Below, piece by piece: positions 1 through 64,000 of a stretch of DNA of 64,000 bases; positions within the stretch are counted from its first letter, which is position 1, and every line of letters starts with the position of its first letter. Under the pieces are notes generated by a model. The model saw nothing but the letters and a program-made list of their open reading frames with translations. It had not been told where the DNA came from and ran no database searches. The position numbers were made by a program, and so were the translations under genes. Origin of the DNA: Chloroflexia bacterium (GTDB lineage: Bacteria > Chloroflexota > Chloroflexia > DTKN01); assembly GCA_036172265.1 (NCBI GenBank), contig JASFBA010000021.1, positions 4,158 through 68,157 of the forward strand, given 5' to 3'.

Positions 1-203
1 CTAAGGCGCTGGCCGATAAGCCGCACCAGGTACAGGTCTCCGAGATTGAGGGAGAGGCCGCGCTCGTTCTGGAACTGCGGGTCGCCCCCGAGGATATGGG
101 GCGTATTATCGGGAAGGACGGGCGGACCGCCAATGCGATTCGCACCCTCGTTCGTGTGCTCGCCGCCAAGCAAGGGAAGCGGGTCACCCTGGAAATCGTC
201 TGA
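1..203 (+). CDS. KH-domain RNA-binding protein (UPF0109/YlqC-like), 5'-partial
   Basis: Frame 3 translates to ...[55 protein letters not shown] with a KH GxxG-type core ([13 protein letters not shown]). It sits immediately upstream of rimM, as in rpsP-KH-rimM-trmD operons. It is absent from the ORF track because its start lies outside the window. Confidence 0.7.
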
Positions 204-285
204 TCGCCAACGTCCCCATTCTACCAGGAGAGAGCCCGGAACCGCGCGGGGCTCAGGGCCGCCTCGGCCAACTGAGCCCCGCTTC

Positions 286-780
286 TTGATCGTCGGCCGC
301 ATCCTTCGCCCCCATGGCGTTCGGGGCGAGATGCGGATGGAAATCCTCACTGGCTACCCGGAGCGGCTTTGTCTCCATCGCGTCTTCTACCTGGGCCCGC
401 AGGCCCGGCCCTACCCGGTGGAGTCCGTCCGATTCCACCAGGGGGCCGCGCTGATCAAACTCGCCGGCTGCGACGACCGCAACGCCGCCGAGGCCCTGCG
501 CGGCCTGCTGGTCCAGATTCCCCTGGAAGACGCCATCCCTCTGGAAGAAGGGGAGTACTACTACTTCCAGGTCGTCGGCGTGGAGGTCTTCACCGACGGA
601 GGGGAATTCCTGGGCCGGGTGGTGGAGGTGATGGAGACGGGCGCTAACGACGTCTACGTGGTCCATGGGCCGCGCGGGGAGGTGCTCATCCCGGCGGTGG
701 AGGACGTGGTGCGCGAACTGGACCTGACCGCCCGCCGGATGGTCATCGTCCCCCTGCCGGGATTGCTGGAGGCAGAGTAG
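286..780 (+). CDS. rimM: 16S rRNA processing protein RimM
   Basis: LIVGRILRPHGVRGEMRMEIL...PLEEGEYYYFQVVGVEVFTDGGEFLGRVVEVMETGANDVYVV matches the RimM N-terminal and PRC-barrel motifs. The ORF-track start (46) overlaps the upstream KH gene. The first plausible start after the KH stop is TTG at 286, so the start is uncertain. Confidence 0.6.
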   Translation: MIVGRILRPHGVRGEMRMEILTGYPERLCLHRVFYLGPQARPYPVESVRFHQGAALIKLAGCDDRNAAEALRGLLVQIPLEDAIPLEEGEYYYFQVVGVEVFTDGGEFLGRVVEVMETGANDVYVVHGPRGEVLIPAVEDVVRELDLTARRMVIVPLPGLLEAE

Positions 781-802
781 CGCCTGCCCAGATCGGATTC
801 CA

Positions 803-1885
803 ATGGCCGGCCGGGAACGGTATTACGTCGGGTTTAATCGGGTGCGGGGCATCGGCCCGGCCCGCCTGCGCATGCTGATAGACGCTTTTGGAGATGTGGA
901 GCGAGCGTGGCATGCGCCGGCGGAGATGCTCGCTCGCGTCGGTCTGGACCGGCGGTCGCTGGAGAACCTGCTGGAGACCCGTGCCCAGGTGGACCTGGAC
1001 CGGGAGTTGCGGCGGGTGGCGGCGGTGGGCGCTCACATCCTCACCTGGGAGGACGAGGCGTACCCCCGATTACTGGCCGAGATTCCCGACCCACCACTCG
1101 TCCTCTACGTCCGGGGAGAACTGAGGCCGGAGGACGCCTGGGCGGTAGCGGTCGTGGGCACCCGCCGCGCCAGCACCTACGGGCGGGAGGTCACCCGGCG
1201 GCTGGTGACGGTCCTGGCCCAGAACGGGGTTACTATCGTCAGCGGGCTGGCGCGGGGGATAGACGCGGTGGCCCACCAGACGGCGCTGGAGGTCGGAGGA
1301 CGCACCATTGCCGTCCTGGGGTGCGGGATTGACCTGGTCTATCCGCCGGAGCACCGGGACCTGGCCCGCCGCATCGCCGCCCAAGGCGCGCTGGTCACCG
1401 AATACCCGCTGGGCACCCCGCCGGAGCCGGGGAATTTCCCCCCGCGCAACCGCATCATCAGCGGGCTGAGCCTGGGCGTCCTCATCACCGAAGCCGGACG
1501 GGATAGCGGGGCCCTCATCACCGCCGACTACGCCGCCGAGCAGGGCCGGGACGTCTTCGCCGTCCCCGGCTCCATTCTCTCCGCCGGATGCGCCGGCACC
1601 AACCGCCTCATCCAGGACGGCGCCAGGCCGGTTCTGGACGCGGCCGACATCCTGCAGGAACTGAATCTGACCATGGTTGCCGAGCAGAAGGAGGCCCGCC
1701 AGGCCCTGCCCACCACAGAGACGGAGGCGCTGATCCTGTCCCACCTGAGCGCGGAGCCTGTCCACGTGGATGACCTGACCCGCGCGGTCGGCCTGCCGGT
1801 GGCCCAGGTCACCAGCACCCTGGCGTTGATGGAACTGAAGGGGATGGTGCGGCAGGTGGGCGGGATGAAGTATGTGGCAGTATGA
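803..1885 (+). CDS. dprA: DNA processing protein DprA (Smf)
   Basis: 360 aa with the DprA Rossmann-like core (VVGTRRASTYGREVTRRLVTVLAQNGVTIVSGLARGIDAVAHQTALEVGGRTIAVLGCGIDLVYP) and a C-terminal winged-helix-like tail. Confidence 0.85.
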   Translation: MAGRERYYVGFNRVRGIGPARLRMLIDAFGDVERAWHAPAEMLARVGLDRRSLENLLETRAQVDLDRELRRVAAVGAHILTWEDEAYPRLLAEIPDPPLVLYVRGELRPEDAWAVAVVGTRRASTYGREVTRRLVTVLAQNGVTIVSGLARGIDAVAHQTALEVGGRTIAVLGCGIDLVYPPEHRDLARRIAAQGALVTEYPLGTPPEPGNFPPRNRIISGLSLGVLITEAGRDSGALITADYAAEQGRDVFAVPGSILSAGCAGTNRLIQDGARPVLDAADILQELNLTMVAEQKEARQALPTTETEALILSHLSAEPVHVDDLTRAVGLPVAQVTSTLALMELKGMVRQVGGMKYVAV

Positions 1886-2026
1886 CCACAGACCATAGAC
1901 CACAGACGATGGTAGTCCGTCGTCCGTCGTCGGTGGTCGGTCGTCCATCGTCGGAGGTCCGTCGTCGGTGGTCGGTCGTCCGTCGCCGGTGGTCCATCGG
2001 TCGTCCGTCGTCAGTGGTCCATCATC
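1884..2026. repeat. Imperfect heptamer tandem repeat: GACCACA x3, then about 15 copies of GTC[C/G]GT[C/G]-type heptamers
   Basis: Begins at the dprA stop codon. A related shorter copy occurs at 5667..5715 downstream of topA. It produces artefactual 'TTDDG...GLWSVV' ORFs on the minus strand. Confidence 0.7.
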
Positions 2027-2048
2027 AAAAAGAAAAGAAAGGAGGCCT

Positions 2049-3125
2049 ATGAGTTCCTGCTACGCGCTGATTATGGCCGGCGGTGGTGGCACGCGGCTGT
2101 GGCCGCTCAGCCGTCGCTCCCGCCCCAAGCAGGCCCTCACTCTGGTAGGGGAGCGAACGATGTTTGAGCACGCGGTGGACCGCATCGCGCCGCTCTTTCA
2201 GCCCGAGGAGATTTTTGTGGTGACCGGGGAGGAGCATCTGGAATCCCTCCTCCTCCAGGCACCGGAACTCCCCCGGGCCAACTTCCTGGTGGAGCCGGTC
2301 GGGCAGGGGACGGCCCCCGCCATCGGCCTGGGCGCCGTCCACCTGCGCCGCCGCGACCCCCAGGCTGTGATGGTCGTCCTCACCGCCGACCACTTCATCC
2401 GGGACGTGGAGAAGTTCCGCCGGGTGCTGACCGCTGCCGCCCAGGTCGCCGAAAAGGGCCACCTGGTCACCCTGGGCATTACTCCCTCCTTCCCCTCCAC
2501 CGGCTTCGGCTACATCCAGCAGGGGGAGCAACTCTACGAAGTGGACGGGTTCGCCGTCTTCCGCGCCCTGCGCTTCACCGAGAAGCCCAGCCCGGAGACG
2601 GCGTTCCGGATGGTGGAATCCGGCCTCTACACCTGGAACAGCGGGATGTTCATCTGGCGGGTGGACCGGATTATGGAGGAGTTCGCCCGTCAGATGCCGG
2701 ACCTGTATGACGTCCTGATGCAAATAGACGGCGTGCTGAGCACCCCCGCCTACGAGCCGACCCTCCGGCGGCTCTGGCCTGAACTGGTGCCCCAATCCAT
2801 TGACTACGGCGTCATGGAGGGCGCGCGGGATGTGATGGTGATCCCGGTAGACATCGGCTGGTCGGACGTGGGCAACTGGTCCAGCATGCGGGAGATTCTC
2901 CCCGCCGACGCTGACGGGAACGTGGTCGTCGGCGAGCATGTGGGCCTGGAGACCCGCAATACCATCGTCTTCGGCGGCCGCCGCCTCATCGCCACCATCG
3001 GCCTGGAGGATATGATCATCGTGGATACGGACGACGCCCTCCTCATCTGCCCGGTGGAGCGGGAGCAGGAGGTCCGGGAGGTGGTGCGGCGGCTGCGGGA
3101 ATTGGGCCGAAACGGAGTGCTATAG
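2049..3125 (+). CDS. Mannose-1-phosphate guanylyltransferase (GDP-mannose pyrophosphorylase, ManC/CpsB-like nucleotidyltransferase)
   Basis: MSSCYALIMAGGGGTRLWPLSR (G-x-G-T-R nucleotide-binding loop) and LTADHFI motifs. The AAGGAGG RBS lies 6 nt before the ATG at 2049. The ORF-track extension from 1968 runs over the heptamer repeat. Confidence 0.8.
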   Translation: MSSCYALIMAGGGGTRLWPLSRRSRPKQALTLVGERTMFEHAVDRIAPLFQPEEIFVVTGEEHLESLLLQAPELPRANFLVEPVGQGTAPAIGLGAVHLRRRDPQAVMVVLTADHFIRDVEKFRRVLTAAAQVAEKGHLVTLGITPSFPSTGFGYIQQGEQLYEVDGFAVFRALRFTEKPSPETAFRMVESGLYTWNSGMFIWRVDRIMEEFARQMPDLYDVLMQIDGVLSTPAYEPTLRRLWPELVPQSIDYGVMEGARDVMVIPVDIGWSDVGNWSSMREILPADADGNVVVGEHVGLETRNTIVFGGRRLIATIGLEDMIIVDTDDALLICPVEREQEVREVVRRLRELGRNGVL

Positions 3126-3276
3126 AGAGGAATTCCGCCGCTACGAGGTCTCGCCGGAGGCGCTGAACGATTTGCTGGCCCGCATCGCCAATAGATGAGC
3201 GGGGCGACGCGCACAAAGATCAAGGAAAATCCGTATTCATCTGCGTCTATCTGCGTCCTAAGGAGGCTTTTCGCGA

Positions 3277-5598
3277 ATGACCGAACACACCGAAACCGCC
3301 CTGGATGCCTACTGCGTTCGCTGTAAAGAGAAACGGCCGTTGAAAGACCCGGAGCCAGTCTTCACCGCCGTGGGACGTCCCGCCACGCGCGGCACCTGCC
3401 CGGTCTGCGGGACCACCCTTCTCCGCTTAGGTGCTACACCCGCCCACGAGGGCATGGACCCGCCCCCACCCCCTAAACCGGAGGGCCGGCTGGTCATCGT
3501 AGAATCCCCCGCCAAAGCCCGTACCGTCGGCCGGTTCCTGGGCAAGGGCTACACCGTCCGCGCTTCGGTCGGCCATGTTCGCGACCTCCTGCGCTCTTCT
3601 ATGTCGGTGGATGTGGAGAACGATTTCAAACCCACCTATCGGGTGCCCAGAGAGAAAAAGCAGGTGGTGAAGGAACTGGCGGAGGAGGTCAAGAAGGCCG
3701 CCGAGGTCTACCTGGCCACCGACCCGGACCGGGAGGGAGAGGCCATTGCCTGGCATCTGACGGAGACTATCGGCATCCGCCCTCAGCAACTGCGCCGGGT
3801 CGTCTTCCACGAGATCACCCAGCCGGCCATAGAGGAGGCATTCGCCCACCCGCGCGGGATTGATATGAACCTGGTCAACGCTCAGCAGGCCCGGCGTATC
3901 CTGGACCGGCTGGTCGGTTACAGCCTGAGCCCGCTATTGTGGCGCAAAGTCCGCAGCCGCCTCAGCGCCGGACGAGTCCAGTCCGTCGCCGTCCGCATGG
4001 CCGTGGAGCGGGAGCGGGAAATCCAGAACTTCGTCCCCGAGGAGTACTGGTCCATCCAGGCCGAACTGGCCAAACGGGACGCAAGTTCAACCGTGCGCCG
4101 CACCTTCCTGGCCAAACTCCACCGCATTCGCGGGGAGGAGGTCAACCTGAAGGACGAACCAGCCACCCGCGCGGTGGTGGAGGAACTGGAACGGGCTGTC
4201 TACGTTGTCGCTTCAGTCAAAGAGGGCCAGCGCCGCCGCCAACCCTCGCCGCCCTTCACCACCAGCACGATGCAACAGGAAGCGTCCCGGCGGCTGGGCT
4301 TCACCGCCACCCGTACGATGCGCATCGCCCAGCAACTCTACGAGGGGCTTGACCTGGACGGGAGCGGGCCGGTGGGCCTTATCACGTATATGCGCACCGA
4401 CTCCACCAACGTCGCCGAACAGGCCCAGGCGGAAGCGCGCCAGTACATCGCCCACCGGTACGGGGAGAACTTCCTTCCCCCTCAGCCCCCCGTCTACAAG
4501 ACGAAGACGAAGGGCGCGCAGGAGGCCCACGAGGCCATCCGGCCTACGTCCGTCTTCCGGGAGCCGGAGGCCATCCGGGAGCGACTGACCCGGGACCAGT
4601 ACCGGCTCTACCAGTTGATCTGGCAGCGGTTCGTCGCCAGCCAGATGCCGCCCGCGCTCTACGACACAATGACGGTGGAGATAGAGGCCGGAGAGGAAGT
4701 GCCTGACACCTCTCGGCGCCCCTATCTCTTCCGCGCCACCGGCTCCACGCTCCGTTTCCCTGGCTTCCTGATCGTCTACGAGGAAGCAAAAGACGAGGAC
4801 GTGCAGGAAGAGGAGCCCGTCCAGCAAATCCCGCCGCTGACGGTCGGAGAGGTGCTGGACCTGGTCCGGCTGATCCCCGAACAGCACTTCACTCAGCCGC
4901 CGCCCCGCTACACCGAGGCAACGCTGGTCCGGGCGCTGGAGGAGTACGGCATCGGCCGTCCCTCCACCTACGCGCCCATCCTGGCGACCATCCAGCAGCG
5001 CGGGTATGTCCGCCGGGAGGGGAAGCGACTGGTCCCCACGGAGACCGGCTTCCTGGTCAACGACCTGCTGGTGGAGCACTTCCCGGAGGTCATGGACTAC
5101 GGTTTCACCGCGCAGATGGAGGAGCAGTTGGACGAGATTGCCGCCGGTCGGCAGGAGTGGGTGCCGGTGGTGCGAGAATTTTACCGTCCCTTTGCCCTTC
5201 AGGTCGCCCGGGCCGACCAGCAGATAGAAAAAGTGGAACTGGAATCACCCCAGGTGGGCCGGAATTGCCCCGAGTGCGGCGCACCGCTCATCATCCGCTG
5301 GGGCCGGTACGGGAAATTCATCGGCTGCTCCCGCTTTCCGGACTGCCGCTACACTGAACCCTGGCAGGAGAAGGTGGGAGCGACCTGTCCCCAGTGTGGC
5401 GGCGACCTGGTGGAGAAGCGGACCCGCAAAGGGCGGACGGGCTACGGCTGTATCAACTACCCGACCTGCAACTTCTGGGTCTGGCAGCGACCGCTGCCTG
5501 TTCCCTGCCCGGCCTGCGGGGGCCTGATGACGGAGGCCCGCAAGGGCGTCGCCCGCTGCACCGCCTGCGGGGAGGAGATACCGCTGGCGGAAGAGTGA
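3277..5598 (+). CDS. topA: DNA topoisomerase I with N-terminal zinc ribbon and C-terminal zinc fingers
   Basis: 773 aa with a TOPRIM (LVIVESPAKARTVGRFLG) and the Topo IA core (YITYMRTDSTNV, active-site Tyr region). There are several C-terminal CxxC...CxxC zinc ribbons. AAGGAGG RBS. Confidence 0.9.
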   Translation: MTEHTETALDAYCVRCKEKRPLKDPEPVFTAVGRPATRGTCPVCGTTLLRLGATPAHEGMDPPPPPKPEGRLVIVESPAKARTVGRFLGKGYTVRASVGHVRDLLRSSMSVDVENDFKPTYRVPREKKQVVKELAEEVKKAAEVYLATDPDREGEAIAWHLTETIGIRPQQLRRVVFHEITQPAIEEAFAHPRGIDMNLVNAQQARRILDRLVGYSLSPLLWRKVRSRLSAGRVQSVAVRMAVEREREIQNFVPEEYWSIQAELAKRDASSTVRRTFLAKLHRIRGEEVNLKDEPATRAVVEELERAVYVVASVKEGQRRRQPSPPFTTSTMQQEASRRLGFTATRTMRIAQQLYEGLDLDGSGPVGLITYMRTDSTNVAEQAQAEARQYIAHRYGENFLPPQPPVYKTKTKGAQEAHEAIRPTSVFREPEAIRERLTRDQYRLYQLIWQRFVASQMPPALYDTMTVEIEAGEEVPDTSRRPYLFRATGSTLRFPGFLIVYEEAKDEDVQEEEPVQQIPPLTVGEVLDLVRLIPEQHFTQPPPRYTEATLVRALEEYGIGRPSTYAPILATIQQRGYVRREGKRLVPTETGFLVNDLLVEHFPEVMDYGFTAQMEEQLDEIAAGRQEWVPVVREFYRPFALQVARADQQIEKVELESPQVGRNCPECGAPLIIRWGRYGKFIGCSRFPDCRYTEPWQEKVGATCPQCGGDLVEKRTRKGRTGYGCINYPTCNFWVWQRPLPVPCPACGGLMTEARKGVARCTACGEEIPLAEE

Positions 5599-5636
5599 AG
5601 ACGCGCCAGACGCTTCCCGAAAGCGCCGGGTGCTGT

Positions 5637-5798
5637 AACTATTCAGCCCGATGGAGATCGTCCCCAGACCACAGACCATAGACCACAGACGCCGGTGGCC
5701 GGTGGTCCGTCGTCTGTCGTCCATCTTGAACGGACGGCCCAGGCCGTCCAGAGGCCGCAGGCCCAGAGAGGCTGACTTTCCGTCCGCGCTGAATAGTT
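5637..5798. repeat. About 160-bp element with 11-bp terminal inverted repeats (AACTATTCAGC / GCTGAATAGTT), enclosing heptamer repeats and an 8-bp GC hairpin
   Basis: TIRs at 5637..5647 and 5788..5798. The internal heptamers GACCACAGACCATAGACCACAGAC... (5667..5715) are shared with the 1884..2026 element. The hairpin GGACGGCC-cag-GGCCGTCC lies at 5722..5739. Confidence 0.5.
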
Positions 5799-5822
5799 CG
5801 GGTGCTTACAGAAAGGAGCCTT

Positions 5823-6104
5823 ATGTCTCAGAACCCCCCTGATAACGGATACACCGTCGTCGTTCGGGTCATCCGGCAGGAGGGCCACTGCGCCGCCGGC
5901 CATCGGGTCGGCGACGAGGTGGTCTTTGACGGGCTGACTGTCCAGGGCAAAATCTGCCTCAGCGCCCTCTACTCCTTCCTGCCCAAAGTCTTCGCTATGC
6001 GCTACGGGGCGACCTTCCCCTGGCTGGAAGACCCGGACGTCGCTACCCACGCCTGCCCTGACGCCTGGAATCCCGTCGTCTTTGAGATTCGGCGCATCCG
6101 GTGA
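5823..6104 (+). CDS. Small Cys/His-containing protein, TIGR04076-like family
   Basis: MSQNPPDNGYTVVVRVIRQEGHCAAGHRVGDEVVFDG...GKICLSALYSFLPKVFAMRYGATFPWLEDPDVATHACPDAWNPVVFEIRRI. AAAGGAG RBS before the ATG at 5823. The stop overlaps the start of the downstream SBP gene. Confidence 0.55.
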   Translation: MSQNPPDNGYTVVVRVIRQEGHCAAGHRVGDEVVFDGLTVQGKICLSALYSFLPKVFAMRYGATFPWLEDPDVATHACPDAWNPVVFEIRRIR

Positions 6105-7186
6105 AGCGGCTGGCCCTCTGGACCCTCTGCCTGCTTCTGCTGATGGTCGCCTGCCGGGCCCCTGGCGCGACCCGACCGACCGTCAAAATCGGGCTGGTGG
6201 CCCCCTTTGAGGGCCGCTACCGCTATGTGGGCTACGGCCTCTTCGCCGCGGTCCGGCTGGCCCTGCGGGAGGTCAACGCGGCCGGTGGGGTCGGAAGCCC
6301 CGCCTACTCTGTAGAACTGGTCGCCTACGACGACGGCGCCGACCCTGAGATGGCCCGTCAGCAGGCGGAGAAACTGGCCGTGGACCCCCAGGTCGTGGTC
6401 GTCATCGGCCATTTTCGGGAAGGGACCACGCGCGCCGCGCTCCCCGTCTACGCCCGCGAAGGAATCCCCCTGATCGCCCCGGTGGTGCTGGATCCGGTGC
6501 TGACCTCCGGGCCCGGGACGGTGATCCGCATTGGCCCGGACGCGGACGAACTGGCGGCCCGGATGCTGGAGGGGGTAACGGCGGCCGGACTGGTCACCGA
6601 CGGCGGCCCGCTGGGGGAGGCGCTGCGGCGCGCGGCGGCGGAGCGGGGATTCCCCCTCCGGCCCGTCGGCCCGCCCGCCGATGCGGTCCGCTGGCGCGAC
6701 CTCCCCCCCGTCCTCTTCTGCGACGCCCCGCCCGTGGATTGCGGCGAACTGCTGGTTGCTCTGCGCGCTCGCGGCTGGGCAGGGGGATTTATCGGCGGGC
6801 CGGACCTGGCCGCCGACGAGTTCAGGGCCGTCGCCGGAGACGCAGCTGCTGGTGTCCGCGCCGTCACCCCCTGGCCCCACCCCCGGAACCTGCCCGGCTG
6901 TGCCGACTTCGTCGCCGCCTGTACCGAAATCTCCCTGGGCATTCCCCCCACCGACCTGGCGCTGCCGGCATACGCGGCGGCCCGGCGCGCCCTCCGCGCG
7001 GTGGATTGGGCCATCGCGCGAGACGGGCGCCCCTCCCGCCCCGGCGTCGCCGCCGCGCTGACCACTCTGGCTGCCGAACCTCTGGTCTATCCCTGTGGCG
7101 GACCGACCACGGATCTCTGGGTAGAGAGAATATATGACCACCTTTCTGACTCACCTGGAATGCTCTCTCTGCGGCAAGACGGTTGA
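6101..7186 (+). CDS. ABC transporter substrate-binding lipoprotein (type I PBP, branched-chain amino-acid binding, LivJ-like)
   Basis: Signal peptide with a lipobox-like LLMVAC. KIGLVAPFEGRYRYVGYGLFAAVRLALREVNAAGG is typical of Peripla_BP_6. GTG start overlaps the previous stop. The 3' end overlaps thrC by about 50 nt, so the C-terminus is uncertain. Confidence 0.65.
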   Translation: MKRLALWTLCLLLLMVACRAPGATRPTVKIGLVAPFEGRYRYVGYGLFAAVRLALREVNAAGGVGSPAYSVELVAYDDGADPEMARQQAEKLAVDPQVVVVIGHFREGTTRAALPVYAREGIPLIAPVVLDPVLTSGPGTVIRIGPDADELAARMLEGVTAAGLVTDGGPLGEALRRAAAERGFPLRPVGPPADAVRWRDLPPVLFCDAPPVDCGELLVALRARGWAGGFIGGPDLAADEFRAVAGDAAAGVRAVTPWPHPRNLPGCADFVAACTEISLGIPPTDLALPAYAAARRALRAVDWAIARDGRPSRPGVAAALTTLAAEPLVYPCGGPTTDLWVERIYDHLSDSPGMLSLRQDG

Positions 7187-8306
7187 CGCCGACCGTCTCT
7201 GGCAAGCCTGCCCGGACTGCGGGCGACCGCTCCTGGCCCGTTACGACCTGGACGCGGCGCGGCGGTTGGGGCGGGATCGTCTGATCGGCCCGGAGCCCTC
7301 CCTCTGGCGCTACCGGGCCCTGCTACCGGTGCGGGATGAGGCCCATATCGTCACGCTGGGCGAAGGGTTCACCCCTCTGCTCCCCGCCCGACGGCTGGGC
7401 GCGGAACTGGGGATGCCCCACCTCTCCATCAAGGAGGAGAGCCTCAACCCGACCGCGTCTTTCAAGGCGCGCGGGCTGGCGGTGGCCGTCTCCCGGGCCC
7501 GGGAACTGGGGGTGCGGGAGATGGTCATCCCGTCAGCGGGGAACGCGGCGGGCGCGGCCGCCGCCTACGCCGCCCGCGCCGGCCTCCGCCTCCACGTCTT
7601 CATGCCCCGCGACGTTCCGGCCCCGTTCCGGGCCGAGTGTCGCGCCCTGGGCGCGGAGGTAACTCTGGTAGACGGCCTCATCACCGACTGTAGCCGGGAG
7701 GCCCGAAAGCAAGCGCAGGAGCACGGTTGGTTTGACCTCTCCACCCTGAAGGAGCCGTACCGGTTGGAGGGGAAAAAGACCATGGGGTACGAACTGGCCG
7801 AGCAGTTGGGCTGGAACCTGCCCGACGTCATCATCTACCCCACCGGCGGCGGAACCGGACTGGTGGGGATGTGGAAGGCGTTTGAGGAGATGGCCCAACT
7901 GGGCTGGATCGGAGAGCGTCGCCCGCGTATGGTGACGGTTCAGAGCGCGGGATGCGCGCCCATCGTGCGGGCATTCCACGCCGGAGAGGAGTTCGCCGCC
8001 CCATGGGAGGATGCCCAGACCGTCGCGGCCGGGCTGCGGGTCCCGGCGGCGATAGGGGATTTCCTCATCCTGCGGGTCCTGCGGGCCAGCGGCGGAACCG
8101 CCGTCGCCGTCCCCGACGAGGCGCTGTTGGAGGCCCAGAAGGGGATGGGCCGGACGGAGGGGGTCTTTGCCTGCCCCGAGGGCGGCGCGACGCTGGCCGC
8201 GCTGAAATTCCTGCTGGACGGGGGCTGGATAGACCCTACCGAACGGGTGGTCCTCTTCAACACCGGCAGCGGGCTGAAGTACCCCCTGCCCACCGGGGTC
8301 TGGTGA
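7134..8306 (+). CDS. thrC: Threonine synthase (PLP-dependent, with N-terminal Zn-ribbon)
   Basis: N-terminal CSLCGK...CPDCGRPL ribbon. PLP lysine motif SIKEESLNPTASFKARG. Glycine-rich loop YPTGGGTGLVGMW. Confidence 0.75.
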   Translation: MTTFLTHLECSLCGKTVDADRLWQACPDCGRPLLARYDLDAARRLGRDRLIGPEPSLWRYRALLPVRDEAHIVTLGEGFTPLLPARRLGAELGMPHLSIKEESLNPTASFKARGLAVAVSRARELGVREMVIPSAGNAAGAAAAYAARAGLRLHVFMPRDVPAPFRAECRALGAEVTLVDGLITDCSREARKQAQEHGWFDLSTLKEPYRLEGKKTMGYELAEQLGWNLPDVIIYPTGGGTGLVGMWKAFEEMAQLGWIGERRPRMVTVQSAGCAPIVRAFHAGEEFAAPWEDAQTVAAGLRVPAAIGDFLILRVLRASGGTAVAVPDEALLEAQKGMGRTEGVFACPEGGATLAALKFLLDGGWIDPTERVVLFNTGSGLKYPLPTGVW

Positions 8307-8330
8307 TCCTGCGGGATTCGGGGGCTTCCC

Positions 8331-9365
8331 CTAGGACGATGTGGGCGGAGGGGGCGCCCAGGATTCCCACCCCTTCGCGGAACCAGAGTTGCAGGGGTAG
8401 CCGCTCGCCCCGCCGCCACCAATCGTCGCACCATAAGCGCCGCTCGTCACGCTGTTGCCACTGTAGCCGCCGATGAGGTTCGGGCTGGTCGCATTCGGCT
8501 CCAGGCGCAGGGCGCGAGCGTTGTTCACCCGCAACTCCAACGCCTGGTTGTCGGTGGTGCCCAGGAAGTTGGTGCTGGGGTTGGTGCCGCTGTTGCCGGT
8601 CAGTTGCCAGTAGCGGTTGTCGGTGTAGGCGATGTCCAAATTTAGGAACACTTCGCCGCTTGGCCCGCCGCCGAGCAGGCCAGGGCCGACGAACACTCCG
8701 GTGATGTCGCCCTCCCAGGTCGGCTCGCAGACGACGCTTCCGTCGGCGTTCACCTGACGGATGGCATAGCCGGCCGCGCACGCCCCACTTACCCGCTGCT
8801 GCAGGTAGGCCGTGTCGGCGCTAAAGACCGTATTGGTGAGAATAAGACCCGCCCCGGCGCTGTAGGTGGTGTCGTTGTCCACGTTGTCGGCAAAGCCGGC
8901 CGGGACGTTCGTCAGCCCATCCCAGGGAGCGGCCTGAGCGTAGAGCACATACGGTGCGGCGGTCAACGCCTGGCGCGGGGAGAGGGCCGTGTAATCCGCG
9001 TCGCCCGCGCACTTGACCGCAATTTCCAGCCAGCGGGCCTCACCTTGAAAGGCACCTGCGCCAAAGTCCAGGTCAGGGATGGTGAAAAGTCCGCCGACCA
9101 CCTGGACACCGGTTTTCGTCTGGGTGGGACCGACCTGGTTTCCCCCGCTTTCGGCATCCCACAGGCGGAACCGGAAGTCGCAGCTGCCGCTATGGGGGCT
9201 GCCGTCCTTCTTCAGTTGGCCCTGGTAGGTGAAGGCGCTGCCCAGGGGGGACTGGAGTGTGGTCCCTGCCCGGCCGGGGGCCGGCCCCTGGGCCAGGGAA
9301 AGCCCCGCGGCCAGGGCCAGAAGTACCGCCACCAGAGCGCCCGGAAGAATCCATCGGCTTTTCAT
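8331..9365 (-). CDS. Secreted repeat protein (Sec signal peptide; beta-rich, tail-fibre-like G/N/S/T repeats), function unknown
   Basis: [38 protein letters not shown] signal. Repetitive NxxGxxS...GG motifs. The C-terminus (…[13 protein letters not shown]) looks abrupt, so truncation or frameshift is possible. Confidence 0.6.
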
Positions 9366-9644
9366 CATGCACCTCCTGACAATGGGATAGAGAGGAAACG
9401 GCTTCTGTTTCCCGAGAGTGTCTCCCATCTTGCACCTCCAGATGGATGGGCCCTTCTGCAGCATGGAGAGTTGGGGGATTTTTCCTAATTTTTAATCGGG
9501 ATGGTTCAGAAATCGGTTTACACTCTGGGTCTACAGCAGCCCTCTTTTCAGAAAAAGATGCCGAAAAAGAGGAAACCCAACTGCGCCGGGAAATGAACCA
9601 TCCCTTTTTATTTTAGCAAAAAAGAGAGAAACGGTCAAGCGAAT

Positions 9645-9673
9645 TTGCATCTCCTCCGGCGGTGTAGTAAAAT
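9645..9673 (+). promoter_or_regulatory. Putative sigma70 promoter of polA (-35 TTGCAT, 17-bp spacer, -10 TAAAAT)
   Basis: Located in the AT-rich divergent intergenic region, about 30 nt upstream of the polA ATG. Confidence 0.45.
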
Positions 9674-9705
9674 ACATATATCGCAAAGAGAAAAGGGGTA
9701 ACACC

Positions 9706-12522
9706 ATGTCCGAAAGACCTAAACTGGTTCTGATTGACGGCCACGCCCTCCTCTATCGAGCCTATCACGCCTTGCCGGCCACGATGGTGACCTCTAAGGG
9801 GGAGCCGACCAACGCCCTCTACGGCTTCCTCTCCACCGTCCTCAAGGTGCTTTCCGAGGAGCAGCCTGATTATGTGATCGTCTGCATGGACCGGGGGCGA
9901 ACCTTCCGCCACGACCTCTATAAGGAGTACAAGGCCCACCGGGCCAAGATGCCCGACGACCTGCGGCCGCAGGTGGATCGCGCCGAGGAGGTCCTGCAGG
10001 CCCTGGGCATTCCCTCCTGCGGCCTGGACGGGTACGAGGCCGACGACCTTATCGGCACGCTGGCCCGCCAAGCGGAGGAGGCCGGCCTGGATACCCTTAT
10101 CATCACCGGCGATAGCGATGCCCTCCAACTGGTCCGCGAGCACGTCCACGTGCTCGTCCCCGGCCGGAAATACAGCGATACCGTTCGCTATGACCCCGAC
10201 CGGGTGCGGGAACGCTACGGCTTCGAGGCCGAACGCCTGGTCGAGTTCAAGGCCCTCAAGGGCGACCCCTCCGATAACATCCCCGGCGTCCCCGGCGTCG
10301 GGGAGAAGACGGCCGAAGAACTGGTGCGCAACTTTGGCTCCCTGGAGGCCCTCTACGCAAAACTGGAGCAGGTTTCCCCACGCTACCGCAAGGCGCTGGA
10401 AGAAAATCGGGAGCAGGCTTTTCTCAGCCGGGACCTGGCCCGGATCCGCACCGATGTCCCGATCCGGCTGGACCTGGAGGGCAGCCGCTTCGGGGCCTAC
10501 GACCGTGAAGCGGTGGTACGCCTCTTCCGCGAACTCGAGTTCCGCAGCCTCCTGGAGCGGCTTCCCGGCCGGCGGGAGGTGGAGCCGGCCCCACCCTCCC
10601 GACAGTTGCCCCTCTTCGAAAGCGTCGCCCCGCCGGAACCCGCGGAGCATCCGGCCTACTGCATCGTCCGGGACGAGGCCGGCCTGAGGGAAATGCTCGC
10701 CGCCTTGGGTACCGGCCCCTTGGCCTTGGACACCGAGACCACTTCCACCCAGCCGATGGATACCGAACTGGTGGGAATTTCCCTGGCCCGGGGCGACGGC
10801 CGGGCCTGGTATATCCCGGTTGGCCACCGCACGCCCGACGGCCGGCGCCTTTCGGGGCAACTGCCCTGGGAGCAGATTCGCCAGTACCTCGCTCCTCTCC
10901 TTGGGGATGCCCGCATCCCCAAGATCGCCCACCACGCCAAGTTCGACACCCTGGTGCTCTCCGAGCAGGGACTGGAAGTGCGGGGCATCGCCTTCGATAC
11001 CCTGATCGCCGCTTACCTGGTGGGCGGACGTTCGGGCCTGGCCGAGGGCGAGGGCGAAGCCGAAAGCGGTTCCGCCGCCCTCCGGAAGGACCGCTCCATC
11101 GGGCTAAAGAACCTGGCCTTTCGTTACCTGGGCGTGGAGATGCGGGATATCGCCGAAATCCTGGGCAAGGGAAGGGCCCAGCGCACGATGGATCAGGTGC
11201 CGATCGAGGTGGTCGGCCCGTATGCCTGCGCCGATGCCGATATGACCTTCCGTCTGAAGGAGGTACTAGAAAAGCAACTGGTCGAAAACGGCTTGACCTC
11301 GCTTTTTGAGGAAGTGGAACTGCCGCTGATCGAGGTCCTGCGGGAGATGGAGCGCGTCGGCGTCCTCCTGGATATCCCCTTCCTCCTCCAGATGTCCCGG
11401 GAACTGCAACAGGCCCTGGGGGAACTGGAGGAGGAAATCTACGGATACGCCGGCCATCCCTTCAACGTCCACTCGACCCAGCAACTGGGCGAGGTCCTCT
11501 TCCGCGAACTGGGCCTGCCGCTCACGGCGACCAGCAAGTTGAAATCCGGGGGCTACTCCACGGCCAGCGATGTCCTGGAAAAGTTGCGCACCGCCCATCC
11601 CATCGTTGAGGCAGTGCTCCGGCTGCGCGAACTGGCGAAACTCAAGTCCACTTATGTGGACGCGCTGCCCCTTCTGGTCAACCGGCGCACCGGCCGGGTG
11701 CATACCTCCTTCAACCAGACCGCCACGGCCACCGGCCGGCTCTCCTCCTCCGACCCCAACCTCCAGAACATCCCCATCCGCACCGAGATCGGCCGCAAGG
11801 TTCGTCAGGCCTTTATCGCCTCCCCCGGCTGGGTCCTGCTCTCGGCCGACTACTCCCAGGTGGAACTGCGCATTCTGGCCCACCTCTCGCAGGACCCCGG
11901 CCTCCTGGAGGACTTTCGCCGGGGCGAGGATGTCCACGCCAGCACGGCGGCCACCCTTTTCGGCATCCCTGTCTCCCAGGTCACCCCGGAACAACGGCGC
12001 ATGGCCAAGACGGTGAACTTTGGGCTGATGTACGGGATGAGCGATTACGGGCTGGCCCAGCGGCTGGGGATTGACCAGAAGGTGGCGGCCCAGTTTATCT
12101 CCACCTACTTCCGCCGCTACGCCGGTGTGCGTCGCTACCTGGAGGAGACGGTTCGCCGGGGGCGGGAACTGGGCTATGTTTCCACGGTGTTGGGACGGCG
12201 CCGCTACATCCCGGAACTGCACTCCTCGAACCGCAACGTGCGGATGGCCGCCGAGCGCGAAGCGGTCAACACGCCGATTCAGGGCACGGCTGCCGACATC
12301 ATCAAGATCGCCATGGTACGGCTGTACCGCGCCCTCCAGGAGCGAAATCTGCGCAGCCGGATGCTCCTACAGGTGCATGACGAACTGGTGCTGGAGGTGC
12401 CGGAGGAAGAGGTCGAGGTCGTCGTTCCGCTGGTCAAAGAGGTCATGGAAGGCGCTTACCGGCTGGATGCGCCTTTACAGGTTGAGGTGCACACCGGGCC
12501 TAACTGGGGAGCCTTGAAATAA
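9706..12522 (+). CDS. polA: DNA polymerase I
   Basis: 938 aa. 5'-nuclease N-terminus (LVLIDGHALLYRAYHALP). 3'-5' exo-like and polymerase motifs (RRMAKTVNFGLMYGMS, LLQVHDELVLE). Confidence 0.95.
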   Translation: MSERPKLVLIDGHALLYRAYHALPATMVTSKGEPTNALYGFLSTVLKVLSEEQPDYVIVCMDRGRTFRHDLYKEYKAHRAKMPDDLRPQVDRAEEVLQALGIPSCGLDGYEADDLIGTLARQAEEAGLDTLIITGDSDALQLVREHVHVLVPGRKYSDTVRYDPDRVRERYGFEAERLVEFKALKGDPSDNIPGVPGVGEKTAEELVRNFGSLEALYAKLEQVSPRYRKALEENREQAFLSRDLARIRTDVPIRLDLEGSRFGAYDREAVVRLFRELEFRSLLERLPGRREVEPAPPSRQLPLFESVAPPEPAEHPAYCIVRDEAGLREMLAALGTGPLALDTETTSTQPMDTELVGISLARGDGRAWYIPVGHRTPDGRRLSGQLPWEQIRQYLAPLLGDARIPKIAHHAKFDTLVLSEQGLEVRGIAFDTLIAAYLVGGRSGLAEGEGEAESGSAALRKDRSIGLKNLAFRYLGVEMRDIAEILGKGRAQRTMDQVPIEVVGPYACADADMTFRLKEVLEKQLVENGLTSLFEEVELPLIEVLREMERVGVLLDIPFLLQMSRELQQALGELEEEIYGYAGHPFNVHSTQQLGEVLFRELGLPLTATSKLKSGGYSTASDVLEKLRTAHPIVEAVLRLRELAKLKSTYVDALPLLVNRRTGRVHTSFNQTATATGRLSSSDPNLQNIPIRTEIGRKVRQAFIASPGWVLLSADYSQVELRILAHLSQDPGLLEDFRRGEDVHASTAATLFGIPVSQVTPEQRRMAKTVNFGLMYGMSDYGLAQRLGIDQKVAAQFISTYFRRYAGVRRYLEETVRRGRELGYVSTVLGRRRYIPELHSSNRNVRMAAEREAVNTPIQGTAADIIKIAMVRLYRALQERNLRSRMLLQVHDELVLEVPEEEVEVVVPLVKEVMEGAYRLDAPLQVEVHTGPNWGALK

Positions 12523-12527
12523 CCGCT

Positions 12528-13934
12528 ATGGATGGAGACGAACTGCCCGTTGCCGAAGAGTTGCTGGGGTCGGTGGAAGCCGGTGGGGAGGCTCGGGAAC
12601 GGCCCGGCCCGTCCCGGCCTTCTTCCCTATCCCGAGATGCCCGGCCGCCCGTCCAGGCCGCCCTCTTCTTACCACGGCCGGTTCTGGCTTTGCTCCCCGT
12701 TCGGGCCTGGGTCATCCTTCTAGTGCCCTTCCTCTTTTTCCTCTTCCACCTTCCGGCCAGCCATCCACCCCTCCTCTGGGCCACATTGGGCCTGGCCCTG
12801 GCCTCCCTGCCGCTTTCCTATGCCTTGAGGCAGCGTAACCTTCTGGAGCACCGCCTGGTGCGGTGGGTTCTGCCGGCCCTGGACCTCCTCCTGGCCGCGC
12901 TCCTCGTCCTGGGCAGTTGCTCCTCCCGTAGCCCCTTTTTCCCCACCTTTTACCTCCCGATCGCCTACGCCGGCCTGCTGGAGGGTTACGCCGGCGGCCT
13001 GGGCCTGGGGCTGGTGATCTCCGGCTTCTACGGCCTCCTCTACGCCCTGGACTCCCACCCCGCCGAGCCGGTGCTGGCGCTGTCCTTGGCCCTCCTTTTC
13101 CCCTTGGCCGGCAGCATAAGCGGTTACCTGGGGCGTTCCTTCGCCCTTATGGGCCGGCGCAGCCAGGAGGTGCTCGAACAGGCCCGCCGGCTGTACCAAG
13201 AGGCCGAGGAGCGCCGTGCCCTCTATGAACGGTGGTATCGCGCCGTAGATCGCCTCAAGGCCGACTTTGTCTACTCCGCTTCCCACGAACTGCGCACGCC
13301 GCTGACGCCGGTCAAGGGTTATCTTCAACTCCTGCGCCACCCCGACTTTCCGATCCCGGAAGATAAGCGCCAGGACTATATGCAGATTATGGCCAACAAC
13401 GTGGACCTGCTGGCCCAACTGGTGGACGACATCCTCTACCTCCAGCGGATCACCCGCATCCCCATCGACCTGGAGAAATTCGCCATATCAGAGGTGGCCC
13501 GGCAGGCGGTGGAAGAGGTGGCCGGCGAGGCCGAGGAGAGCGAGGTCAGCATCCATCTGGACGATTGGGCCGGCCTGCCTCCTATCCTGGGAAGCAGCGA
13601 CAGCCTGAAACTGGTCCTTTCCAACCTGCTGGAGGCGGCCGTCCGCGATAGCCCGGCCGGGAGCGTGGTGCTCCTTTCCCTGCGGCCGGCCGGCGACGGT
13701 GTGGAGATTCGGGTGGCCGGGGCCGGCAAGGGCATCCCGGCCGAGCAACAGGAGCGTCTCTTCGACCTCTTCTTCCACGCCGACAGTTCGCCCACCTACG
13801 TCCTGGGGCGCGAGGGGTTGAGCCTGGCCGTAGTCCGCTACATCGTGGAAATGCATGGCGGCCGCGTCGCCGTAGAGAACCAACCTCGGGGAGGGATGGC
13901 TTTCATCGTCCATCTCCCCGGCCGGCCGGGATAG
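12528..13934 (+). CDS. Sensor histidine kinase (membrane, HisKA + HATPase_c)
   Basis: Multiple TM segments. H-box FVYSASHELRTPLTPVKGYLQLL. N/G boxes (LLEAAVRDSPAGSVV...AGAGKGIPAEQQERLFDLFFHAD). Confidence 0.8.
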   Translation: MDGDELPVAEELLGSVEAGGEARERPGPSRPSSLSRDARPPVQAALFLPRPVLALLPVRAWVILLVPFLFFLFHLPASHPPLLWATLGLALASLPLSYALRQRNLLEHRLVRWVLPALDLLLAALLVLGSCSSRSPFFPTFYLPIAYAGLLEGYAGGLGLGLVISGFYGLLYALDSHPAEPVLALSLALLFPLAGSISGYLGRSFALMGRRSQEVLEQARRLYQEAEERRALYERWYRAVDRLKADFVYSASHELRTPLTPVKGYLQLLRHPDFPIPEDKRQDYMQIMANNVDLLAQLVDDILYLQRITRIPIDLEKFAISEVARQAVEEVAGEAEESEVSIHLDDWAGLPPILGSSDSLKLVLSNLLEAAVRDSPAGSVVLLSLRPAGDGVEIRVAGAGKGIPAEQQERLFDLFFHADSSPTYVLGREGLSLAVVRYIVEMHGGRVAVENQPRGGMAFIVHLPGRPG

Positions 13935-13945
13935 GAGGAACATCC

Positions 13946-14821
13946 TTGGAACGTACCCTGATGGCCCTTTTTGCCCATCCCGATGACGAAAGTTTCGCTA
14001 CCGGCGGGACGCTGGCCCGCTACGCCGCCGAGGGCGTGCGGGTGGTGCTGGTCTGCGCCACGCGGGGCGAGGCCGGCATCGTCCATGACGAGGGGATGGT
14101 GGTGGCAGCGGAGGATATGGGGCGAGTGCGCGAAGAGGAGTTGCGCTGTGCCTGTCGGGTGCTGGGCGTCCAGGAACTGCACTTTCTGGGCTACCGCGAT
14201 TCCGGCATGGCCGGTAGCCCCGACAACGACCATCCCCAAGCCTTTTGTCGGGCCGAGCCGGCCGAGGTGGTCGAGCGAATCCTTGCCCTCTTCCGCCGCT
14301 TCCGTCCTCAGGTCGTGCTTACCTTCGGGCCGGACGGAGGCTATGGCCATCCCGACCACGTGGCTATCCACCGCCACGCCACAGCCGCCTGGAAAGCGGC
14401 CGAAGGCCTCCCGGAACCGCCGCGCAAACTCTATTATACCGCCATCTCTGCCGCCGCCTTCCGCCGCATCCGCGAGGCGATGTGGCGGCATGGGCTGATT
14501 CCCGAAAAACCCTCGGAGGAAGAAATCGCCCGGCGGGGTATCCCGGAGGAACGCATCACCACCGCCGTGGACATCCGCGACTTCTTAGGAAAGAAACTGG
14601 CTGCCCTGCACTGCCACCGCACGCAACTTGCCCCCAACCACCCCTGGCTGAACCTGCCCCAGGACTTGCGACGGGAGTATATGGGTTACGAGACCTTTAT
14701 CCTGGCCGAGGCCCGAGGCGTACAAGTTGCCCCGAAGGAAGAAGACCTGTTTGCCGGCCTCGTTCGGAACCGGAGGGTCAGAATCGGCAAAACTTTACAA
14801 GTGCCGGAAGACACGGTATAA
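13946..14821 (+). CDS. PIG-L/LmbE family N-acetylglucosaminyl deacetylase (BshB/MshB-like)
   Basis: LFAHPDDESFATGGTLARY...HPDHVAIH motifs. AGGAGG RBS 7 nt before the TTG at 13946 (alternative ATG at 13961). Confidence 0.75.
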   Translation: MERTLMALFAHPDDESFATGGTLARYAAEGVRVVLVCATRGEAGIVHDEGMVVAAEDMGRVREEELRCACRVLGVQELHFLGYRDSGMAGSPDNDHPQAFCRAEPAEVVERILALFRRFRPQVVLTFGPDGGYGHPDHVAIHRHATAAWKAAEGLPEPPRKLYYTAISAAAFRRIREAMWRHGLIPEKPSEEEIARRGIPEERITTAVDIRDFLGKKLAALHCHRTQLAPNHPWLNLPQDLRREYMGYETFILAEARGVQVAPKEEDLFAGLVRNRRVRIGKTLQVPEDTV

Positions 14822-14867
14822 TAAAACCAAACGGCACTTCCAACAGGGCCGGCTGTAGGAGAGACCG

Positions 14868-16127
14868 ATGGAGCGCGACATCCGCCTGTCCTGTACCCCC
14901 AGCCGGGAGCGTTTGCCCGTGCTGCAGGAACAGCAGGTCCTTTACCTTCTGCTGGAACTCCTCCCAACCGGCGGGGGAGAAGAACGGGCCCGCCTGCCGC
15001 TGGATGTCTGCTTGGTGCTCGATTGTAGCAGTTCGATGCGCGGCGACCGGCTGCACCAGGTCAAGGAAGCGGCCCGCTACATCGTCGGCCAATTGACCCC
15101 GGAGGACTATTTCTGCCTGATCACCTTCAACGACCGTGCCGCCGTGGTCGTCCCCCGGCAGCCGGTTCAGGCGCCGGCTGCCATCCGGGAACATATCTCG
15201 GAAATCCAGGCCTCCGGAGGGACGGAAATGGGCCGGGGGTTGGAACAGGCGCTGGAGCAGATGCTCCGGGTGGCCGCCTTCTCCGGCGTGCGCCGGATCA
15301 TCCTTCTGACCGACGGCCAGACCTATGGGGATGAGCAGCGTTGCGTCGAACTGGCCCATAAGGCGCAGGAGGCCGGAATCGGCCTCACCGCCCTGGGGGT
15401 GGGAAGCGAATGGAATGAGGACCTCCTGTCCACGATGGCCGCCCACGGGAATAGTCGAAGCGAGTACATCGCCGGGGAAGAAGCCATTGTCCCCCTCTTT
15501 CGAGAGGAGATGCGCCTCCTCCAGGGCATCGTGGCCCAGGAGATGGCCCTGACCCTGCAGCCGGCCCCTCAGGTGGAGGTCCGACACCTCTTCCGTGTGG
15601 CACCCGAAATCTCCCCGATGACGCTCCACGAAACCTGGGAAAAGGGCTACGATGTTCCTCTGGGGGAATGGCTGGGCGACCAGCCCCAGGTCTTCCTGGC
15701 CGAGGTCGTCCTGCCCCCGCTTTCCACAGGCCGGCATCGCTTCCTCCAGGTGGCTTTTTCCTACCGTCTGCCCCGCGAGAGAATCCGGCGGCAGGAAAAG
15801 TACGAACTGGCCCTGCCCTGCCAGGACCAGGTAAAGGAAATAGAAGTTCCCCCGAAGGTGAAGCGGGCACTGGAAAAGGTCACCGCCTACCGCTTGCAGG
15901 AACTGGCCTGGCAGGAGGTCCGCCGGGGCAATGTGGACCAAGCCACCCGCCGGCTGGCCTCGGTCATCACCCGGCTGGTGCAAATGGGGGAAGAGGAACT
16001 GGCCCGGAAGGTGGAGGAGGAAACCCGACGGTTGCTACGCACCGGGCAGACCTCCGCCGCCGGCAAGAAGGAAATCCGCTACAGCACTCGGCGTCTGGGT
16101 CGGCATTGGTCCGAGAGACCGGAGTAG
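14868..16127 (+). CDS. von Willebrand factor type A (VWA) domain protein
   Basis: MIDAS DxSxS motif (LVLDCSSSM) followed by a VWA fold (ILLTDGQTYGDE). 419 aa. Confidence 0.8.
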   Translation: MERDIRLSCTPSRERLPVLQEQQVLYLLLELLPTGGGEERARLPLDVCLVLDCSSSMRGDRLHQVKEAARYIVGQLTPEDYFCLITFNDRAAVVVPRQPVQAPAAIREHISEIQASGGTEMGRGLEQALEQMLRVAAFSGVRRIILLTDGQTYGDEQRCVELAHKAQEAGIGLTALGVGSEWNEDLLSTMAAHGNSRSEYIAGEEAIVPLFREEMRLLQGIVAQEMALTLQPAPQVEVRHLFRVAPEISPMTLHETWEKGYDVPLGEWLGDQPQVFLAEVVLPPLSTGRHRFLQVAFSYRLPRERIRRQEKYELALPCQDQVKEIEVPPKVKRALEKVTAYRLQELAWQEVRRGNVDQATRRLASVITRLVQMGEEELARKVEEETRRLLRTGQTSAAGKKEIRYSTRRLGRHWSERPE

Positions 16128-16691
16128 ATGACGATGATCGTCTGTCCCTATTGCCATCACAAGGTGCTCGAAGGAACGATCCTCTGTCCCGAATGCGGAG
16201 CCAGCCTGATTCCTGGCGAGATGTCCTCAACCGAGGAAACCGAACCCTCCCCGGCCCGCGCTCCAGGGGAGGGCCAGCCACCTCCTGAGGACCCCGAGGC
16301 CCGTTCGGAAAGCCGGACCACGGCCCACATCATCCCCGCCGAACTGCGCCTCCTCGTCCTCAACAGCGGGCGAACGATTCCCTGCCCGCTCAAGGAGGTG
16401 GTCCTGATCGGGCGCAGCGATGCCGCCGGCGGCATCTTTCCCGAGATCGACCTGACCCCGGACAACGGCTACCTGGCCGGTGTCTCGCGTCGCCATGCCC
16501 GCATCATCCGCCGGGGCAACGAATTCTACCTGGAAGACCTGGGCAGCCTGAACGGGACCTTCCTGAACCGCGACCGGCTGACCGCCCACGTCCCCGTGCC
16601 CTTTAGGGATGGCGACGAGATTCGCTTGGGCAATCTGGTAATGCGGGTGATTTTGGAGAAGATCGCTGCGGGTAGCGAAGGGGCAGGGTAG
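16128..16691 (+). CDS. FHA-domain protein with N-terminal zinc ribbon
   Basis: CPYCHH...CPECG ribbon. FHA core VVLIGRSDAAGGIFPEIDLTPDNGYLAGVSRRHARIIRRGNEFYLEDLGSLNGTFLN. The ATG immediately follows the VWA stop, so the two are translationally coupled. Confidence 0.8.
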   Translation: MTMIVCPYCHHKVLEGTILCPECGASLIPGEMSSTEETEPSPARAPGEGQPPPEDPEARSESRTTAHIIPAELRLLVLNSGRTIPCPLKEVVLIGRSDAAGGIFPEIDLTPDNGYLAGVSRRHARIIRRGNEFYLEDLGSLNGTFLNRDRLTAHVPVPFRDGDEIRLGNLVMRVILEKIAAGSEGAG

Positions 16692-16750
16692 CCCTGTCCC
16701 GGTCGGCAGGGTGCCCCTTTGGGGATGCCCAGAACCCGAGGAGGGAAACG

Positions 16751-16993
16751 GTGCCTACACTTCTGATCCACGTGATCGGCGAGGAACCGATTCTGGCCGA
16801 TGCGGAAACGCTCCCCGACCCCAAGGATCAGTTCCTCCACTTTTCCAACCCGCGCAAGCGTGACGGCAAGCCCGTTTCCTACGTCAGCCGGGGAGCGACC
16901 GACTTTTACCTCCCCTGGCATCGCATCAGCATCGTCGAAGTGCTGGGCGGTGCGGAAGAGGAAGTGGAGGTCGTGGAGTTCTTCCGCGAATGA
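16751..16993 (+). CDS. Hypothetical small protein (80 aa)
   Basis: GTG start. The stop overlaps (ATGA) the start of the downstream radical SAM gene. No recognisable family. Confidence 0.45.
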   Translation: MPTLLIHVIGEEPILADAETLPDPKDQFLHFSNPRKRDGKPVSYVSRGATDFYLPWHRISIVEVLGGAEEEVEVVEFFRE

Positions 16994-18882
16994 GTCTTGG
17001 GGATTGCTCCGGCCGGCCTGAGGCCCTCTCGGAGGGACTGGAGCGCATCTTGCCCACCGTCAGCCGGCCGGCCCGTTACACCGGCGGGGAATGGAACGCC
17101 CGTTCGGCCAACTGGGAGCAGGCTCGCCTGCGTTTTGCTCTGGCTTACCCTGACCTCTACGAAATCGGCATGGCCAACCTGGGCCTCATGATCCTTTACG
17201 ACCGGCTGAACCGGATGCCGGGGGTGCTGGCCGAGCGGGTCTATATGCCCTGGGTGGATATGGAGGCGGCTATGCGCCGTCGGGGCCTCCCCCTCTACGG
17301 TCTGGAAAGCCGCCACCCCCTGGCCGATTTCGACTTCCTGGGCTTTAGCCTGCCCTATGAACTCACCTATACCAACGTCCTGGCCATGCTCGACCTGGCC
17401 GGCCTGCCCCTCCTGGCGGAGGAACGGGGACCGGAACACCCCCTGGTCATCGCCGGCGGCTCCGGGGCTTATAACCCCGAACCGATGGCCGCCTTTGTAG
17501 ACCTCTTTGTCATCGGCGAGGGCGAGGAGGCCGTAGACGACCTGGCGGCCCTTTTCCTGGAAGTGCGGGCCTCCGGCGGCTCCCGGGAGGCTTTCCTGCG
17601 CCGGGCGGCCGGCCTTCCCGGCATCTATGTGCCCCGCTTCTACCGGGTGGACTACCACCCCGACGGCACCATCTCCCGCATCTCCCCCGAAAGCACCGAC
17701 ATCCCCCGCCGCATCCACAAGCGGGTGCTCGCCGACCTTTCCGCATCCCCGCCCGTAACCCGGCCGGTGGTGCCCTATGTGGATTCGGTCCATGACCGGG
17801 CGGTGGTGGAGATTCAGCGGGGCTGCAGCCGGGGCTGTCGCTTCTGCCAGGCCGGAATCGTCTACCGGCCGGTGCGCGAGCGTTCGCCCCAGGAAGTGCG
17901 CGCTGCCGTCCGTGAACTCCTGGCCCAAACCGGCTACGAGGAACTCTCCCTCCTCTCCTTCAGCACCAGCGACTATAGCCGCCTGCCGGAACTCCTGGAA
18001 GGGTTACAGGAAGACCACGCCGCGGCCGGCCTGACCCTCTCCCTCCCTTCCCTGCGCCTGGATGCTTTCTCCGTGGAACTGGCCGAGCGCCTTTCCCAAA
18101 GGCGGCATGTCGGCCTGACCTTTGCCCCCGAGGCCGGCACCCAGCGTCTGCGCGACGCCATCAACAAGGGACTGACCCGGGAGAACTTTGCCTCCACCCT
18201 GGAGGCCGCTTTCTCCCGTGGCTGGCGGCGGGTCAAACTTTACTTCATGATCGGCCTGCCCACGGAGGACGACGCCGACCTGGCCGGCATCGTCGAAATG
18301 GTGCAGGAGGCCCTGCGCATCGGGCGCAAGCATGCCGGACGGCGGGCCCGGCTGAGCATCAGCGTGGCCCCCTTCGTCCCCAAACCCCACACCCCCTTCC
18401 AGTGGGCCGGCCAGGATTCCCCTGAGGTGCTGGAGGAAAAACTCCGCTTCCTTCGCCGCTCGCTACGCGACCCGGCGATCGAACTCTCCTGGCAGGATGT
18501 CTCCGCCAGCCGACTGGAGGCCGCCCTTTCCCGTGGCGACCGGCGTCTGTCCCAGGTGATCCTCTTCGCCTGGCAGGATGGAGCGCGCTTTGACGCTTGG
18601 CAGGAGCACTTTCGGGCGGAACGCTGGTGGGAGGCCTTTGCCCGGGCGGGGTTGGACCCCACCTTCTATGCCCAGCGCCCCCGCCCTCGCACCGAAATTT
18701 TCCCCTGGGAGCACATCTCCTGTGGCGTTAGCCGGGCCTTTCTCTGGAAAGAGTATCGCCGGGCTATAAGCGGCGAGGCCACCCCCGATTGTCGCAGCGG
18801 CCCCTGCGCCGGATGCGGCGTCCAGCGCCTTGTCCCTTGCGCTTTCCGCAACTCGTTTGCGCCCCACCCGGCCCTGTGGTAA
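16990..18882 (+). CDS. B12-binding-domain radical SAM protein, TIGR03960-like
   Basis: 630 aa. N-terminal B12-binding-like region and a radical SAM CxxxCxxC (CSRGCRFC) in the middle. Overall architecture matches the uncharacterised TIGR03960 family. Confidence 0.75.
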   Translation: MSLGDCSGRPEALSEGLERILPTVSRPARYTGGEWNARSANWEQARLRFALAYPDLYEIGMANLGLMILYDRLNRMPGVLAERVYMPWVDMEAAMRRRGLPLYGLESRHPLADFDFLGFSLPYELTYTNVLAMLDLAGLPLLAEERGPEHPLVIAGGSGAYNPEPMAAFVDLFVIGEGEEAVDDLAALFLEVRASGGSREAFLRRAAGLPGIYVPRFYRVDYHPDGTISRISPESTDIPRRIHKRVLADLSASPPVTRPVVPYVDSVHDRAVVEIQRGCSRGCRFCQAGIVYRPVRERSPQEVRAAVRELLAQTGYEELSLLSFSTSDYSRLPELLEGLQEDHAAAGLTLSLPSLRLDAFSVELAERLSQRRHVGLTFAPEAGTQRLRDAINKGLTRENFASTLEAAFSRGWRRVKLYFMIGLPTEDDADLAGIVEMVQEALRIGRKHAGRRARLSISVAPFVPKPHTPFQWAGQDSPEVLEEKLRFLRRSLRDPAIELSWQDVSASRLEAALSRGDRRLSQVILFAWQDGARFDAWQEHFRAERWWEAFARAGLDPTFYAQRPRPRTEIFPWEHISCGVSRAFLWKEYRRAISGEATPDCRSGPCAGCGVQRLVPCAFRNSFAPHPALW

Positions 18883-18916
18883 AATAAAAAAGCCCTGAAG
18901 GGCAGGAGGAACGGCT

Positions 18917-19561
18917 GTGAAACCGGTCATCGTCGGCGTGGCCGGAGGAACCGGCTCGGGAAAAACCACCGTATCCTACGCCATCTTGGAGCGGGTGGGA
19001 CGCGACCGCATCGCTTACATTCAGCACGATTCCTACTACCGCGACCTCTCGCACCTGCCGCCGGAGGAGCGGGCCCGGGTCAACTTCGATCACCCCGATG
19101 CCCTGGAGAATGATCTTCTGATCCGGCATCTGCAACAACTGATCGCCGGCCGGCCGGCCGAGATCCCCATCTACGACTTTACCACCCACACCCGCCGGAA
19201 GGAGACCCGTACCGTCCTCCCCCACCGGGTTATCCTGCTCGAGGGCATCCTCATCTTTGCCGATAAGATGCTGCGGGAGATGATGGACGTCAAAATCTTC
19301 GTGGACACCGATGCTGACCTGCGCTTCATCCGCCGCCTGGGACGGGACATTGCCGAACGCGGTCGGACGATGGAATCGGTGATCCGCCAGTACCTGGAGA
19401 CTGTCCGCCCGATGCACCTGGAGTTTGTCGAGCCGAGCAAACGCTATGCCGACATCATCATCCCCGAGGGCGGCTTCAACACCATCGCCATTGACATGGT
19501 CGTGGCCCGCATCGAGGCTCTGCTCCAGGAATCGGGGCTAGATGTACTGCGAAACCTCTGA
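18917..19561 (+). CDS. udk: Uridine kinase
   Basis: P-loop VGVAGGTGSGKTT and the characteristic IIIPEGG/DTDADLR motifs. GTG start with a GGAGG RBS. Confidence 0.9.
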   Translation: MKPVIVGVAGGTGSGKTTVSYAILERVGRDRIAYIQHDSYYRDLSHLPPEERARVNFDHPDALENDLLIRHLQQLIAGRPAEIPIYDFTTHTRRKETRTVLPHRVILLEGILIFADKMLREMMDVKIFVDTDADLRFIRRLGRDIAERGRTMESVIRQYLETVRPMHLEFVEPSKRYADIIIPEGGFNTIAIDMVVARIEALLQESGLDVLRNL

Positions 19562-19568
19562 GGTTCGG

Positions 19569-20667
19569 ATGAGCGAAGCGAGCGAACTTCTGGAAGGCTT
19601 GCGGAAGCGTCTGGAGACGCTGGGGAGGCATCTTTGACCTGCCGGCTCGGGAGGAAGAACTCCGCCGGCTGGAAGCGCGTACCCTGGAGCCCGGTTTCTG
19701 GGAGGACCCCCGTCAGGCCCAGGAGGTCATGCGCCGGCTGACCCATTTGCGCGAAGAGATCGAAGGGTGGCGGGCCCTTTTCCACCAGTGCGAGGAACTC
19801 CAGGCCCTCCTGGAATTGGCCCAGGCCGAGGACGACGGGGCGATGCTTTCCGAGGTGGAGGCCGAGACCAGGCGGCTGGCCGAGGAGGTGGAACGTCGCG
19901 AACTTCGCCTGATGCTCGGCGGGGAGTACGACGAGGGCGACGCCTTGCTTTCCATTCACGCCGGGGCCGGCGGGACCGACGCCCAGGATTGGGCGGAGAT
20001 GCTCCTGCGGATGTACCTGCGCTGGGCCGAACGCCGGGGCTTTGAGACCGACATCCTGGAGATCGTCCCCGGTGAAGAGGCCGGCATCAAGACGGTGACG
20101 GTGGAAGTTCGCGGCCCTTACGCCTACGGCTATACCCGTCCCGAAGCCGGCGTGCACCGCCTGGTGCGCCTTTCCCCCTTCGATGCAGCCCACCGTCGGC
20201 ATACCTCTTTTGCCTTGGTGGAGGTTGTGCCGGCCCTGGACGATTCCATCGAGGTGAACATCAACCCCGAGGACCTGCGTATCGAGGTCTTTCGCTCGGC
20301 CGGCCACGGCGGCCAGAGCGTCAACACCACCGACAGCGCCGTGCGCATCACCCACCTGCCCACCGGCATCGTGGCCACCTGCCAGAACGAGCGCTCCCAA
20401 CTCCGCAACAAGGAGATGGCGATGAAGGTGTTGCGCTCACGTCTCTACGAACTGGAGAAGCGGAAGCAGGAAGAGGAGCGGGCTCGGCTGAAGGGAGAAC
20501 ACGTCTCGGCCGAATGGGGCAACCAGATCCGCTCCTACGTCCTCCACCCCTATAACCTGGTCAAGGACCTTCGCACCGGCTTCGAGACCAGCAACACGTC
20601 CGCCGTCCTCGACGGGGAACTCGACGGCTTCATTGATGCTTACCTGCGCTGGAAGGTGGGGAAATAG
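19569..20667 (+). CDS. prfB: Peptide chain release factor 2, requiring a +1 programmed ribosomal frameshift (frame 0 19569..19637; frame +1 19636..20667)
   Basis: Frame 0 gives [22 protein letters not shown] then UGA, inside the canonical CTT TGA C context. An SD-like GGGAGG sits 3 nt upstream. The +1 frame continues DLPAREEEL... into the RF2 body (SPQGGQ equivalent GGQ in [11 protein letters not shown]). Confidence 0.9.
19623..19638 (+). promoter_or_regulatory. prfB autoregulatory +1 frameshift site (internal SD GGGAGG + CTT TGA C)
   Basis: Sequence GGGGAGGCATCTTTGAC. This is the classic RF2 recoding signal. Confidence 0.85.
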
Positions 20668-21171
20668 TTACTGTCCGCAATAGGGGCAAACCGTCCAGGT
20701 CAGGTCCATCAGCCGGCCGCAGGCCGGACACTTCTTTCGAAGCGGAGTATGACAGTGGGGGCAGAGGACAAAGTCCGCCTCCACTCCCCGCTGGCAGGTG
20801 GGACAGACGGGACGCTCCTCGATGTCCTGCATAATATATTCCCGCTCCAGGGCACGGGCATAGCCCTCGGCCAGGGTCTCCCGGGGGCGGAAGAGGAGGT
20901 AAAGCCAGTAACCCGGCAGAAAGAGAAGGAGGACCAGCAGGGTGGCCAGGAGTTGCGCCGGCAGGCTCTCGCTGCGGGCACGGATGTCCTGATAAGTCCA
21001 AACCACCAGGCCCAGCCAAACGATGGCCAGATAAATCCCCAGGACGTAGCCGACGATCTCCAAAATGGGCAGGGCACGGGCCAGGAAAAGTTGAACCTCG
21101 GGCGGAAGGGGCGACGTCGCCGTCACCGTGCCGGTAACACTTTGTGCCAGATGCAAACTCCAGGGATCCAT
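20668..21171 (-). CDS. Membrane protein with C-terminal double zinc ribbon (DZR)
   Basis: Two TM helices followed by CPTC...CPHC...CPAC...CPYC. AAGGAGG RBS before the ATG at 21171. The ORF-track start 21219 is probably too long. Its stop codon abuts the prfB stop (convergent). Confidence 0.65.
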   Translation of the reverse strand: MDPWSLHLAQSVTGTVTATSPLPPEVQLFLARALPILEIVGYVLGIYLAIVWLGLVVWTYQDIRARSESLPAQLLATLLVLLLFLPGYWLYLLFRPRETLAEGYARALEREYIMQDIEERPVCPTCQRGVEADFVLCPHCHTPLRKKCPACGRLMDLTWTVCPYCGQ

Positions 21172-21193
21172 AAGAGCAAGCCTCCTTGGTCGC

Positions 21194-21535
21194 TCAGGCC
21201 AGGTGCCGCCACGCCTCAATCGGCAGGATGAAGACGTGTGCGCCGCCGACCTGCACCTCCACCGGGGCTGGAGGAAAGAGCCCGCCCGTCTCCAGGAGCG
21301 GGGAAACCGGGCTCAGGTAACGGGTACGGGCATGGCAATGGGTTCGGATCACCTCCAGGGCCTTTTCGACGGCCCCCTCATCCACAGCCAGGAGAAGGGT
21401 ATCGTTGGCCTCCATCAGGAAGCCGCCTACGCTGGCCACATGGGTGAAGTTAAAACCGGCTTCCGCCAGCGCCCGGTTCAGGTCCTCCAGGTCCCGCCGC
21501 TGAATGATGACGATAAGGAGTTTCAGGGCCACCAT
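21194..21535 (-). CDS. darA: PII-like cyclic-di-AMP receptor, DarA/YaaQ (DUF970) family
   Basis: 113 aa, alignable to B. subtilis DarA: LIVAIVQ...L..AGF..T...S.GGFL..GNTT...V.D..V..AL.VI...C......PVSP......PVEV.VGGA.VF.LP.E. Confidence 0.7.
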   Translation of the reverse strand: MVALKLLIVIIQRRDLEDLNRALAEAGFNFTHVASVGGFLMEANDTLLLAVDEGAVEKALEVIRTHCHARTRYLSPVSPLLETGGLFPPAPVEVQVGGAHVFILPIEAWRHLA

Positions 21536-23199
21536 TACCCCCTTTCTTCCCGGCGAAAGATGTGCACCCGGCGTTTGGGCTCCTGCCCCTGGCTGGCCGA
21601 GGCCAGGCGGTAGCGCTCGATCATCTGGTGTTGCAGCCGGCGGACGTAGGCATTTTGGGGAGCGAGTTCCACCTCTTCCCGTTCGCCGCTGAGCACCTGC
21701 CGGATGGCCTCCTCCGTCTCCTGCAGGGCTCGCAGCACCTCTTCTCCGGCGGGCCCCCGGCGCTCGGAGAGGAGGTGCAGGCAGTTCTCCATCTGTGCGG
21801 CGGTATTGGCCTTGAGGACGTAGACGGGGATGCCGGCCTCTTCGGCCTCACGCAGCCGGCGGGGGGACTGGCGATAATACCCTTGGAGGGTAACCACGGC
21901 CTGGGCCTGGGCCAGTTCATCTACCAGGACAACCGGCATTTGGAGCAGGCGGGCAGCCCGGGCCAGGCGCTTCCGGTTGACTCCAAAGGGATAGATGCGC
22001 AGGGGCGTGTCGGGAGGGGGTGGAACGGCCTCCTTTTCCTCCCTTCTTGCGGCCGGCGGACGCTCCTCCCTTCGAGGCAGGATTCGGCGGCCGGCCTCGG
22101 CGTGGCGCCTTTCCAAACCGCCGCCGAAGTAATCCCGCTCGACCCAGTGCTCGATCTGGCCGTCCTCGCGGCGATGGCGAATCTCCGCCGGAGCCGGGAA
22201 GCCCCGCAGGAGCGAATCCACCACTTCAGCCACGTTGCGGTGGACGGCTACCGTGTCCCAGTCCTGAATCTCCACCACGATGTCAAAGGTCGGCGGGGCC
22301 TTGCGTTCCAGGACGGTCTTCTGCGTCCCTCGCCGGCGGGCCTCCTCGTCGCCCAGCGTCACCGGCTGGATGCCCCCGATGAGGTCGGAGAGGGTCGGGT
22401 TGAGCATGAGGTTCTCCAGGGTATTGCCGTGGGCCGTGGCCACCAGTTGGACGCCCCGTTCGGCGATGGTGCGGGCCGCCGCCGCCTCCAGTTCGGTGCC
22501 GATCTCGTCAATGATGATGACCTCGGGCATATGGTTTTCCACCGCCTCGATCATCACGGCGTGCTGGCGGTCAGGGCTGGGCACTTGCATCCGGCGGGCC
22601 CGGCCGATGGCCGGGTGGGGGATGTCGCCGTCGCCGCCGATCTCGTTGGAGGTATCCACGATAATGACCCGCTTGCGAAAGTCGTCGGCCAGCACGCGGG
22701 CCACCTCGCGCAGCATAGTCGTCTTGCCCACCCCGGGCCGGCCCAGGAGGAGGATGCTCTGCCCTGTCTCGATGAGGTCCTGGATGACGGCGATCGTCCC
22801 GTAGACGGCCCGTCCCACCCGGCAGGTCAGACCGATGATGCGGCCGTCGCGGCTCCGGATGGCGGAGATGCGGTGCAGAGTGCGGGCGATCCCGGCGCGG
22901 TTATCGCCGCTGAAGAGGCTGATGCGGGCCAGGACGTAATCCAGGTCCTCCTGGGAGACCTCCTTTTCGCTGAGGACGACCTCGCGGCCCGGGAAGCGGG
23001 CTTCCGGAGGCCGGCCCAGGTCCAGCACAATCTCCAGGAGTTCGCTCAGTTCGGGATCCTGGCGCAGGGGACCGTGGAGACGTGGAGGCACGGCTTCCAG
23101 GAGGGCCTCCAGGTCATCGGTCACTCGTTTCTGGGCCACCGGGAGTTCCGGCGGGTCCAGCGCCACCTTTTCTTTTCGAACGGTTAACGGAACCTTCAT
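21535..23199 (-). CDS. R3H-domain AAA ATPase (Ycf45/SpoIIIAA-like)
   Basis: Walker [13 protein letters not shown] and Walker B IIIDEIG. C-terminal R3H-like nucleic-acid-binding region. 554 aa. Overlaps darA by 1 nt and the upstream gene by 4 nt, forming an operon. Confidence 0.7.
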
Positions 23200-24146
23200 A
23201 TTTTCCCCAAAGACGGCGTGCTCGGTGCCGTTCCAAGAGGTGCCCCGGCCCGACGGCCGAGAAGCGTCTGACGTTGCTCCACCCGCACGGCCAGGCTTTT
23301 GGCCAGGAGGATCTGCTCGGCGTAGGGCCGGAAACCCAGACGGCGGGCCACTTCCACAAGTTCGCCCTGGTAAGAGCGTAGGACCAGGTAGACGGGGGGA
23401 GAGGCCTGTTGCAACCCCCAGGCGAGGATGGCCAGGGCTTGCTGGCGAAAGGCCGGCTCCAGGAGCACTTCCATCCGGCTGCCCCGGCTTCCCCGGGCGC
23501 AGCGCAGGTAGGCCCGGACGCGGTCCTGTTCCGGCCAGACCCAGGCCGTCTCCCCCGGGCCGGCCTGCCAGAAGGCCGGCTCCTGGCTTTCCACCTGCTG
23601 GACGATGGGCGGAGTCAGACCGGCATACAGCCCCTGCACCGCCGCCAAGGTATCGGGCTGGAGAGGACGGGGCTCCAGGTGGAAATGGGCCTCCGGCCGG
23701 CCGCTTTCCTCCCAGAGAAGGACCATCTCCTGGGCGTAAGGGGAAAAACCGGCCCGCTGGAAAAGTTCCAGGTATTCCTCTTCCGGCAAGCGGGCCAGCA
23801 AGCGCACCTGCCCCCGCCGGCCGGCCTCCATCCCCAGACTGCGCAGGAGTTCCTCCCAGGCCTCGTCAGCCGTTTCCACGGCAGCCCACAGCCCCAGGTA
23901 GCCGATTTCCCAGGTTCCCTGCAGCCGGCCTTCCCGAGCCTGGGCACAGGCCAGAAGTTTTCCCTCTTCGCAGCAAAGCAGGGTGCAAGACGACCTCCCC
24001 AGATGCAGGAAAGAGGTCAGCAGGCCGCGCCAGGGGTGGTAGGAAAAGACGAGTTGCTGCACCAGGTCCAGGTGCAGGGATACCTGGGGAGGTATGCCCA
24101 GCGGTACCAGGTCCAGCAAAGTGGCCGGCCGAATCTGCCGTTCCAT
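23196..24146 (-). CDS. Hypothetical protein with two GNAT-like halves
   Basis: Internal duplication (…[21 protein letters not shown]… / …[21 protein letters not shown]…) resembling acetyltransferase C-termini. Coding-like composition. Confidence 0.5.
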
Positions 24147-24150
24147 TCCC

Positions 24151-24726
24151 CTACCCCGTCATCTCCAGGAAATAACGATGGAAACGCTCATCTTCGGTCA
24201 ATTCCGGGTGAAAGGCCGTCCCCAGGAGTCGGCCCTGTTGCACGGCCACCACCCGCCCATCCTCCAGGCGGGCCAGGACCTCCACCTCCGGCCCGCATTC
24301 CTGCACGTAGGGGGCACGGATAAAGACCCCCCGGAAGGGCGGCGGGGCCAAGCGCTCCACCTCCAGGTCGGCCTCGAAACTATCCAACTGCCGGCCGAAG
24401 CCGTTGCGCACCACGACCACATCCAGGAGGCCCAGGAGGGGCTGGTCGGGGACGCCGCCCAGGGCGGTGCGGGCCAGGAGGATCAGCCCGGCGCAGGTGC
24501 CCCAGATCGGCTTCCCCTGGCGGGCCAGGGTGCGGATGGCCTCGTCCAGGCGGTAGGCTACTGCCAGTTTGCCGATGGTTGTGCTCTCCCCGCCCGGAAG
24601 GATCAGGCCGTCCAGCCCTTCCATGTGCTCCGGCAGGCGAACCTCCTGAGCCTCCACCCCGATGCGCCGGAGCATAGCGATGTGCTCCTGGAAATCGCCC
24701 TGCAGGGCCAGGACACCGATTCGCAT
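24151..24726 (-). CDS. pdxT: Pyridoxal 5'-phosphate synthase glutaminase subunit PdxT
   Basis: [15 protein letters not shown]...GTCAG (catalytic Cys) ...FHPE. Confidence 0.9.
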
Positions 24727-24746
24727 ACGCCTCCTCCGTACCTATC

Positions 24747-25631
24747 CTACCATCCCCGGCCGGCCAGTCGCTCTGTGGCCGGAATGGCGGAGATCTCCAG
24801 GCCGGGCATGGCCTCGCCCAGTCCCCGGGAGACCTCGGCGATGATGGCCGGGTCACGGAAGTGGGTGGTGGCGGCGACGATGGCTTTGGCCCGGCGGAAG
24901 GGGTCGCTGCTCTTGAAGATGCCCGATCCCACAAAGACTCCGTCCATGCCGAGTTGCATCATCAGGGCCGCGTCGGCCGGCGTAGCGATGCCGCCGGCGG
25001 CAAAGTTGACCACGGGCAGCCGGCCGGTGCGGGCCACCTCCACCACCAGTTCATAGGGGGCGCCCATCTCCTTGGCCGCATGCATCAGTTCCTCGGGGGC
25101 CATGCTCTGCAGCCGGCGGATCTCCCCCAGGACGGCCCGGGCGTGGCGCACGGCCTCGACGATGTTGCCGGTGCCGGCCTCGCCCTTGGTGCGGATCATC
25201 GCCGCCCCTTCAGCAATGCGGCGCAGCGCCTCCCCCAGGTTACGGCAGCCGCAGACAAAGGGCACCCGGAAGGCGTGTTTGTCAATGTGATGCTCCTCAT
25301 CGGCAGGGGTAAGTACCTCGCTTTCGTCAATGTAATCCACCCCCAACGCCTCCAACACCTGCGCCTCGACAAAGTGGCCGATACGGCACTTGGCCATCAC
25401 CGGGATGCTCACGGCATCCATAATCTTCAGGATGAGTTCGGGATCGCTCATCCGGGCCACGCCCCCATGGGTCCGGATGTCGGCCGGCACACGCTCCAAG
25501 GCCATCACCGCCACCGCGCCGGCCTCCTCTGCGATTCGGGCATGCTCCGGGGTGACCACGTCCATAATCACGCCCCCCTTGAGCATCTGGGCCAGCCCGA
25601 CCTTGGTCCTCCAGGTAGACTTTTCCATCAT
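24747..25631 (-). CDS. pdxS: Pyridoxal 5'-phosphate synthase lyase subunit PdxS
   Basis: [15 protein letters not shown]...[10 protein letters not shown]...[13 protein letters not shown] are hallmark PdxS motifs. Confidence 0.95.
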
Positions 25632-25716
25632 CGTTCACCTCCTTGCGCACCGTTGCGCCCAACCCTGACGACATCCCTGTCGTTCCGCCCAAAGGTGTGG
25701 GCCGCGTTCTTTTTTT

Positions 25717-25745
25717 ATTATACTACACCCCGACCCAACCTGCAA
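25717..25745 (-). promoter_or_regulatory. Putative sigma70 promoter of the pdxS operon (-35 TTGCAG, 17 bp, -10 TATAAT)
   Basis: Read on the minus strand: TTGCAGgttgggtcggggtgtagTATAAT. Leaves an ~85-nt 5' UTR. Confidence 0.5.
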
Positions 25746-25812
25746 CTGGCCCTGTAAGGGAAAGTCGAGTTTATGTAGAAAAGGACAGGAGCGGACGGGA
25801 AAGGTAGCGTGA

Positions 25813-26460
25813 TTACAGACGATAGGGGCAACCCTCCCGGCGAGGACAGCGGGTACAGGCCGGTCCGGGGAAGGGAATCTCCCCTTCTCTCCCAACGGGT
25901 ATGGCTTCGGAGACCGATTTCAGGGGGTACATCACGCCCTGTTCGTTCAGGCGGACGCCGATGCGTTCGGGCCGCAGGAGGGCGAAGAGGAGGCGCTGGT
26001 CTTCCAGGGGCCAATCGTCCTGTCCAGGGGAGAAGGGGCAACCCAGGGCCAGTCCCTGGCGAGCCAGTTGGGGGGCTAGATAGCGGTGAAAGGCCTCGGC
26101 CAGTTCCAGGAGGGCGATCGTTCCCAGCGTATCCAGGAGGAAGGCGTGGAGGGGCTGGCCCTGTTGGTTCCACCTGTGGCAACGTTTTTCCAGACGTGGG
26201 CCGATGGTGTAGACGGCCAGGAGGAGCCGGCCGGAGGGTGGGAGGGTGTGGCCCAGTTGGGGGCTGTGGAGGAGGTGGCCGGCGAGGAGGGGGCCCTGGG
26301 GGGTCAGGTCCTGCAGGGGGAAAATACGGTACACGGCCCGCGGAGAGAGGAGAGGGCCGGCCTCGGCCAGGGTCTCGGCCAGGAGGCCGGCCGGCCATTT
26401 TTCCCGCCAGGGCAGACGTTCCGGCGAAAGGGTCAGAAAGCGCGATTTCCAGATAGGCAA
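25813..26460 (-). CDS. Hypothetical protein with Cys-rich C-terminus (CTRCPRREGCPY)
   Basis: Coding-like frame. The ORF-track version (to 26907) runs antisense across tRNA-Cys and its promoter. I truncated it to the first plausible start (TTG 26460, GGGGGTG SD-like upstream). Function and exact start are uncertain. Confidence 0.4.
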   Translation of the reverse strand: MPIWKSRFLTLSPERLPWREKWPAGLLAETLAEAGPLLSPRAVYRIFPLQDLTPQGPLLAGHLLHSPQLGHTLPPSGRLLLAVYTIGPRLEKRCHRWNQQGQPLHAFLLDTLGTIALLELAEAFHRYLAPQLARQGLALGCPFSPGQDDWPLEDQRLLFALLRPERIGVRLNEQGVMYPLKSVSEAIPVGREGEIPFPGPACTRCPRREGCPYRL

Positions 26461-26474
26461 CGGGACACCCCCAC

Positions 26475-26503
26475 TTGACAAAGACGGCCGGTTGTGGTAT
26501 AAA
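26475..26503 (+). promoter_or_regulatory. Sigma70 promoter of tRNA-Cys (-35 TTGACA, 17-bp spacer, -10 TATAAA)
   Basis: TTGACAaagacggccggttgtggTATAAAaataataa followed by the tRNA 5' end at 26512. Confidence 0.75.
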
Positions 26504-26511
26504 AATAATAA

Positions 26512-26582
26512 GGCGACGTAGACAAGTGGCAAGGCAGGGGTCTGCAAAACCCCGATCAGCGGTTCGAATCCGCTCGTCGCCT
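26512..26582 (+). tRNA. tRNA-Cys (anticodon GCA)
   Basis: Manual fold. Acceptor GGCGACG/CGTCGCC, anticodon stem GGGGT/ACCCC with loop CUGCAAA (GCA), T-arm AGCGG-TTCGAAT-CCGCT, discriminator U. 71 nt, no encoded CCA, short D-arm as in other tRNA-Cys. Confidence 0.85.
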
Positions 26583-26595
26583 TCAGTATTATACC

Positions 26596-26630
26596 AGATG
26601 GGGGGCGACTCATTAGGTCGCCCCCCATCT
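26596..26630. terminator. Bidirectional intrinsic terminator hairpin (14-bp perfect stem AGATGGGGGGCGAC / GTCGCCCCCCATCT, 7-nt loop)
   Basis: Lies between the tRNA-Cys 3' end (+) and the stop of the convergent 1383-aa gene (-). Confidence 0.7.
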
Positions 26631-26654
26631 TTCCCCGGCCTATTCTGGTTACTC

Positions 26655-29600
26655 CTATGGGAAGGAGTAGCCCTTGAGCGTCAGCGGCAGGTAGATGACA
26701 TAGGGCCAGATGACCCGGATGGCCTTCCGGACCGTCTGATGGCTGCAGGCGTTCTCCGCCGTCAGGGTCACGGCGTAGGTGTTGGAGATGGTGTAGGTAT
26801 GGGTCACCACCCGGCCGGCCGCCGTCCCCCTGTCGCCAAAGGCCCAGGTGTAGGTGATCGGCTCGCTGCCCTGCTCTACGCTTCCGGTGAAGGTGATGAC
26901 CTGCCACGGATGGGGCTGAGGCGGAGCGTAGGTAAAGTCCGTCCCGCTAATGGGGATGCAGGCAGTGGTTACCACCAGCGTCACCTCCACCCAGACGTGC
27001 GGCTCATCCGGGTCGTTGCTGGTCACATCCAGGGTGGTGGTGTAGGTGCCCGTGACCAGCCCGGTGGCGTCAAAGGCGACCTGCACCGTCTCCTGTCCAG
27101 AGGGCGGGATGACTCCACCGGTGGGCGTCTCGTCCAACCAGGTGACGACGGGCACCTCGGCCAGGCTCCAGTCCAGGATTTCCTCGCCCACGTTGCGGAT
27201 GGTGAGGGTGCGGGTCGTCGTCCCGCCGGGGTTGAGGACGGCGCTCAGCGCCAGGGGAGATACTTCGATGTCGGGGACACCCAGGACCTCGACAGAAGTG
27301 GTGCGGGTGAAGGGGGCGTGGACGCCGTCATCAATCCAGACCAGGTTGGTGAGAACGGTGCCGGTCGGCACATCCAGGACACGGGCTTGGAAGGGCAGCG
27401 AAACCGAGGGCGAAACGCCCCCGCTCCAGAGGAGGAGGCCGTCCGTATAGACCATGCCGGGCGGTAGGGTCTCGGTGAGCACGGTCGTCTGGGTCGGCAC
27501 GACGTCGGTGATGGTGACCCAGGCCTCGATCTCGCCCACGTTGATGAGGCGGATGGTGAAGGTGAGCACCTCGCCGGGATGCACGTAGAAGCGGTCGGCC
27601 TCCTTGAGGGAAGGGGTCAGGTCTGGCTCGGGCGCCGGGCGGGTGGTGAAGGACCAGGTGTACTCGGCGCACATCGGCCAGCCCTCGGCGCTCTGGATGC
27701 CGGTGGTCAGGTGGGCAATGTAGGTAGTCCCATAGGCCAGCGGTGCCGAAGGCGTGAAGATGGCCGTATAGGTGGCCGGGTCGTAGCCTACACTGCCGGA
27801 GACCAGGCCCATCGGTCCCTCCAGGAAGAAGGTGCTCGTGTTCACCGTGGAGGGGTTGAGGGCGATGTTGAAGGTGGCGGTGACCAGGGTGGAGATGGGC
27901 ACGCCTGTCGCACCGTCGGCCGGCCCGACGCTCCGAACGGTGGGGGCGAGGGCGATGTCGGCATCGTAGCGCGGCTCAAGTTTGAAGTTGTTGTAGGTGT
28001 AGAAGAGGACGCCGCGGACGGTGTAGAGGACGTCGCCCAGTCGCGGGACGTAGGTGTACTGCCCCATATCGTCCACGCGGGCCATGACGCCGCTCGCGTC
28101 GGCGATGCCCCACTCGCCATAGCCCAGGTCCGGGTTCACCACCGTGGCGCAGCGCACCTCCACCAGGACGCTCTCCAGCGGCTCGGCCTGCTGGGGGTTG
28201 CCGGTGGTGATGGCGGCGGTGGTGGTGAGCACGGGGAACGGCGGCCACCAGTCCATCAGCACCCGGAAGTAGTCAATGTTGCCCAGTTCGGTCATGCCGT
28301 AGTATTCGGTTACCGTCCCGCCCAGGACCAGGACCTGGCTTTCCGTGACCACCCGGCCGGGGTCGTAGACGAAGAGGCCCTGCCAGGGGCCGTACTCGCC
28401 GAGGCTGCCGAGGACATAGCGCACCGGGTTGCCGGCCGAGGGATAGGCCTGGGAATCGGCTACCACGATGCCTATCACGTAGACGTGCTCCCCTACGTGG
28501 CGCGAAGGCCAGGTGCCGGTCATCACCGAGGGGGCCTGCACTTCCCAGATCGGCATGGGGAGGTCGGTATCCCAGTAGGCATAGTTGTTGTTCGGGTCGG
28601 TGTCGTTGCTGGAGGTGATCCAGACCTGGTTGCGCACCGTCCAGGTCATGGGGTCGGTGCTCACCTGGCCGTAGACGATGAAGGAAGCGGTGGCACTGAC
28701 CGTACCCAGTTCCCAGACCAGGGTGTTGGAAATGATCGTCGGCGTGACCGGAGCCGTGTCGCTTATATAGAGGACGGCAGCCGGGAGGACGTCGGTGATG
28801 ACCACGTTCAGGGCCGGATCGCCCATTTGCTCGTAGGTCAGGGTGTAGGAGATTGGTCCGCCCGGCGTGCTGAAGACCGTTCCGGTTTTGGCGATGCCGA
28901 TTTCGGAACCGACTACCTGGCTGACCAGAATGTCCTGGTTGTTATTCGGGACGGTGTCCCCGGTGCAGGTCACCCCGACGGTGTTGGTCAGGAGGGTGCC
29001 AAAGGGCAGGTCGCCGACCTGGGCCTGGAGCCAGATGGTGTTGCTCATCAGGCCGGAAAGGCTGCCGCCGTCAAAGACCACCGTGGGGGTAACCTGGGTC
29101 AGGGTGATGGGGAGATAGGAAGTGAAGGTGACGAAGGCAACCCCACCGGGCAGGGTATCGGTGATGACGATGTTATAGCCGGGGCCCATGGCCTGCATCG
29201 TGTAGGAGAGGGTGTAGGTGATGAGGGAGTTGGGGGATACAAAGGCCGGCCCGGACTTGTCCACGGCGATGTCCACGGAGCAGTTCGAGCGACCTAGCGT
29301 TTCAGGGAAGTCCATCCAGGTCGTGCCGCCGCCGGAGGTGGCCCAGTCGTAGCCGTCGTGGGGGCCTTCCCCGTCGCAGACGCGCTGGAAGGTATTGTCC
29401 TCATATTCGTTGTACCATCCGATCTGGTCCACCCGGGTACGGTCGGGGAGGAAGAGGTAGCCCACGTCGAGGGAGGAAAAGTCCATGACGATGGTCCAGT
29501 CCACCGTCTCCTCCAGGACGACCCAGCCGCCGGGCGGGACAATGGGGTGGGTAACGATGACGGCTACGGCGTCGCCGTCGGAGAGGTACCACCCATTCAT

Positions 29601-30806
29601 GTCGATCGGGGAGTCGCCGGGGTTGTAAATTTCGACCTTGTCGTTGACGGCCGGCGGGTAGTTATCGAACTCGTTGAGGATGAGGGAGGTGCCCAACGAC
29701 ACCGGAGCGGCATCGTTGGCTGCATCGCGGGTGGATGTATTGTCCAGGTTCCAGTCGCGGGCGTGGTCGTCGGTGTCCCAGCCGTCGGGAGTACGGGCGC
29801 AGGAATAGCCAGTGGGCGGGATGGGCGCGCCGCCACGGATGCCGTAGCCGACCTGATCTACCGGCGCAGGGGCCCATGGGGCGTTCAGGGAGATCACATC
29901 GCCGTCGTTGCTCAAGTAATCGGCGCCGGTGTTGAAGGAATAGTACCCGCCCGGGGGCAGCACGGTCCCGAACGGAACGGTATAGTTCAGCGGTCCTCCT
30001 GCGCCGCCATAGTCCGACACCACGGTCCAGCCGGAGATGTCCACCGCCTGCACCGTGGTATTGTGGAGTTCGATCCATTCCGTTCCCTTGGCCACGAACT
30101 CGTTGATAACCACGGGAGTTATCACGTGAGCCCGGATGCGGGCCCGGCCGGCATCGGCCAGGAAAAGTACCGCTTGGCCGGGGAAGGTTGTGGAGAAGGC
30201 CAGGTTATCGGTGTTGACCGAGCGGCCGCCCTCGTTGCCCTGGGGGCCGATGGCATCCCAGGTGCCGCTGCGGACGGCCTTGTAATAGTGGGTGCCGGCC
30301 GTGGGGATGGTGGTGGCGTAGCCGTAGAGGCCGCCGCCGAGGGGAGTCATCACCGTGCTGGGGTCGGAGGGGTTCCAGCCCTGCCAGTCGCCCACGGCGG
30401 TCCAGGTGGTTACGCCATCTTGGGCGTTGACGATGAGGGTGGAGGGAGACCAGCCGTCGTTGTAGGTGTTGGTGTCAAAGGTGAACTTGACCGGCTGGTT
30501 CGCATCCGCGGTCAGAATCCAGGCGTTGGAAGGCGGGTGGGGGTCGGTCCAGTTGCCGTCGTCCACCTTGAACTCGTAGCGGCCGCCGGTGGTGATGGTG
30601 ATGATGACGGTGTAGATGCCGTCGTTGGCCACGTCGTCGCCGTGGGTGCCGTCGTCGTACATAAGGTCGGTACCCCAGCCGTTGAAATCGCCGCGGACGT
30701 ACCAGGGCGGGCCGGCGGCCAGGGCGCGGGGAGCGGGGCCGGCCGGAAGGAAGAGGCCAGCCAGGAGCGAAAGGAGCAAAACCGAGGGAAACCATAGGCG
30801 TCTCAT
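26655..30806 (-). CDS. Giant secreted multidomain protein (CBM-like N-domain, two lamin-tail-domain repeats, DUF11 repeats, Ig-like domains, C-terminal PKD domain, terminal YVIYLPLTLKG tail)
   Basis: 1383 aa. AGGAGG RBS, signal peptide MRRLWFPSVLLLSLLAGLFLPAGPAPRALA. LTD motifs (VVINEF...EWIELHN, LILNEFDNY...VEIYNP). PKD: ITYTWAFGDRGTAAGRVVTHTYT. Confidence 0.85.
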   Translation of the reverse strand: MRRLWFPSVLLLSLLAGLFLPAGPAPRALAAGPPWYVRGDFNGWGTDLMYDDGTHGDDVANDGIYTVIITITTGGRYEFKVDDGNWTDPHPPSNAWILTADANQPVKFTFDTNTYNDGWSPSTLIVNAQDGVTTWTAVGDWQGWNPSDPSTVMTPLGGGLYGYATTIPTAGTHYYKAVRSGTWDAIGPQGNEGGRSVNTDNLAFSTTFPGQAVLFLADAGRARIRAHVITPVVINEFVAKGTEWIELHNTTVQAVDISGWTVVSDYGGAGGPLNYTVPFGTVLPPGGYYSFNTGADYLSNDGDVISLNAPWAPAPVDQVGYGIRGGAPIPPTGYSCARTPDGWDTDDHARDWNLDNTSTRDAANDAAPVSLGTSLILNEFDNYPPAVNDKVEIYNPGDSPIDMNGWYLSDGDAVAVIVTHPIVPPGGWVVLEETVDWTIVMDFSSLDVGYLFLPDRTRVDQIGWYNEYEDNTFQRVCDGEGPHDGYDWATSGGGTTWMDFPETLGRSNCSVDIAVDKSGPAFVSPNSLITYTLSYTMQAMGPGYNIVITDTLPGGVAFVTFTSYLPITLTQVTPTVVFDGGSLSGLMSNTIWLQAQVGDLPFGTLLTNTVGVTCTGDTVPNNNQDILVSQVVGSEIGIAKTGTVFSTPGGPISYTLTYEQMGDPALNVVITDVLPAAVLYISDTAPVTPTIISNTLVWELGTVSATASFIVYGQVSTDPMTWTVRNQVWITSSNDTDPNNNYAYWDTDLPMPIWEVQAPSVMTGTWPSRHVGEHVYVIGIVVADSQAYPSAGNPVRYVLGSLGEYGPWQGLFVYDPGRVVTESQVLVLGGTVTEYYGMTELGNIDYFRVLMDWWPPFPVLTTTAAITTGNPQQAEPLESVLVEVRCATVVNPDLGYGEWGIADASGVMARVDDMGQYTYVPRLGDVLYTVRGVLFYTYNNFKLEPRYDADIALAPTVRSVGPADGATGVPISTLVTATFNIALNPSTVNTSTFFLEGPMGLVSGSVGYDPATYTAIFTPSAPLAYGTTYIAHLTTGIQSAEGWPMCAEYTWSFTTRPAPEPDLTPSLKEADRFYVHPGEVLTFTIRLINVGEIEAWVTITDVVPTQTTVLTETLPPGMVYTDGLLLWSGGVSPSVSLPFQARVLDVPTGTVLTNLVWIDDGVHAPFTRTTSVEVLGVPDIEVSPLALSAVLNPGGTTTRTLTIRNVGEEILDWSLAEVPVVTWLDETPTGGVIPPSGQETVQVAFDATGLVTGTYTTTLDVTSNDPDEPHVWVEVTLVVTTACIPISGTDFTYAPPQPHPWQVITFTGSVEQGSEPITYTWAFGDRGTAAGRVVTHTYTISNTYAVTLTAENACSHQTVRKAIRVIWPYVIYLPLTLKGYSFP

Positions 30807-31036
30807 GGGATTTCCTCCTTTTCTTTCAGAAACGGCAGGCCGGGGAGGAGGACAATTACAAGCAGTTCACCTCCTTTCAGCGACTCATGCGCCACTTAAA
30901 GGGCTTGACAGCCGTTTTTGGGGAAACCTGTTTTTATTATACAATTGCTGGATAAACTTGTCAAGCGCAATCGCCGTTTGCGCCCCGCTCCTCTTTCTGT
31001 TATAATCATACCCAGAATACCGAAAGCGAGGAGAAA

Positions 31037-32356
31037 ATGAAATATACCATCGAGCGGCTGCCCGGAAGTCGGGTGGCCATAGAGGTCGAGATCGAGGCGG
31101 AACAGGTGGAAAAGGCCCTCAACCGGGCGGTCCAGCGCCTTTCCCGCCGATACCGCATCCCCGGCTTCCGGCCGGGGCGGGCTCCGCGTTATATCATCGA
31201 GGCCCGGCTGGGTCGTGGTGCCCTTTACGAGGAAGCGGCCCAGGAACTGATCCAGCAGGCCTATCAGGAGATCTTGCAAAAGGGCGAATTTGAGCCGGTA
31301 CATCAGGCCGAACTGGAAACCCTCCAACTGGAGCCTTTCTCCTTCCGTCTGGTGGTCCCGGTGCGGCCCTCTGTCCGGTTGGGCGACTACCGCTCCCTGC
31401 GCTTCCCTATGGAAGTGCCGGAGGTCGGCGATACGGACGTGGAGCGGGTTCTGGAGCGCCTCCAGGCCCAGCAAACGATCTGGAAGGTGCCGGAGCCGGC
31501 CCGTCCGGCCCGCCTGGGCGACCGCCTGACGGTGGAACTGGTCGGGAGAATCGGCGAACGCGAATTCGAGCGCCACTCCCCGGTGGAACTGACCCTCGGC
31601 GACCCGAACCTCCTCCCCGGCTTCGAAGCCCTGGTCGGCGCGGAGGTCGGCCAGACGGTGGAGTTTCAGACCGCCCTGCCGGAGGATCTGGAGGATAAGG
31701 AACTGGCCGGCCAGACCGCCACCTATACCGTCACCATCCAGGCCATCCACGAGCCGGAAGTTCCACCGCTGGACGACGAACTGGCCCGTTTCTTCGGCCA
31801 TGAAACACTTTCTGCGCTGCGTGCCCACATCCGCCGTGAACTGGAGGAGCAGGCCCAAAAGGGGGCCCGCGAACGCGTCCTGGCCCAGATGCTCCGGGAG
31901 ATGGTCAAAGGGGCCACGGTGGATATGCCCCAGGCGCTGGTGGAAGAAGTGGCCCGTTCGCTCTACCGGGACCGGGAAAAGCAATTGCGCGGCTTGAAAG
32001 TCTCCATGGCCCAGTATCTCCAGTGGGCCGGCAAGGAGGAGGGGGAACTGCTGGAGGAACTGCGAGAGGTGGCGGAAGAACGGCTACGCAGCCATCTGGT
32101 GCTGCAGGAGTTTATCCGCGCCGAGGGGTTAGAGGGCGAAGGGGAGGCGCTTCAAAAGATGGTCGAGGAGCGGCTTCTGGCCATCGCCCGCGGGGAGGTG
32201 GAGGGGATGAACGTTTCAGAACCTTCCTCCGGGCCGGCCCTGACCGAGGAAACGACCCCATTCCAAGGTGTCGCCGAGGAGACGCCAGCCGAAGTTTCGG
32301 AACCCCCCTCCGAAGCCGTTCCGGAGCCGAAAAGCGAGGTGAGCACGGATGATTAG
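31037..32356 (+). CDS. tig: Trigger factor
   Basis: 439 aa with a ribosome-binding N-domain ([12 protein letters not shown]; the GFRxGxxP signature is GFRPGRAP), a PPIase-like region, and an acidic C-terminal tail. Confidence 0.9.
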
Positions 32357-32942
32357 CCTGATTCCTATGGTCATCGAAAGCACCAGCCGCGGAGAACGCG
32401 CCTTTGACATCTACTCCCGCCTGCTCAAGGAACGCATCATCTTCCTAGGCACTCCCATAGACGACCAGGTGGCCAACCTGGTCGTGGCCCAACTCCTTTT
32501 CCTGGAGCACGAGGACCCCGAACGGGACATCTACCTCTACATCAACTGTCCGGGCGGAGTCATCACCGCCGGCCTGGCCATCTACGACACCATCCAGTGG
32601 GTGCGGCCGGACATCTCCACCATCTGCATCGGCCTGGCTGCCAGCATGGGAACGGTCCTCCTGGCCGGTGGAACCCCGGGCAAGCGCTATGCCCTTCCCA
32701 ACGCCACCATCCATATCCATCAGCCGATGGGCGGGGTCACCGGGCAGGCCATTGATATGGAGATTCAGGCCCGCGAGATTATGCGCCTGCGCAACCTTCT
32801 GAACCGCATCCTGGTCAAGCACACCGGCCAGCCGGAGGAGCGCATCGCCCAGGATACCGACCGCAACTTCTATATGACCGCGGAGCAGGCCCAGGAGTAC
32901 GGCATCATTGATGAGATTCTCTTCCCCCGGCAAGGGCAGTGA
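32349..32942 (+). CDS. clpP: ATP-dependent Clp protease proteolytic subunit
   Basis: [27 protein letters not shown]...GLAASMG (catalytic Ser)...HQP...RD triad region. The start overlaps the tig stop. Confidence 0.95.
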
Positions 32943-32979
32943 GGCAAGGTATGGGGCTTAGGGCCCAGGGTTTGGGGCA

Positions 32980-34236
32980 ATGTCGGAAAACGGATATCGC
33001 TGTTCTTTCTGCGACAAGGGTCAGGGGGAGGTGGAACGCCTTATCGCCGGCCCGCGGGGCGTCTTTATCTGCGACGAGTGTGTAAGTCTCTGTAGCGAGA
33101 TCATCGCCGAGGAGCGGGCCCAGAAAAAGCCCCCGGCCGGCTTCCACCTGAAGGAAGTTCCTCCCCCCCGGCGCATCCGTGAACTCCTGGACGAATACGT
33201 CGTCGGCCAGGAGCGGGCCAAGAAGGTGCTCTCTGTAGCCGTCTATAACCACTACAAGCGCATCCTGGCCGGGGCCCGGGTGGACGGTGTCGAACTGCAG
33301 AAGAGCAACATCCTCCTCATCGGCCCGACCGGCTGCGGCAAGACGCTCCTGGCCCAGACCTTGGCCCGCATCCTCGACGTGCCCTTTTCCATCTCCGACG
33401 CCACTGCCCTTACCGAGGCCGGCTACGTCGGCGAAGACGTAGAGATGATCCTCCTGCGCCTCCTCCAGGCCGCCGATTTCGACCTGGAGCGGGCGCAGTA
33501 TGGCATCGTCTACATCGACGAAATTGACAAGATCGCCCGCAAGTCCGGCGATAACCCCTCTATCACCCGCGACGTCTCCGGCGAAGGGGTGCAGCAGGGC
33601 CTTCTGAAGATTATCGAGGGCGGCATCGTCAACGTTCCCCCCGTGCCCGGCCGCAAGCACCCGCAGCAGGAGTTCATCCAGATGGATACGACCAACATCC
33701 TCTTTATCTGCGGCGGGGCCTTTGTTTCGCTGGACGAGATCATTGCCGAGCGCGTTGGGGGGAAACATGCCATCGGCTTCCGGCGGGCCCAGACCCGGGA
33801 GGAACGGGAAGCGGCCTCCGCCCAACTTCTCCATCAGGTTATTCCCGACGACCTGCTCAAGTTCGGCCTGATTCCCGAATTCATCGGCCGGCTGCCGGTC
33901 ATCGCCACCCTGGACCCGCTGGACAAGGACACCCTTATCCGCGTCCTGACCGAACCGAAGAACGCCCTGGTCAAGCAGTACCAGAAGATGCTCGCCCTGG
34001 ACCACGTGGACCTGGTCTTTACTCCCGATGCCCTGGAGGCGGCGGCCGAACTGGCCCTGCAGCGCAAGACCGGAGCCCGGGGGTTGCGCACCGCCCTGGA
34101 GGGCGTCCTGCTGGACGTGATGTACGAGATTCCTTCCCTTCCCCACGTCCGCCGTTGCATCATCAATGCCGAGGCCATCCGCGGCCAGGCCCGGCCGATC
34201 CTCCTCCCCTCTGCCGGGGAAGCCAAGGCCGGATGA
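32980..34236 (+). CDS. clpX: ATP-dependent Clp protease ATP-binding subunit ClpX
   Basis: N-terminal zinc-binding CSFCDK...CDEC. Walker [28 protein letters not shown] motifs. Confidence 0.95.
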
Positions 34237-34255
34237 GGAATTGCTGGAGGAAGGC

Positions 34256-34960
34256 GTGGAACGGTACCGTATCCTGATCGCCGACGATGACCCCGACATC
34301 CGTCGGGTATTGGAAGCCAGCCTGGAGGGCCTCGCCGGCGCCTCCTACGAGGTGACCTTTGCCCAGGACGGACTGGAGGCCGTCCGTCGTTTCCGGGAGG
34401 AACATTTTGACCTGGTCATCCTGGATGTCATCATGCCCTACATCGACGGCTTCACCGCCTGTCGCACCATCCGCCAGGAGTCGGATGTTCCCATCATCAT
34501 CCTGACCTGCCGGGACGGCCCCGAGGATCTCGTTCAGGGCTTCAGACTGGGGGCCGACGATTACGTGGTCAAGCCGTTCCGTATCAGCGAACTGACTGCC
34601 CGGGTGGAGGCCGTGTTGCGCCGGGCCGGCCGGCTGTCGTTCCGCCGCACCCAAGCCGCCCACGTCGGGGAACTTGAGGTCGATCCCCTCCGCCATCGGG
34701 CCACCATACGCGGCCAGGAAGTCCAGTTGACCCCGATGGAGTTTGAACTCCTCTATTTCCTGGCTTCTCACGCCGGGCAGGTCTTTGACCGGGCCACCCT
34801 CTTCCGCCAGGTCTGGGGACGGGAGTACGAATACGGCCGCGAGACCAACCTCATCGATGTCTGTGTGCGCCGTCTGCGGGAAAAGATCGAGCGCGATCCT
34901 TCTCATCCCGAATATCTTCGGACCGTCCGCGGGGTGGGCTATAAGATCGAGGCGCCCTAA
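34256..34960 (+). CDS. OmpR-family two-component response regulator
   Basis: REC domain (ILIADDDPD...DLVILDVIMPYIDG...KPF) plus winged-helix (LTPMEFELLYFLASHAGQVFDRATLFRQVWG...VRRLREKI). The ORF-track start 34166 overlaps clpX. GTG 34256 has a GGAGGAAGG SD; TTG 34241 is an alternative. Confidence 0.8.
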   Translation: MERYRILIADDDPDIRRVLEASLEGLAGASYEVTFAQDGLEAVRRFREEHFDLVILDVIMPYIDGFTACRTIRQESDVPIIILTCRDGPEDLVQGFRLGADDYVVKPFRISELTARVEAVLRRAGRLSFRRTQAAHVGELEVDPLRHRATIRGQEVQLTPMEFELLYFLASHAGQVFDRATLFRQVWGREYEYGRETNLIDVCVRRLREKIERDPSHPEYLRTVRGVGYKIEAP

Positions 34961-37900
34961 GTGTACGTCCGCCAACTCCACCTTCAGGGCTTCAAGACCT
35001 TTGCTACCCGGACATCCTTTTCCTTCGGCCGAGGCATCACCGCCATTGTGGGCCCGAACGGTTCCGGGAAGAGCAACCTGGCCGATGCTCTGCGCTGGGT
35101 GCTTGGCGAACAGAGTTACTCCACCTTGCGCAGCCGGCGTACCGAAGACGTGATCTTCAGCGGAAGTCCCTCCCGCCCTCCGGCGGGAATGGCCGAGGTG
35201 ACCCTCGTCCTCGATAACGAAGACGGCGCCCTCCCGATCGACTTCCCCGAAGTCGAGATCACTCGACGAGCCTATCGTTCCGGGGCAAACGAATATTTCC
35301 TCAACCGCCGCCGGGTGCGCCTGCAGGATATCGAGGAGGTGCTCGGCGGGTTGAGCGCTTCCTACGTCGTAATTCACCAGGGACTGGTGGACGAGGCCCT
35401 TTCCCTCCGCCCGAGGGAACGCCGATTGCTCCTGGAGGAAGCGGCCGAGGTGCGGCGTTACCACGAACGCCGCCAGAAAGCGCTGGAGCGCCTCCGCGAA
35501 ACCGCGGCCAACATGACCCGCCTTTCAGACCTGCGTAACGAACTCCTCCCCCGGCTACGGGCGCTGGAACGACAATCGCAGCAAGTCCGGCAACGGGCCG
35601 GACTTGAGGCTTCCCTGCAAGAGGCGCTGCGCACTTGGTATCGCCTTCTCTGGGAGGAAGTTTCCTCCGCCCTGCGCCAGGCCGAACGGGAGGAGGAAGA
35701 AGCCCGAAACCGCCTGGAACTCCTCCGCGCTTCGGCGGAAGAAGTCATCCGACAGATCGCCTCCCTGCGGCAGGCTGTCCAGGAAAGCCGGCAAAAGGAG
35801 GAGGAACGTCGCCGGAAAGAGGGGGAAATACGTCGGCGGATCGGGACATTGCGCGAGCGACTGGCCCGCGCCCTCGGGGAAAGCCAGGCCTTGGAGCGTC
35901 ACCGGGAGGAGTTGCGGGCAGAAGTCGCCCGTTACCGCCGGGAACTGGCCTTGCAAGAGGAGCGCCGGGCGTTCCTGGCCCAGGCCGGAAAGGCCCTGAA
36001 GGAACGGGTGCTGCAGGCCCAGGCCGGCCTCCAGAGACAACAGGAGCATTACCGGCAGGCCGAAACCGACCTCCGCTCCGTCCAACAGAACTTGCAAGCG
36101 CTTCAGGAACAGGAGCGCCGCCTGGAGCAACTTCGGGCCCGCGAAGAGGTGTTGGCACGGGAAGAGGCGGAGCGACGCCGCCTCCTGGAGGAATTGGCCG
36201 AGCAGAAGCGCCGATTGGAAGAGGAGAGGGCGCGCGCGATGGAGGAACAGGCCCGACGGGAGGAGGTTTGGACCTCCCTGTGTGCTCGCCGGAAGGCGCT
36301 ACAGGCTGAGGTGGAAAGCCGGCAGGAGGACCTTCGGAAACAGGATGAGGCGCAGGAATCGGCCCGCCTGCGTCTGGCCGACCTCCGTGCCCGACTTGAG
36401 ACCTTGGAGGAGGACGATGCCACCTCGTTCCTGGAAGAATGGGCCCGTCGGCAGGGCCGGCCGGCCTTCTCCACCCTCTTGGACCGCCTGACCGTCCCCC
36501 GGGGGCTGCGGAAAGCCCTTGCCGCCGCCCTCGGCGTCCACCTCCTACCCTTGCTTTTCTCCACTTGGGAGGAAGCCCGGGAGGCGCTTCGCGCCCTGGA
36601 AGGGGCCAAGACTGGCTCGGCCACCTTCCTTCCCCGAGATGAACTTCGCCCACCCCCTTCGGCCCTCTCCGGGTCCCCTGCCCTGGGCAGCGAGGGCCTG
36701 CTGCTCGATCACCTGACTTGCCCCCGGGAGGATCGGCCGGCCCTGGCCTGCCTTCTGGGCCGCGTCCTCCTGGCGCGTGACCTGGAGGCGGCCCGCCGTA
36801 TCGCCCGCGGCATCCCGGCCGGATGGCTGGTGGTAACCCGAGAGGGGGAAGCCGTCACCGCCGAGGGTGTCCTTTCCGGCGGAAAGCTGTGGGAAGATGC
36901 CCTGGAGCGCCGAGAAGAGCGCCGCCGGCTGGCCCGCGCCACGGCCGAGGTGGAAGTGCAGGTTGTGGAGGGAGAACGCAAACGGACCGAAACCCGAGAG
37001 CGGCTGGCCGCCGCTCAGGCGGCCCTGACCGCCCTGGCGACGGAGATGGAGGAGAAGCGCCTCGCCCGAGAGGAAGGCGCTCGACATCTCCTCGACCTGG
37101 ATCTGAGTCTGGAGCGTCTGGAGGAAGAAATCGGCCGGCAGAGCCTCCGTCTGGAAGAACTGTCCGGGGAAAGGGGCCGCCTTGAAGAGGAAATGCAGGC
37201 ATCCGCTCCAGGAGAGGCAAACCGCCGTCTGGTCCTTCAGGAGGAACTGGAGCAAGCCCGGGTGAGGGAAGAGCAGGCCCGGGAGGAATTCCTCCGGGCC
37301 CGCCGGTCCCTGGAGGAAGCCCGCCTGGTCTGGGCCGTGGCCCGGAAAGAGGAGGAGAACCAGCGCGCCCTGGAGGAAATGGTGCAGCAGGGCGTTCGAG
37401 GGCTTCAGAGGCAGGTGGAAAAGGGGGAGAAACGTCTGGAGGAGATAGGGCGTCGGTTGGAAGCGCAAGCGGCCCAGATCGCTTCCTGGGAGGCCGAACT
37501 GGCCGGCCTGGAGCAAGAGATAGCCGCGCTCGAGGAAGTTTCTGCTCCTCCTTCCCTACGGGAGTTGGAAGAGAAAGAAGCGGAGGAGGCCCGCTTACGG
37601 GAGGAGATTCTGGCCTGGGAAACGGCCGCCAGCCGGGCTGCCCTAGCCGTTCAGCGCTGGCGGGATGCCCGGCGGGAACTCCTCCAGCGTGCCCTTGCAG
37701 AGATCGGCCCCGAGGCCAGTGCCTACGGGCCGGCCGGCGAGGCCCTCCTGAACGCCCTCCTATCCTCTCCCCCGGAGTGGACCCGCCTGCCCCTCGACCC
37801 GAACCTGACCAGGGAGGAAGTGGAGCGACGGGTGGCCCACCTGCGCGAGGAGGTCCGTCGCATCGGCCCGGTCAACCCGCTGGCGGAAGAGGAATATCGG

Positions 37901-38527
37901 GAGACCCAAGAGCGCTACGATTTCCTCGGGCAACAACTCCAAGACCTACACGATGCCGCCCGCTCCCTGGAGCAGGTCGTTGCCGAACTGGACCGGGCGA
38001 TGGAGCAGCGCTTTCATGAGACGTTCGAAGCGGTGCAACGCGAGTTCCAGGCCTATTTCACCCGCCTCTTCGGAGGGGGAAGCGCCGCCCTGCGCCTGGT
38101 GCGCCTGGAGGAGGAAGACGGCGGGCTGAGCGGGCTGGGGGTGGAGATTACGGCCCGCCCTCCGGGGAAACGGGCCCACAGCCTGGCCCTCCTCTCTGGC
38201 GGGGAACGGGCGCTCACCTCGGCCGCCCTTCTCTTTGCCATCCTCAAGGTGAATCCCCGCCCCTTCTGCCTCCTGGACGAGGTGGACGCCATGCTGGACG
38301 AGGCCAACGTGGGACGCTTCCGGGAATGCCTGCTGGAACTGGCTTCCCGCACCCAGTTCATCCTCATCACTCACAACCGGGGCACCATCGAGGCCGCCGA
38401 CCTCCTTTACGGCGTCTCCATGGCCGATGACGGCACCTCGCGGGTCCTTTCGCTGCGGCTGGAGGAACAGGGGAGCCCGGGATCGCCCAAGGACGGTCAG
38501 GGCGCACCGGCGGTGCACCCTAACTGA
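34961..38527 (+). CDS. smc: Chromosome segregation protein SMC
   Basis: 1188 aa. N-terminal Walker [10 protein letters not shown], long coiled coils, hinge, C-terminal signature [36 protein letters not shown]. Confidence 0.95.
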
Positions 38528-38617
38528 CCCTCTGGGCCGGCCCTGGAGCAGAAAAAACACCGTACATCTTCCTTTGCCTATCTCGCCCGATGACCCTCCT
38601 ACCCCGAAGGCAGGAGA

Positions 38618-38885
38618 CCGGTGTCCCTCCCCCTGGATGGGGGAGGTCAGGAGGGGGTGAAGGGCCGCCGGCGTCGCTCTTCTCCATCAGGGGAGGGGGA
38701 CAAGGCGGGAACCCGGTGTCCCTCCCCCTGGATGGGGGAGGTCAGGGGGGTGAAGGGCCGCCGACGTCGCTCTTCTCCATCAGAGGAGGGGGACAAGGCG
38801 GGAACCCGGTGTCCCTCCCCCTGGATGGGGGAGGGCAGGGGGGAAGGGCCGCCGGCGTCGCTCTTCTCCATCAGGGGAGGGGGAC
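38618..38885. repeat. Tandem repeat, 2.9 copies of a 93-95 bp unit with internal C-rich/G-rich inverted repeats
   Basis: Copies start at 38618, 38713 and 38806, with >95% identity and a 2-nt indel between copies. Each unit contains CCCTCCCCC-tggat-GGGGGAGG. GGGAGGGGGA of one unit pairs with TCCCTCCCC of the next. Periods of 95 and 93 are not multiples of 3, so it is non-coding. Confidence 0.85.
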
Positions 38886-39164
38886 TTGATACCTATAGGG
38901 CGAAGTTACCCCGCCCCTACAAATTTGCCCATCCAGAAATACGCATCCCCCTGGCCCCCTGTCAGCATATCGGGCTTGACAAGTATAGTATAATGGAAGT
39001 GTAAACCTGGTCCGACTCCTTGCTGCTGAAATCCCGATCTCAACACTGTTCAAACAAGCGGGCGAAAGCCGGTCGAGGAGCGGGCTTGCCCCTGCGGGCC
39101 GAACTCGTGACCCGGCCCGTAGAGCCGTATCGAGACCGAGTGGGCGATTCTGTGGAGGTGCCCC

Positions 39165-39614
39165 ATGAAGCGCGCACGAACGTTGGGGATCGGAGTTTTT
39201 CTCATCCTGGGGCTGATCGGTCCGATGTCCCCTGTCCAAGGGGCCGAGATCCGATCCCCCCGACCGGCCGGACTGCTCCAGCCGCCAACCGCCGGCTTCC
39301 TTTCCAACAGTCCCATCTGCTTGGGCCAAACGGCCGTCTTCACCGACACGAGCAGCGGGGAGATCTTCTACCACGAATGGGATTTCGGCGATGGGGCCGT
39401 GGGCACAGGCTCCACGCCACGACACGGCTATTTCTGGCCGGGCACCTACACGGTAACCCTCACCGTGGGAGGCCCGGAGGGTAGCGATTCCTATGGCGAC
39501 ACCTTCGAGGTCCTGCCGGCCACCGAGGCCTTCTTCTGGGTCGAACCGTCGGAAGCCATCGTCGGCCGACCAGTGCACTTCCTGAACGTTTCCCAGGGGG
39601 CCACCGGCTACTAG
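39165..39614 (+). CDS. N-terminal fragment (signal peptide + PKD domain) of a secreted PKD/Big/metzincin-like protein, ended by an in-frame TAG
   Basis: Signal peptide MKRARTLGIGVFLILGLIGPMSPVQGA. PKD motif FYHEWDFGDGAVGTGSTPRHGYFWPGTYTVTLTV. A second PKD is cut at ...SQGATGY*. Confidence 0.6.
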   Translation: MKRARTLGIGVFLILGLIGPMSPVQGAEIRSPRPAGLLQPPTAGFLSNSPICLGQTAVFTDTSSGEIFYHEWDFGDGAVGTGSTPRHGYFWPGTYTVTLTVGGPEGSDSYGDTFEVLPATEAFFWVEPSEAIVGRPVHFLNVSQGATGY

Positions 39615-39620
39615 TGGGAC

Positions 39621-41321
39621 ATGGGCGACGGGACGCTGAGCACAGAGATCAGCCCGACCCACACCTACACCGAGGCCGGCGACTATGTCGTGCAACTGAC
39701 CGCCCTAGCCGCTGCCCCCTGCCAGAACTCGGTCTATACGACCACGCTCCACGTCCGCTACCGTACCTTCCTGAGCGTGGCCTACCGGGCGGCGGATCCG
39801 TCCGTCCCCTACCTGGAGGTGGAGACGCTGGCCGTGTCCTCCACCGGTCCGCACCAGGCCGACGGGCAGGATGTGGCCACCATCGTGGTCACGGCCACAG
39901 CAGCCGACGGAAGCCCGGTGCCCGGCCGGAATGTGGCGGTGGAACTGTATGCCGGGGAGGACCTTGGGGGCGCCTACCCGGCCACCGATAACGGCGACGG
40001 CACCTATACCGCCCAGGTCACCTCCACCGTGGCGGCCGACTTCCTGGTCTTGGCCGTCGAGTACGGCTCCCACCAGGTGGCCACCACCACCCTCTCCTTC
40101 CTGCCGGGGACACCCCAGACCATCGCCTGGGTCGAGGTGGTCCGGCCGGCCGACACAATCACTAAGGATACCGCCCTCCTGACGGCCGTGGTGGAGGATG
40201 CCTGGGGCAACCGGGTGCCGACCACGACTGCTCCCATTAGTTTCACCACCGACTTCGGTTCCCTGGTCTCATGGGAGGAGGAAGGCTATTACCACGCCCG
40301 CGTCCAAGCCACCGACTATGGGGTGGCCCATGTCCAGGCCGCCGGTTCGGTCGTTGGGCCCTCCCCGGCAATGACCGAGGCGGCTTTCTTGCCCCTTTAC
40401 CTCGAGTTCCGCACCATGCCGGGCGTGGGCGGGGAACTGGCCGTGGACGTGATCGTCTGGGCCCCCAAGGCCGACCTGGGGATGTACAACCTGGAACTGA
40501 CCTTTGATCCCCACGTCTTACACTTCAAAGGCATGCTGGACGGCGACCCGACCGATCCGTTCCCTGCCCCCTCTTACTCTATCTCTGGCACAAACACGAT
40601 CGTCTTCCACCAAATAAACTCTGGCGGAGAGCCCACCCCAGAGCGCATCCACCTTGCCACCAGCTTCTTCGACGTCTTCGTCGAGGCAGACCTGACCCCC
40701 CTTTCCCTACACCTGCTGAAAGACGATGTCCGCAGCCTGATGGATGTCTACGGCAACCCTCTGCTGCCCCAGGAACTCTACGACCTCCTGCAGCCCCGTT
40801 TGACCTGGTGGCTGCCCTTTTTCCTCAAATGGCCCAAACCGGTCTGCCTCAAGGTCTGGCTGGCGCCGGGAGCCACGCCGAACCTGGCCGGCCACACTTT
40901 GACGTTGAACGATATCTATTGGCGGAACGTGCCCCGATGCTGCCCCTGGTTCCTTTTCTTCCCGGTTACCAACACCATCAGACCCGTGGACTGGAATAAG
41001 ATCAACCAGGGTCCTCCGCAGTTGGATAGATCGGAGCGGGATGCCCTACGTGCCCGCTACAATCGTGCCCGCTGCATCAACGTCATTTATGCCCCGGACA
41101 ACTCTTTAGGAGGCACCGGCGTCACGATCCCAGGCGACGGCATCATCATAGACGGCGATGCGCTCGCCAACACCCTGGCCCACGAGGTCGGGCACTACTA
41201 CGGGCTGCGGGACCGATATGCAGCCGGGGCTGCAATTAACCTGATGTACGGATACGGCAACCCGGGCAAGTGGATCTTGACGCCGGCCCAGTGCGCCGTC
41301 ATCACCGCGAACGACCCATAG
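39621..41321 (+). CDS. C-terminal continuation of the same gene: PKD remainder, Big-like Ig domains, cohesin-like domain, and a C-terminal metzincin-like HEVGHYYGLRD zinc-peptidase domain
   Basis: Same frame as 39165..39614. The PKD motif continues across the TAG (ATGY*WDMGDGTLS...HTYTEAGDYVVQLTA). HExxHxxGxxD plus a Met-turn-like LMYGY near the C-terminus. Confidence 0.6.
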   Translation: MGDGTLSTEISPTHTYTEAGDYVVQLTALAAAPCQNSVYTTTLHVRYRTFLSVAYRAADPSVPYLEVETLAVSSTGPHQADGQDVATIVVTATAADGSPVPGRNVAVELYAGEDLGGAYPATDNGDGTYTAQVTSTVAADFLVLAVEYGSHQVATTTLSFLPGTPQTIAWVEVVRPADTITKDTALLTAVVEDAWGNRVPTTTAPISFTTDFGSLVSWEEEGYYHARVQATDYGVAHVQAAGSVVGPSPAMTEAAFLPLYLEFRTMPGVGGELAVDVIVWAPKADLGMYNLELTFDPHVLHFKGMLDGDPTDPFPAPSYSISGTNTIVFHQINSGGEPTPERIHLATSFFDVFVEADLTPLSLHLLKDDVRSLMDVYGNPLLPQELYDLLQPRLTWWLPFFLKWPKPVCLKVWLAPGATPNLAGHTLTLNDIYWRNVPRCCPWFLFFPVTNTIRPVDWNKINQGPPQLDRSERDALRARYNRARCINVIYAPDNSLGGTGVTIPGDGIIIDGDALANTLAHEVGHYYGLRDRYAAGAAINLMYGYGNPGKWILTPAQCAVITANDP

Positions 41322-41688
41322 GTTAGGCGTCGCTGGCAAGCCGGCGAAGCGGTTCGCCCTATCCGAAAGTGCCGGGCGGAGGAAACCTCGCCTCGTTCCC
41401 TCTACCGGGGACGGGGAGAAGGAGACCGGACACCGGCAAAATTACCTTATGTTGCACTTGATAAGCGTTCGTCCTTCCACCAAGAGGCCATTTTATCGGC
41501 GATTCCCCCACCGGGGGGCCGTGAGTCAGGACAGCGATGGCGTTTTTGCCCCACCAGGCGAAATTTGCCAGAATCGGCGAGTAAGTAGGCGAAGGCACTG
41601 CCCTCGCCTACCCGGCGGCCGGTAGACGCGGCCGTCCATCCTCATTATAATTGCCTACGGCTGCGGGCAGGACACTGCCTCGGCCCGG

Positions 41689-42015
41689 GTGGAGGTATAT
41701 CCGCCGGCGGTATGTGAACCGGTGGACATCCTTACTTACACGGCCCAGATTTCCGGCTGTATCGCCACCTTTGAGGCGGTGCTGGCCGGCACCGCGCCGT
41801 TCGAGTACCTCTGGAATTTCGGCACCTTCGGCGCCTACACCACAGTGAACCCTGTGGTGAACTTCCAGGCAACGGGCACTTACACCGGGACGCTTTGGGC
41901 ATGGAACTGCACCGGGCAGTACTCGGACACGATGGCACTGGAGGTGCGCGTGGAGTGCGCCCCACCGGTGCACCACTACATCATCTACCTGCCGCTGGTG
42001 CTGCGGAACGGCTAG
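41689..42015 (+). CDS. Small PKD-module protein, paralog of the C-terminus of the 1383-aa protein (ends HHYIIYLPLVLRNG)
   Basis: FEYLWNFGTFGAYTTVNPVVNFQATGTYTGTLWAWNCTG PKD-like. GTG start as per ORF track. The upstream in-frame stretch (TRPSILIIIAYGCGQDTASA) has no canonical start codon. Confidence 0.45.
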   Translation: MEVYPPAVCEPVDILTYTAQISGCIATFEAVLAGTAPFEYLWNFGTFGAYTTVNPVVNFQATGTYTGTLWAWNCTGQYSDTMALEVRVECAPPVHHYIIYLPLVLRNG

Positions 42016-42135
42016 CCAGTCTCTGACAACCGGCTCGTAGCACAGGCTTTGGGGACTGGACAAAATAACCGGATAAAACAGAACGCTCCTGCCGATCCCG
42101 CCTGGACATGGAACGTCCGGCGAGACCTGGAAGGC

Positions 42136-42157
42136 AAGACCTTCGGGTCTTTTCTGT
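42136..42157 (+). terminator. Weak intrinsic terminator (AAGACC-ttcg-GGTCTT + TTTCTGT)
   Basis: Lies downstream of the small PKD gene. Confidence 0.4.
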
Positions 42158-42286
42158 AGGGGCGACCCTCGTGGCCGCCCACCGGGGCAACCACGGGGGG
42201 TGCCCTTACTGGGGATGCTCCGTATGGTCTACCGGGGGGGGCGACCCCTGTGGTCGCCCTCACCTCCCGGAGCAAGGAGGAATGAA

Positions 42287-43141
42287 TTGGGAAACCCCAA
42301 GCGCGCCCTGGTCCTTTCCGGCGGCGGTGGGCGGGGTGCATACGCCTGCGGAGTTTACAAATACCTGGAGGAAGTCGGCTTTGTGCCGGACATCCTGGTG
42401 GGCACCTCTATCGGCGCCCTCAATGCCGCCGCCATCGCCTCTGGGAAAAGCGCTTCTGAACTGGAGCGCCTCTGGTTGAAAACCCGCACCCGCGACATCC
42501 AGCGCTTCTGGCGCCTTCCGCCCTGGCGCTCTATCTACGACACTTCTCCTTGGCGCAAAACCATCTACCGCTTCGTTGACTTTGAACGGCTGAACCAAAG
42601 CCGACAACACGTCCTCATCTGTGCCACCGCCGTAGAAGACGGCGACCTGCACATCTTCGACAACCGGAAAGACATCCTGACTCCCGACCACATCCTGGCC
42701 AGTTGCTCGATCCCGGTGGTCTATCCCTGGACGCGCATCGGGGACATCCATTACTGGGACGGGGCGGTGATGGCCAACACGCCGCTAGGAATAGCGGCCA
42801 ATGCCGGCGCAGAGGAGGCGGTGGTGGTGCTCCTCTCTTCGGTAGGGATGCGGCGACAGGCCCTGCCGCGCCGGCCCTGGGAGGCCCTGGCCACCGTGCT
42901 CGACCTGGCCCTTTCTGCCACCTTCGAGTTCGACCTCAAGCAACTGGAGCGCATCAACCGCCTGGTGGGGGAAGGGTTGGACAGAAGCCACCGAATTATC
43001 CGCACCCACGTCGTCGTCCCCAGCCAGGATACCAGCGTGCTGCGCATCATCCGTTACGATCCGGCGGTCAGCCAACGGCTGATCGAACTCGGCTATGCGG
43101 ATGCAAAGAGGACGCTGGCGGAGAAGATGGGGGCAGCCTAG
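42287..43141 (+). CDS. Patatin-like phospholipase
   Basis: GxGxxG oxyanion motif ALVLSGGGGRGAYACG. GxSxG serine hydrolase motif VGTSIGAL. DGA/DGG catalytic Asp region (HYWDGAVMAN). AAGGAGG RBS 6 nt before the TTG at 42287. The ORF-track start 42200 is unsupported. Confidence 0.75.
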   Translation: MGNPKRALVLSGGGGRGAYACGVYKYLEEVGFVPDILVGTSIGALNAAAIASGKSASELERLWLKTRTRDIQRFWRLPPWRSIYDTSPWRKTIYRFVDFERLNQSRQHVLICATAVEDGDLHIFDNRKDILTPDHILASCSIPVVYPWTRIGDIHYWDGAVMANTPLGIAANAGAEEAVVVLLSSVGMRRQALPRRPWEALATVLDLALSATFEFDLKQLERINRLVGEGLDRSHRIIRTHVVVPSQDTSVLRIIRYDPAVSQRLIELGYADAKRTLAEKMGAA

Positions 43142-43149
43142 ACGGCTGC

Positions 43150-44403
43150 TCAGGCCGAATATCCCCAGGCCAGTTGCCGTTCCATCAGTTCGGCGATGGC
43201 CTGGGCTAGTTTCTCGTCGTCATGGCGGATGACCACCATGCTGCGCTTTTCCATCCGTCCGTCCACAACGACCGGGATGTCGTCGCGGATCTCGGCCACC
43301 AGGTCGCGCTGCAGGAGGATGGCCCCTTCAACCAGGAGGGTCTCGGCGTTCCCTTCGATGGAGAGGCTGGAGGAAGGTCGGTCCACCGCCGGGTTATACG
43401 CGATCGGCTCAGCGTTCAACTGGCGGTAGCGCGAGAGAACCCGTTCGGAGATAGGTCCGGAGTTGACCAAGGCGAAATCGGGGGTGAAGCCGGCGTGCTC
43501 GTGCAGGGCGCGCAGATGGTCGGAGAGAGAATAGCCCTCGGTCTGGCCGGGTTCGGTCATAATATTACAAAGGAAGAGTTTGGCCGCTCGGCTGCGGCGA
43601 AGGGCTTCCACCACCGGTGGGGTCAGGCAGGGGAGAAGGCCGGTGTAGAGGCTGGCTGGCCCCAGGATAACCAGTTCGGCCTGCTCCACGGCCTCGACGG
43701 CCTCAGGGGCGGGCTCCAGGCCGGCCTGGGACTGTCGGGCCAGTTCCTGAAAACCGTTGCCCAAGACACCGGCCTCCTTGATCTTACGTCCCAGGAAAAC
43801 CCGGCGGATGGGGGCACTTTTCTTTTCGGCCCCGACGGCATCCATGCCCACCAGGAAGGTGCCGTCCTCCAGTTCGGCATAGAGGGACACATCCTCCCGG
43901 GTGGGGAAAAGAACCCGTCCTCCGGAGAGGCGCAGTTCCTCCTCCATTCGGGAAAAGATGCGGCTGCTTTCCAGGCCGGTAGTGATGACGCGCACGTGCA
44001 GGTCGCGTCCCTGGCGGCGCAGGGCGCGCAGGAGGAGCACCGTTCCCGTGCTTCCCCCGATGACCACCACCCGTTTGCCCCGCTCGCTGCGGGCGTGGCG
44101 GTAGACCACTTCGGCCAGGCTGCGCTTTTGCTCAGGGGCTAGGGCCGCAAGGAGGGTGCGGCTCAGCCGGTTCAAGGCCAAAAGGATCAGCCCTATCCCC
44201 ACGGCCAGGAACAGGAGGCCGCGGACCAGACGCGGGATGAACTGCAGGGTGAGGTAATAGGTCCAGGCCGGGAACTCTTCCGTGCGGTAGAGTTGCACCA
44301 GGATGTAGGCCACGCCCAGCGCCAGAAGCAGGATGCCCAGGAAAAGGCAGAGCAGCCAGCGCTTGATCTTCATCCCCGGGACGAACCACTTCCAGAAGTC
44401 CAT
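43150..44403 (-). CDS. YvcK/GlmR-like gluconeogenesis factor family protein (UPF0052/CofD-like) with N-terminal two-TM extension
   Basis: RVVVIGGSTG...LVILGPASLYTGLLPCL...LFLCNIMTEPGQT is the YvcK family core. An about 90-aa hydrophobic N-terminus precedes it. Confidence 0.7.
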   Translation of the reverse strand: MDFWKWFVPGMKIKRWLLCLFLGILLLALGVAYILVQLYRTEEFPAWTYYLTLQFIPRLVRGLLFLAVGIGLILLALNRLSRTLLAALAPEQKRSLAEVVYRHARSERGKRVVVIGGSTGTVLLLRALRRQGRDLHVRVITTGLESSRIFSRMEEELRLSGGRVLFPTREDVSLYAELEDGTFLVGMDAVGAEKKSAPIRRVFLGRKIKEAGVLGNGFQELARQSQAGLEPAPEAVEAVEQAELVILGPASLYTGLLPCLTPPVVEALRRSRAAKLFLCNIMTEPGQTEGYSLSDHLRALHEHAGFTPDFALVNSGPISERVLSRYRQLNAEPIAYNPAVDRPSSSLSIEGNAETLLVEGAILLQRDLVAEIRDDIPVVVDGRMEKRSMVVIRHDDEKLAQAIAELMERQLAWGYSA

Positions 44404-44407
44404 CGCC

Positions 44408-46249
<1,842 letters not shown>

Positions 46250-46293
46250 CGCCGACTCCAGACGAAAACTCGGCCTATCGGCCGTGTAGCGGC

Positions 46294-46322
46294 AGTATAG
46301 CACAGGACGGGAGGAGAAGCAA
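46294..46322 (-). promoter_or_regulatory. Putative sigma70 promoter of glmS (-35 TTGCTT, 17 bp, -10 TATACT)
   Basis: Read on the minus strand, about 45 nt upstream of the glmS ATG. GGAG SD 7 nt before the ATG. Confidence 0.45.
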
Positions 46323-46556
46323 ATGGGCAGAGGGAGACCGGAGGGCGAGGCTCCGGCCGAGCCGATAGGGGACGGGATAAGGAGACAAGGAGATGGGGAG
46401 AGAGCAGGGCTCAGGGCGCAGGATCGAGGGAGTAAGCATGGCCCTGTCTCCTAAGCCCTTCTGTGGCAGGTCTGGCTTCCCCTGGGAGGGCGAACCCCCT
46501 TAGCCGAGGCCCTTGTCCTCGGAGCGGGCTGGTCCACTCCCATAACGCCGGTAGCC

Positions 46557-46600
46557 CCGGGTAGGCGAGGGCCAGGCCCTCGTCTACCCGGCCGCTTTTT
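46557..46600 (+). terminator. Orphan plus-strand intrinsic terminator (15-16 bp stem CCGGGTAGGCGAGGGCC / GGCCCTCGTCTACCCGG + CTTTTTCC)
   Basis: Located in the about 400-nt non-coding gap between the glmS promoter and the divergent gene at 46732. Member of the TAGGCGA(A/G)GGC hairpin family. Confidence 0.5.
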
Positions 46601-46731
46601 CCCCCGGCTTAGAAGGAGGCCCATTTCATCTTCTGCTTTCTACCGCCCCTTCGCTTTCCCTTCAAGGCGCCTTCACACCGGTCGGCTATACTCATCTTGT
46701 CGGTAGAAAGAGCGCATTAGGAGGTGAAGCG

Positions 46732-47178
46732 ATGAAGACCTGGCAGAAAGTATCGGCGGGAATGCTCGCAGTGATGACCCTGTTCGCGTTCCTGGTGCCG
46801 GCGGCTATGGCCCAGGAGGAAACTGGCTGCGGGTGGATCTTTGCCCATGGGGCCGGAGAAGCCGTCCTGGACGGGGACGGTACGGCGACCATCCACGGGC
46901 ACGGCGTGGGGGTAGTCTGGGTCACCGGAGCCGAAAACCTGGTGGCCCGCGGCATAGGACGCCGCGTGGACCTGCCCGACGGCACGGTGCGTTTCGAGGG
47001 CTGGCGGGGAACGATCCGCGCTTCCGGGGACGATGTACACATCCGTATGCTGGGCAGCATCATCTCCTTCTACGCCCAGGGCTGCGGCAGCGTCTTCCTC
47101 CGGGGGTACGGCTGGTATCGAACCGGCCAAGGCAGCGGGTTGTGGTCGCCGGCCGGGGACACCGTCCTCCTGAAATAG
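46732..47178 (+). CDS. Hypothetical secreted protein (148 aa, Sec signal peptide)
   Basis: AGGAGGTG RBS. MKTWQKVSAGMLAVMTLFAFLVPAAMAQ signal. Followed by a strong terminator. Confidence 0.6.
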   Translation: MKTWQKVSAGMLAVMTLFAFLVPAAMAQEETGCGWIFAHGAGEAVLDGDGTATIHGHGVGVVWVTGAENLVARGIGRRVDLPDGTVRFEGWRGTIRASGDDVHIRMLGSIISFYAQGCGSVFLRGYGWYRTGQGSGLWSPAGDTVLLK

Positions 47179-47217
47179 GGCCATCTCCATCCGCTGCAGC
47201 GGGCTGCAGCAAACCAG

Positions 47218-47250
47218 AGGGGCGACCCGTTGGGTCGCCCCTTTGGCTTT
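47218..47250 (+). terminator. Intrinsic terminator (11-bp stem AGGGGCGACCC / GGGTCGCCCCT, loop GTT, then TTGGCTTT)
   Basis: Member of the GGGGCGAC hairpin family. Confidence 0.65.
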
Positions 47251-47362
47251 GCAACCGGCCCGGAACCACTTGGCGTAGTTTTGACATAACGGCCCTCTTG
47301 CGGTATAATACACTGGGCCGGGTGGACCGGCCGATTCGAGCGAATGATCGGAGAGAAAAGCG

Positions 47363-48262
47363 ATGAAAGAGATCGAAGAATTTCTGGACTATCTGGAGGT
47401 CGAACGCAAATTTTCTCCCCACACCCTCGCCGCCTATCATACCGACCTGACCCAGTTCCACAACTTCCTGCGGGAACAACGCTCCTTCCAGGGATGGGCC
47501 GGTGTGGCCCGTGAGGACATCCTGGCCTTTATGGTCTACCTAAAGGAGCGGAAGTACACCCCCTCGACCATCGTCCGCCGTCTCTCGGCGCTCCATTCCT
47601 TCTTCGTCTATCTGCTCCGCGAGGGGCGCATCGAGCGCGACCCCTGTGAGGGGCTGGAAATGCCCCAGGTCGCCCGCCGGCTGCCGCGTGTCCTTTCGAT
47701 GGAGGAAGTGGATGAACTTCTGGAACTGCCGGCTCGTTCCAGCACCCCTGTTGCCCTGCGCGACCGGGCCATGTTGGAGGTGGCCTATGCCACGGGCCTG
47801 CGCGTCAGCGAACTGGTGGGGCTGAAACTGGATAGCATCAATCTGACGACCGGCTCTGTCCGCTGCATCGGAAAGCAGAACCGGGAACGCATCATCCCGT
47901 TGAGTGCTACCGCGGTGCAGGCGGTGCAGGAATACCTGGAGATGGGCCGCCCCTACCTGGCCCGCTCTTCCGCCGAGCAACACCTCTTCCTCAACCGGCG
48001 CGGCCGGCCGATGACCCGTCAGGGCTTCTGGCTCATGCTGAAAAAGTACGCCGAGGAAATCGGCCTCTTCGAAATCACTCCCCACACTCTGCGCCATACT
48101 TTCGCCACCCACGCCCTCCAGCGCAAGGCGGACCTGCGTTCCATCCAGGAACTCCTGGGCCATACTTCCATCACCACCACCCAGATCTACACCCAACTGG
48201 CCACGGAGCAACTCCACGAGGCCTACGAGCAGGCCCACCCGCGGGCAGAGGAAGAAAAGTAG
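47363..48262 (+). CDS. xerD: Site-specific tyrosine recombinase XerC/XerD family
   Basis: N-terminal core-binding domain (LEVERKFSPHTLAAYHTDL). Catalytic R...HxxR...Y (LRHTFATHALQ...TQIYTQL). 299 aa. The XerC versus XerD assignment is uncertain. Confidence 0.8.
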   Translation: MKEIEEFLDYLEVERKFSPHTLAAYHTDLTQFHNFLREQRSFQGWAGVAREDILAFMVYLKERKYTPSTIVRRLSALHSFFVYLLREGRIERDPCEGLEMPQVARRLPRVLSMEEVDELLELPARSSTPVALRDRAMLEVAYATGLRVSELVGLKLDSINLTTGSVRCIGKQNRERIIPLSATAVQAVQEYLEMGRPYLARSSAEQHLFLNRRGRPMTRQGFWLMLKKYAEEIGLFEITPHTLRHTFATHALQRKADLRSIQELLGHTSITTTQIYTQLATEQLHEAYEQAHPRAEEEK

Positions 48263-48319
48263 GTGACAATAAGGATCAAGCCGGCCGAAGAGGCCGGTCC
48301 TTTCGGAGGCGGATTCCCT

Positions 48320-49639
48320 ATGACTGCACCCTCTATGGATGTCATCGTCAGCCTGTGCAAGCGGCGCGGCTTTATCTTCCCCTCCAGCGAGATCTACGGC
48401 GGCTTTGGCAGCACCTGGGATTACGGCCCCCTGGGCTCGGAACTCAAGTGCAACGTCAAGCAGGCCTGGTGGCGAAGCGTCGTCTGGGAACGCCCCGACG
48501 TCGAGGGCATTGATGGGGCCATCCTCATGTCCCCGCGCATCTGGGAAGTCTCCGGACACGTCGCCAGTTTCACCGATCCGCTGGTGGAGTGCAAATCGTG
48601 CCATCAGCGCTTCCGGCCGGATATGCTGGAAGAAAAACGCTGCCCGAACTGCGGCGGCACCGACTTTACCGAGCCGCGTCAGTTCAATATGATGTTCAAG
48701 ACCTTTGTCGGGCCGGTGGAGGACGAGGCTTCGGTGGCCTATTTGCGTCCGGAAACCTGCCAGACCATCTTTGTCAACTTTGAAAACGTCCTCAACACGG
48801 CCCGACCGACGCCGAAACTCCCCTTCGGCATCGCCCAGATTGGCAAGGCTTTCCGCAACGAGATCGTCACCGGCAACTTTACCTTCCGCACCCGCGAGTT
48901 CGAGCAGTTCGAACTGGAGTACTTTTGCCGGCCGGAGGACGCCGAACGTATCCACCAGGAATGGATTCAGGAGCGGCTGCGCTGGTACACCGAACTGGGC
49001 ATCCGGCCGGAAAACCTGCGGGTGCGAGCGCACGAACCGGAGGAACTGGCCCACTATGCCGCCGCCTGCTACGACATCGAGTATCGCTTCCCCGACCCGC
49101 TGGGCTGGAAGGAACTGGAGGGCATCGCCAACCGTACCGATTACGACCTGCGCCGGCACAGCGAAGGCAGCGGCCACCCGCTTCGTTACTTTGACGAGGA
49201 GACCGGCCAGCACATCATCCCTTATGTCATCGAGCCCTCCGGCGGGGTGGACCGGGCCGTCCTGGTCTTTCTCCTCGATGCCTATGATGAGGAGATCGTC
49301 CGGGGGGAAAAGCGGGTGGTGTTACGACTGCATCCCCTGCTGGCCCCGATCAAGGTGGCCGTCTTCCCGTTGAAGCGAAACGTCCCGGCCCTGGTGGAAA
49401 TGGCCCAGGAGATCGCCCGGAGTCTCCGCCCGCATATGCGCACCATCTACGACGACACCGGAGCCATCGGCCGGCTCTACCGGCGCATGGACGAGGTCGG
49501 CACCCCCTACTGCATCACCGTGGACTTTCAGAGCCTGGAGGACCGCACCGTCACCGTCCGCGACCGGGATACCATGGAGCAGGACAGGGTGCATGTGGAA
49601 GAGTTGCTGCCTTACCTGCGCGAACGGATTCCATGGTAG
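48320..49639 (+). CDS. glyQS: Glycine--tRNA ligase (alpha2 dimeric type)
   Basis: Class II aaRS motifs (FRNEI, GxGxGxER-like YVIEPSGGVDRAVL) and a C-terminal anticodon-binding domain. The ATG at 48320 follows a weak hairpin after xerD. The GTG at 48263 is an alternative start. Confidence 0.85.
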   Translation: MTAPSMDVIVSLCKRRGFIFPSSEIYGGFGSTWDYGPLGSELKCNVKQAWWRSVVWERPDVEGIDGAILMSPRIWEVSGHVASFTDPLVECKSCHQRFRPDMLEEKRCPNCGGTDFTEPRQFNMMFKTFVGPVEDEASVAYLRPETCQTIFVNFENVLNTARPTPKLPFGIAQIGKAFRNEIVTGNFTFRTREFEQFELEYFCRPEDAERIHQEWIQERLRWYTELGIRPENLRVRAHEPEELAHYAAACYDIEYRFPDPLGWKELEGIANRTDYDLRRHSEGSGHPLRYFDEETGQHIIPYVIEPSGGVDRAVLVFLLDAYDEEIVRGEKRVVLRLHPLLAPIKVAVFPLKRNVPALVEMAQEIARSLRPHMRTIYDDTGAIGRLYRRMDEVGTPYCITVDFQSLEDRTVTVRDRDTMEQDRVHVEELLPYLRERIPW

Positions 49640-50523
49640 CGGGAATATTCTTGGACGCCAAGTCGCTATTAGACCTCTCCCTGGCCGATCTGCTTCCGGT
49701 CCTGGAGGAAAAGGCCCGGGCCGGCGGTTGCCCGCTGTGCGCCTCCTGTACCGGCAGGTGTATGGAACGGGCGCGGGAACTCCTGTCCCCCCAGGCCGGG
49801 TACTGGGCGGCCCGCTTTCGGGAAGGAGAACCGGCGGAGATCCTGGCCGGCCTGATGGACCATACGCTACTCAAGCCCGAAGCCACACCGGCCCAGATCG
49901 AAACGCTCTGCCGCGAAGCCCTCCGGCATCGCTTCTTCTCCGTCTGCGTGAACCCGCGTTATGTGCCGCAGTGCGTGCGAGTCCTTCGGGGAAGCCGCGT
50001 GCTGGTCTGCACGGTGGCCGGCTTCCCCTTGGGCGCAACCTCGACCTACGCCAAGGTCGAGGAAACCCGCCAGGCCGTCCGGGACGGGGCGAGAGAAGTG
50101 GATATGGTGCTTTCCATCGGCGACCTGAAGGCCGGGAACACGGACGTCGTCCAGGAGGAAATCGCCCGCTTGGCCGAGGTCTGCCACACCGCCGAAGCCC
50201 GACTCAAGGTGATCCTCGAGACAGCCCTGTTGGACGATGCCGAGAAGGTGCGGGCCTGCGAACTGGCCGTGGCGGCCGGGGCCGATTTCGTCAAGACCTC
50301 CACCGGCTTTGCCTCTGGTGGAGCCACGGTGTACGATGTGCTGCTAATGCGCCACACCGTGGGGGAGAGGGCGGGGGTGAAGGCCGCCGGAGGCATCCGC
50401 ACCGTCGAAGATGCCCTGAAGGTGCTGGTGGCCGGAGCCAGTCGCCTGGGGGCCAGTGCCGGAGTGCGGCTGGTGGAAGAAGCGCGCACGATATCTGGGA
50501 AGAAGAGTGCCGACGAGTTGTAG
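49633..50523 (+). CDS. deoC: Deoxyribose-phosphate aldolase with about 75-aa N-terminal extension containing CPLCASCTGRC
   Basis: DeoC core: LMDHTLLKPEATPAQIETLCREA...FFSVCVNPRYV...DMVLSIGDLKAG...ADFVKTSTGF (Schiff-base Lys). The ATG overlaps the glyQS stop (ATGGTAG). Confidence 0.75.
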   Translation: MVAGIFLDAKSLLDLSLADLLPVLEEKARAGGCPLCASCTGRCMERARELLSPQAGYWAARFREGEPAEILAGLMDHTLLKPEATPAQIETLCREALRHRFFSVCVNPRYVPQCVRVLRGSRVLVCTVAGFPLGATSTYAKVEETRQAVRDGAREVDMVLSIGDLKAGNTDVVQEEIARLAEVCHTAEARLKVILETALLDDAEKVRACELAVAAGADFVKTSTGFASGGATVYDVLLMRHTVGERAGVKAAGGIRTVEDALKVLVAGASRLGASAGVRLVEEARTISGKKSADEL

Positions 50524-50612
50524 CACGTGGATTGGAACCGCTTGACCGATGAAGGCCGGCCCCGGGCATCCACAATTACCTTGGGGACTCGGCGGTCCCC
50601 TAGGAGGAGGCT

Positions 50613-51155
50613 ATGGAACGTGGGGAAAGGCCGGTTGCGGGCCGTGCGGAAAAAGTTTCTCCTTTTCCAGCCCCTTTTCGCCCTCTGCTGGAAGCGCTCC
50701 TTGCGGCCTGCCAGGAGTATTACGGGGACCGTCTGGTTGCCCTGGCCGTCTTCGGCTCCCTGGGGCGGGGGACGGCCGGCCCGGAGTCGGATGTAGACTT
50801 CATGATCGTTTGCCGAGACCTGCCCTCAGGACGCATCCCCCGGGTGGAAGAGTTCTGCGCCCGGGTGGAGCCGGCCCTGGAGACGCTTCTAACGCAACTA
50901 TCCGCCCGGGGAGTTCACACGCGGCTGTCGCCCGTTTTCAAGACGCCCGAGGAACTCGAGGCCGGCAGCCCGTTGCTCCTGGATATGGTGGAAGATGCGG
51001 TGATCCTCTACGATCCGGAGGGCATTCTGGCCGGCCGGCTTCGGCGCCTGCGGGAACGGCTGGCCGAACTGGGAGCCCGGCGGGTCTGGCGGGGCGAGCA
51101 GTGGTACTGGGATTTGAAGCCGGATTATCGCCCAGGTGAGGTATTTGAGCTGTGA
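50613..51155 (+). CDS. Nucleotidyltransferase (MNT/MntA-like antitoxin) domain protein
   Basis: GSLGRGTAGPESDVDFMIV is the minimal nucleotidyltransferase hG[GS]...D.D motif. [13 protein letters not shown]. Confidence 0.75.
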   Translation: MERGERPVAGRAEKVSPFPAPFRPLLEALLAACQEYYGDRLVALAVFGSLGRGTAGPESDVDFMIVCRDLPSGRIPRVEEFCARVEPALETLLTQLSARGVHTRLSPVFKTPEELEAGSPLLLDMVEDAVILYDPEGILAGRLRRLRERLAELGARRVWRGEQWYWDLKPDYRPGEVFEL

Positions 51156-51568
51156 AAAACACCACGCTGGCCCAGAGTTACCTGATCAAAGCCCGTCTGC
51201 GGCTTGATTTTCTCTCCTCCCTCCTCGATGCCGGTGGGTATTCCGACGTTGTGCACAAGGCCCAGGAGATCGTAGAACTGGCCCTCAAAGGGATGCTCCG
51301 TCAGGTAGGAGTAGAGCCGCCCAAATGGCACGACGTCGGCCCCCTTCTCTTGGAGCATCGTCTTCGTTTTCCCCCCGATGTAGTTCCGGAATTGGAAACC
51401 TTGGCCGAGATCTCGCGGTGGCTGCGCCATGAACGCGAGTTTGCCTTCTACGGAGAGGTGGACCTGATCCCAACCGAGCAATATGCCCGGCAGGATGCCG
51501 TGCGAGCCCTCGCCGACGCCCGCAAGGTGGTTCAGGTGGCCTCCCGGGTGATTCCGCTGCCGGAGTAG
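51152..51568 (+). CDS. HEPN-domain protein (HepT-like toxin partner)
   Basis: Rx4-6H motif (RWLRHERE) in an all-alpha about 138-aa protein. The GTG overlaps the MNT stop. Confidence 0.7.
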   Translation: MKNTTLAQSYLIKARLRLDFLSSLLDAGGYSDVVHKAQEIVELALKGMLRQVGVEPPKWHDVGPLLLEHRLRFPPDVVPELETLAEISRWLRHEREFAFYGEVDLIPTEQYARQDAVRALADARKVVQVASRVIPLPE

Positions 51569-51572
51569 AAGG

Positions 51573-52796
51573 ATGCGCATCCTTTACCTCAGCCAGTACT
51601 TCCCTCCCGAGGTCGGCGCTACCCAGACGCGGGCCTATGAACTGGCCCAAGGGCTCGTTCAGGCCGGCCATGCCGTCACTATGCTGACCGAGGTGCCCAA
51701 CCACCCGGAGGGGATCATCCGGCCGGAGTATCGGGGACGCTTCTGGGTACGGGAGGAACTGGACGGCATTGATGTCATCCGCGTCTGGGTCTGGACCTCC
51801 CCGGTCAAGACCATGCGCACCCGCCTGGCCTTCTACTGGACCTTTATGTTCAACGCTACCCTGGCCGGGCTGCTCCGGGCCCGGGGACGCTACGACCTTC
51901 TCTATGCCACCTCGCCGCCGCTCTTCGTGGGGGGAGCGGCGCTTGCGCTTTCCTACTTGCGACGCATCCCCATGGTCTTTGAAGTGCGCGACCTCTGGCC
52001 GGAGTCGGCGGTGGCGCTGGGGGAACTCCGGAACCCGCGCTTTATCCGCTGGGCCACCGCCCTGGAGGAGCGCTGCTACCGGCGTGCCCGGCGCATCGTC
52101 GTGGTCACCGAGGGCATCCGCCGGCGGCTGCTGGAACGCGGCTTCCCGGCGGAGAAGATCGCCCTCATCCCCAACGGGGCCAATACCGACCTCTTCCGTC
52201 CCGAACCGGCGGCCGGCTACGCCCTGCGGAAGGAACTGGGCCTGGAGGAGCGCTTCCTGGTGCTCTATGCCGGCATCCACGGTGTGGCCCAGGGCCTGGA
52301 GACGGTGTTGGATGCGGCCCGGCGGCTTGCGAGTGCACCCCACATCCACTTTCTCCTGGTAGGGGAGGGACCCTGCAAGGCCGAATTGGTGCGGAAGAAG
52401 GAGGAAATGGGGCTCAGGAACGTTACGATGTTGGAAGGCCGGCCGCGAGAGGAGATGCCGGCCTTTTTCTCGGCGGCAGATGTGGCTTTGGTTCCGCTAC
52501 GACGGGTCGAACTCTTCCAGAGCGCCCTGCCCTCCAAGATGTTCGACGCCTGGGCCTGCGCCTGTCCGGTGGTGTTGAGCATCGCCGGAGAAGCGCAGGA
52601 GGTGCTGGAGCAGGCCCAGGCCGGAGTTTACGTCCCGCCGGAGGACTCGGAAGAAATGGCCCGGGCGCTCCGGGCCCTTTCGCTCGATCGGGAGGCCTGC
52701 CGGGAGATGGGTTGGCGTGGCCGGCGCTTTGTGGAAGAGCACTACTCCCGCCAGGCCCAGGCCTGGCAGTTGGTGAATTTGTTGGAGGGATTGTAA
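51573..52796 (+). CDS. Glycosyltransferase family 4 (GT-B, retaining)
   Basis: MRILYLSQYFPPEVGATQTRAYELAQGLVQAGHAV... plus a C-terminal EX7E-like region (EGRPREEMPAFFSAADVALVP). Confidence 0.8.
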   Translation: MRILYLSQYFPPEVGATQTRAYELAQGLVQAGHAVTMLTEVPNHPEGIIRPEYRGRFWVREELDGIDVIRVWVWTSPVKTMRTRLAFYWTFMFNATLAGLLRARGRYDLLYATSPPLFVGGAALALSYLRRIPMVFEVRDLWPESAVALGELRNPRFIRWATALEERCYRRARRIVVVTEGIRRRLLERGFPAEKIALIPNGANTDLFRPEPAAGYALRKELGLEERFLVLYAGIHGVAQGLETVLDAARRLASAPHIHFLLVGEGPCKAELVRKKEEMGLRNVTMLEGRPREEMPAFFSAADVALVPLRRVELFQSALPSKMFDAWACACPVVLSIAGEAQEVLEQAQAGVYVPPEDSEEMARALRALSLDREACREMGWRGRRFVEEHYSRQAQAWQLVNLLEGL

Positions 52797-52826
52797 CCAA
52801 ACCGGATCGGCCAAGGCTGCGCCTTC

Positions 52827-53879
52827 CTACTCCACCAATATCCTCACGATCTTTTCCCCCGCCCGGCCGTCGCCGAAAAGGGCCGGCCGCTTCCCCTGAG
52901 GATGAAAGGTGCGCACCGCCTCCACCATACGTTCCACCGACGTTCCCACCAATACGTTCCAGCCGGCCTCCACCGTCTCCACCCATTCGGTCTCTTCGCG
53001 CAGGGTGAGACAGGGGATGCCCAGCCAGTAGGCCTCCTTCTGTACCCCTCCGGAGTCGGTGAGGATCAGGCGGGCATTCTTCTCCAGAATCAGCATATCC
53101 AGGTAGCCGACCGGCTCGATCAAAAGCACGTTCTCCGCTGGGGAAATGCCCCACCGGGCCAGGGCGCGACGGGTGCGGGGGTGAAGGGGGAAAACGACCG
53201 GTTCGTTGGCGGCGTTCAGGCCGGCGACGATGGCGGACAGGTTTTCGCGGACGTCGGTGTTGCCGGCACGGTGGATAGTGGCCAGGAGATAGGTGCCGGA
53301 AGCCAGTCCCAGCCTTTCCAGGATGTTGGAGCGGCGTTCAGCCAGGGGAAGGCTCTGGAGGAGGATGTCGTACATTACATCGCCGACCAGGTGCACGCCG
53401 GCGGTGATGCCCTCGCGGGCCAGGTTCTCCACCGCCGTCCGGGTGGGGCAGAAGAGGAGGTCGGAGAGACGGTCGGCTATGACACGGTTGATCTCTTCGG
53501 GCATCGTCCGGTTGAAGGAGCGGAGCCCGGCCTCCACGTGGGCCAGGGGGATTTCCAGTTTGGCCGCCGCCAGCGCCCCGGCCAGGGTGGAGTTCGTATC
53601 GCCATAGACGAGCACCCGATCGGGACGTTCCTCCAGGAGGACGCGCTCGATGCCGATGAGCATCTCCCCGGTCTGCCGGCCGTGGGAAGCAGAGCCAACC
53701 CCCAGATTGACGTCGGGCTGGGGAAGGCCGAGTTCGCGGAAAAAGACGTCCGACATGAGGTCGTCATAGTGCTGGCCGGTATGGAGCAGCACCTCCTTGT
53801 GCTCCCGGCGCAATACCCGACTCACAGCAGCGGCCTTGATGAACTGGGGACGGGCCCCGACGACCGAGACGACCTTCAA
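52827..53879 (-). CDS. wecB: UDP-N-acetylglucosamine 2-epimerase (non-hydrolysing)
   Basis: KVVSVVGARPQFIKAAAVSRVL...LLHTGQHYD...DVNLGVGSASHG...HVEAGLRSFNR are WecB/MnaA hallmarks. TTG start at 53879 with an AGGAG RBS. The ORF-track N-terminal 224 aa is an artefactual extension. Confidence 0.85.
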   Translation of the reverse strand: MKVVSVVGARPQFIKAAAVSRVLRREHKEVLLHTGQHYDDLMSDVFFRELGLPQPDVNLGVGSASHGRQTGEMLIGIERVLLEERPDRVLVYGDTNSTLAGALAAAKLEIPLAHVEAGLRSFNRTMPEEINRVIADRLSDLLFCPTRTAVENLAREGITAGVHLVGDVMYDILLQSLPLAERRSNILERLGLASGTYLLATIHRAGNTDVRENLSAIVAGLNAANEPVVFPLHPRTRRALARWGISPAENVLLIEPVGYLDMLILEKNARLILTDSGGVQKEAYWLGIPCLTLREETEWVETVEAGWNVLVGTSVERMVEAVRTFHPQGKRPALFGDGRAGEKIVRILVE

Positions 53880-55297
53880 GAGCGGACTCCTGGGTTTCCA
53901 CGCCCTGTTTCCCGGCTCAGGTTGCCTCCAGGACCAAGCACCTCCCCCAGCGAACGCCCTACCAGGAAGAGGTTCAACCCCAGCGTCGTCAGCCCGATCA
54001 GGTTGAAGGCCAGTTCCGAGGTGAGGGCGTAGAGGATGGGGAAGAGCGCCACCGGCACATAGAGCCAGAGATACAGGGTTTTCCAGGACACCCGGCCCTG
54101 GCTGTAGACGAGAAGGAGGGGAAGGATCAGGGGCAGTCCGGTGTAGATGTGCATATGCCAGGAAATGGCGCAGGTGGCGGCGTAGGTGCCGAGGAGGACA
54201 AAGCCGAAGGAAGGGGAGGAGGCCTCCGGCCGGCGTGACCAGAGCACCAACCCGGCGACGGCGGTTGCCACCATCCCGATAACGGCCGGCACCCAGGCCA
54301 GGGCGGCGGGCAGAACCAGCCCGAGGTTGGCTGCCAGCGAGCGCCAGTTCATCATCAACTGGGGGTTGATGGTGCGGTTCTCCCCGAAGGAGGCCTTGAG
54401 GTAAAGGTTCCCCACCGCCAGGAGGCCGTCGGTTCCGACCAGGGCCACTGAAAGGAACAGGATGAGAGAGGCCAGCAGGATGAAGCCGGCCAGTGTCCGA
54501 AAACGTCGGCCGAGGATCAGTCCAGGGAGAAAAAGGACGAGCACCTGCCACTTCAGGAACAGGCCGGCCAGCCAGAGACCGGCCCGAAAATCCCGGCCCC
54601 GAATCAAGGCCAGGATGAACTCGCCCATACAGACAAGCAATAAAACGTTGACCTGCCCGGCTAGAAGGCTGGTGAAGACAGGTATGCTGAACACCATGCG
54701 GGAGAGGATGCCCCAGTCCAGATGGTCCTGCAGGGCCTTGCGAAAACGCCAGAGGTAAAGGACGAGGAGCAGGACGTTCAGGCCGGTCCAGAGGTAGAAA
54801 CTGGTGCGGGGATCAAAGAGGAGAAGCGGCAGGAACAGGAGGACAAAGGCCGGCAGGTAGTAGGTAGGAGCGTAGTCATAGCCGTCGAAGCCGGTGCCGA
54901 AGATGCCCTGGTCGTACCAGGGCTTTTGGAACTCGTTCTGCTTGGCCGGGTCGTAGATCGCGCCGAAGCCGTATTTCCAGGCGATCTCGGCCGAGGCACG
55001 GAAGGTCCGAAAATCCACGCCCAGATGGTTGACGACCCGCCCCGTCCAGAGGAAAAAGAGGCCAAAGGCCAGGTAGAAGAGGCCCAGCATGGCCAGGGCA
55101 AGGTTCAGCCACCCCCGAAGGCCCAGGGCGTGAAAGGGCAGTCTTCGGGCAACCCGTCGAGGAGGGCCCTTCGCCCTGAGGCGCCGCACCGTCCCTGCCC
55201 TGGGCCGGGCCAGGCCGTTTCTGGCCAGGCCGGCCAGGAACGCCTGCCACCGGCGCTCCAGACGCAGCCTCTCGCCAGGAGGAAGGACGAAGGACAT
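53876..55297 (-). CDS. Polytopic membrane glycosyltransferase-like protein (DUF2029/GT87-like), putative
   Basis: Arg-rich cytoplasmic N-terminus then more than 10 TM helices. AGGAAGGAG RBS. Sits 3 nt after the ATPase stop and 4 nt overlapping wecB, forming an operon. Confidence 0.5.
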   Translation of the reverse strand: MSFVLPPGERLRLERRWQAFLAGLARNGLARPRAGTVRRLRAKGPPRRVARRLPFHALGLRGWLNLALAMLGLFYLAFGLFFLWTGRVVNHLGVDFRTFRASAEIAWKYGFGAIYDPAKQNEFQKPWYDQGIFGTGFDGYDYAPTYYLPAFVLLFLPLLLFDPRTSFYLWTGLNVLLLVLYLWRFRKALQDHLDWGILSRMVFSIPVFTSLLAGQVNVLLLVCMGEFILALIRGRDFRAGLWLAGLFLKWQVLVLFLPGLILGRRFRTLAGFILLASLILFLSVALVGTDGLLAVGNLYLKASFGENRTINPQLMMNWRSLAANLGLVLPAALAWVPAVIGMVATAVAGLVLWSRRPEASSPSFGFVLLGTYAATCAISWHMHIYTGLPLILPLLLVYSQGRVSWKTLYLWLYVPVALFPILYALTSELAFNLIGLTTLGLNLFLVGRSLGEVLGPGGNLSRETGRGNPGVRS

Positions 55298-55300
55298 CCG

Positions 55301-58198
55301 CTATGCTCCTTCCTGTAGCCCAGGAGAAGATCCTCCTGAGCCGGCCGTTTCCGGCGATGTCTCCTTCCCTCCGGAAGAAATGGGGAGAACCGCCTGACGC
55401 CGTCGCGCTTCTCGCCACCGCAGTATCGCCTTGGTAGCCTCGGCCCCCAGGGCCGGCAAGAAAGCCAATGGAAGCAAGAGGCCCCACTCCGGCAGGGTCA
55501 AGAAAGTAGTATGGAAGACCGGATCGAGGAAGGGAACGTAGATGATCGCCAGAAGGATGAGGAAAGAACTGCCCACAGCCCAGAGCATGCTCCGGTTGCT
55601 CAAGAGGCCCAGTCGCCGGAGGGAAACGCGCTCGGAGCGGGCGGTAAAGGCACGCAGGAGTTCGGCCGTGACAAGCGTGGCCAGGGCCAGGGTCTGGGCA
55701 GCGGCGATCGGCTCGGCCCGGCCTTCGTGCCAGCGCAACCCGATCAGGAAAGCGGCCAGCGTCGTCGCCGCGATCAATACGCTCTGCACGGCGATGCCCC
55801 CCCACATCTCCCGGTTGATGATCGGCTCCTTCGGGGGACGGGGCGGGCGCTTCATCACGTCCGGTTCGGGCGGCTCCATCCCCAACGCCAGGGCCGGCAG
55901 GCCGTCGGTCACCAGGTTGAGCATAAGGAGGTGGATCGGCAAAAAAGGCAGGGCCGGCAGGCCCAAAACGGTGGCCAGAAAGACGATGAGGATTTCTCCC
56001 ACGTTGCAGGAAAGAAGGTAGTAAACGAACTTGCGGATGTTGGAGAAGATGACCCGCCCCTCCTCGACGGCGGCGACGATGGAGGCATAGTTGTCATCGG
56101 TAAGCACCATGTCGGCCGCTTCCTTGGCCACATCCGTCCCGGTAATGCCCATGGCCACGCCGATGTCGGCACGTTTGACCGCCGGGGCATCGTTCACCCC
56201 ATCGCCGGTCATCGCCACGATGTGCCCCTGGGCCTTGAGGGCGTCCACAATGCGCACCTTATGCTGGGGAGAGACCCGCGAGTACACGTCCACGACCGCA
56301 GCCAGGCGGCGGAAGGTCTCCTCATCCATGCGGTCAAGTTCCTCGCCCGTGAGCCCCTGGCAGCCTGGGGTGAACATATGAAGGTCGCTGGCAATGGCCA
56401 TGGCCGTGCGCTTGTGGTCGCCGGTGATCATAATCGTCTTGATACCGGCCTCTCGGGCCGTCCGAACGGCATCTCGCACCTCCGGCCGGGGCGGGTCGAT
56501 CATCCCCACCAGGCCCAGGAAGACGAGGTCCTGTTCCACTTCTTCGGCCCGGGGGTTTTCCGGCAATTCTTGAAGCGGCCGGCAGGCTACCGCCAGGACG
56601 CGCAGGGCATCCCCGGCCATGCCGTCCATAGCGGCCAGGATTTTCTCCCCGTCCTGGGCACTCAGGGGGCAGATGCAACCGTCATCCAGGAGGTATCGGG
56701 AACGCTCCAGGAGGAGGTCAGGGGCTCCTTTGGTAAAGGCCAGGTAAGGGCTGGCGGCGAAGAAAGGCAAGCGCGCCTCGCCCTGGCTGCTCGCCCAGGC
56801 ATGCAGGGTGGTCATCCGTTTGCGTATGGAGTCAAAGGGCACTTCGCCGACACGGGGGAAGCGCTTTTCCATCTCCTTCTGCCACAGGCCGGCCTTGGCC
56901 GCCAGCACCACCAGCGCCCCCTCCGTCGGATCGCCGACCATACGGTAACGCTTTTCTCCGGCCCCCTCGATCTCCTCCAGGCGGGCATCGTTGCAGAGGA
57001 GGCCGCCCAGGAGGACGCCGCAAAGGGCCGGCCGATCTTCCGGGCGCACCTCTTCGCCGTGCAGGAGGAGGCGTCCCCAGGGCTGGTAACCCCGTCCTTC
57101 CACCCCGTAGGAAAGGCCGCCGGCCCAGATTTTAACCACGGTCATCTCGTTCTGGGTGAGGGTGCCGGTCTTATCCGAGCAGATGACGGTGGCCGAGCCC
57201 AGCGTCTCCACGGCCGGCAGGTTGCGGATGAGGGCATGGCGACGGAGCATGCGCTGCGTACCCAGCGCCAGGCAGATGGTGACGACGGCCGGAAGACCCT
57301 CGGGCACGGCGGCGATGGCCAGACTGACGGCCGTCATAAAGAGGACCAGGAGGGTCTCCATCTGCGGCGGCCATTTCTGCACCAGTCCGAGCGCAAAGAT
57401 GATTCCGCAGACTACCAGCGCGGCTATCCCCAGCCAGCGCCCCAACTGATCCAATTTGATCTGAAGAGGGGTCGGTTCGGTCTCGTAGGAGCGCAGCATT
57501 TCGGCGATCAGGCCCAACTGAGTATGTCGGCCCGTGGCCGTGACGATCCCTTTCCCCCGGCCGTAGGAGATCACCGTGCCCATAAAGGCGCTGTTGAGGC
57601 GATCTCCTACAGGTATCTCGCTCTGAAAGACCTCGACTGCGCGCTTTTCCACCGGCACCGATTCGCCCGTGAGGGCGGCCTCTCCGATCCGCAAATTGAC
57701 GCTTTCCGCCAGGCGCAAGTCGGCCGGGACGTAATTGCCGGCCTCCACGAGGACCAGATCGCCGGGCACCAGTTCCCGGGCCGGGATTGTCTGCATATGC
57801 CCATCGCGAATCACATGGGCGTTGGGGGCCGCCATCTTCCGCAGGGCACGTAGGGCGTTTTCGGCACGGCTTTCCTGGACGACGCCCAGGACGGCGTTCA
57901 GGAAGACGATGGCGAAGATGGCAGCAGCATCCACATACTCCTCGCCGCCGCCCTGCGGGTAGAAGATGGCAATAATCAGAGAAATGACGGCGGCCAGGAG
58001 GAGGATCATCACCAGGAAACTTTTGAACTGGTTCAGGAAACGTTGCCAGAGAGGCGTGGGGGCTTCTTCTGGGAGTTCGTTAAAGCCGAACTTTTCCAGC
58101 CGGGCATGGGCCTCTTCGGCGCTCAGCCCGTACTCCAGGTCGGTCTGCAGGCGCTGCGCTGCTTCCTCAGCGGGGAGGCGATAGGCCTCTTCCAACAT
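55301..58198 (-). CDS. Cation-transporting P-type ATPase (SERCA/PMCA-like, probable Ca2+ pump)
   Basis: 965 aa. [10 protein letters not shown] phosphorylation motif. [42 protein letters not shown]. 10 TM. Confidence 0.9.
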
Positions 58199-58228
58199 CG
58201 GACTTTTCCATCACCCAAGTACTCAGAA

Positions 58229-58255
58229 GCGACCTGGCTTCAGGTCGCCTTTTTC
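58229..58255 (+). terminator. Terminator-like hairpin (GCGACCTG-gctt-CAGGTCGC + CTTTTTCG) in the ATPase 5' leader, oriented for the plus strand
   Basis: Perfect 8-bp stem with a T5 tract on the plus strand. On the minus strand it is the first structure of the ATPase mRNA, about 60-nt UTR downstream of the TTGCAG-17-TATAAT promoter at 58265..58293. Confidence 0.45.
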
Positions 58256-58677
58256 GTGTCCTGTATTATAACCGCTCCTGGGCCATCCTGCAAACGGTCC
58301 ATTCTCTCGGTGTCTGTTTCCGGTTAGCAGGCCAAGCCGCATCATCCGCGCCCTTTAGAGGCGAAAATTAGCCCAACTTCCGCCTGCTCCTATCCCGATG
58401 TTTTCTCCGACCTACTAACCGCGCAGGCGAAGGCCATGCCTTCGCTTACCGTGCCGGCACGAATGATGAAAGGATGTCTGACCACACTTGTCGAGTTCTG
58501 CGGCCCGGCAGGACTTCGTCCCCCGGCGAGGGGGCTTGCCTCGATGCCCCTGGGATGGATCGAGAGGCATCCCTACTCCCCCAGGGGTAACCTTGCTGTA
58601 ATCTCCAAGGCTTGCCGGCCGAAGCAGGCGAGCCTAAGATAAAGTTGTCTGAAAAAGCGATTGGCCGGAGGAACAAT

Positions 58678-59337
58678 ATGACCCTGATCACCCGGATCGA
58701 AAGAACCCTACCGGCGGAAGTCCGTTTGGCTGAGGATAACGCCGCCCTTCTCCAAGCGATGGGCATCGTGGCCGCCCACTTGGTGGCTTCTCCCGGGGCT
58801 GGAAAGACCCAACTCATTCTGCGTACGGCCGAAAGTTTGGGACGGCAGTTGCGCCTGGGCATTGTCCAGGCTACCCTCTCCCTCCCCACCTCCCCTTCCC
58901 CTCTCGAAGGATTGGACCTCCCCTGCGTCCAGGTCTATACCGGCGGCCGGCCCGGCCTGGATGCCAGTATGTTCCGGGAGGCTCTGGAGCAACTCCCCCT
59001 GGCCGACCTAGACCTGTTGCTTATCGAAGACATCGGCACGCTGACCTCGCCTTCGGGATGCCCGCTGGGTGTCACCCTACAAGTTGTCGTGACGAGCCTG
59101 CCCGAGGGAGAGGATTGCGCCCTGCGCTATCCGGAGCCCTTTGTCCATGCCGATGCCATCATCTTGAACAAACTTGACCTGCTTTCTGTGCTGGAATTCG
59201 ACCGGACGCGCTTTCGCCAGGTCGTGCGCCGCCTGAATTCGGAGGCTCCGCTCTTTGAAATCTCCTGTCGCACCGGAGAAGGCCTGAAAAATTGGGAGAC
59301 CTGGCTTCAGGAAGAGGTCAAGAAACGCCGCAACTAA
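58678..59337 (+). CDS. HypB-like G3E-family GTPase (atypical: CPA metal motif replaced)
   Basis: LAEDNAALLQAMGIVAAHLVASPGAGKTQLIL is a HypB-type N-region with P-loop. ADAIILNKLDLL (NKxD). IEDIGTLTSP replaces the HypB ENVGNLVCPA. GGAGG RBS before the ATG at 58678. The ORF-track start 58612 is unsupported. Confidence 0.6.
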   Translation: MTLITRIERTLPAEVRLAEDNAALLQAMGIVAAHLVASPGAGKTQLILRTAESLGRQLRLGIVQATLSLPTSPSPLEGLDLPCVQVYTGGRPGLDASMFREALEQLPLADLDLLLIEDIGTLTSPSGCPLGVTLQVVVTSLPEGEDCALRYPEPFVHADAIILNKLDLLSVLEFDRTRFRQVVRRLNSEAPLFEISCRTGEGLKNWETWLQEEVKKRRN

Positions 59338-59340
59338 GAG

Positions 59341-59418
59341 CCTATCCGAAAACCCCCGCTGGGCAGGCAAAGGCCGTGCTTTCGCCTGCCCACAGATACC
59401 CCGAAGTTTTCGGATAGG
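59341..59418. repeat. Nested double-hairpin element between convergent genes (outer 13-bp stem CCTATCCGAAAAC/GTTTTCGGATAGG; inner GGGCAGGCAAAGG/CTTTCGCCTGCCC)
   Basis: Starts 4 nt after the hypB-like stop and ends 3 nt before the ribF stop. The inner hairpin belongs to the (T)AGGCGAAGGC family. Confidence 0.65.
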
Positions 59419-59420
59419 TC

Positions 59421-60383
59421 CTAAATCGCCGATCGACCCAAGCGATCGGTTTCCTCCAGGACCTCGCGGGCCCGGGCAGCGTCGCGCTCCATCTGAGCAA
59501 TGAGTTCGGCTGGACCGGGGAAGGTTTGTTCCGGACGTAGACGTTCCACAAAGTCGGCCCGCAACTCGCAGCCCAGAAGGTTTCCGGAAAAGTCCAGGAG
59601 GTGCACCTCCACCGCCCGCCGGCCGGGGCCGAAGGTCGGCCGGCGGCCGATGTAAGCCAGACCGGGGTAGAGCGACGGCCGGTCCCAGACCGGGGGAAGG
59701 CACACCCAGACGGCATAGACGCCATCGGCGGGGAGCAACTGGCGGGGATGGAGATGCAAATTGGCGGTGGGAAAGCCCAGTTGACGCCCACGGCCGGCCC
59801 CGGAGATCACCTCTCCACGCAGGGAGAAGCGCCGTCCCAGCCAGCGGCTGGCCTCGGCCACCTGGCCGGCCAAGACGAGCGCCCGAATGTGGGTACTGCT
59901 GACCACCCGCCCGTCCAGGCAGACAGGCGGGGCCGGGCGGAGGACAAAACCCAGATCCCGGCCCAGGCGCTGGAGCAACCCCACATCCCCCTGACGGTCT
60001 TTGCCCAGACCAAAATCCGTCCCGACGTGCAGTTCCAGAAGGGGGATGCGGCCGGCCAGTTCCCGAACAAAGGCCTCGGCCGGCGTAGCCGCCAGTTCCG
60101 GGGTAAAGCGAAGCACTATCAGGAGGTCCACCCCCAGTTCGGCGATGCGGGCGATGCGCTCCTCCAGAGAGCAGAGGTAGCCCCAGTGGGAATGTGGGGC
60201 AACGATGGAACGGGGGTGGGGGTGAAAGGTTAGCACCGCCGCCCGAGCCTCCAGCGCCCGGGCCCGCTCCACCACCCCCCGGATCAGGGCCTGATGGCCC
60301 AGGTGGACCCCGTCGAACACCCCGATGGTGAGGACGACGCCTGCTTCACGCGGAAGTTCGACCCAGCCCTGTACGACCTCCAT
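59421..60383 (-). CDS. ribF: Bifunctional riboflavin kinase / FMN adenylyltransferase
   Basis: N-terminal FAD-synthetase motif GVFDGVHLGHQALI. C-terminal riboflavin kinase (GRQLGFPTANL...EVHLLDF). The ATG at 60383 avoids a 30-nt overlap with truB that the GTG at 60419 would create. Confidence 0.85.
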   Translation of the reverse strand: MEVVQGWVELPREAGVVLTIGVFDGVHLGHQALIRGVVERARALEARAAVLTFHPHPRSIVAPHSHWGYLCSLEERIARIAELGVDLLIVLRFTPELAATPAEAFVRELAGRIPLLELHVGTDFGLGKDRQGDVGLLQRLGRDLGFVLRPAPPVCLDGRVVSSTHIRALVLAGQVAEASRWLGRRFSLRGEVISGAGRGRQLGFPTANLHLHPRQLLPADGVYAVWVCLPPVWDRPSLYPGLAYIGRRPTFGPGRRAVEVHLLDFSGNLLGCELRADFVERLRPEQTFPGPAELIAQMERDAARAREVLEETDRLGRSAI

Positions 60384-60388
60384 CGTCG

Positions 60389-61282
60389 TCACTCCGGAAA
60401 GACGCGGAAAGGCCGCCACAGGCCGCTTTCCTCCCGGCGCAGGAGGGCGAGGATTCGGCCGGCCGGGCTATGGGCCCGGACCCGTTCCGCCCCTTTCCCC
60501 TCGACCTCCAGGGCCAGCGGCCGGCCGCTCAAAAGCGCCGGCAGAAGGTTTTCCTCCACCACCACGGCCGGCCAGTGCCGTACCGGGGTATCCATCGGCA
60601 GAAGCGCCTCTTGCACCCTTCCCTGGGCGGCCAAGGCGGCCAGTTCCTCCGGTCCCAACGCCTCTTCCAGGCGGAAAGGACCGACCTGAAGCCGCACCAG
60701 CCGGTGGAGATGGGCCCCACACCCCAGGCGTTCCCCCAGGTCGCGGGCCAGGGAACGGATATATGTGCCGCTGCCGCAGGCTATCTCCAGAGTCAGATGG
60801 GGAGGCTCCCAGGAAAGCAGTTCCAGGCGGAAGATGTGCACCCGACGCGGTAACGCGTATACCTCTTCCCCGGCCCGAGCCCGCTCGTAGAGCCGTCGGC
60901 CGCTCTGCCGGACGGCCGAAAAGGGCGGCGGCACCTGTTCGATTTCGCCCCGAAAGGAAGAAAGCGCCTCCTCCAGTTCCCGACGCTCCAGCGGGGGAAG
61001 AGGCTGAATGGACATAACCTCCCCCTCAGCGTCATAGGTCGTCGTGCTGATCCCCAGGAGAATCGTCGCCCGGTAAAGTTTTTCTCCCTCCTGCAGGAAG
61101 GGAAGCAGTCGCGTGGCCCGGCCGAGGGCGATCGGCAGGACTCCTTCGGCCAGGGGATCCAGGGTGCCGCCATGCCCCACCCGGTGGATGTGAAGGAGTC
61201 GCCGTACCTGTTTGACCATATCGTGGGAAGTGGGGCCGGCCGGCTTATTCAGGTTGAAAAAGCCCTCCATCGCCTCATTCAT
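60389..61282 (-). CDS. truB: tRNA pseudouridine(55) synthase
   Basis: FNLNKPAGPTSHDMVKQVRRLL...GHGGTLDPLAEGVLPIALG (catalytic Asp) and a PUA-like C-terminus. ATGAATGA overlap with the rbfA stop. Confidence 0.9.
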   Translation of the reverse strand: MNEAMEGFFNLNKPAGPTSHDMVKQVRRLLHIHRVGHGGTLDPLAEGVLPIALGRATRLLPFLQEGEKLYRATILLGISTTTYDAEGEVMSIQPLPPLERRELEEALSSFRGEIEQVPPPFSAVRQSGRRLYERARAGEEVYALPRRVHIFRLELLSWEPPHLTLEIACGSGTYIRSLARDLGERLGCGAHLHRLVRLQVGPFRLEEALGPEELAALAAQGRVQEALLPMDTPVRHWPAVVVEENLLPALLSGRPLALEVEGKGAERVRAHSPAGRILALLRREESGLWRPFRVFPE

Positions 61283-61625
61283 CGGGGGACCGGGCCTGGC
61301 GCAGCAGGTCAGAGATGCGCTGGGCTCGCTCGCCGGAACGGTCCAGGATAAAGTGCAGCTCGGGCACTTGGCGAAGGGTTAGCCTCCGGCCGAGTTCGTG
61401 GCGCAGGAAACCTGCCGCCCGCTCCAGCGCATCCTGCGATTGACGCACAGCCTCCTCATCCCCCAGCACGCTGAAGTATACCCTGGCGTGGCGCAGGTCC
61501 GGAGAAAGTTCGACCCCGGTCAGGGTGACAAAACCCATCCCGGGATCCTTGACCTCGCGCTCCAGAAGGTGGCTCAGTTCCTCTTGGAGCAAGTCGGCGA
61601 CCTGCTCCAGGCGTCGGGAAGGCAT
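61275..61625 (-). CDS. rbfA: Ribosome-binding factor A
   Basis: RLEQVADLLQEELSHLLEREVKDPGMGFVTLTGVELSPDLRHARVYFSVLG (KH-like RbfA fold signature). Confidence 0.9.
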   Translation of the reverse strand: MPSRRLEQVADLLQEELSHLLEREVKDPGMGFVTLTGVELSPDLRHARVYFSVLGDEEAVRQSQDALERAAGFLRHELGRRLTLRQVPELHFILDRSGERAQRISDLLRQARSPDE

Positions 61626-61675
61626 AGGGCGCTCCGAGGTTGGTAAATTGGTAATGGTAAAGAAATACGAGAGAT

Positions 61676-63577
61676 TTACTGGGGTTGCACTTCTTCGGTG
61701 TGGTAGAACTCCAGCAGGTCTCCGATCTGGAAGTCGCTAAAGTTCTCCAACCCCAAGCCGCATTCGTAGCCGGCAGCCACCTCGCGCACGTCGTCCTTGA
61801 AGCGCTTCAGGGAAGCGATGGGGCCGTCGTGCACGACCACGCCGCCGCGCAAGACGCGGGCCCGATCATTCCGCAGGACCTTGCCCTCGGTTACGTAGAG
61901 GCCGGCCACGACGACCTTGCCGGGCAGGCGAAAGACCTGACGGACCTCGGCCATGCCATCCACCACCTCGCGGGTTTTGGGGGCGAGCATCCCCTGCATC
62001 GCCCTTTCCACGTCGTCCACCAGTTCGTAGATGATGTTGTAGAAGCGGATATCCACCCCCTCGCGCTCGGCCGCCCGACGGGCTGCCGCATCGGGCCGGG
62101 CGTTGAAGCCGACAACCAGCGCCCGCGAGGCCAAGGCCAGCATCACATCCGATTCGGTGATGGCCCCGGTAGCCTTGTGCAGGATTTTGACCTGGACCTC
62201 GCCCCCCTTTTCGTTCAATTTGGCCAGGGCGTGCTCGATAGCACCGATAGAACCCTGCACATCGGCCTTCAGGATGATGTTCAGTTCCTTGACTTCCCCC
62301 TGGCGAATCTCTTCCAGGAGTTCTTCCAGCGAGGAGGCTCGCCGTGCCCGCACCCGTTCCATCTCGTGCTGTTGTTTGCGGGCTAGAGCGGTTTCCCGGG
62401 CAGCACGTTCATCAGGCACGACCTGTAAAGTATCGCCGGCCGCCGGAACGTCGTTCAACCCCATCACCACCACCGGCATGGCCGGCTCGGCCCGTTTGAC
62501 CCGCCGGCCGGTGTCGGTCATCATGGCCCGGACCTTGCCATAGGTCTCGCCAGCCACGACATAGTCCTTCAGTCGGAGCGAACCCTCCTTCACCAGGACG
62601 GTAGCGATCGGACCCCGGGCGCGGTCCAGTTCGGCCTCAATGACCGTCCCCTTGGCCGGCTTGTTCGGGTTGGCCTTGAGTTCCTGAAGTTCGGCCACCA
62701 GGAGGATCATATCCAGGAGGTCGTCGATGTGCAGTTTCATCTTGGCCGAGACCTCGACGCAAGGGACTTCTCCGCCGAATTCCTCCACGATCACGCCGGC
62801 CTGGGCCAGTTGCTGCTTGACCAGAGCCGGGTTGGCCTCCGGCTTGTCGATCTTGTTGATGGCGACGATCATCGGCACGCCGGCCGCCCGCACGTGGGAA
62901 ATGGCCTCCAAGGTCTGCGGCTGCACGCCGTCGTCGGCGGCCACCACCAGGACGACGATGTCGGTGACCTGGGCCCCCCGCGCCCGCATGGCGGTAAAGG
63001 CCTCGTGGCCGGGCGTGTCCAGGAAGGTGATGCGCTTTCCCTTGACCTCGATCTGGTAGGCCCCGATGTGCTGGGTGATGCCGCCGACCTCCCCTTCGGC
63101 GACGTTGGTCTGGCGGATGGCGTCCAGCAACTTGGTCTTGCCGTGGTCTACATGGCCCATAATCGTTACCACCGGCGGGCGTGGCACGGCCTCCAGGTCC
63201 TCCTCGGGAGCGGCCTCGGCCGGGGCGACCTCGGCCGGGGCGGCCGGCACCTCCTCCTTTACCTCAAAGCCCAGGTCCGTGGCTACGATGGCCGCCGTAT
63301 CGTGGTCGATCTGCTGGTTGATGGTGGCCATCACGCCGTTTTTCATCAGCGTCTTGATGATCTCCACGGCGCTGAGGCCGAGCAGGCTGCTCAGTTCTTT
63401 CACCGTCAGAGTGGGGGGAATCTCCACGACTTTGGGCTGAGGACGGTAGGAAGGAGCAATGCGGACGGCAGGAGCCTGAACCCGAAGCGGGGCCCGGGTT
63501 TTCTTCTTCCGCTGCCCGCGGAGTTCCTCCAAGACCTCCTCTTCTTCCGTTATCTCCGGCTGTCTCCGTTTCGGCAT
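61676..63577 (-). CDS. infB: Translation initiation factor IF-2
   Basis: G domain [16 protein letters not shown]...DTPGHEAF...NKID. C-terminal beta-barrel domains. 633 aa. Confidence 0.95.
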
Positions 63578-63592
63578 ATCTCCTCCTGCACT

Positions 63593-63946
63593 TTACCCGG
63601 AGCCTAGAGGTCTTTCCGCGTGGGAAAGCCCCGGCCGTTCTACCGCTTCGGCGTCTCCCTCGGCCGGAAGCGATCGGGCATACTGCCGCAGCCGTTCGGC
63701 CTCCTCCGAGGTCAGCACGACCCGGAGAGCCCGGTTCAGGGCACGCCGCCGAAGGGCCTCTTCCCAGCAGGCTGACCTGGGGCAGATGTATGCTCCACGG
63801 CCAGGCTTCTTGCCGGTGAGGTCCACCTCCACCTGACCCTCCGGCGTGCGCACCAGGCGGACGAGCCCACGTTTGGCCTCCCGTCGGCGGCAGGCGATGC
63901 AAGTACGCTCCGGGATATGGCGTGGCCGGCCCTTACTCTTCTTCAC
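63593..63946 (-). CDS. ylxR: YlxR/RnpM-like (DUF448) protein
   Basis: ERTCIACRR...KRGLVRLVR...GRGAYICP motif. The GTG at 63946 has a strong [10 protein letters not shown] 4 nt upstream. The ORF-track TTG 63973 is an alternative and the frame is open to the window end. Confidence 0.6.
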   Translation of the reverse strand: MKKSKGRPRHIPERTCIACRRREAKRGLVRLVRTPEGQVEVDLTGKKPGRGAYICPRSACWEEALRRRALNRALRVVLTSEEAERLRQYARSLPAEGDAEAVERPGLSHAERPLGSG

Positions 63947-64000
63947 CTGTCTCCTCCCGATGGAAGAGAGCAATGGGTTCCCCTTCCTGGTAGACGGCCA
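63933..64000 (-). CDS. nusA: Probable 3' end of nusA (partial, runs off window)
   Basis: Minus-strand frame gives ...AVYQEGEPIALFHREETGEEE* ending with TAA at 63933..63935. Position upstream of ylxR-infB matches the conserved nusA-ylxR-infB-rbfA-truB-ribF order. Only 22 codons are visible. Confidence 0.3.
   Translation of the reverse strand, partial: AVYQEGEPIALFHREETGEEE

Follow-up and report, generated by a model that had tools for sequence, protein, structure and literature searches.

A short tandem array that follows smc in a Chloroflexia metagenome-assembled genome (MAG) adds a new host group and a tandem arrangement to a class of bacterial repeat that has already been described. Judging from its sequence, the core of the repeated unit belongs to the kind of intrastrand-triplex element known as BoxC, PIT or TM. 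We put at roughly 0.7 the probability that the array is a short, recently formed and unstable minisatellite that arose by slippage at this known non-B-DNA element, and it probably has no dedicated function. Placing the repeat in a known class means that it need not be pursued as a new regulatory RNA or CRISPR-like system; what is new is the host group and the amplification of such elements into short direct tandem arrays.

The window, by which we mean the whole 64-kb stretch of DNA that was analysed, contains one tandem repeat that is by far stronger than any other. Tandem Repeats Finder places it at 38607-38885 on the + strand, with 3.0 copies, a period of 93, 93% matches, 2% indels and a score of 484. 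An earlier reading made from the sequence alone (the sequence-only reading) had put the array at 38618-38885; the array itself stands, and its start had been set 11 nt too late. The three units measure 95 nt (unit 1, 38607-38701), 93 nt (unit 2, 38702-38794) and 91 nt (unit 3, 38795-38885), and the spacing from one unit start to the next gives both of the periods proposed earlier, 95 and 93. The whole unit is repeated, and any two copies are 93-97% alike. Substitutions and two indels distinguish them, and the unit alignment confines all length differences to the G-runs of a single block, the third block described below. In the flanks of the array, a search for further, decayed copies returned scores at the null level, and no terminal repeats were found there either.

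The array does not encode protein. Its unit lengths break the reading frame, the open reading frames that overlap it (38590-38889, 38621-39004 and 38647-38871) match no Pfam family, and GC content by codon position in the 99-aa frame over the array (0.75/0.67/0.71) is unlike that of local genes such as smc (0.79/0.46/0.76). The sequence-only reading had called the array non-coding, and on these three grounds a coding repeat is ruled out. It had also judged the array not to be CRISPR-like, which we confirm: the full 93-nt period repeats at high identity and there are no unique spacers, ruling out a CRISPR array. A consensus scan found neither an intrinsic terminator nor a sigma-70 promoter within the array. 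GC skew is weak and inconsistent, and no replication strand can be assigned from it.

The unit has five parts, given here for a unit rotated to begin at 38672. Part (i) is a partner hairpin, CTCTTCTCC-ATCA-GGGGAGGGGG, at 38677-38699 and again at 38770-38792 and 38861-38883. Part (ii) is a spacer of 18-20 nt that separates it from part (iii), the hairpin CCCTCCCCC-TGGAT-GGGGGAGG, of which the array holds three. Part (iv), 3 nt past this second hairpin, is a further G-block, GGAGGGGG in unit 1, followed by TGA; part (v) is an 18-nt GC-rich spacer, GGGCCGCCGGCGTCG. The unit is a head-to-head pair in which the partner hairpin faces a three-block module, CCCTCCCCC-TGGAT-GGGGGAGG-TCA-GGAGGGGG, and the order within the module is pyrimidine arm, purine arm, mirror-image purine block. 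In unit 1 the third block GGAGGGGG is an exact mirror of the purine arm GGGGGAGG and is neither a direct nor an inverted copy of it. The hairpin of the module had been recognized before, as CCCTCCCCC-TGGAT-GGGGGAGG(G), and it is indeed found three times; the 24-mer GTCCCTCCCCCTGGATGGGGGAGG has three matches in the window at up to 3 mismatches against 0.00 expected (100 shuffles). The mirror-repeat arrangement of the G-blocks, like the BoxC / PIT / TM identity, had escaped the sequence-only reading.

Only in unit 1 is the module intact (38625-38657). There the pyrimidine (Y) arm CCCTCCCCC occupies 38625-38633 and the purine (R) arm GGGGGAGG 38639-38646, with the loop TGGAT between them, and the linker TCA leads to the mirror, or reverse-Hoogsteen, block GGAGGGGG at 38650-38657. 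The other two copies are degenerate: from their third block its A and 2-4 nt are gone in the unit alignment. In unit 2 (38720-38750) the hairpin CCCTCCCCC-TGGAT-GGGGGAGG is intact and the third block reads AGGGGGG after a 2-nt deletion, and in unit 3 (38813-38843) a 9-bp hairpin, CCCTCCCCC-TGGAT-GGGGGAGGG, is followed by a third block cut to GGGGGG. That unit 1 alone keeps an intact third block was counted against our preferred explanation.

Published criteria for class II purine-motif triplexes (ITxF) specify a stem of 6-15 triads, one mismatch only above 7, and loops of 1-6 nt; the threshold for exceeding chance is a stem of at least 8. We re-implemented the published search, asking for stems of 8 or more, no more than 1 mismatch and loops of 1-6 nt. 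Unit 1 was the only G/C-rich class II motif of that stem length in the 64 kb, and 30 shuffles produced none. Its stem can be read as 9 triads with 1 mismatch or as 8 perfect ones, with loops of 5 and 1-3 nt. Its domains run in the required order of pyrimidine arm, loop, purine arm, loop and reverse-Hoogsteen arm, and the third arm lies antiparallel to the purine arm, in mirror register. Unit 1 thus qualifies as an intrastrand-triplex motif and is predicted to form a triplex. In units 2 and 3 the stem reaches only 7 nt if 1 mismatch is allowed, or 6 triads if none is, lengths that Holder et al. place at chance level (PMC4666352).

How close is this motif to TMECO? As a regular expression, the literal TMECO pattern CCCTCNCCC N3-6 GGGNGAGGG N3 GGGNGAGGG has no full match in the window, because the third block of the array has one A and not two; the Y-R part of the pattern matches unit 3 alone, at 38813. 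The array belongs to a sister subtype, in which there is only one A-T triad; it is of the same kind as TMECO and not TMECO itself. The two-A, TMECO-type element of one family locus (L016; CCCTCTCCC / GGGAGAGGG / GGGTGAGGG) has BLAST matches in 5205 of 5426 complete E. coli genomes, at about 93% identity and in a median of 3 places per genome. One E. coli example, CCCCTCTCCCCTTGCGGGAGAGGGTTAGGGTGAGGGG, lies between nrdA and nrdB.

BoxC is said to go back to Bachellier in the 1990s, and PIT to work by Hoyne and Maher in 2000 and 2002. The elements were called BoxC first, then PIT, for potential intrastrand triplex (Hoyne and Maher), and TM or TMECO (Holder et al. 2015, PMC4666352); the two-A element matched in E. 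coli is the TMECO/BoxC pattern of the last authors. Strain MG1655 has 23 copies of TMECO, all of them intergenic, without strand bias and including five inverted pairs, and no link to gene function and no association with mobile elements were found (PMC4666352). CD and NMR show that single-stranded TMECO folds into a very stable triplex, and not a G-quadruplex; triplex motifs of this kind block DNA polymerase in vitro, and purine-motif triplexes do not form in RNA (PMC4666352). TM sites are hypervariable intergenic sites, far more variable between strains than control spacers (PMC4666352). The TMECO triplex was not detected in vivo by DMS (PMC4666352), which we counted against our preferred explanation together with the unmatched literal pattern.

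The array shares with BoxC/PIT/TMECO the order of blocks on one strand (pyrimidine arm, loop of 3-6 nt, purine arm, linker of about 3 nt, mirror block) and G/C-rich stems of 8-9 nt. Of the TMECO arm patterns, CCCTCNCCC describes the Y arm of the array, CCCTCCCCC, and GGGNGAGGG describes GGGGGAGGG, the R arm of unit 3. Shared too are the intergenic location, the lack of strand bias, the frequent inverted pairs and the variability of the sites between relatives. The two differ in the third block, where GGGNGAGGG of TMECO gives two A.A-T triads and GGAGGGGG of the array gives one, and in the host, a Chloroflexia MAG here as against the 262 proteobacterial genomes in which TMECO was reported (PMC4666352). 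They differ also in that the array amplifies the element and its partner hairpin as a direct tandem repeat, with the third block degenerate in two of the three copies. A comparison with H-DNA mirror repeats gives a mixed result: the R arm, linker and third block of the array form a purine mirror repeat, but the motif carries its own pyrimidine arm on the same strand, and its triplex would be intrastrand, unlike that of H-DNA.

The G-runs allow another kind of structure to be considered, a G-quadruplex or i-motif on the G-rich strand that competes with the hairpin and acts as a switch affecting transcription or replication. The sequence-only reading had presented G-quadruplex potential as a property of the units. 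It is not shared among them: the canonical pattern of four runs of at least 3 G, 1-7 nt apart, occurs in unit 3 only (38827-38848), and units 1 and 2 lack four such runs. To this extent the array is like known hairpin/G-quadruplex switches in one unit and unlike them in the others. The local G-skew of the array (+0.19 to +0.29) would suit a quadruplex, as would family members of the form GGGGGAGGG-AC-AGGGAGGGGG, which have four G-runs and short loops. Yet the common subfamily GGGGGAGG-NN-AGGWGGGGG has G2 tracts and still keeps the mirror register, and by NMR the TMECO oligonucleotides adopted a triplex rather than a quadruplex structure (PMC4666352). We regard such a switch as very improbable and favour the triplex-type element amplified by slippage.

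The core is spread widely among bacteria. We scanned one genome per species for GTCCCTCCCCC-N5-GGGGGAGG, and metagenomes for the exact 22-mer with the TGGAT loop; each scan gave at least 120 loci. Among the matches listed, Hyphomicrobiales stand out above all, and Alpha-, Beta-, Gamma- and Deltaproteobacteria are represented. So are Chloroflexota (Anaerolineae, Caldilineaceae), Nitrospirota, Acidobacteriota, Gemmatimonadota, Dormibacterota, Binatia, an anammox planctomycete and others. The single-A subtype extends this kind of element far outside the Proteobacteria, to Chloroflexota, Acidobacteriota, Nitrospirota and others. Four contigs of metagenome assembly FWPU01 carry the exact 22-mer (L177, L203, L210 and L212); the same assembly is the source of L122, one of the relatives compared below. 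The 115 oriented copies among the matches listed share the layout CCCTCCCCC(C)-TTGN(T)-GGGGGAGG(G)-2-3 nt-(A)GG(G)[A/T]GGGGG-T(G/A)A, which the units of the array fit down to the trailing TGA.

In each match, the block after the arm GGGGGAGG was scored against the purine arm in both the mirror and the direct register. Common descent inflates the register and base counts but their direction is clear: among the matches listed, the mirror register gives 8/8 triads in 118 genome-locus and 110 metagenome-locus cases and the direct register in only 5 and 8, and the base that interrupts the G-run of the third block is A in 37, T in 43 and C in 0 of 80 parsed cases. A looser pattern yielded one C as the interrupting base. 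A purine-motif triplex tolerates just these two bases, A and T, opposite an A-T pair. How many Gs stand between the interrupting base and the linker follows how many come after the A in the purine arm. Across hundreds of copies, the third block obeys the mirror rule for triplexes.

Inverted pairs, both head-to-head and tail-to-tail, are common in the family (matches listed). Head-to-head pairs with an upstream CCCCTCCC-loop-GGGGAGGGG occur in Chloroflexota, Anaerolineales, Caldilineaceae, a deltaproteobacterium and lake metagenomes, and the unit of the array aligns with them part by part. Its partner hairpin aligns with CCCCTCCC-acca-GGGGAGGGGG of L036 and with equivalents in L077, L028, L038 and L200; against the CCCCTCCC arm, it is the family hairpin with three C-to-T changes, all on the C arm. 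Short direct arrays also occur elsewhere, with 3.5 copies of 71 nt in L026 and 2.8 copies of 75 nt in L089 (both from one Terriglobales MAG), 3.2 copies of 42 nt in L182 and 2.6 copies of 152 nt in L192. The complete 93-nt unit was not found elsewhere in the window or in plasmids, and the signature of hairpin 1 was not found in JGI metagenomes.

Gene neighbourhoods of the family copies were obtained with a crude GC3-based caller, which reproduced the genes around smc. By this crude call, 84 of the 115 copies listed are intergenic, though about 78% of the DNA was called coding. Among listed copies with two called neighbours, those between co-directional genes are in sense orientation 28 times and antisense 27 times; 11 lie between convergent genes and 0 between divergent ones. 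Because of this even orientation and the absence of divergent cases, the family has no strand preference and avoids promoter regions, as do REP-like DNA elements and unlike a strand-specific RNA.

The array lies between smc (34961-38527; Pfam SMC_N 1e-64, SMC_hinge 1.4e-18) and the next gene, which encodes a PKD/Big_1 protein and starts at 39165; both genes are on the + strand. It begins 80 nt past the smc stop codon, in keeping with the earlier placement downstream of smc. One MAG protein at NCBI matches SMC at 100% identity, and the nearest relatives of SMC (78-85%) are labelled Chloroflexia bacterium. Six contigs from relatives, L121-L126, about 90 kb in total, were compared with the window. 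In L121, the closest syntenic relative (SMC 85% identical), the same PKD gene lies downstream and the array is absent. The smc stop codon of L121 falls within the first element, TTGACA, of a conserved box (TTGACA...TATAAT...GAAGTGTAAA), and homology with the window resumes only at 38973; about 445 nt of lineage-specific intergenic DNA that includes the array (38528-38972) therefore has no counterpart in L121. The promoter-like box itself, TTGACA-7 nt-TATAAT at 38976-38994 on the + strand, is present in L121 and L126 as well; it bounds the inserted DNA on the 3' side, lies outside the repeat and was not called by the sigma-70 consensus scan.

The array is likewise absent from L122-L125, four of the six relatives, in which synteny stops right after smc. 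The L126 contig (SMC 78% identical) ends too early to judge synteny past smc; at the same spot it has one different element of the same type, a C-block/G-block hairpin followed by GGGGTGGGG. Given the 445 nt missing from L121, the end of synteny in L122-L125 and the different element in L126, the spacer after smc is hypervariable in this lineage. Neither the 64-kb window nor the roughly 90 kb from the six relatives contained a second copy of the element, which we counted against our preferred explanation.

Part of this picture could in principle reflect assembly. In the Logan assembly of SRR24425660, from a population 99.9% identical, contigs end at 34562 and start at 38910; they break 25 nt past the array and leave it uncrossed. 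The L123 scaffold has an assembly gap of Ns directly after smc, at the same place. Both would be understandable if the array or its copy number were an artefact of the metagenome-assembled genome. However, the copies differ by substitutions and two indels and do not form a collapsed or duplicated identical block, the flanks join conserved genes cleanly, and comparable 3-copy arrays are present in unrelated assemblies. An artefact is hardly credible.

Like REP, BIME and REPIN sequences, the elements of the array family are short GC-rich intergenic palindromes that occur singly, as inverted doublets and in clusters, that are kept out of divergent promoter regions (by the family counts) and that would be expected to form stable 3' stem-loops as RNA. 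Unlike them, the element has no known RAYT partner and has an extra third (mirror) domain, its core is near identical across phyla where REPs are species-specific, and the unit of the array stands at this locus alone within the DNA available. The sequence-only reading had named, as an outcome that would count against it, that the units prove to be ubiquitous REP elements; ubiquity holds for the core, which is found across bacteria, and not for the full 93-nt unit. In the GTAG/CGTC REP superfamilies, GTAG or CGTC stands at the palindrome end, and GTAG REPs are associated with a RAYT transposase (Di Nocera 2013). Here the partner hairpin is preceded, at a distance of 1 nt, by CGTC (38672-38675), and among the matches listed many Hyphomicrobiales members read gCGTC-CCCTCCCCCC. 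Neither CCTCCCC nor GGGGAGG is present in the REP paper of Di Nocera (2013), and the motif is not in the REP surveys examined; literature searches by motif sequence strings returned only eukaryotic or irrelevant papers.

A related proposal is that the array began as a non-autonomous mobile element of the MITE or REPIN-like type, moved by a transposase acting in trans and then duplicated, so that the identity of the cores would reflect horizontal spread. Near-identical cores are embedded in AT-rich and GC-rich flanks alike, in many phyla, and at least 25 near-identical copies of a composite of about 120 nt occur in one set of lake metagenome contigs. The motif is found on 24 viral or prophage contigs, six times on one of them, the inverted pairs resemble REPIN doublets, and relative to L121 the 445-nt stretch is an insertion. 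Still, the proposal has neither an identified transposase nor a target-site duplication to build on, and beside the array there are neither terminal repeats nor further copies. The full 93-nt unit is nowhere else in the DNA searched, with no other copy in the window, and TMECO was not associated with mobile elements (Holder et al., PMC4666352). We judge mobility an unlikely source of the array; slippage at a resident element of a known kind remains our preferred account.

The two C- and G-rich hairpins can pair in more than one way. As + strand RNA, the unit folds either into two separate hairpins or into one long hairpin in which part (i) pairs with part (iii), and the G-blocks can also pair with the C-block of their own or the next unit. 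The complementary blocks and mutually exclusive pairings described in the sequence-only reading, including that of GGGGAGGG with CCCTCCCC of neighbouring units, are thereby borne out. Fold energies per unit are -53 to -56 kcal/mol for the + strand (-53.1 and -55.9) and -39 to -44 kcal/mol for the - strand (-38.6 and -43.6), which folds less well because hairpin (i) relies on three G-U pairs. The z-scores are modest, from -1.0 to -3.3 (-2.1 and -3.3 for the + strand), because any composition of C-blocks and G-blocks folds well. The partner hairpin pairs only through G-U wobbles, that is, solely as + strand RNA. This hints at a constraint at the RNA level, and we counted it against our preferred explanation.

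Might the array then be a functional structured RNA of the + strand? It could provide very stable stem-loops in the smc 3' UTR that stop transcription or block 3' exonucleases, in the manner of REP/BIME, or it could act independently, as a multi-hairpin sRNA or as a sponge for protein. The genes on either side are both on the + strand, the + strand folds better, and apart from the array there is no terminator-like site after smc. The hairpin loops read UGGAU, a GGA-in-loop motif, and the partner hairpin CUCUUCUCC/GGGGAGGGG stays paired only through its three G-U pairs, with the changes all on the C arm. Three C-to-T changes are, however, too few to show selection. Nor is the GGA conserved; loop sequences vary across the family, ruling out a CsrA-type sponge that uses GGA in hairpin loops. 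Rfam 15 was searched with the locus (E<=10) and with eight related loci (E<=0.1), and the matches were all sub-threshold chance similarities to eukaryotic miRNA hairpins. Neither promoter nor terminator activity was found in the published tests of PIT/BoxC, as far as Hoyne and Maher are cited in PMC4666352. The closest relatives lack the array, and in L121 smc meets the next promoter box directly. This absence, together with the even split of family orientations (28 sense, 27 antisense among the matches listed), argues against a selected RNA role. The structured sRNA units or protein-binding sites suggested by the sequence-only reading are, on the same grounds, not supported, and we consider a functional RNA improbable.

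A combination of the last two proposals is likewise improbable. It would make CCCTCCCCC / GGGGGAGGG / GGGWGGGGG an unrecognised cross-phylum, non-autonomous mobile or otherwise actively maintained element, with arrays such as those in L026, L089, L182 and L192 as its regular mode of amplification, the present one being kept in addition as + strand RNA of the smc 3' UTR, for which the reason given would be that its partner hairpin stays paired through G-U pairs alone.

Slippage at a structure-forming element fits the site better. With bacterial minisatellites or VNTRs the array has in common three head-to-tail copies of 91-95 nt that are 93-97% alike, absence from relatives and length changes in homopolymer runs; it differs in that its unit is a member of a dispersed structure-forming element family and not an arbitrary sequence. 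Among the options listed in the sequence-only reading, the slippage-prone minisatellite fits best. The case for instability is built on the absence of the array from L121-L125, the break in synteny after smc, the indels in the G-runs of the third block and the existence of other arrays elsewhere.

We suggest the following sequence of events. A single palindromic pair of elements would have sat in the variable spacer after smc and would then have been copied in tandem to three units by replication slippage or unequal recombination. When single-stranded, the core would fold as a hairpin, and the third block could then bind the purine arm of that hairpin again, forming G.G-C and A/T.A-T triads. 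Such stable non-B structures, together with the repeated G/C blocks, may promote copying, with stalling at the hairpin or triplex on transient single strands. Further homopolymer slippage in the G-runs could account for the later losses of 2 and 4 nt that left units of 95, 93 and 91 nt. The array can be explained in this way without any function. The site is what the literature would lead one to expect: synteny breaks there, the spacer is hypervariable, and in the newer copies the motif has decayed. This lends circumstantial further support, and not proof, to the proposal that such motifs are linked with local instability of the genome. Co-transcription with smc, if it occurs, would give the transcript very stable stem-loops at its 3' end, as REP elements do, which does not imply selection.

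Directly 3' of smc, two relatives carry features of their own at the place occupied in the window by the tandem array. In L123, a contig whose SMC is 84% identical, an N-gap (13596-13695) directly follows smc and is flanked by a duplicated 55-nt stretch; gap and duplication together amount to assembly trouble, located where the window has its array. In L126, from a more distant relative (SMC 78% identical), the gene is followed at about 8170-8250 by a single long hairpin, CCCCCTCCCCTC and GAGGGGAGGGGG separated by 21 nt, and then, further 3', by CAT-GGGGTGGGG. Upstream of the hairpin lies CCCCACCCC, which is complementary to the third block. The L126 element is of the triplex type, but with an over-long first loop.

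The core of the smc array also recurs in short direct tandem arrays elsewhere: L026 13-262 (3.5 copies of 71 nt), L089 4795-5004 (2.8 of 75 nt), L182 77-212 (3.2 of 42 nt) and L192 696-1089 (2.6 of 152 nt). The first two come from a single Terriglobales MAG, each from a different contig, and their units share with the smc-array unit the segments GGCCGCC..GGC and GTCGCT, in a different order.

A dispersed form of the motif is found in a single family of contigs from lake metagenomes (Ga0194xxx), where a composite of about 120 nt is present in at least 25 near-identical copies; its carriers are L154, L158, L168, L171, L198, L200, L207, L208 and about 20 more contigs of this family. The composite is made up of a C-block, a hairpin (CCCCCTCCC-gcca-GGGGAGGGG), a spacer of 22 nt, a triplex motif whose loop is TGGAT, and the tail TGTTAATAACTTG. 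It looks like an actively spreading element. The motif is present on 24 viral contigs in all, and one viral or prophage contig, IMGVR_UViG_3300037478_000874 (L145/L146), holds six copies; Holder et al. (PMC4666352) had reported no phage association.

Directly downstream of the array in the window is a PKD/Big_1 gene (39165-41321, forward strand). It is interrupted by an in-frame TAG at 39612-39614 (GY*WD); the counterpart in the syntenic contig L121 is one uninterrupted gene of 719 aa, with CAG (Gln) at this position (GYQWD). The TAG is also present in L153, a contig of an independent Logan assembly that is 99.9% identical, and is therefore no assembly error. The gene is either a pseudogene or contains a read-through site. 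A leader of some 170 nt separates the gene from a conserved upstream box at 38976-39005, in which TTGACA and TATAAT are spaced by 7 nt and GAAGTGTAAA comes next. A consensus promoter scan did not call the window's copy, and the leader had no Rfam match. The box recurs in L121 (13596-13630) and in L126 (about 8265-8300), the latter with the canonical spacing of 17 nt.

The window contains two further repeats. The 3' part of smc itself (38163-38234) includes an imperfect 36-nt duplication (1.9 copies, 78% match). Near the window start, the sequence at 1911-2020 repeats in tandem with short periods of 7, 21 and 35, in up to 15.6 copies of GTCCGTC and its derivatives.

Follow-up and report, generated by a model that had tools for sequence, protein, structure and literature searches.

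Results

Gene structure and domain architecture

On the forward strand of the window, by which is meant the whole 64-kb stretch of DNA that was analyzed, from an uncultivated Chloroflexota bacterium, positions 39165..41321 hold an ancestral gene for a secreted multi-domain metzincin-like protease, which is now interrupted and of which full-length uninterrupted orthologues exist. All features described below lie on the same strand. A single frame of 718 codons runs from ATG 39165 to TAG 41319-41321 and is broken once, by a premature amber codon at 39612-39614 (codon 150 of 718), which replaces an ancestral Gln codon within the second PKD domain. In the ORF list the two parts, 39165..39614 (149 aa) and 39621..41321 (566 aa), have a common frame. 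Sequence, translation and ORF frames confirm what an earlier note on this DNA had claimed, that one in-frame TAG splits a single secreted PKD/Ig/cohesin-like/metzincin gene. The same note had placed the TAG inside a PKD motif, and this also holds: the peptide at the stop, ATGY*WDMGDG, lines up with HEWDFGDG in PKD domain 1, and the stop directly precedes the WD(F/M)GDG core of domain 2.

The start codon at 39165 is preceded at a distance of 4 nt by the Shine-Dalgarno sequence GGAGGTG (39154..39160), which is kept in the sister species. The first ATG past the stop (39621..39623), taken by gene callers as the start of the 566-aa ORF, was found on inspection of the sequence to have no proper Shine-Dalgarno sequence. 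Its Met is an internal codon of the WD(M)GDG motif, and the orthologues have Leu or Phe there. The normal terminator at 41319..41321 is likewise TAG, and the C-terminus before it (…ANDP) is the same as in the orthologues.

The ancestral protein begins with a predicted Sec signal peptide (MKRARTLGIGVFLILGLIGPMSPVQG/AE; 39165..39242), read from the sequence and conserved in the orthologues. PKD domain 1 follows at 39282..39512 (Pfam PKD_4, residues 40-116), and PKD domain 2 was placed at approximately 39525..39761 from the second Pfam PKD stretch, a PKD_3 match at residues 143-180 and alignment with domain 1. Both PKD_4 (85.9 bits, E 2e-24) and PKD (71.2 bits) match in two stretches above the gathering score, and the TAG cuts domain 2 after about a third of its length. 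Two Ig-like domains of the Big_1/Invasin_D3 type come next, at approximately 39852..40364; Pfam Invasin_D3 (E 8.7e-14) and Big_1 (E 6.9e-10) each match in two stretches, with the best match at residues 230-314. Beyond them lie a cohesin-fold domain (40395..40715), seen in the AlphaFold model and by Foldseek, and a predicted metzincin-type catalytic domain (40836..41318), seen in a profile comparison with PDB sequences, by Foldseek and through the Pfam Peptidase_M10 matches of relatives. The catalytic domain carries the zinc-binding motif HEVGHYYGLRD (HExxHxxGxxD; residues 673-683, 41181..41213), with Asp at the third-ligand position, and a putative Met-turn, NLMYG (41238..41252), whose residues N692-L693-M694-Y695-G696 are invariant in the orthologues.

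AlphaFold was run on a 17-sequence alignment, which gave a model with pLDDT 81.9; an earlier model from three sequences was unusable (pLDDT 52.6). Across the cohesin-fold region pLDDT is 80-93, and the top 36 Foldseek matches of that region are all cohesin modules, the best being 2jh2 (E 7e-7, probability 1.0). The fold is thus shared with the cohesin modules of Clostridium perfringens (2jh2) and Archaeoglobus (2xdh), at E 7e-7 to 1e-5 and probability 1.0. Sequence similarity to cellulosomal and non-cellulosomal cohesins is marginal: Pfam gives no Cohesin (PF00963) match in the window protein, and the relatives score 20-23 bits, just under the cut-off of 24.1. Some relatives carry dockerin domains, and the window protein has none. 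The combination of PKD, Ig and cohesin-like domains described in the earlier note is accordingly found again, the first two by Pfam PKD and Big_1 matches and the last by its fold.

The C-terminal domain had been called metzincin-like, and profile and structure comparison agree on this. The profile matches the PDB sequences of adamalysins (E 3e-5), ADAMTS-5, fragilysin, karilysin and serralysin, and the model of the domain matches profragilysin-3 in Foldseek (E 4.6e-4). Relatives score above the Pfam Peptidase_M10 cut-off; the window protein itself has weak Pfam metzincin matches at residues 646-697, and no protease model in Pfam or NCBIfam reaches its cut-off on it. The window protein has in common with the metzincins (adamalysin/reprolysin M12B, fragilysin M10C, matrixin/karilysin M10A and serralysin M10B) the motif HExxHxxGxx(H/D), followed by a putative Met-containing turn (NLMY). 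The turn recurs as NLM(Y/N) in distant relatives, and the model has a pLDDT of about 60 there. The window protein differs in having Asp rather than His as the third ligand position, and in that a cohesin-fold domain, not a classical pro-peptide, precedes its catalytic domain. The H, E, H, G and D of HEVGHYYGLRD are invariant in the orthologues. Asp is kept as the third zinc-ligand position in the three closest orthologue types, while the distant relatives that retain the motif glycine have His in or near that position. These alignments indicate that the predicted third zinc ligand is switched from His to Asp in the window's clade.

An Asp third ligand in HExxHxxGxxD is also found in snapalysin, the small neutral protease of Streptomyces (MEROPS M7), and the GLRDRY of the window protein resembles the GLPD-x-Y of that enzyme. 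Snapalysin is a small single-domain enzyme, and the window protein is a multi-domain protein of 718 aa whose wider family, unlike snapalysin, mostly has His at the third-ligand position. NCBIfam NF033628 scores 13.1 bits on the window protein against a cut-off of 300, at residues 671-702 only, and membership in the snapalysin family (M7) was rejected, the likeness being confined to the motif. The earlier description of the domain as snapalysin-type therefore stands for the zinc-binding motif and fails for the family.

Upstream of the gene lies the block CTTGACA-N7-TATAAT-(G/A)GAAGTGTAAA (38975..39005), about 165-170 nt from ATG 39165, which agrees with a previously proposed leader of about 170 nt. 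A strong upstream TTGACA/TATAAT region had been noted as well. TTGACA is at 38976-38981 and TATAAT at 38989-38994, and the spacer is 7 nt instead of 16-18, which rules out a canonical sigma-70 promoter; a sigma-70 scan called no promoter at the block. CTTGACA-N7-TATAAT is nonetheless kept in two sister species lineages, although the remaining leader has diverged, and the block is probably a promoter or operator region, though not a canonical -35/-10 pair. An RNA element in the leader was considered and dropped: the leader matches no Rfam RNA family at gathering or permissive thresholds, and a consensus fold of four sequences shows weak covariation only.

Reality and origin of the premature stop

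Two points would suit a sequencing, assembly or consensus artefact, in which the T is wrong and the organism really has CAG: errors are most commonly of a single base, and the source looks like a metagenome-assembled genome, its closest relatives all being MAGs. In the separate Logan assembly of run SRR24425660, contig L002 (2,661 bp) carries this TAG too. The contig is 99.9% identical to the window and shows both called ORFs again, and its 2 mismatches in 2,661 bp lie at positions other than the TAG. L002 might stem from the same sample as the genome or a related one, and in that case it is an independent assembly and not an independent population. Pfam shows complete domains and no interruption in the neighboring genes that were inspected, and an analogous TAG allele of a sister species is present in two different runs. 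An error of this kind, one of the alternatives suggested earlier, is effectively excluded. The source sample could contain intact CAG copies alongside the TAG allele.

Three intact orthologue types were found (79%, about 80% and 51% identity), each a single gene of 719-724 residues (P0002, 719 aa, 79%; P0256/P0257, 719 aa; P0003, 724 aa, 51%). Site 150 is Gln in the orthologues (GYQWD), with codon CAA in L001 and CAG in L003, and because the orthologues have Gln there, one C-to-T change of a CAG explains the TAG. The comparison with orthologues had been put forward as a check for two genuinely separate genes; it gave one uninterrupted gene each time, and the reading of a single gene split by a stop is left standing.

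The family is small. Among 5.8 billion proteins searched there are only three full-length clusters, which bears out the earlier remark that the domain combination is uncommon. About 30 more distant relatives carry the cohesin-metzincin module, some of them with dockerins. Scans for this module returned no relative among the GTDB species representatives and none in the JGI metagenomes, and an exact search of the JGI metagenomes for either allele, TAG or CAG (GGCTACYAGTGGGACATGGGCGAC), was negative as well. No intact allele was found in the window's own species.

The two parts of the gene have been constrained alike. Against the sister species, dN/dS is 0.22-0.37 in every segment and about 0.25 before the stop as well as after it. 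By Tajima relative-rate counts (30 vs 28, and 28 vs 25), the window's branch has no excess of amino-acid changes. The gene has been under long-term purifying selection and has not decayed since the stop arose. The stop is young, because dN/dS is alike across it and the window's lineage has not accelerated.

The gene has also been struck in a sister species, B2, where Trp322 has independently changed from TGG to TAG in two runs (L084 and L085). Two other samples of that species (L086 and L087) are 99.4-99.9% identical and intact, and across samples the Trp322 TAG allele segregates on two haplotype backgrounds. The sister species' data come from SRR18653126, SRR27170999, SRR30574052 and ERZ23499125, and a block of SNPs lies at codons 206-217. 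That the gene has been knocked out by TAG a second time, and independently, is new here, and the protease family seems prone to loss.

Both knockouts are amber, an outcome which is forced for CAG and is one of two for TGG.

Use of TAG and possible translation past the stop

TAG is the commonest stop codon in the window. In a heuristic tally over 44 genes, 19 end in TAG, 14 in TGA and 11 in TAA, and TAG ends GlyRS, XerC/D, VWA and FHA proteins, a patatin and others at domain-complete C-termini. In GlyRS, the anticodon-binding domain reaches residue 436 of 439 before the TAG. The search for other genes with an in-frame TAG, which the earlier note had recommended, was run on the window's genes, and none was found in about 44. 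Three adjacent same-frame pairs of coding ORFs were joined across their stops and inspected, with no further coding run-through. The 64-kb window has no suppressor-type tRNA or tRNA-CUA, its sole tRNA being a tRNA-Cys, and no RNA family beyond tRNA at Rfam gathering scores. Chains of same-frame ORFs with TAG gaps opposite the SMC gene (35555-37555) and other long genes were rejected as shadow frames of high-GC DNA and are not interrupted genes.

Genome-wide reassignment of TAG, for example to Gln, was rejected, since in the window TAG is the commonest terminator and one in-frame TAG occurs in about 44 genes. Pyrrolysine systems occur in some Chloroflexi (PMC5424206). Against a pyrrolysine (UAG-Pyl) gene here speaks that the orthologues have CAA or CAG at the site, not TAG. 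The window gene has an in-frame TAG in an otherwise intact reading frame in common with the pyrrolysine genes mtmB/mtbB/mttB and with TAG-reassigned codes, and it differs from mtmB/mtbB/mttB in that its family is not a methylamine methyltransferase, its TAG is unconserved in orthologues and in the window TAG is the prevailing terminator. Programmed readthrough is disfavored as well, with the stop confined to the window's lineage and the sister species' stop polymorphic and at a different codon.

A weaker form of the idea is that amber suppression or readthrough, by a tRNA-Gln CUA, pyrrolysine or leaky termination, yields some full-length secreted protease, with the TAG as an expression throttle. 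The ancestral residue is Gln, which would suit this, as near-cognate and supE-type tRNAs insert Gln at UAG more often than any other amino acid. The 566 downstream codons are undecayed, as continued function would also give, the sister species has a second in-frame TAG in the same gene, and the phylum includes the Pyl systems cited above. Efficient suppression would be costly, since TAG is the most frequent terminator in the window and ends conserved housekeeping genes at their usual C-termini. The two TAGs lie at different codons (150 and 322), each limited to one shallow lineage, and the sister species has the intact alleles that are nearly identical to its interrupted ones. The window has neither the other in-frame TAGs nor the tRNA-CUA that would go with suppression, and the lack of decay would be expected anyway, the TAG-bearing copies differing by 2/2,661 bases. 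Readthrough or recoding, suggested earlier as an alternative, is disfavored by the use of TAG as main terminator and by the Gln codons of the orthologues, and we consider it very unlikely.

The two ORFs could also be a functional split, in which termination and re-initiation at ATG 39621 give two proteins, a small PKD protein that is secreted and a 566-aa protein that stays in the cytoplasm. The ATG is only 6 nt after the stop, a geometry which permits re-initiation in bacteria, and in each of two assemblies gene callers make both ORFs genes. The downstream product would start in the middle of a PKD beta-sandwich and, unlike all orthologues, would have no signal peptide for domains of an extracellular type (PKD, Big_1, cohesin and metzincin). 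There is no Shine-Dalgarno sequence before 39621, and its Met is specific to this lineage. The two-gene arrangement occurs in no orthologue; the one other split copy, that of the sister species, is interrupted at another codon, and the intact alleles of that species each form one gene. Such a split is very unlikely.

Discussion

The best explanation, to which we give a probability of roughly 0.8, is that the locus carries a genuine and recent nonsense allele of a normal single-copy gene, in which Gln150 CAG became TAG by a C-to-T transition, and that the allele is null or near-null. Recent pseudogenization is thus favored among the three alternatives that had been suggested, by the intact Gln orthologues, the TAG in two assemblies and the use of TAG as a normal terminator. 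An ordinary young pseudogene is the most likely description.

Since TAG is the ordinary and commonest stop codon, termination at 39612-39614 is expected. Ribosomes loaded from the strong Shine-Dalgarno sequence and ATG 39165 would terminate there and release a secreted stump of 149 residues, consisting of PKD domain 1 and a third of PKD domain 2. The 566 codons that remain, those of the protease domain among them, would be left without a signal peptide and without a proper ribosome-binding site. Re-initiation at ATG 39621 or near-cognate readthrough would yield at most traces of their product, and these would not be exported. We infer that secretion of the protease part is lost, and with it the function. 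The gene would then be either a pseudogene of recent origin or a loss-of-function variant that segregates.

The locus shares its main features with bacterial nonsense pseudogenes and segregating loss-of-function alleles: one premature stop, intact orthologues one mutation away, a normal terminator and no further decay. As with segregating alleles of that kind, near-identical strains of the sister species carry either the intact or the truncated form. The locus differs from the usual nonsense alleles in that the same gene was struck independently in two sister species, each time by a G:C-to-A:T transition creating TAG.

Two independent strikes hint at dispensability specific to this gene or at selection for its loss. 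A more speculative suggestion is that the two amber alleles are not neutral accidents. They could reflect recurrent selection for losing a secreted "public-good" or surface-exposed protease in natural Chloroflexota populations, as in cheating or in escape from phages or predators, or they could be tolerated through appreciable UAG readthrough, with the TAG as a reversible throttle. We regard this as unlikely.

For an ordinary young pseudogene, what the locus offers is modest. The recoding candidate does not hold up, and showing so saves further effort on it. The gene belongs to a very rare and uncharacterized family of secreted PKD-Ig-cohesin-metzincin proteins, and with its interruption both here and in the sister species it illustrates, on a small scale and in nature, the recurrent loss of an extracellular protease.

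The interrupted reading frame

The gene under study is best read, with a probability of about 0.8, as a recently arisen nonsense allele in a secreted metzincin gene of a rare and uncharacterised kind, carried by an uncultivated Chloroflexota bacterium, and not as a case of recoding. One continuous frame runs from the ATG at 39165 to the TAG at 41319-41321, and its sole internal stop is the TAG at 39612-39614, codon 150. The earlier note had described the two same-frame ORFs listed here, 39165..39614 (149 aa) and 39621..41321 (566 aa), as one gene split inside a PKD motif; the split is real and was accurately described, and its explanation is ordinary. The sequence at the stop, ATGY*WDMGDG, lines up with HEWDFGDG from the PKD domain before it, so the stop falls directly ahead of the WDxGDG core in PKD domain 2. 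The methionine of the ATG at 39621 is internal to this WD(M)GDG motif, where orthologues have Leu or Phe, and no usable Shine-Dalgarno sequence was found upstream of it in the window. The GGAGGTG/ATG start at 39154-39167 is conserved.

The joined translation was used to search 5.8 billion proteins, and only three clusters were similar over the full length. One, P0001, is the downstream ORF itself from another assembly. The others, P0002 (719 aa, 79% identity, 100% of the joined query covered) and P0003 (724 aa, 51% identity), are full-length orthologues which are uninterrupted and read GYQWD at the stop site; the suggestion that the halves might be two separate genes in orthologues does not describe either of them. 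The codon at the site is CAA in L001, the locus of sister lineage B1, and CAG in L003, an outgroup locus, so one transition from C to T in an ancestral CAG is enough to account for the TAG. All copies terminate with TAG at a common C-terminus, ...ANDP.

A sequencing or assembly error had been offered as one explanation. L002, a Logan assembly of run SRR24425660, spans window positions 38910-41570, differs from the window at 2 of those 2,661 bases (41019 and 41443), and carries the identical TAG and the identical two called ORFs. Because the TAG is present in two separate assemblies which are not byte-identical, an assembly or consensus error is very unlikely, with the caveat that both may derive from related samples.

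The encoded protein

Pfam was run on the joined protein with the stop masked, and found two PKD stretches (PKD_4, E 2e-24; PKD, E 7e-20), two Big_1/Invasin_D3 stretches (E 9e-14 and 7e-10), and weak metzincin matches to Peptidase_M66 and DUF4953 at residues 646-697. The N-terminus (MKRARTLGIGVFLILGLIGPMSPVQG|AE) reads as a predicted Sec signal peptide. When a profile of the C-terminal 320 positions was searched exhaustively against 1.84 billion representatives, 132 proteins reached E<=1e-3, 29 of them E<=1e-10 and only 4 E<=1e-30. The better relatives pair Big_1/Invasin_D3 and a near-threshold Cohesin match with metzincin models; Peptidase_M10 is over its cut-off in three of them and dockerin is present in two. 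Among the distant relatives of the C-terminal module, P0121 and P0122 have dockerin, cohesin-fold and metzincin domains in one protein, a combination which may allow self-association or a cellulosome-like protease assembly.

Compared with PDB sequences, a profile of 17 sequences matched adamalysins (E 3e-5), ADAMTS-5, fragilysin, karilysin and serralysin in the region of the HExxH helix, and matched cellulosomal cohesins marginally. The AlphaFold model made from three sequences was poor (pLDDT 52.6), while the model from 17 sequences reached a pLDDT of 81.9. With Foldseek, residues of about 12-118 of the module are firmly a cohesin fold (2jh2, E 7e-7; every one of the best 36 matches is a cohesin), and the remainder aligns with profragilysin-3 (E 4.6e-4). 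Together with the Pfam matches, these results confirm the domain reading proposed from the sequence. The label "snapalysin-type" holds for the Asp ligand motif and not for family membership: the better relatives carry TLAHE(I/V)GHY(F/W)GLxH ... NLMY, whereas the window protein and its close orthologues have HExxHxxGLxD, and NCBIfam gave sub-threshold matches only, snapalysin scoring 13 bits where the cut-off is 300.

The locus and its spacers

The gene sits in a conserved housekeeping context: upstream of it are trigger factor, ClpP, ClpX, a response regulator and SMC, and downstream are patatin, a CofD-like gene and GlmS. Judged by GlyRS, the closest species representative is the Chloroflexia MAG H111_92, at 91% amino-acid and only 76% nucleotide identity; sister species B2 is 87% identical to the window in nucleotides over the housekeeping genes. 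The cohesin-metzincin module was not found in GTDB representatives or JGI metagenome contigs, which indicates that the lineage is poorly sampled.

A CTTGACA-N7-TATAAT-GAAGTGTAAA block at 38975-39005 is kept in the A and B lineages; in the sister species it lies directly against the SMC stop codon. The earlier note called this a strong TTGACA/TATAAT region; a canonical sigma-70 promoter was rejected on its 7-nt spacer, and the block may be an unusual promoter or an operator. The leader of about 165 nt which follows has diverged between lineages, and neither an Rfam family nor a convincing conserved structure was found in it. Within the SMC-to-gene spacer, a 93-bp tandem repeat at 38607-38885 (3.0 copies, 93% identity) holds the hairpin CCCTCCCCC-TGGAT-GGGGGAGG in every unit. 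The hairpin has no further copies in the window and the repeat is absent from the sister species, where the spacer is about 200 bp versus 637 bp in the window.

The gene-to-patatin spacer (41322-42076) is about 750 bp versus about 240 bp in L001, in which no similarity to it was found. It contains a promoter-like site at 41623-41651 and an ORF at 41626-42015 (+) with a partial, sub-threshold PKD match (PKD_4 profile positions 31-84; 24.4 bits, the cut-off being 27), which may be a remnant of a lost PKD-bearing gene. In B2 the gene immediately downstream (12355-13992 in L086, 5260-6117 in L087) is read from its sequence as encoding a putative secreted protease of the subtilisin-like (S8) type, with PKD at the C-terminus. 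Neither the window nor L001 has this gene, so the secreted-protease content of this locus varies between close species. After patatin, B1 has two small minus-strand genes (L001 4202-5134; 67 aa and 134 aa, the latter HHH_5/DUF4332) which the window lacks, its CofD-like gene following patatin directly. Elsewhere in the window, a gene at 26655-30866 (-) adjoining tRNA-Cys (26511-26584) encodes a 1,403-aa protein with Lamin-tail, DUF11, Big_5, HYDIN-like Ig and PKD domains. It is probably a surface or secreted protein, and is conserved in the sister species at 88% nucleotide identity.

TAG as a terminator

TAG is a stop codon in this organism. Same-frame neighbours divided by TAG in the window are ordinary adjacent genes: a VWA protein and a zinc-ribbon/FHA protein whose ATG comes directly after the TAG, XerC/D and glycyl-tRNA synthetase, and a P-type ATPase and a membrane protein. 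Pfam domains are complete ahead of these TAGs, and the GlyRS anticodon-binding domain stops at residue 436/439. Among 44 heuristic genes picked by codon-position GC content, 19 end in TAG, 14 in TGA and 11 in TAA. Genome-wide reassignment of TAG is thus excluded for the 64-kb window. TAG-separated ORF chains opposite SMC and other long genes were considered as interrupted genes and rejected as shadow frames in a 65% GC genome.

Insertion of pyrrolysine is disfavoured because the orthologues encode Gln where the window has TAG, and because the gene belongs to a family other than the methylamine methyltransferases, which are pyrrolysine genes. Some Chloroflexi are known to have Pyl systems (PMC5424206), so the window closes this reading only partly; its one tRNA is tRNA-Cys, and Rfam at gathering scores found no other RNA family in it.

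Age and probable outcome of the stop

When the window is compared with the sister-species copies by the Nei-Gojobori method, dN/dS is 0.24-0.27 over the whole gene; codons 1-150 give 0.27-0.37, and codons 151-323 and 324-end give 0.22-0.24. In Tajima relative-rate tests with L003 as outgroup, the amino-acid counts were 30 vs 28 in the comparison with L001 and 28 vs 25 in that with L086; past the stop they were 25 vs 23 and 23 vs 22. There is no excess of change on the window's branch. Purifying selection has acted on the gene over essentially the whole period since the species diverged (dS about 0.5), and the stop is therefore young. Low dN/dS and even rates are also expected if the gene still works by readthrough; the pattern dates the lesion and does not settle its consequence.

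Under the nonsense reading, we infer both termination at the UAG and loss of function. Translation would start at the conserved GGAGGTG/ATG and end at 39612, releasing a 149-residue fragment with the signal peptide, PKD1 and a third of PKD2. Re-initiation at the ATG 6 nt past the stop is possible, and would give a cytoplasmic product which begins inside a beta-sandwich and has no export signal. With such products, the protease is most likely not delivered outside the cell.

A second amber allele in a sister species

Besides three intact proteins of 719 aa, the P0002 cluster at 90% identity includes fragments of 321 and 395 aa. In B2, Trp322 is changed from TGG to TAG in L084 (SRR18653126; TAG at 6222-6224) and L085 (SRR27170999), and the copies in L086 (10001-12160; ERZ23499125) and L087 (2906-5065; SRR30574052) are intact. 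The four are mutually 99.0-99.9% identical, and the figure for the two intact samples is 99.4-99.9%. The TAG322 allele is on two backgrounds differing by five linked SNPs in codons 206-217, which suggests that the population recombines or that strains are mixed within the assemblies.

The independent amber knockout in a sister species, coexisting with intact alleles, is the only mildly surprising point. This gene has been truncated independently in two sister species, both times by a G:C-to-A:T transition. If pseudogenes are assumed to make up a few per cent of the genes in a genome, a second independent knockout in a gene already chosen would have only a few per cent chance. This is suggestive rather than proof that the gene is probably dispensable, or selected against, in some settings.

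Follow-up and report, generated by a model that had tools for sequence, protein, structure and literature searches.

Two open reading frames with the same C-terminal tail

The window analysed in this study, a stretch of 64,000 nucleotides from a Chloroflexia bacterium (GCA_036172265.1, JASFBA010000021.1:4158-68157), contains housekeeping genes for PdxS, a tRNA, trigger factor, ClpP, ClpX, SMC, a patatin, CofD and GlmS as neighbours of the genes described here. When a relaxed peptide pattern was applied to all six frames of the window, three matches were obtained, two of which are the C-termini of a giant protein and of a small ORF. The first-pass annotation had drawn attention to a tail shared by these two proteins directly after a PKD domain, and this was confirmed by their translations, by BLASTP and by Pfam.

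The giant protein is encoded by an intact ORF of 1383 aa on the minus strand (26655..30806); on translation, this strand reads as coding and the plus frame gives nonsense. The protein is exported and multi-domain. Its Sec-type signal peptide (30717..30806, minus strand) was read from the translation, with MRRLWFPSVLLLSLLAGLFLPAGPAPRALA before the inferred cleavage site and AG after it. According to Pfam and NCBIfam it contains a choice-of-anchor X domain, a pullulanase-X25-like domain, two lamin-tail domains, DUF11 repeats, a Big_5 domain, a HYDIN-like Ig domain and a PKD domain, followed by the tail. The C-terminal PKD domain (residues 1302-1363; 26718..26903, minus strand) was recognised with E-values of 5.9e-12 (PF18911) and 2.5e-10 (PF00801), and its 45.9 bits lie well above the Pfam threshold of 27 bits. 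The tail itself (26658..26705, minus strand) reads PYVIYLPLTLK, then GYSFP and the stop codon, so that the protein ends in ...PYVIYLPLTLKGYSFP (in a longer form ...AIRVIWPYVIYLPLTLKGYSFP), with ...IRVIWPYVIYLPLTLKGYSFP as the residues next to the stop.

An ortholog of the giant protein with 77% identity across the last 219 aa is encoded by another ‘Chloroflexia bacterium’ MAG (GCA_049971335.1), where the gene is split by a scaffold gap only. The tail was kept as IYLPLTLKGYTFP, and this sequence is present in the orthologs P0006 and P0089. A CarboxypepD_reg gene that adjoins the ortholog on the GCA_049971335.1 contig encodes a protein with the C-terminus YRVYLPLVLRGTAGR. Directly beyond the 3' end of the giant gene in the window lies a tRNA gene (26512-26582, plus strand; 57.2 bits), which is the sole Rfam match within the window.

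The small ORF (41689..42015, plus strand) has a GTG start and specifies 108 aa, comprising one PKD-like domain and the tail but no signal peptide. The first-pass annotation had stated that this ORF lacks a canonical start, which is not the case: the GTG is present and the NCBI pipeline calls the 108-aa protein from it (P0001). The PKD-like domain (41764..41949, plus strand) scores 24.8 bits with PKD_4 (cut-off 27 bits) and 18.4 bits with PKD, both sub-threshold in Pfam, yet it aligns with PKD homologs and was modelled by AlphaFold2, from an alignment of 29 sequences, as a beta-sandwich with pLDDT values above 90. The tail (41974..42012, plus strand) reads HYIIYLPLVLR, then NG and the stop codon; the C-terminus is ...HYIIYLPLVLRNG, also given as ...VECAPPVHHYIIYLPLVLRNG. 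In the model, residues 107-126 form a coil outside the PKD sandwich with pLDDT values of 68-77, which is compatible with a free linear motif that is not part of the PKD fold.

Upstream of the small ORF, an in-frame TAG is found at 41623..41625 (plus strand). The first-pass annotation had assigned the ORF its own TATAAT, and this hexamer is indeed present at 41646-41651, together with a -35-like partner (TAGACG-17 nt-TATAAT, 41623..41651, plus strand; 10 of 12 positions of the sigma-70 consensus), but it represents a consensus match only. No Shine-Dalgarno-like sequence was seen ahead of the GTG when the sequence was read. The non-coding DNA just upstream of this TAG contains a palindrome at 41585-41611, with the sequence GTAGGCGA-(11 nt)-TCGCCTAC.

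The small ORF as a probable remnant of a C25 peptidase gene

As the first-pass annotation had proposed, the two window proteins align over about 100 aa. The alignment of the small ORF with residues 1293-1378 of the giant protein spans the PKD domain and the tail over 104 aa, with 29% identity and an E-value of 4e-6. Judging from this alignment, the PKD domains are old and divergent relatives whereas the tails are nearly identical. The identity of only 29% between the PKD domains speaks against a recent duplication. The additional proposal that the small gene is a standalone paralog of the C-terminal module of the giant protein did not hold, since the small ORF is much closer to other proteins, with 69% identity to a protein encoded by two metagenome contigs (L120 and L121) and 52% to P0003.

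The similarity to L120/L121 extends to the DNA level, with 80% identity over 299 nt. The homologous part is the last PKD domain and the tail (...FIYLPLVLRNAQP) of a 1494-aa ORF, which comprises a signal peptide, a Propeptide_C25 domain, a Peptidase_C25 domain and four PKD domains. In a tblastn search with the L120 protein, its residues 1369-1494 matched the window at 41635-42018 with 61% identity. The homology thus begins 54 nt upstream of the GTG of the small ORF and ends near the in-frame TAG at 41623-41625; upstream of this TAG, no match to the L120 protein was found by tblastn in any frame. Specifically, tblastn and alignment match the in-frame stretch ahead of the GTG (41635..41688, plus strand; SILIIIAYGCGQDTASAR) with the beta-strands at the end of the PKD domain before it, and the remnant therefore extends 5' to approximately position 41635. 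In the first-pass annotation part of this stretch, ILIIIAYGCGQDTASA (SILIIIAYGCGQDTASARVEV), had been taken for the h-region of a signal peptide; in fact it aligns with the PKD strands that read TVTLTVEGACGSAVTRTAVAV in L120. There is no synteny between L120 and the window, and L120 is the closest relative found rather than a proven ortholog.

By these homologies the small ORF is what is left at the 3' end of a C25 (gingipain-like) peptidase gene whose product had four PKD domains, in other words a predicted pseudogene fragment of which the upstream part, including the signal peptide, has been lost. This agrees with the alternative of a gene remnant that the first-pass annotation had offered alongside its main reading. 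The absence of a signal peptide fits the remnant status and, because the signal peptide and everything upstream have been lost, the remnant's tail is almost certainly non-functional. An ORF in the same frame (41449..41625) was considered as the lost N-terminus and rejected, as it is Arg-rich and shows no homology.

The 108-aa ORF could instead be functional by itself, as a stand-alone gene or cassette with a promoter of its own from which it is expressed. Its GTG start, the call by the NCBI pipeline and the promoter-like site with 10 of 12 matches would allow such expression, and the ORF with its upstream region (from position 41545 onward) is 99.76% identical in an independent assembly, SRR24425660. 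However, this last identity only shows that the same population was sampled. Moreover, the small ORF lacks a signal peptide whereas every intact relative is exported, the homology to a preceding PKD domain extends 5' beyond the GTG as far as the vicinity of an in-frame stop codon, the closest relative found is the C-terminus of a 1494-aa protein, and the GTG is not preceded by a Shine-Dalgarno-like sequence. Lastly, an in-frame stop codon in the adjoining gene suggests local gene decay. Altogether, we consider a functional stand-alone gene improbable.

This adjoining gene (39165-41321, plus strand) encodes an exported protein with a signal peptide, two PKD domains, Big_1/invasin-like domains and a metalloprotease-like end with the sequence HEVGH. 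Its in-frame TAG (39612-39614) lies inside the PKD signature ‘GY*WDMGDG’. Recoding of TAG was considered, as two in-frame TAGs occur 2 kb apart, and was rejected: of the normal stop codons in the window, TAG is used most often (12 of 24), among others by both genes concerned. We therefore regard the TAG at 39612-39614 as a nonsense mutation or a sequencing error, and the stretch around the remnant and the gene 39165..41321 seems to be decaying. After the second PKD domain of this gene, the sequence ‘RYRTFLSVAYR’ (39756-39788, plus strand) occupies a slot in which the tail motif described below could be expected and shows a similar pattern. It was rejected as an instance of the motif, being without the invariant Pro and without an NCBIfam match, and it may be a degenerate internal copy or a coincidence. 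Between smc and the PKD/metalloprotease gene, the intergenic DNA contains a 93-bp unit repeated 3.0 times with 93% matches (38607-38885).

Identity of the tail

To the first-pass annotation the tail had matched no signal that could be named. It does differ from the LPXTG, PEP-CTERM and GlyGly-CTERM signals, but it has a name in NCBIfam. When isolated tails were compared with NCBIfam at a permissive E-value, two models were matched. These are NF050076.1 (sort_motif_YLP), with 11 positions and a cut-off of 15 bits, and NF053834.1 (ultrashort_CTERM), with 10 positions and a cut-off of 10 bits; each of them is described as ‘YLP-box putative sorting motif-containing protein’. The ‘sorting’ role in this description is putative and originates from the NCBI curators. 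Pfam holds no model for the motif, and literature searches on the peptide, the YLP-box and Chloroflexota sorting found no paper or experiment on it.

The window tails share with the YLP-box families the Y-L-P-L-V-L-R core, the location at the very C-terminal end of exported proteins and the phylum, but neither of them reaches the curated score. Canonical YLP tails score 15-18.6 bits. The IIYLPLVLRNG tail of the small ORF remains below the cut-off, with 12.0 bits (28-aa query) or 12.6 bits (20-aa query) on NF050076 and no reported match to NF053834, and the giant tail (IRVIWPYVIYLPLTLKGYSFP; IYLPLTLKGYSFP) has no NCBIfam YLP match at E-values of up to 10. Close relatives of both proteins do pass. 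The tail of the C25 protein of L120 (FIYLPLVLRNAQP) scores 15.0 bits on NF053834 (cut-off 10), and the tail of P0008, a homolog of the giant protein (IYLPLVLKGYTFP; PYTIYLPLVLKGYTFP), passes both models with 16.9 and 15.7 bits. The giant tail has a T for V, a K for R and a 5-residue extension, of which the extension was kept in the ortholog. Since an independently found IYLPLTLRNR tail (L025) is also without an NCBIfam match, the T variant falls outside the curated models.

Both window tails nevertheless have the core hydrophobic-[Y/F]-L-P-[L/V]-x-hydrophobic-[R/K] within approximately 6 residues of the C-terminus (IYLPLVLR plus NG, and IYLPLTLK plus GYSFP), and both lie within the variation of independently found tails. 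The closest homologs of the window proteins are encoded by ‘Chloroflexia bacterium’ MAGs (P0002, P0006-P0008 and P0089). As to export, the translations show a clear signal peptide in the giant protein and none in the small ORF. On the basis of its sequence, the giant protein is thus viewed as an intact YLP-box cargo protein, in which a signal peptide precedes adhesin- or enzyme-like domains and the chain ends with the PKD domain and a T/K variant of the tail. We consider it likely, taking both parts together, that the two window tails are slightly diverged Chloroflexota YLP-boxes that are missed by the curated models and that the small ORF is a remnant, even though neither tail attains the curated score and the GTG start, the promoter-like site and the 99.8% conservation in a second sample would leave room for expression of the ORF.

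Distribution of the YLP-box in Chloroflexota

With the small ORF alone as query, a set of 5.8 billion proteins yielded one non-self homolog, a partial ‘Chloroflexia bacterium’ protein with the C-terminus FYLYLPLVLNGFDL. The gene next to it on the same contig encodes an M14 peptidase with four PKD domains and the C-terminus YRIYLPLLFKVVEN. When four PKD-plus-tail modules were combined into a profile for a wider protein search, 87 proteins were obtained; approximately 40 of them end with [IVLF][YF]LPL[VLT][LMF][RKN] plus 0-5 residues. Tails that contain no basic residue also exist among the PKD-plus-tail relatives, such as YLPLVLNGFDL and YLPLVLNNH. One locus from the searches (L122) was set aside as an unrelated PKD protein without a tail.

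For a search independent of the PKD domain, a DNA pattern for [IVLFM]YLPLVL[R/S] was scanned against one genome per species. This gave at least 117 loci, and 76 of those listed are labelled Chloroflexota, with labels that include Anaerolineae, Thermoflexia/Thermoflexales, Chloroflexia, Ardenticatenaceae, Herpetosiphonaceae and Roseiflexus. Since Chloroflexota make up only a few percent of the GTDB species, their share among the listed loci is a strong enrichment. Among the Chloroflexota matches listed, 64 of 81 are located in long ORFs with a stop codon no more than 6 residues after the R or S of the pattern, and 13 of these 64 C-terminal tails (about one fifth) end exactly at R. The 41 matches listed for other phyla are mostly out-of-frame noise or membrane proteins, and no more than 2 of them lie at the C-terminus of a long ORF, both in doubtful bins. 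Sec-type signal peptides were found in approximately 34 of the 40 5'-complete tail ORFs at the listed loci. The tail is therefore not confined to the two window proteins, and the view that it sits in the slot of a sorting or anchoring signal on secreted proteins is supported by its recurrence across Chloroflexota on unrelated domain families.

Genes adjoining the hits, which had not been selected by the pattern, encode variant tails such as VYLPLVVRNGP, IYLPLTLRNR, VFLPLVIK, VYLPLVVKG and LFLPLILR; 16 such tails were observed in neighbouring genes, whereas the frequency of the core at internal positions would predict about 1.6. These observations bear on the possibility that the tail shared by the two window proteins results from a within-genome duplication of a PKD-plus-tail module, or from chance, and has no general meaning. 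The PKD domain directly before the tail in both proteins, the roughly 100 alignable residues and a stretch of 17 identical nucleotides common to the two tails, which corresponds to the shared residues I-Y-L-P-L, could be explained in this way. However, the PKD domains are too divergent for this (29% identity), the small ORF is much closer to L120 and P0003 than to the giant protein, the same tail terminates dozens of unrelated proteins in many Chloroflexota genomes, and the 17 nucleotides would most simply reflect common codon choice in a genome with a GC content of 65%. To duplication or chance we accordingly give hardly any credence, as it is refuted by the Chloroflexota-wide recurrence and the tails of neighbouring genes.

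The domains in the last 650 residues of 63 tail proteins were choice-of-anchor Q (15 proteins), DUF11 (8), beta-helix (6), DUF7507 (5), Peptidase_C25 (4), CarboxypepD_reg (4), PKD (3) and choice-of-anchor T (3), X (2) and D (2). The domains that precede the YLP-box are mutually unrelated, and the PKD domain (PF00801/PF18911), although it directly precedes the tail in both window proteins, is one of many and not part of the signal. It is very improbable, in our view, that the tail belongs structurally to the PKD fold, for example as an extra edge strand or a cap, and is no separate signal. The tail does follow the last PKD strand after only 5-10 residues in many proteins, but the box is also found after beta-helix/choice-of-anchor Q, DUF11, C25 and CarboxypepD_reg domains and in small ‘GGFW’ proteins (see below), it occurs alone inside PT-rich linkers, and the AlphaFold2 model of the small ORF leaves residues 107-126 as a coil outside the sandwich.

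About 20% of the listed Chloroflexota matches are internal or near the N-terminus, which is at odds with a strictly C-terminal signal. In four cases (L024, L102, L011 and L096) the box lies 50-120 residues after the signal peptide, ahead of the main body of the protein, and in six others (L016, L025, L077, L087, L095 and L114) it is located at a domain border and followed by PT-rich linkers and further domains. In the minus-strand ORF of L087, which encodes a protein of more than 2600 aa, MVYLPLILKN and LYLPLVLRD lie 40 residues apart in one PT-rich linker, near residue 2461. This protein shows that the YLP-box can be internal and tandem.

Two features of the genomic organization should be mentioned. 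Firstly, a family of small secreted proteins with a signal peptide, ‘GGYxLxGGFWxG’ repeats and a YLP tail, of roughly 60-110 aa in the mature form, is encoded at L032, L049, L050, L065 and L116, and also at L073; in five loci these genes adjoin genes for large Gly-rich repeat proteins, which represents a conserved pair. Secondly, YLP-tail genes often lie side by side (L009, L074, L099 and L123), in runs of as many as three or four tail-bearing ORFs, which points to clusters of cargo genes.

Comparison with known sorting systems

The tripartite signals LPXTG/sortase, PEP-CTERM/exosortase, GlyGly-CTERM/rhombosortase and PGF-CTERM/archaeosortase share several properties with the YLP-box. Like the YLP-box, they are short C-terminal signatures on surface proteins with signal peptides, they are lineage-restricted, they occur many times per genome and they are appended to choice-of-anchor and other adhesin-like domains. 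However, the YLP-box is not followed by a transmembrane helix of about 20 aa or by a basic cluster; only 0-6 residues follow, namely two after the basic residue in the small ORF and five in the giant protein. Because neither a transmembrane helix nor a basic cluster is present, the YLP-box cannot work in the manner of LPXTG, PEP-CTERM, GlyGly-CTERM or PGF-CTERM. A further difference is the occurrence of the YLP-box near N-termini and in linkers. We know of no sortase-like partner for it.

The type IX secretion system (T9SS), a system of the Bacteroidota, offers a second comparison. YLP cargo includes C25 peptidases that bear the tag, just as the C25-family protein PorU bears the T9SS C-terminal domain, and the YLP tag follows Ig-like or PKD domains in a similar manner. 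In contrast, the T9SS C-terminal domain is folded and has about 80 aa, whereas the YLP-box has about 10 residues. Pfam and NCBIfam reported no T9SS C-terminal domain families in the window proteins, in which the last folded domain is PKD.

Possible roles of the YLP-box

As a linear motif, the YLP-box is ultrashort and directly follows the last folded domain of multi-domain surface proteins that are exported by Sec; its consensus is (aromatic/basic)-hydrophobic-[Y/F]-L-P-[L/V]-x-hydrophobic-[R/K], then 0-6 residues and the stop. After export by Sec, the exposed and unstructured tail may be read by a putative Chloroflexota-specific factor that would retain or process the tail-bearing protein at the cell surface. 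Choice-of-anchor domains owe their NCBIfam name to the fact that the anchors appended to them differ between lineages, and since the box follows such domains a sorting or retention role is supported, by analogy only. We regard the chances for and against such a function as about even.

As to the mode of recognition, so short a motif cannot span a membrane, about one fifth of the tails end at Arg and would offer no leaving group, and the box also occurs near N-termini and in linkers. For these reasons, a peptide that serves for recognition or docking and tolerates different positions, or a tag that is removed upstream of the box, would be favoured over a sortase-type transpeptidation after the basic residue. 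Likewise, cleavage or transpeptidation right after the basic residue is probably not general, because 13 of the 64 listed tails end at R, some tails have no basic residue and the motif is position-tolerant.

A partner enzyme or receptor was sought among the window neighbours, which include no candidate. Apart from cargo families and one family-specific operon, an all-against-all clustering of the ORFs from 79 tail loci gave no result: neither a recurrent non-cargo family nor a candidate sortase was found. C25 peptidases account for 4 of the 63 YLP cargo proteins (L005, L120/L121 and others); their best NCBIfam match is the T9SS sortase PorU, with 155.6 bits versus a cut-off of 420, and one YLP cargo protein matches PorZ. 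These C25 peptidases are possible candidates for processing enzymes.

This raises the question whether the YLP-box could be a covalent sorting signal, with a dedicated endopeptidase or transpeptidase that cuts in or next to the box and attaches the protein to an envelope polymer. The enzyme would perhaps be found among the box-carrying PorU-like C25 peptidases, which would then be functionally like a sortase or the T9SS PorU. Indeed, the box occupies the slot of LPXTG, PEP-CTERM or T9SS C-terminal domains, after choice-of-anchor Q, T, X and D domains, it usually ends with R or K, the P1 residues preferred by gingipain-type C25 enzymes, and the gene from which the window remnant derives encodes a C25 protein of this kind, a type represented four times among the 63 cargo proteins next to the single PorZ-like match. 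On the other hand, the PorU matches are far below the cut-off and show shared C25 ancestry only, the 13 listed tails that end at R have no bond left to cleave after this residue, and some tails lack R or K altogether. Moreover, no segment for membrane retention holds the substrate near a membrane enzyme, and no co-localised enzyme gene was found in the window or at the 79 loci. We therefore consider a covalent signal unlikely, and position-tolerant docking, or removal of the tag upstream of the box, would remain the favoured mode.

The motif had already been modelled by the NCBI curators, and the window adds instances of it rather than a discovery. The present analysis adds that conserved variants such as IYLPLTLKGY(S/T)FP escape the curated models, that tails ending with Arg and boxes in linkers or near N-termini constrain the possible mechanisms, and that C25 (PorU-like) peptidases are recurrent YLP-box cargo. 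For the annotation of the window, the 108-aa ‘gene’ is better treated as a pseudogene fragment.

With roughly 10 residues at the end of dozens of adhesin-like proteins, proteases and glycan-binding proteins per genome, the tag provides a concrete handle on the attachment of proteins to the atypical envelope of filamentous Chloroflexota. It is conceivable, though in our opinion rather doubtful, that the YLP-box belongs to a sorting system private to the Chloroflexota that does without a membrane-spanning segment. Once the protein has been exported by Sec, its tag of about 10 residues would be recognised by a factor dedicated to it, perhaps the box-carrying PorU-like C25 peptidases, and this factor would retain the cargo at the envelope or attach it covalently. 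If true, this private system would represent a new class of ‘ultrashort’ surface-anchoring signals.
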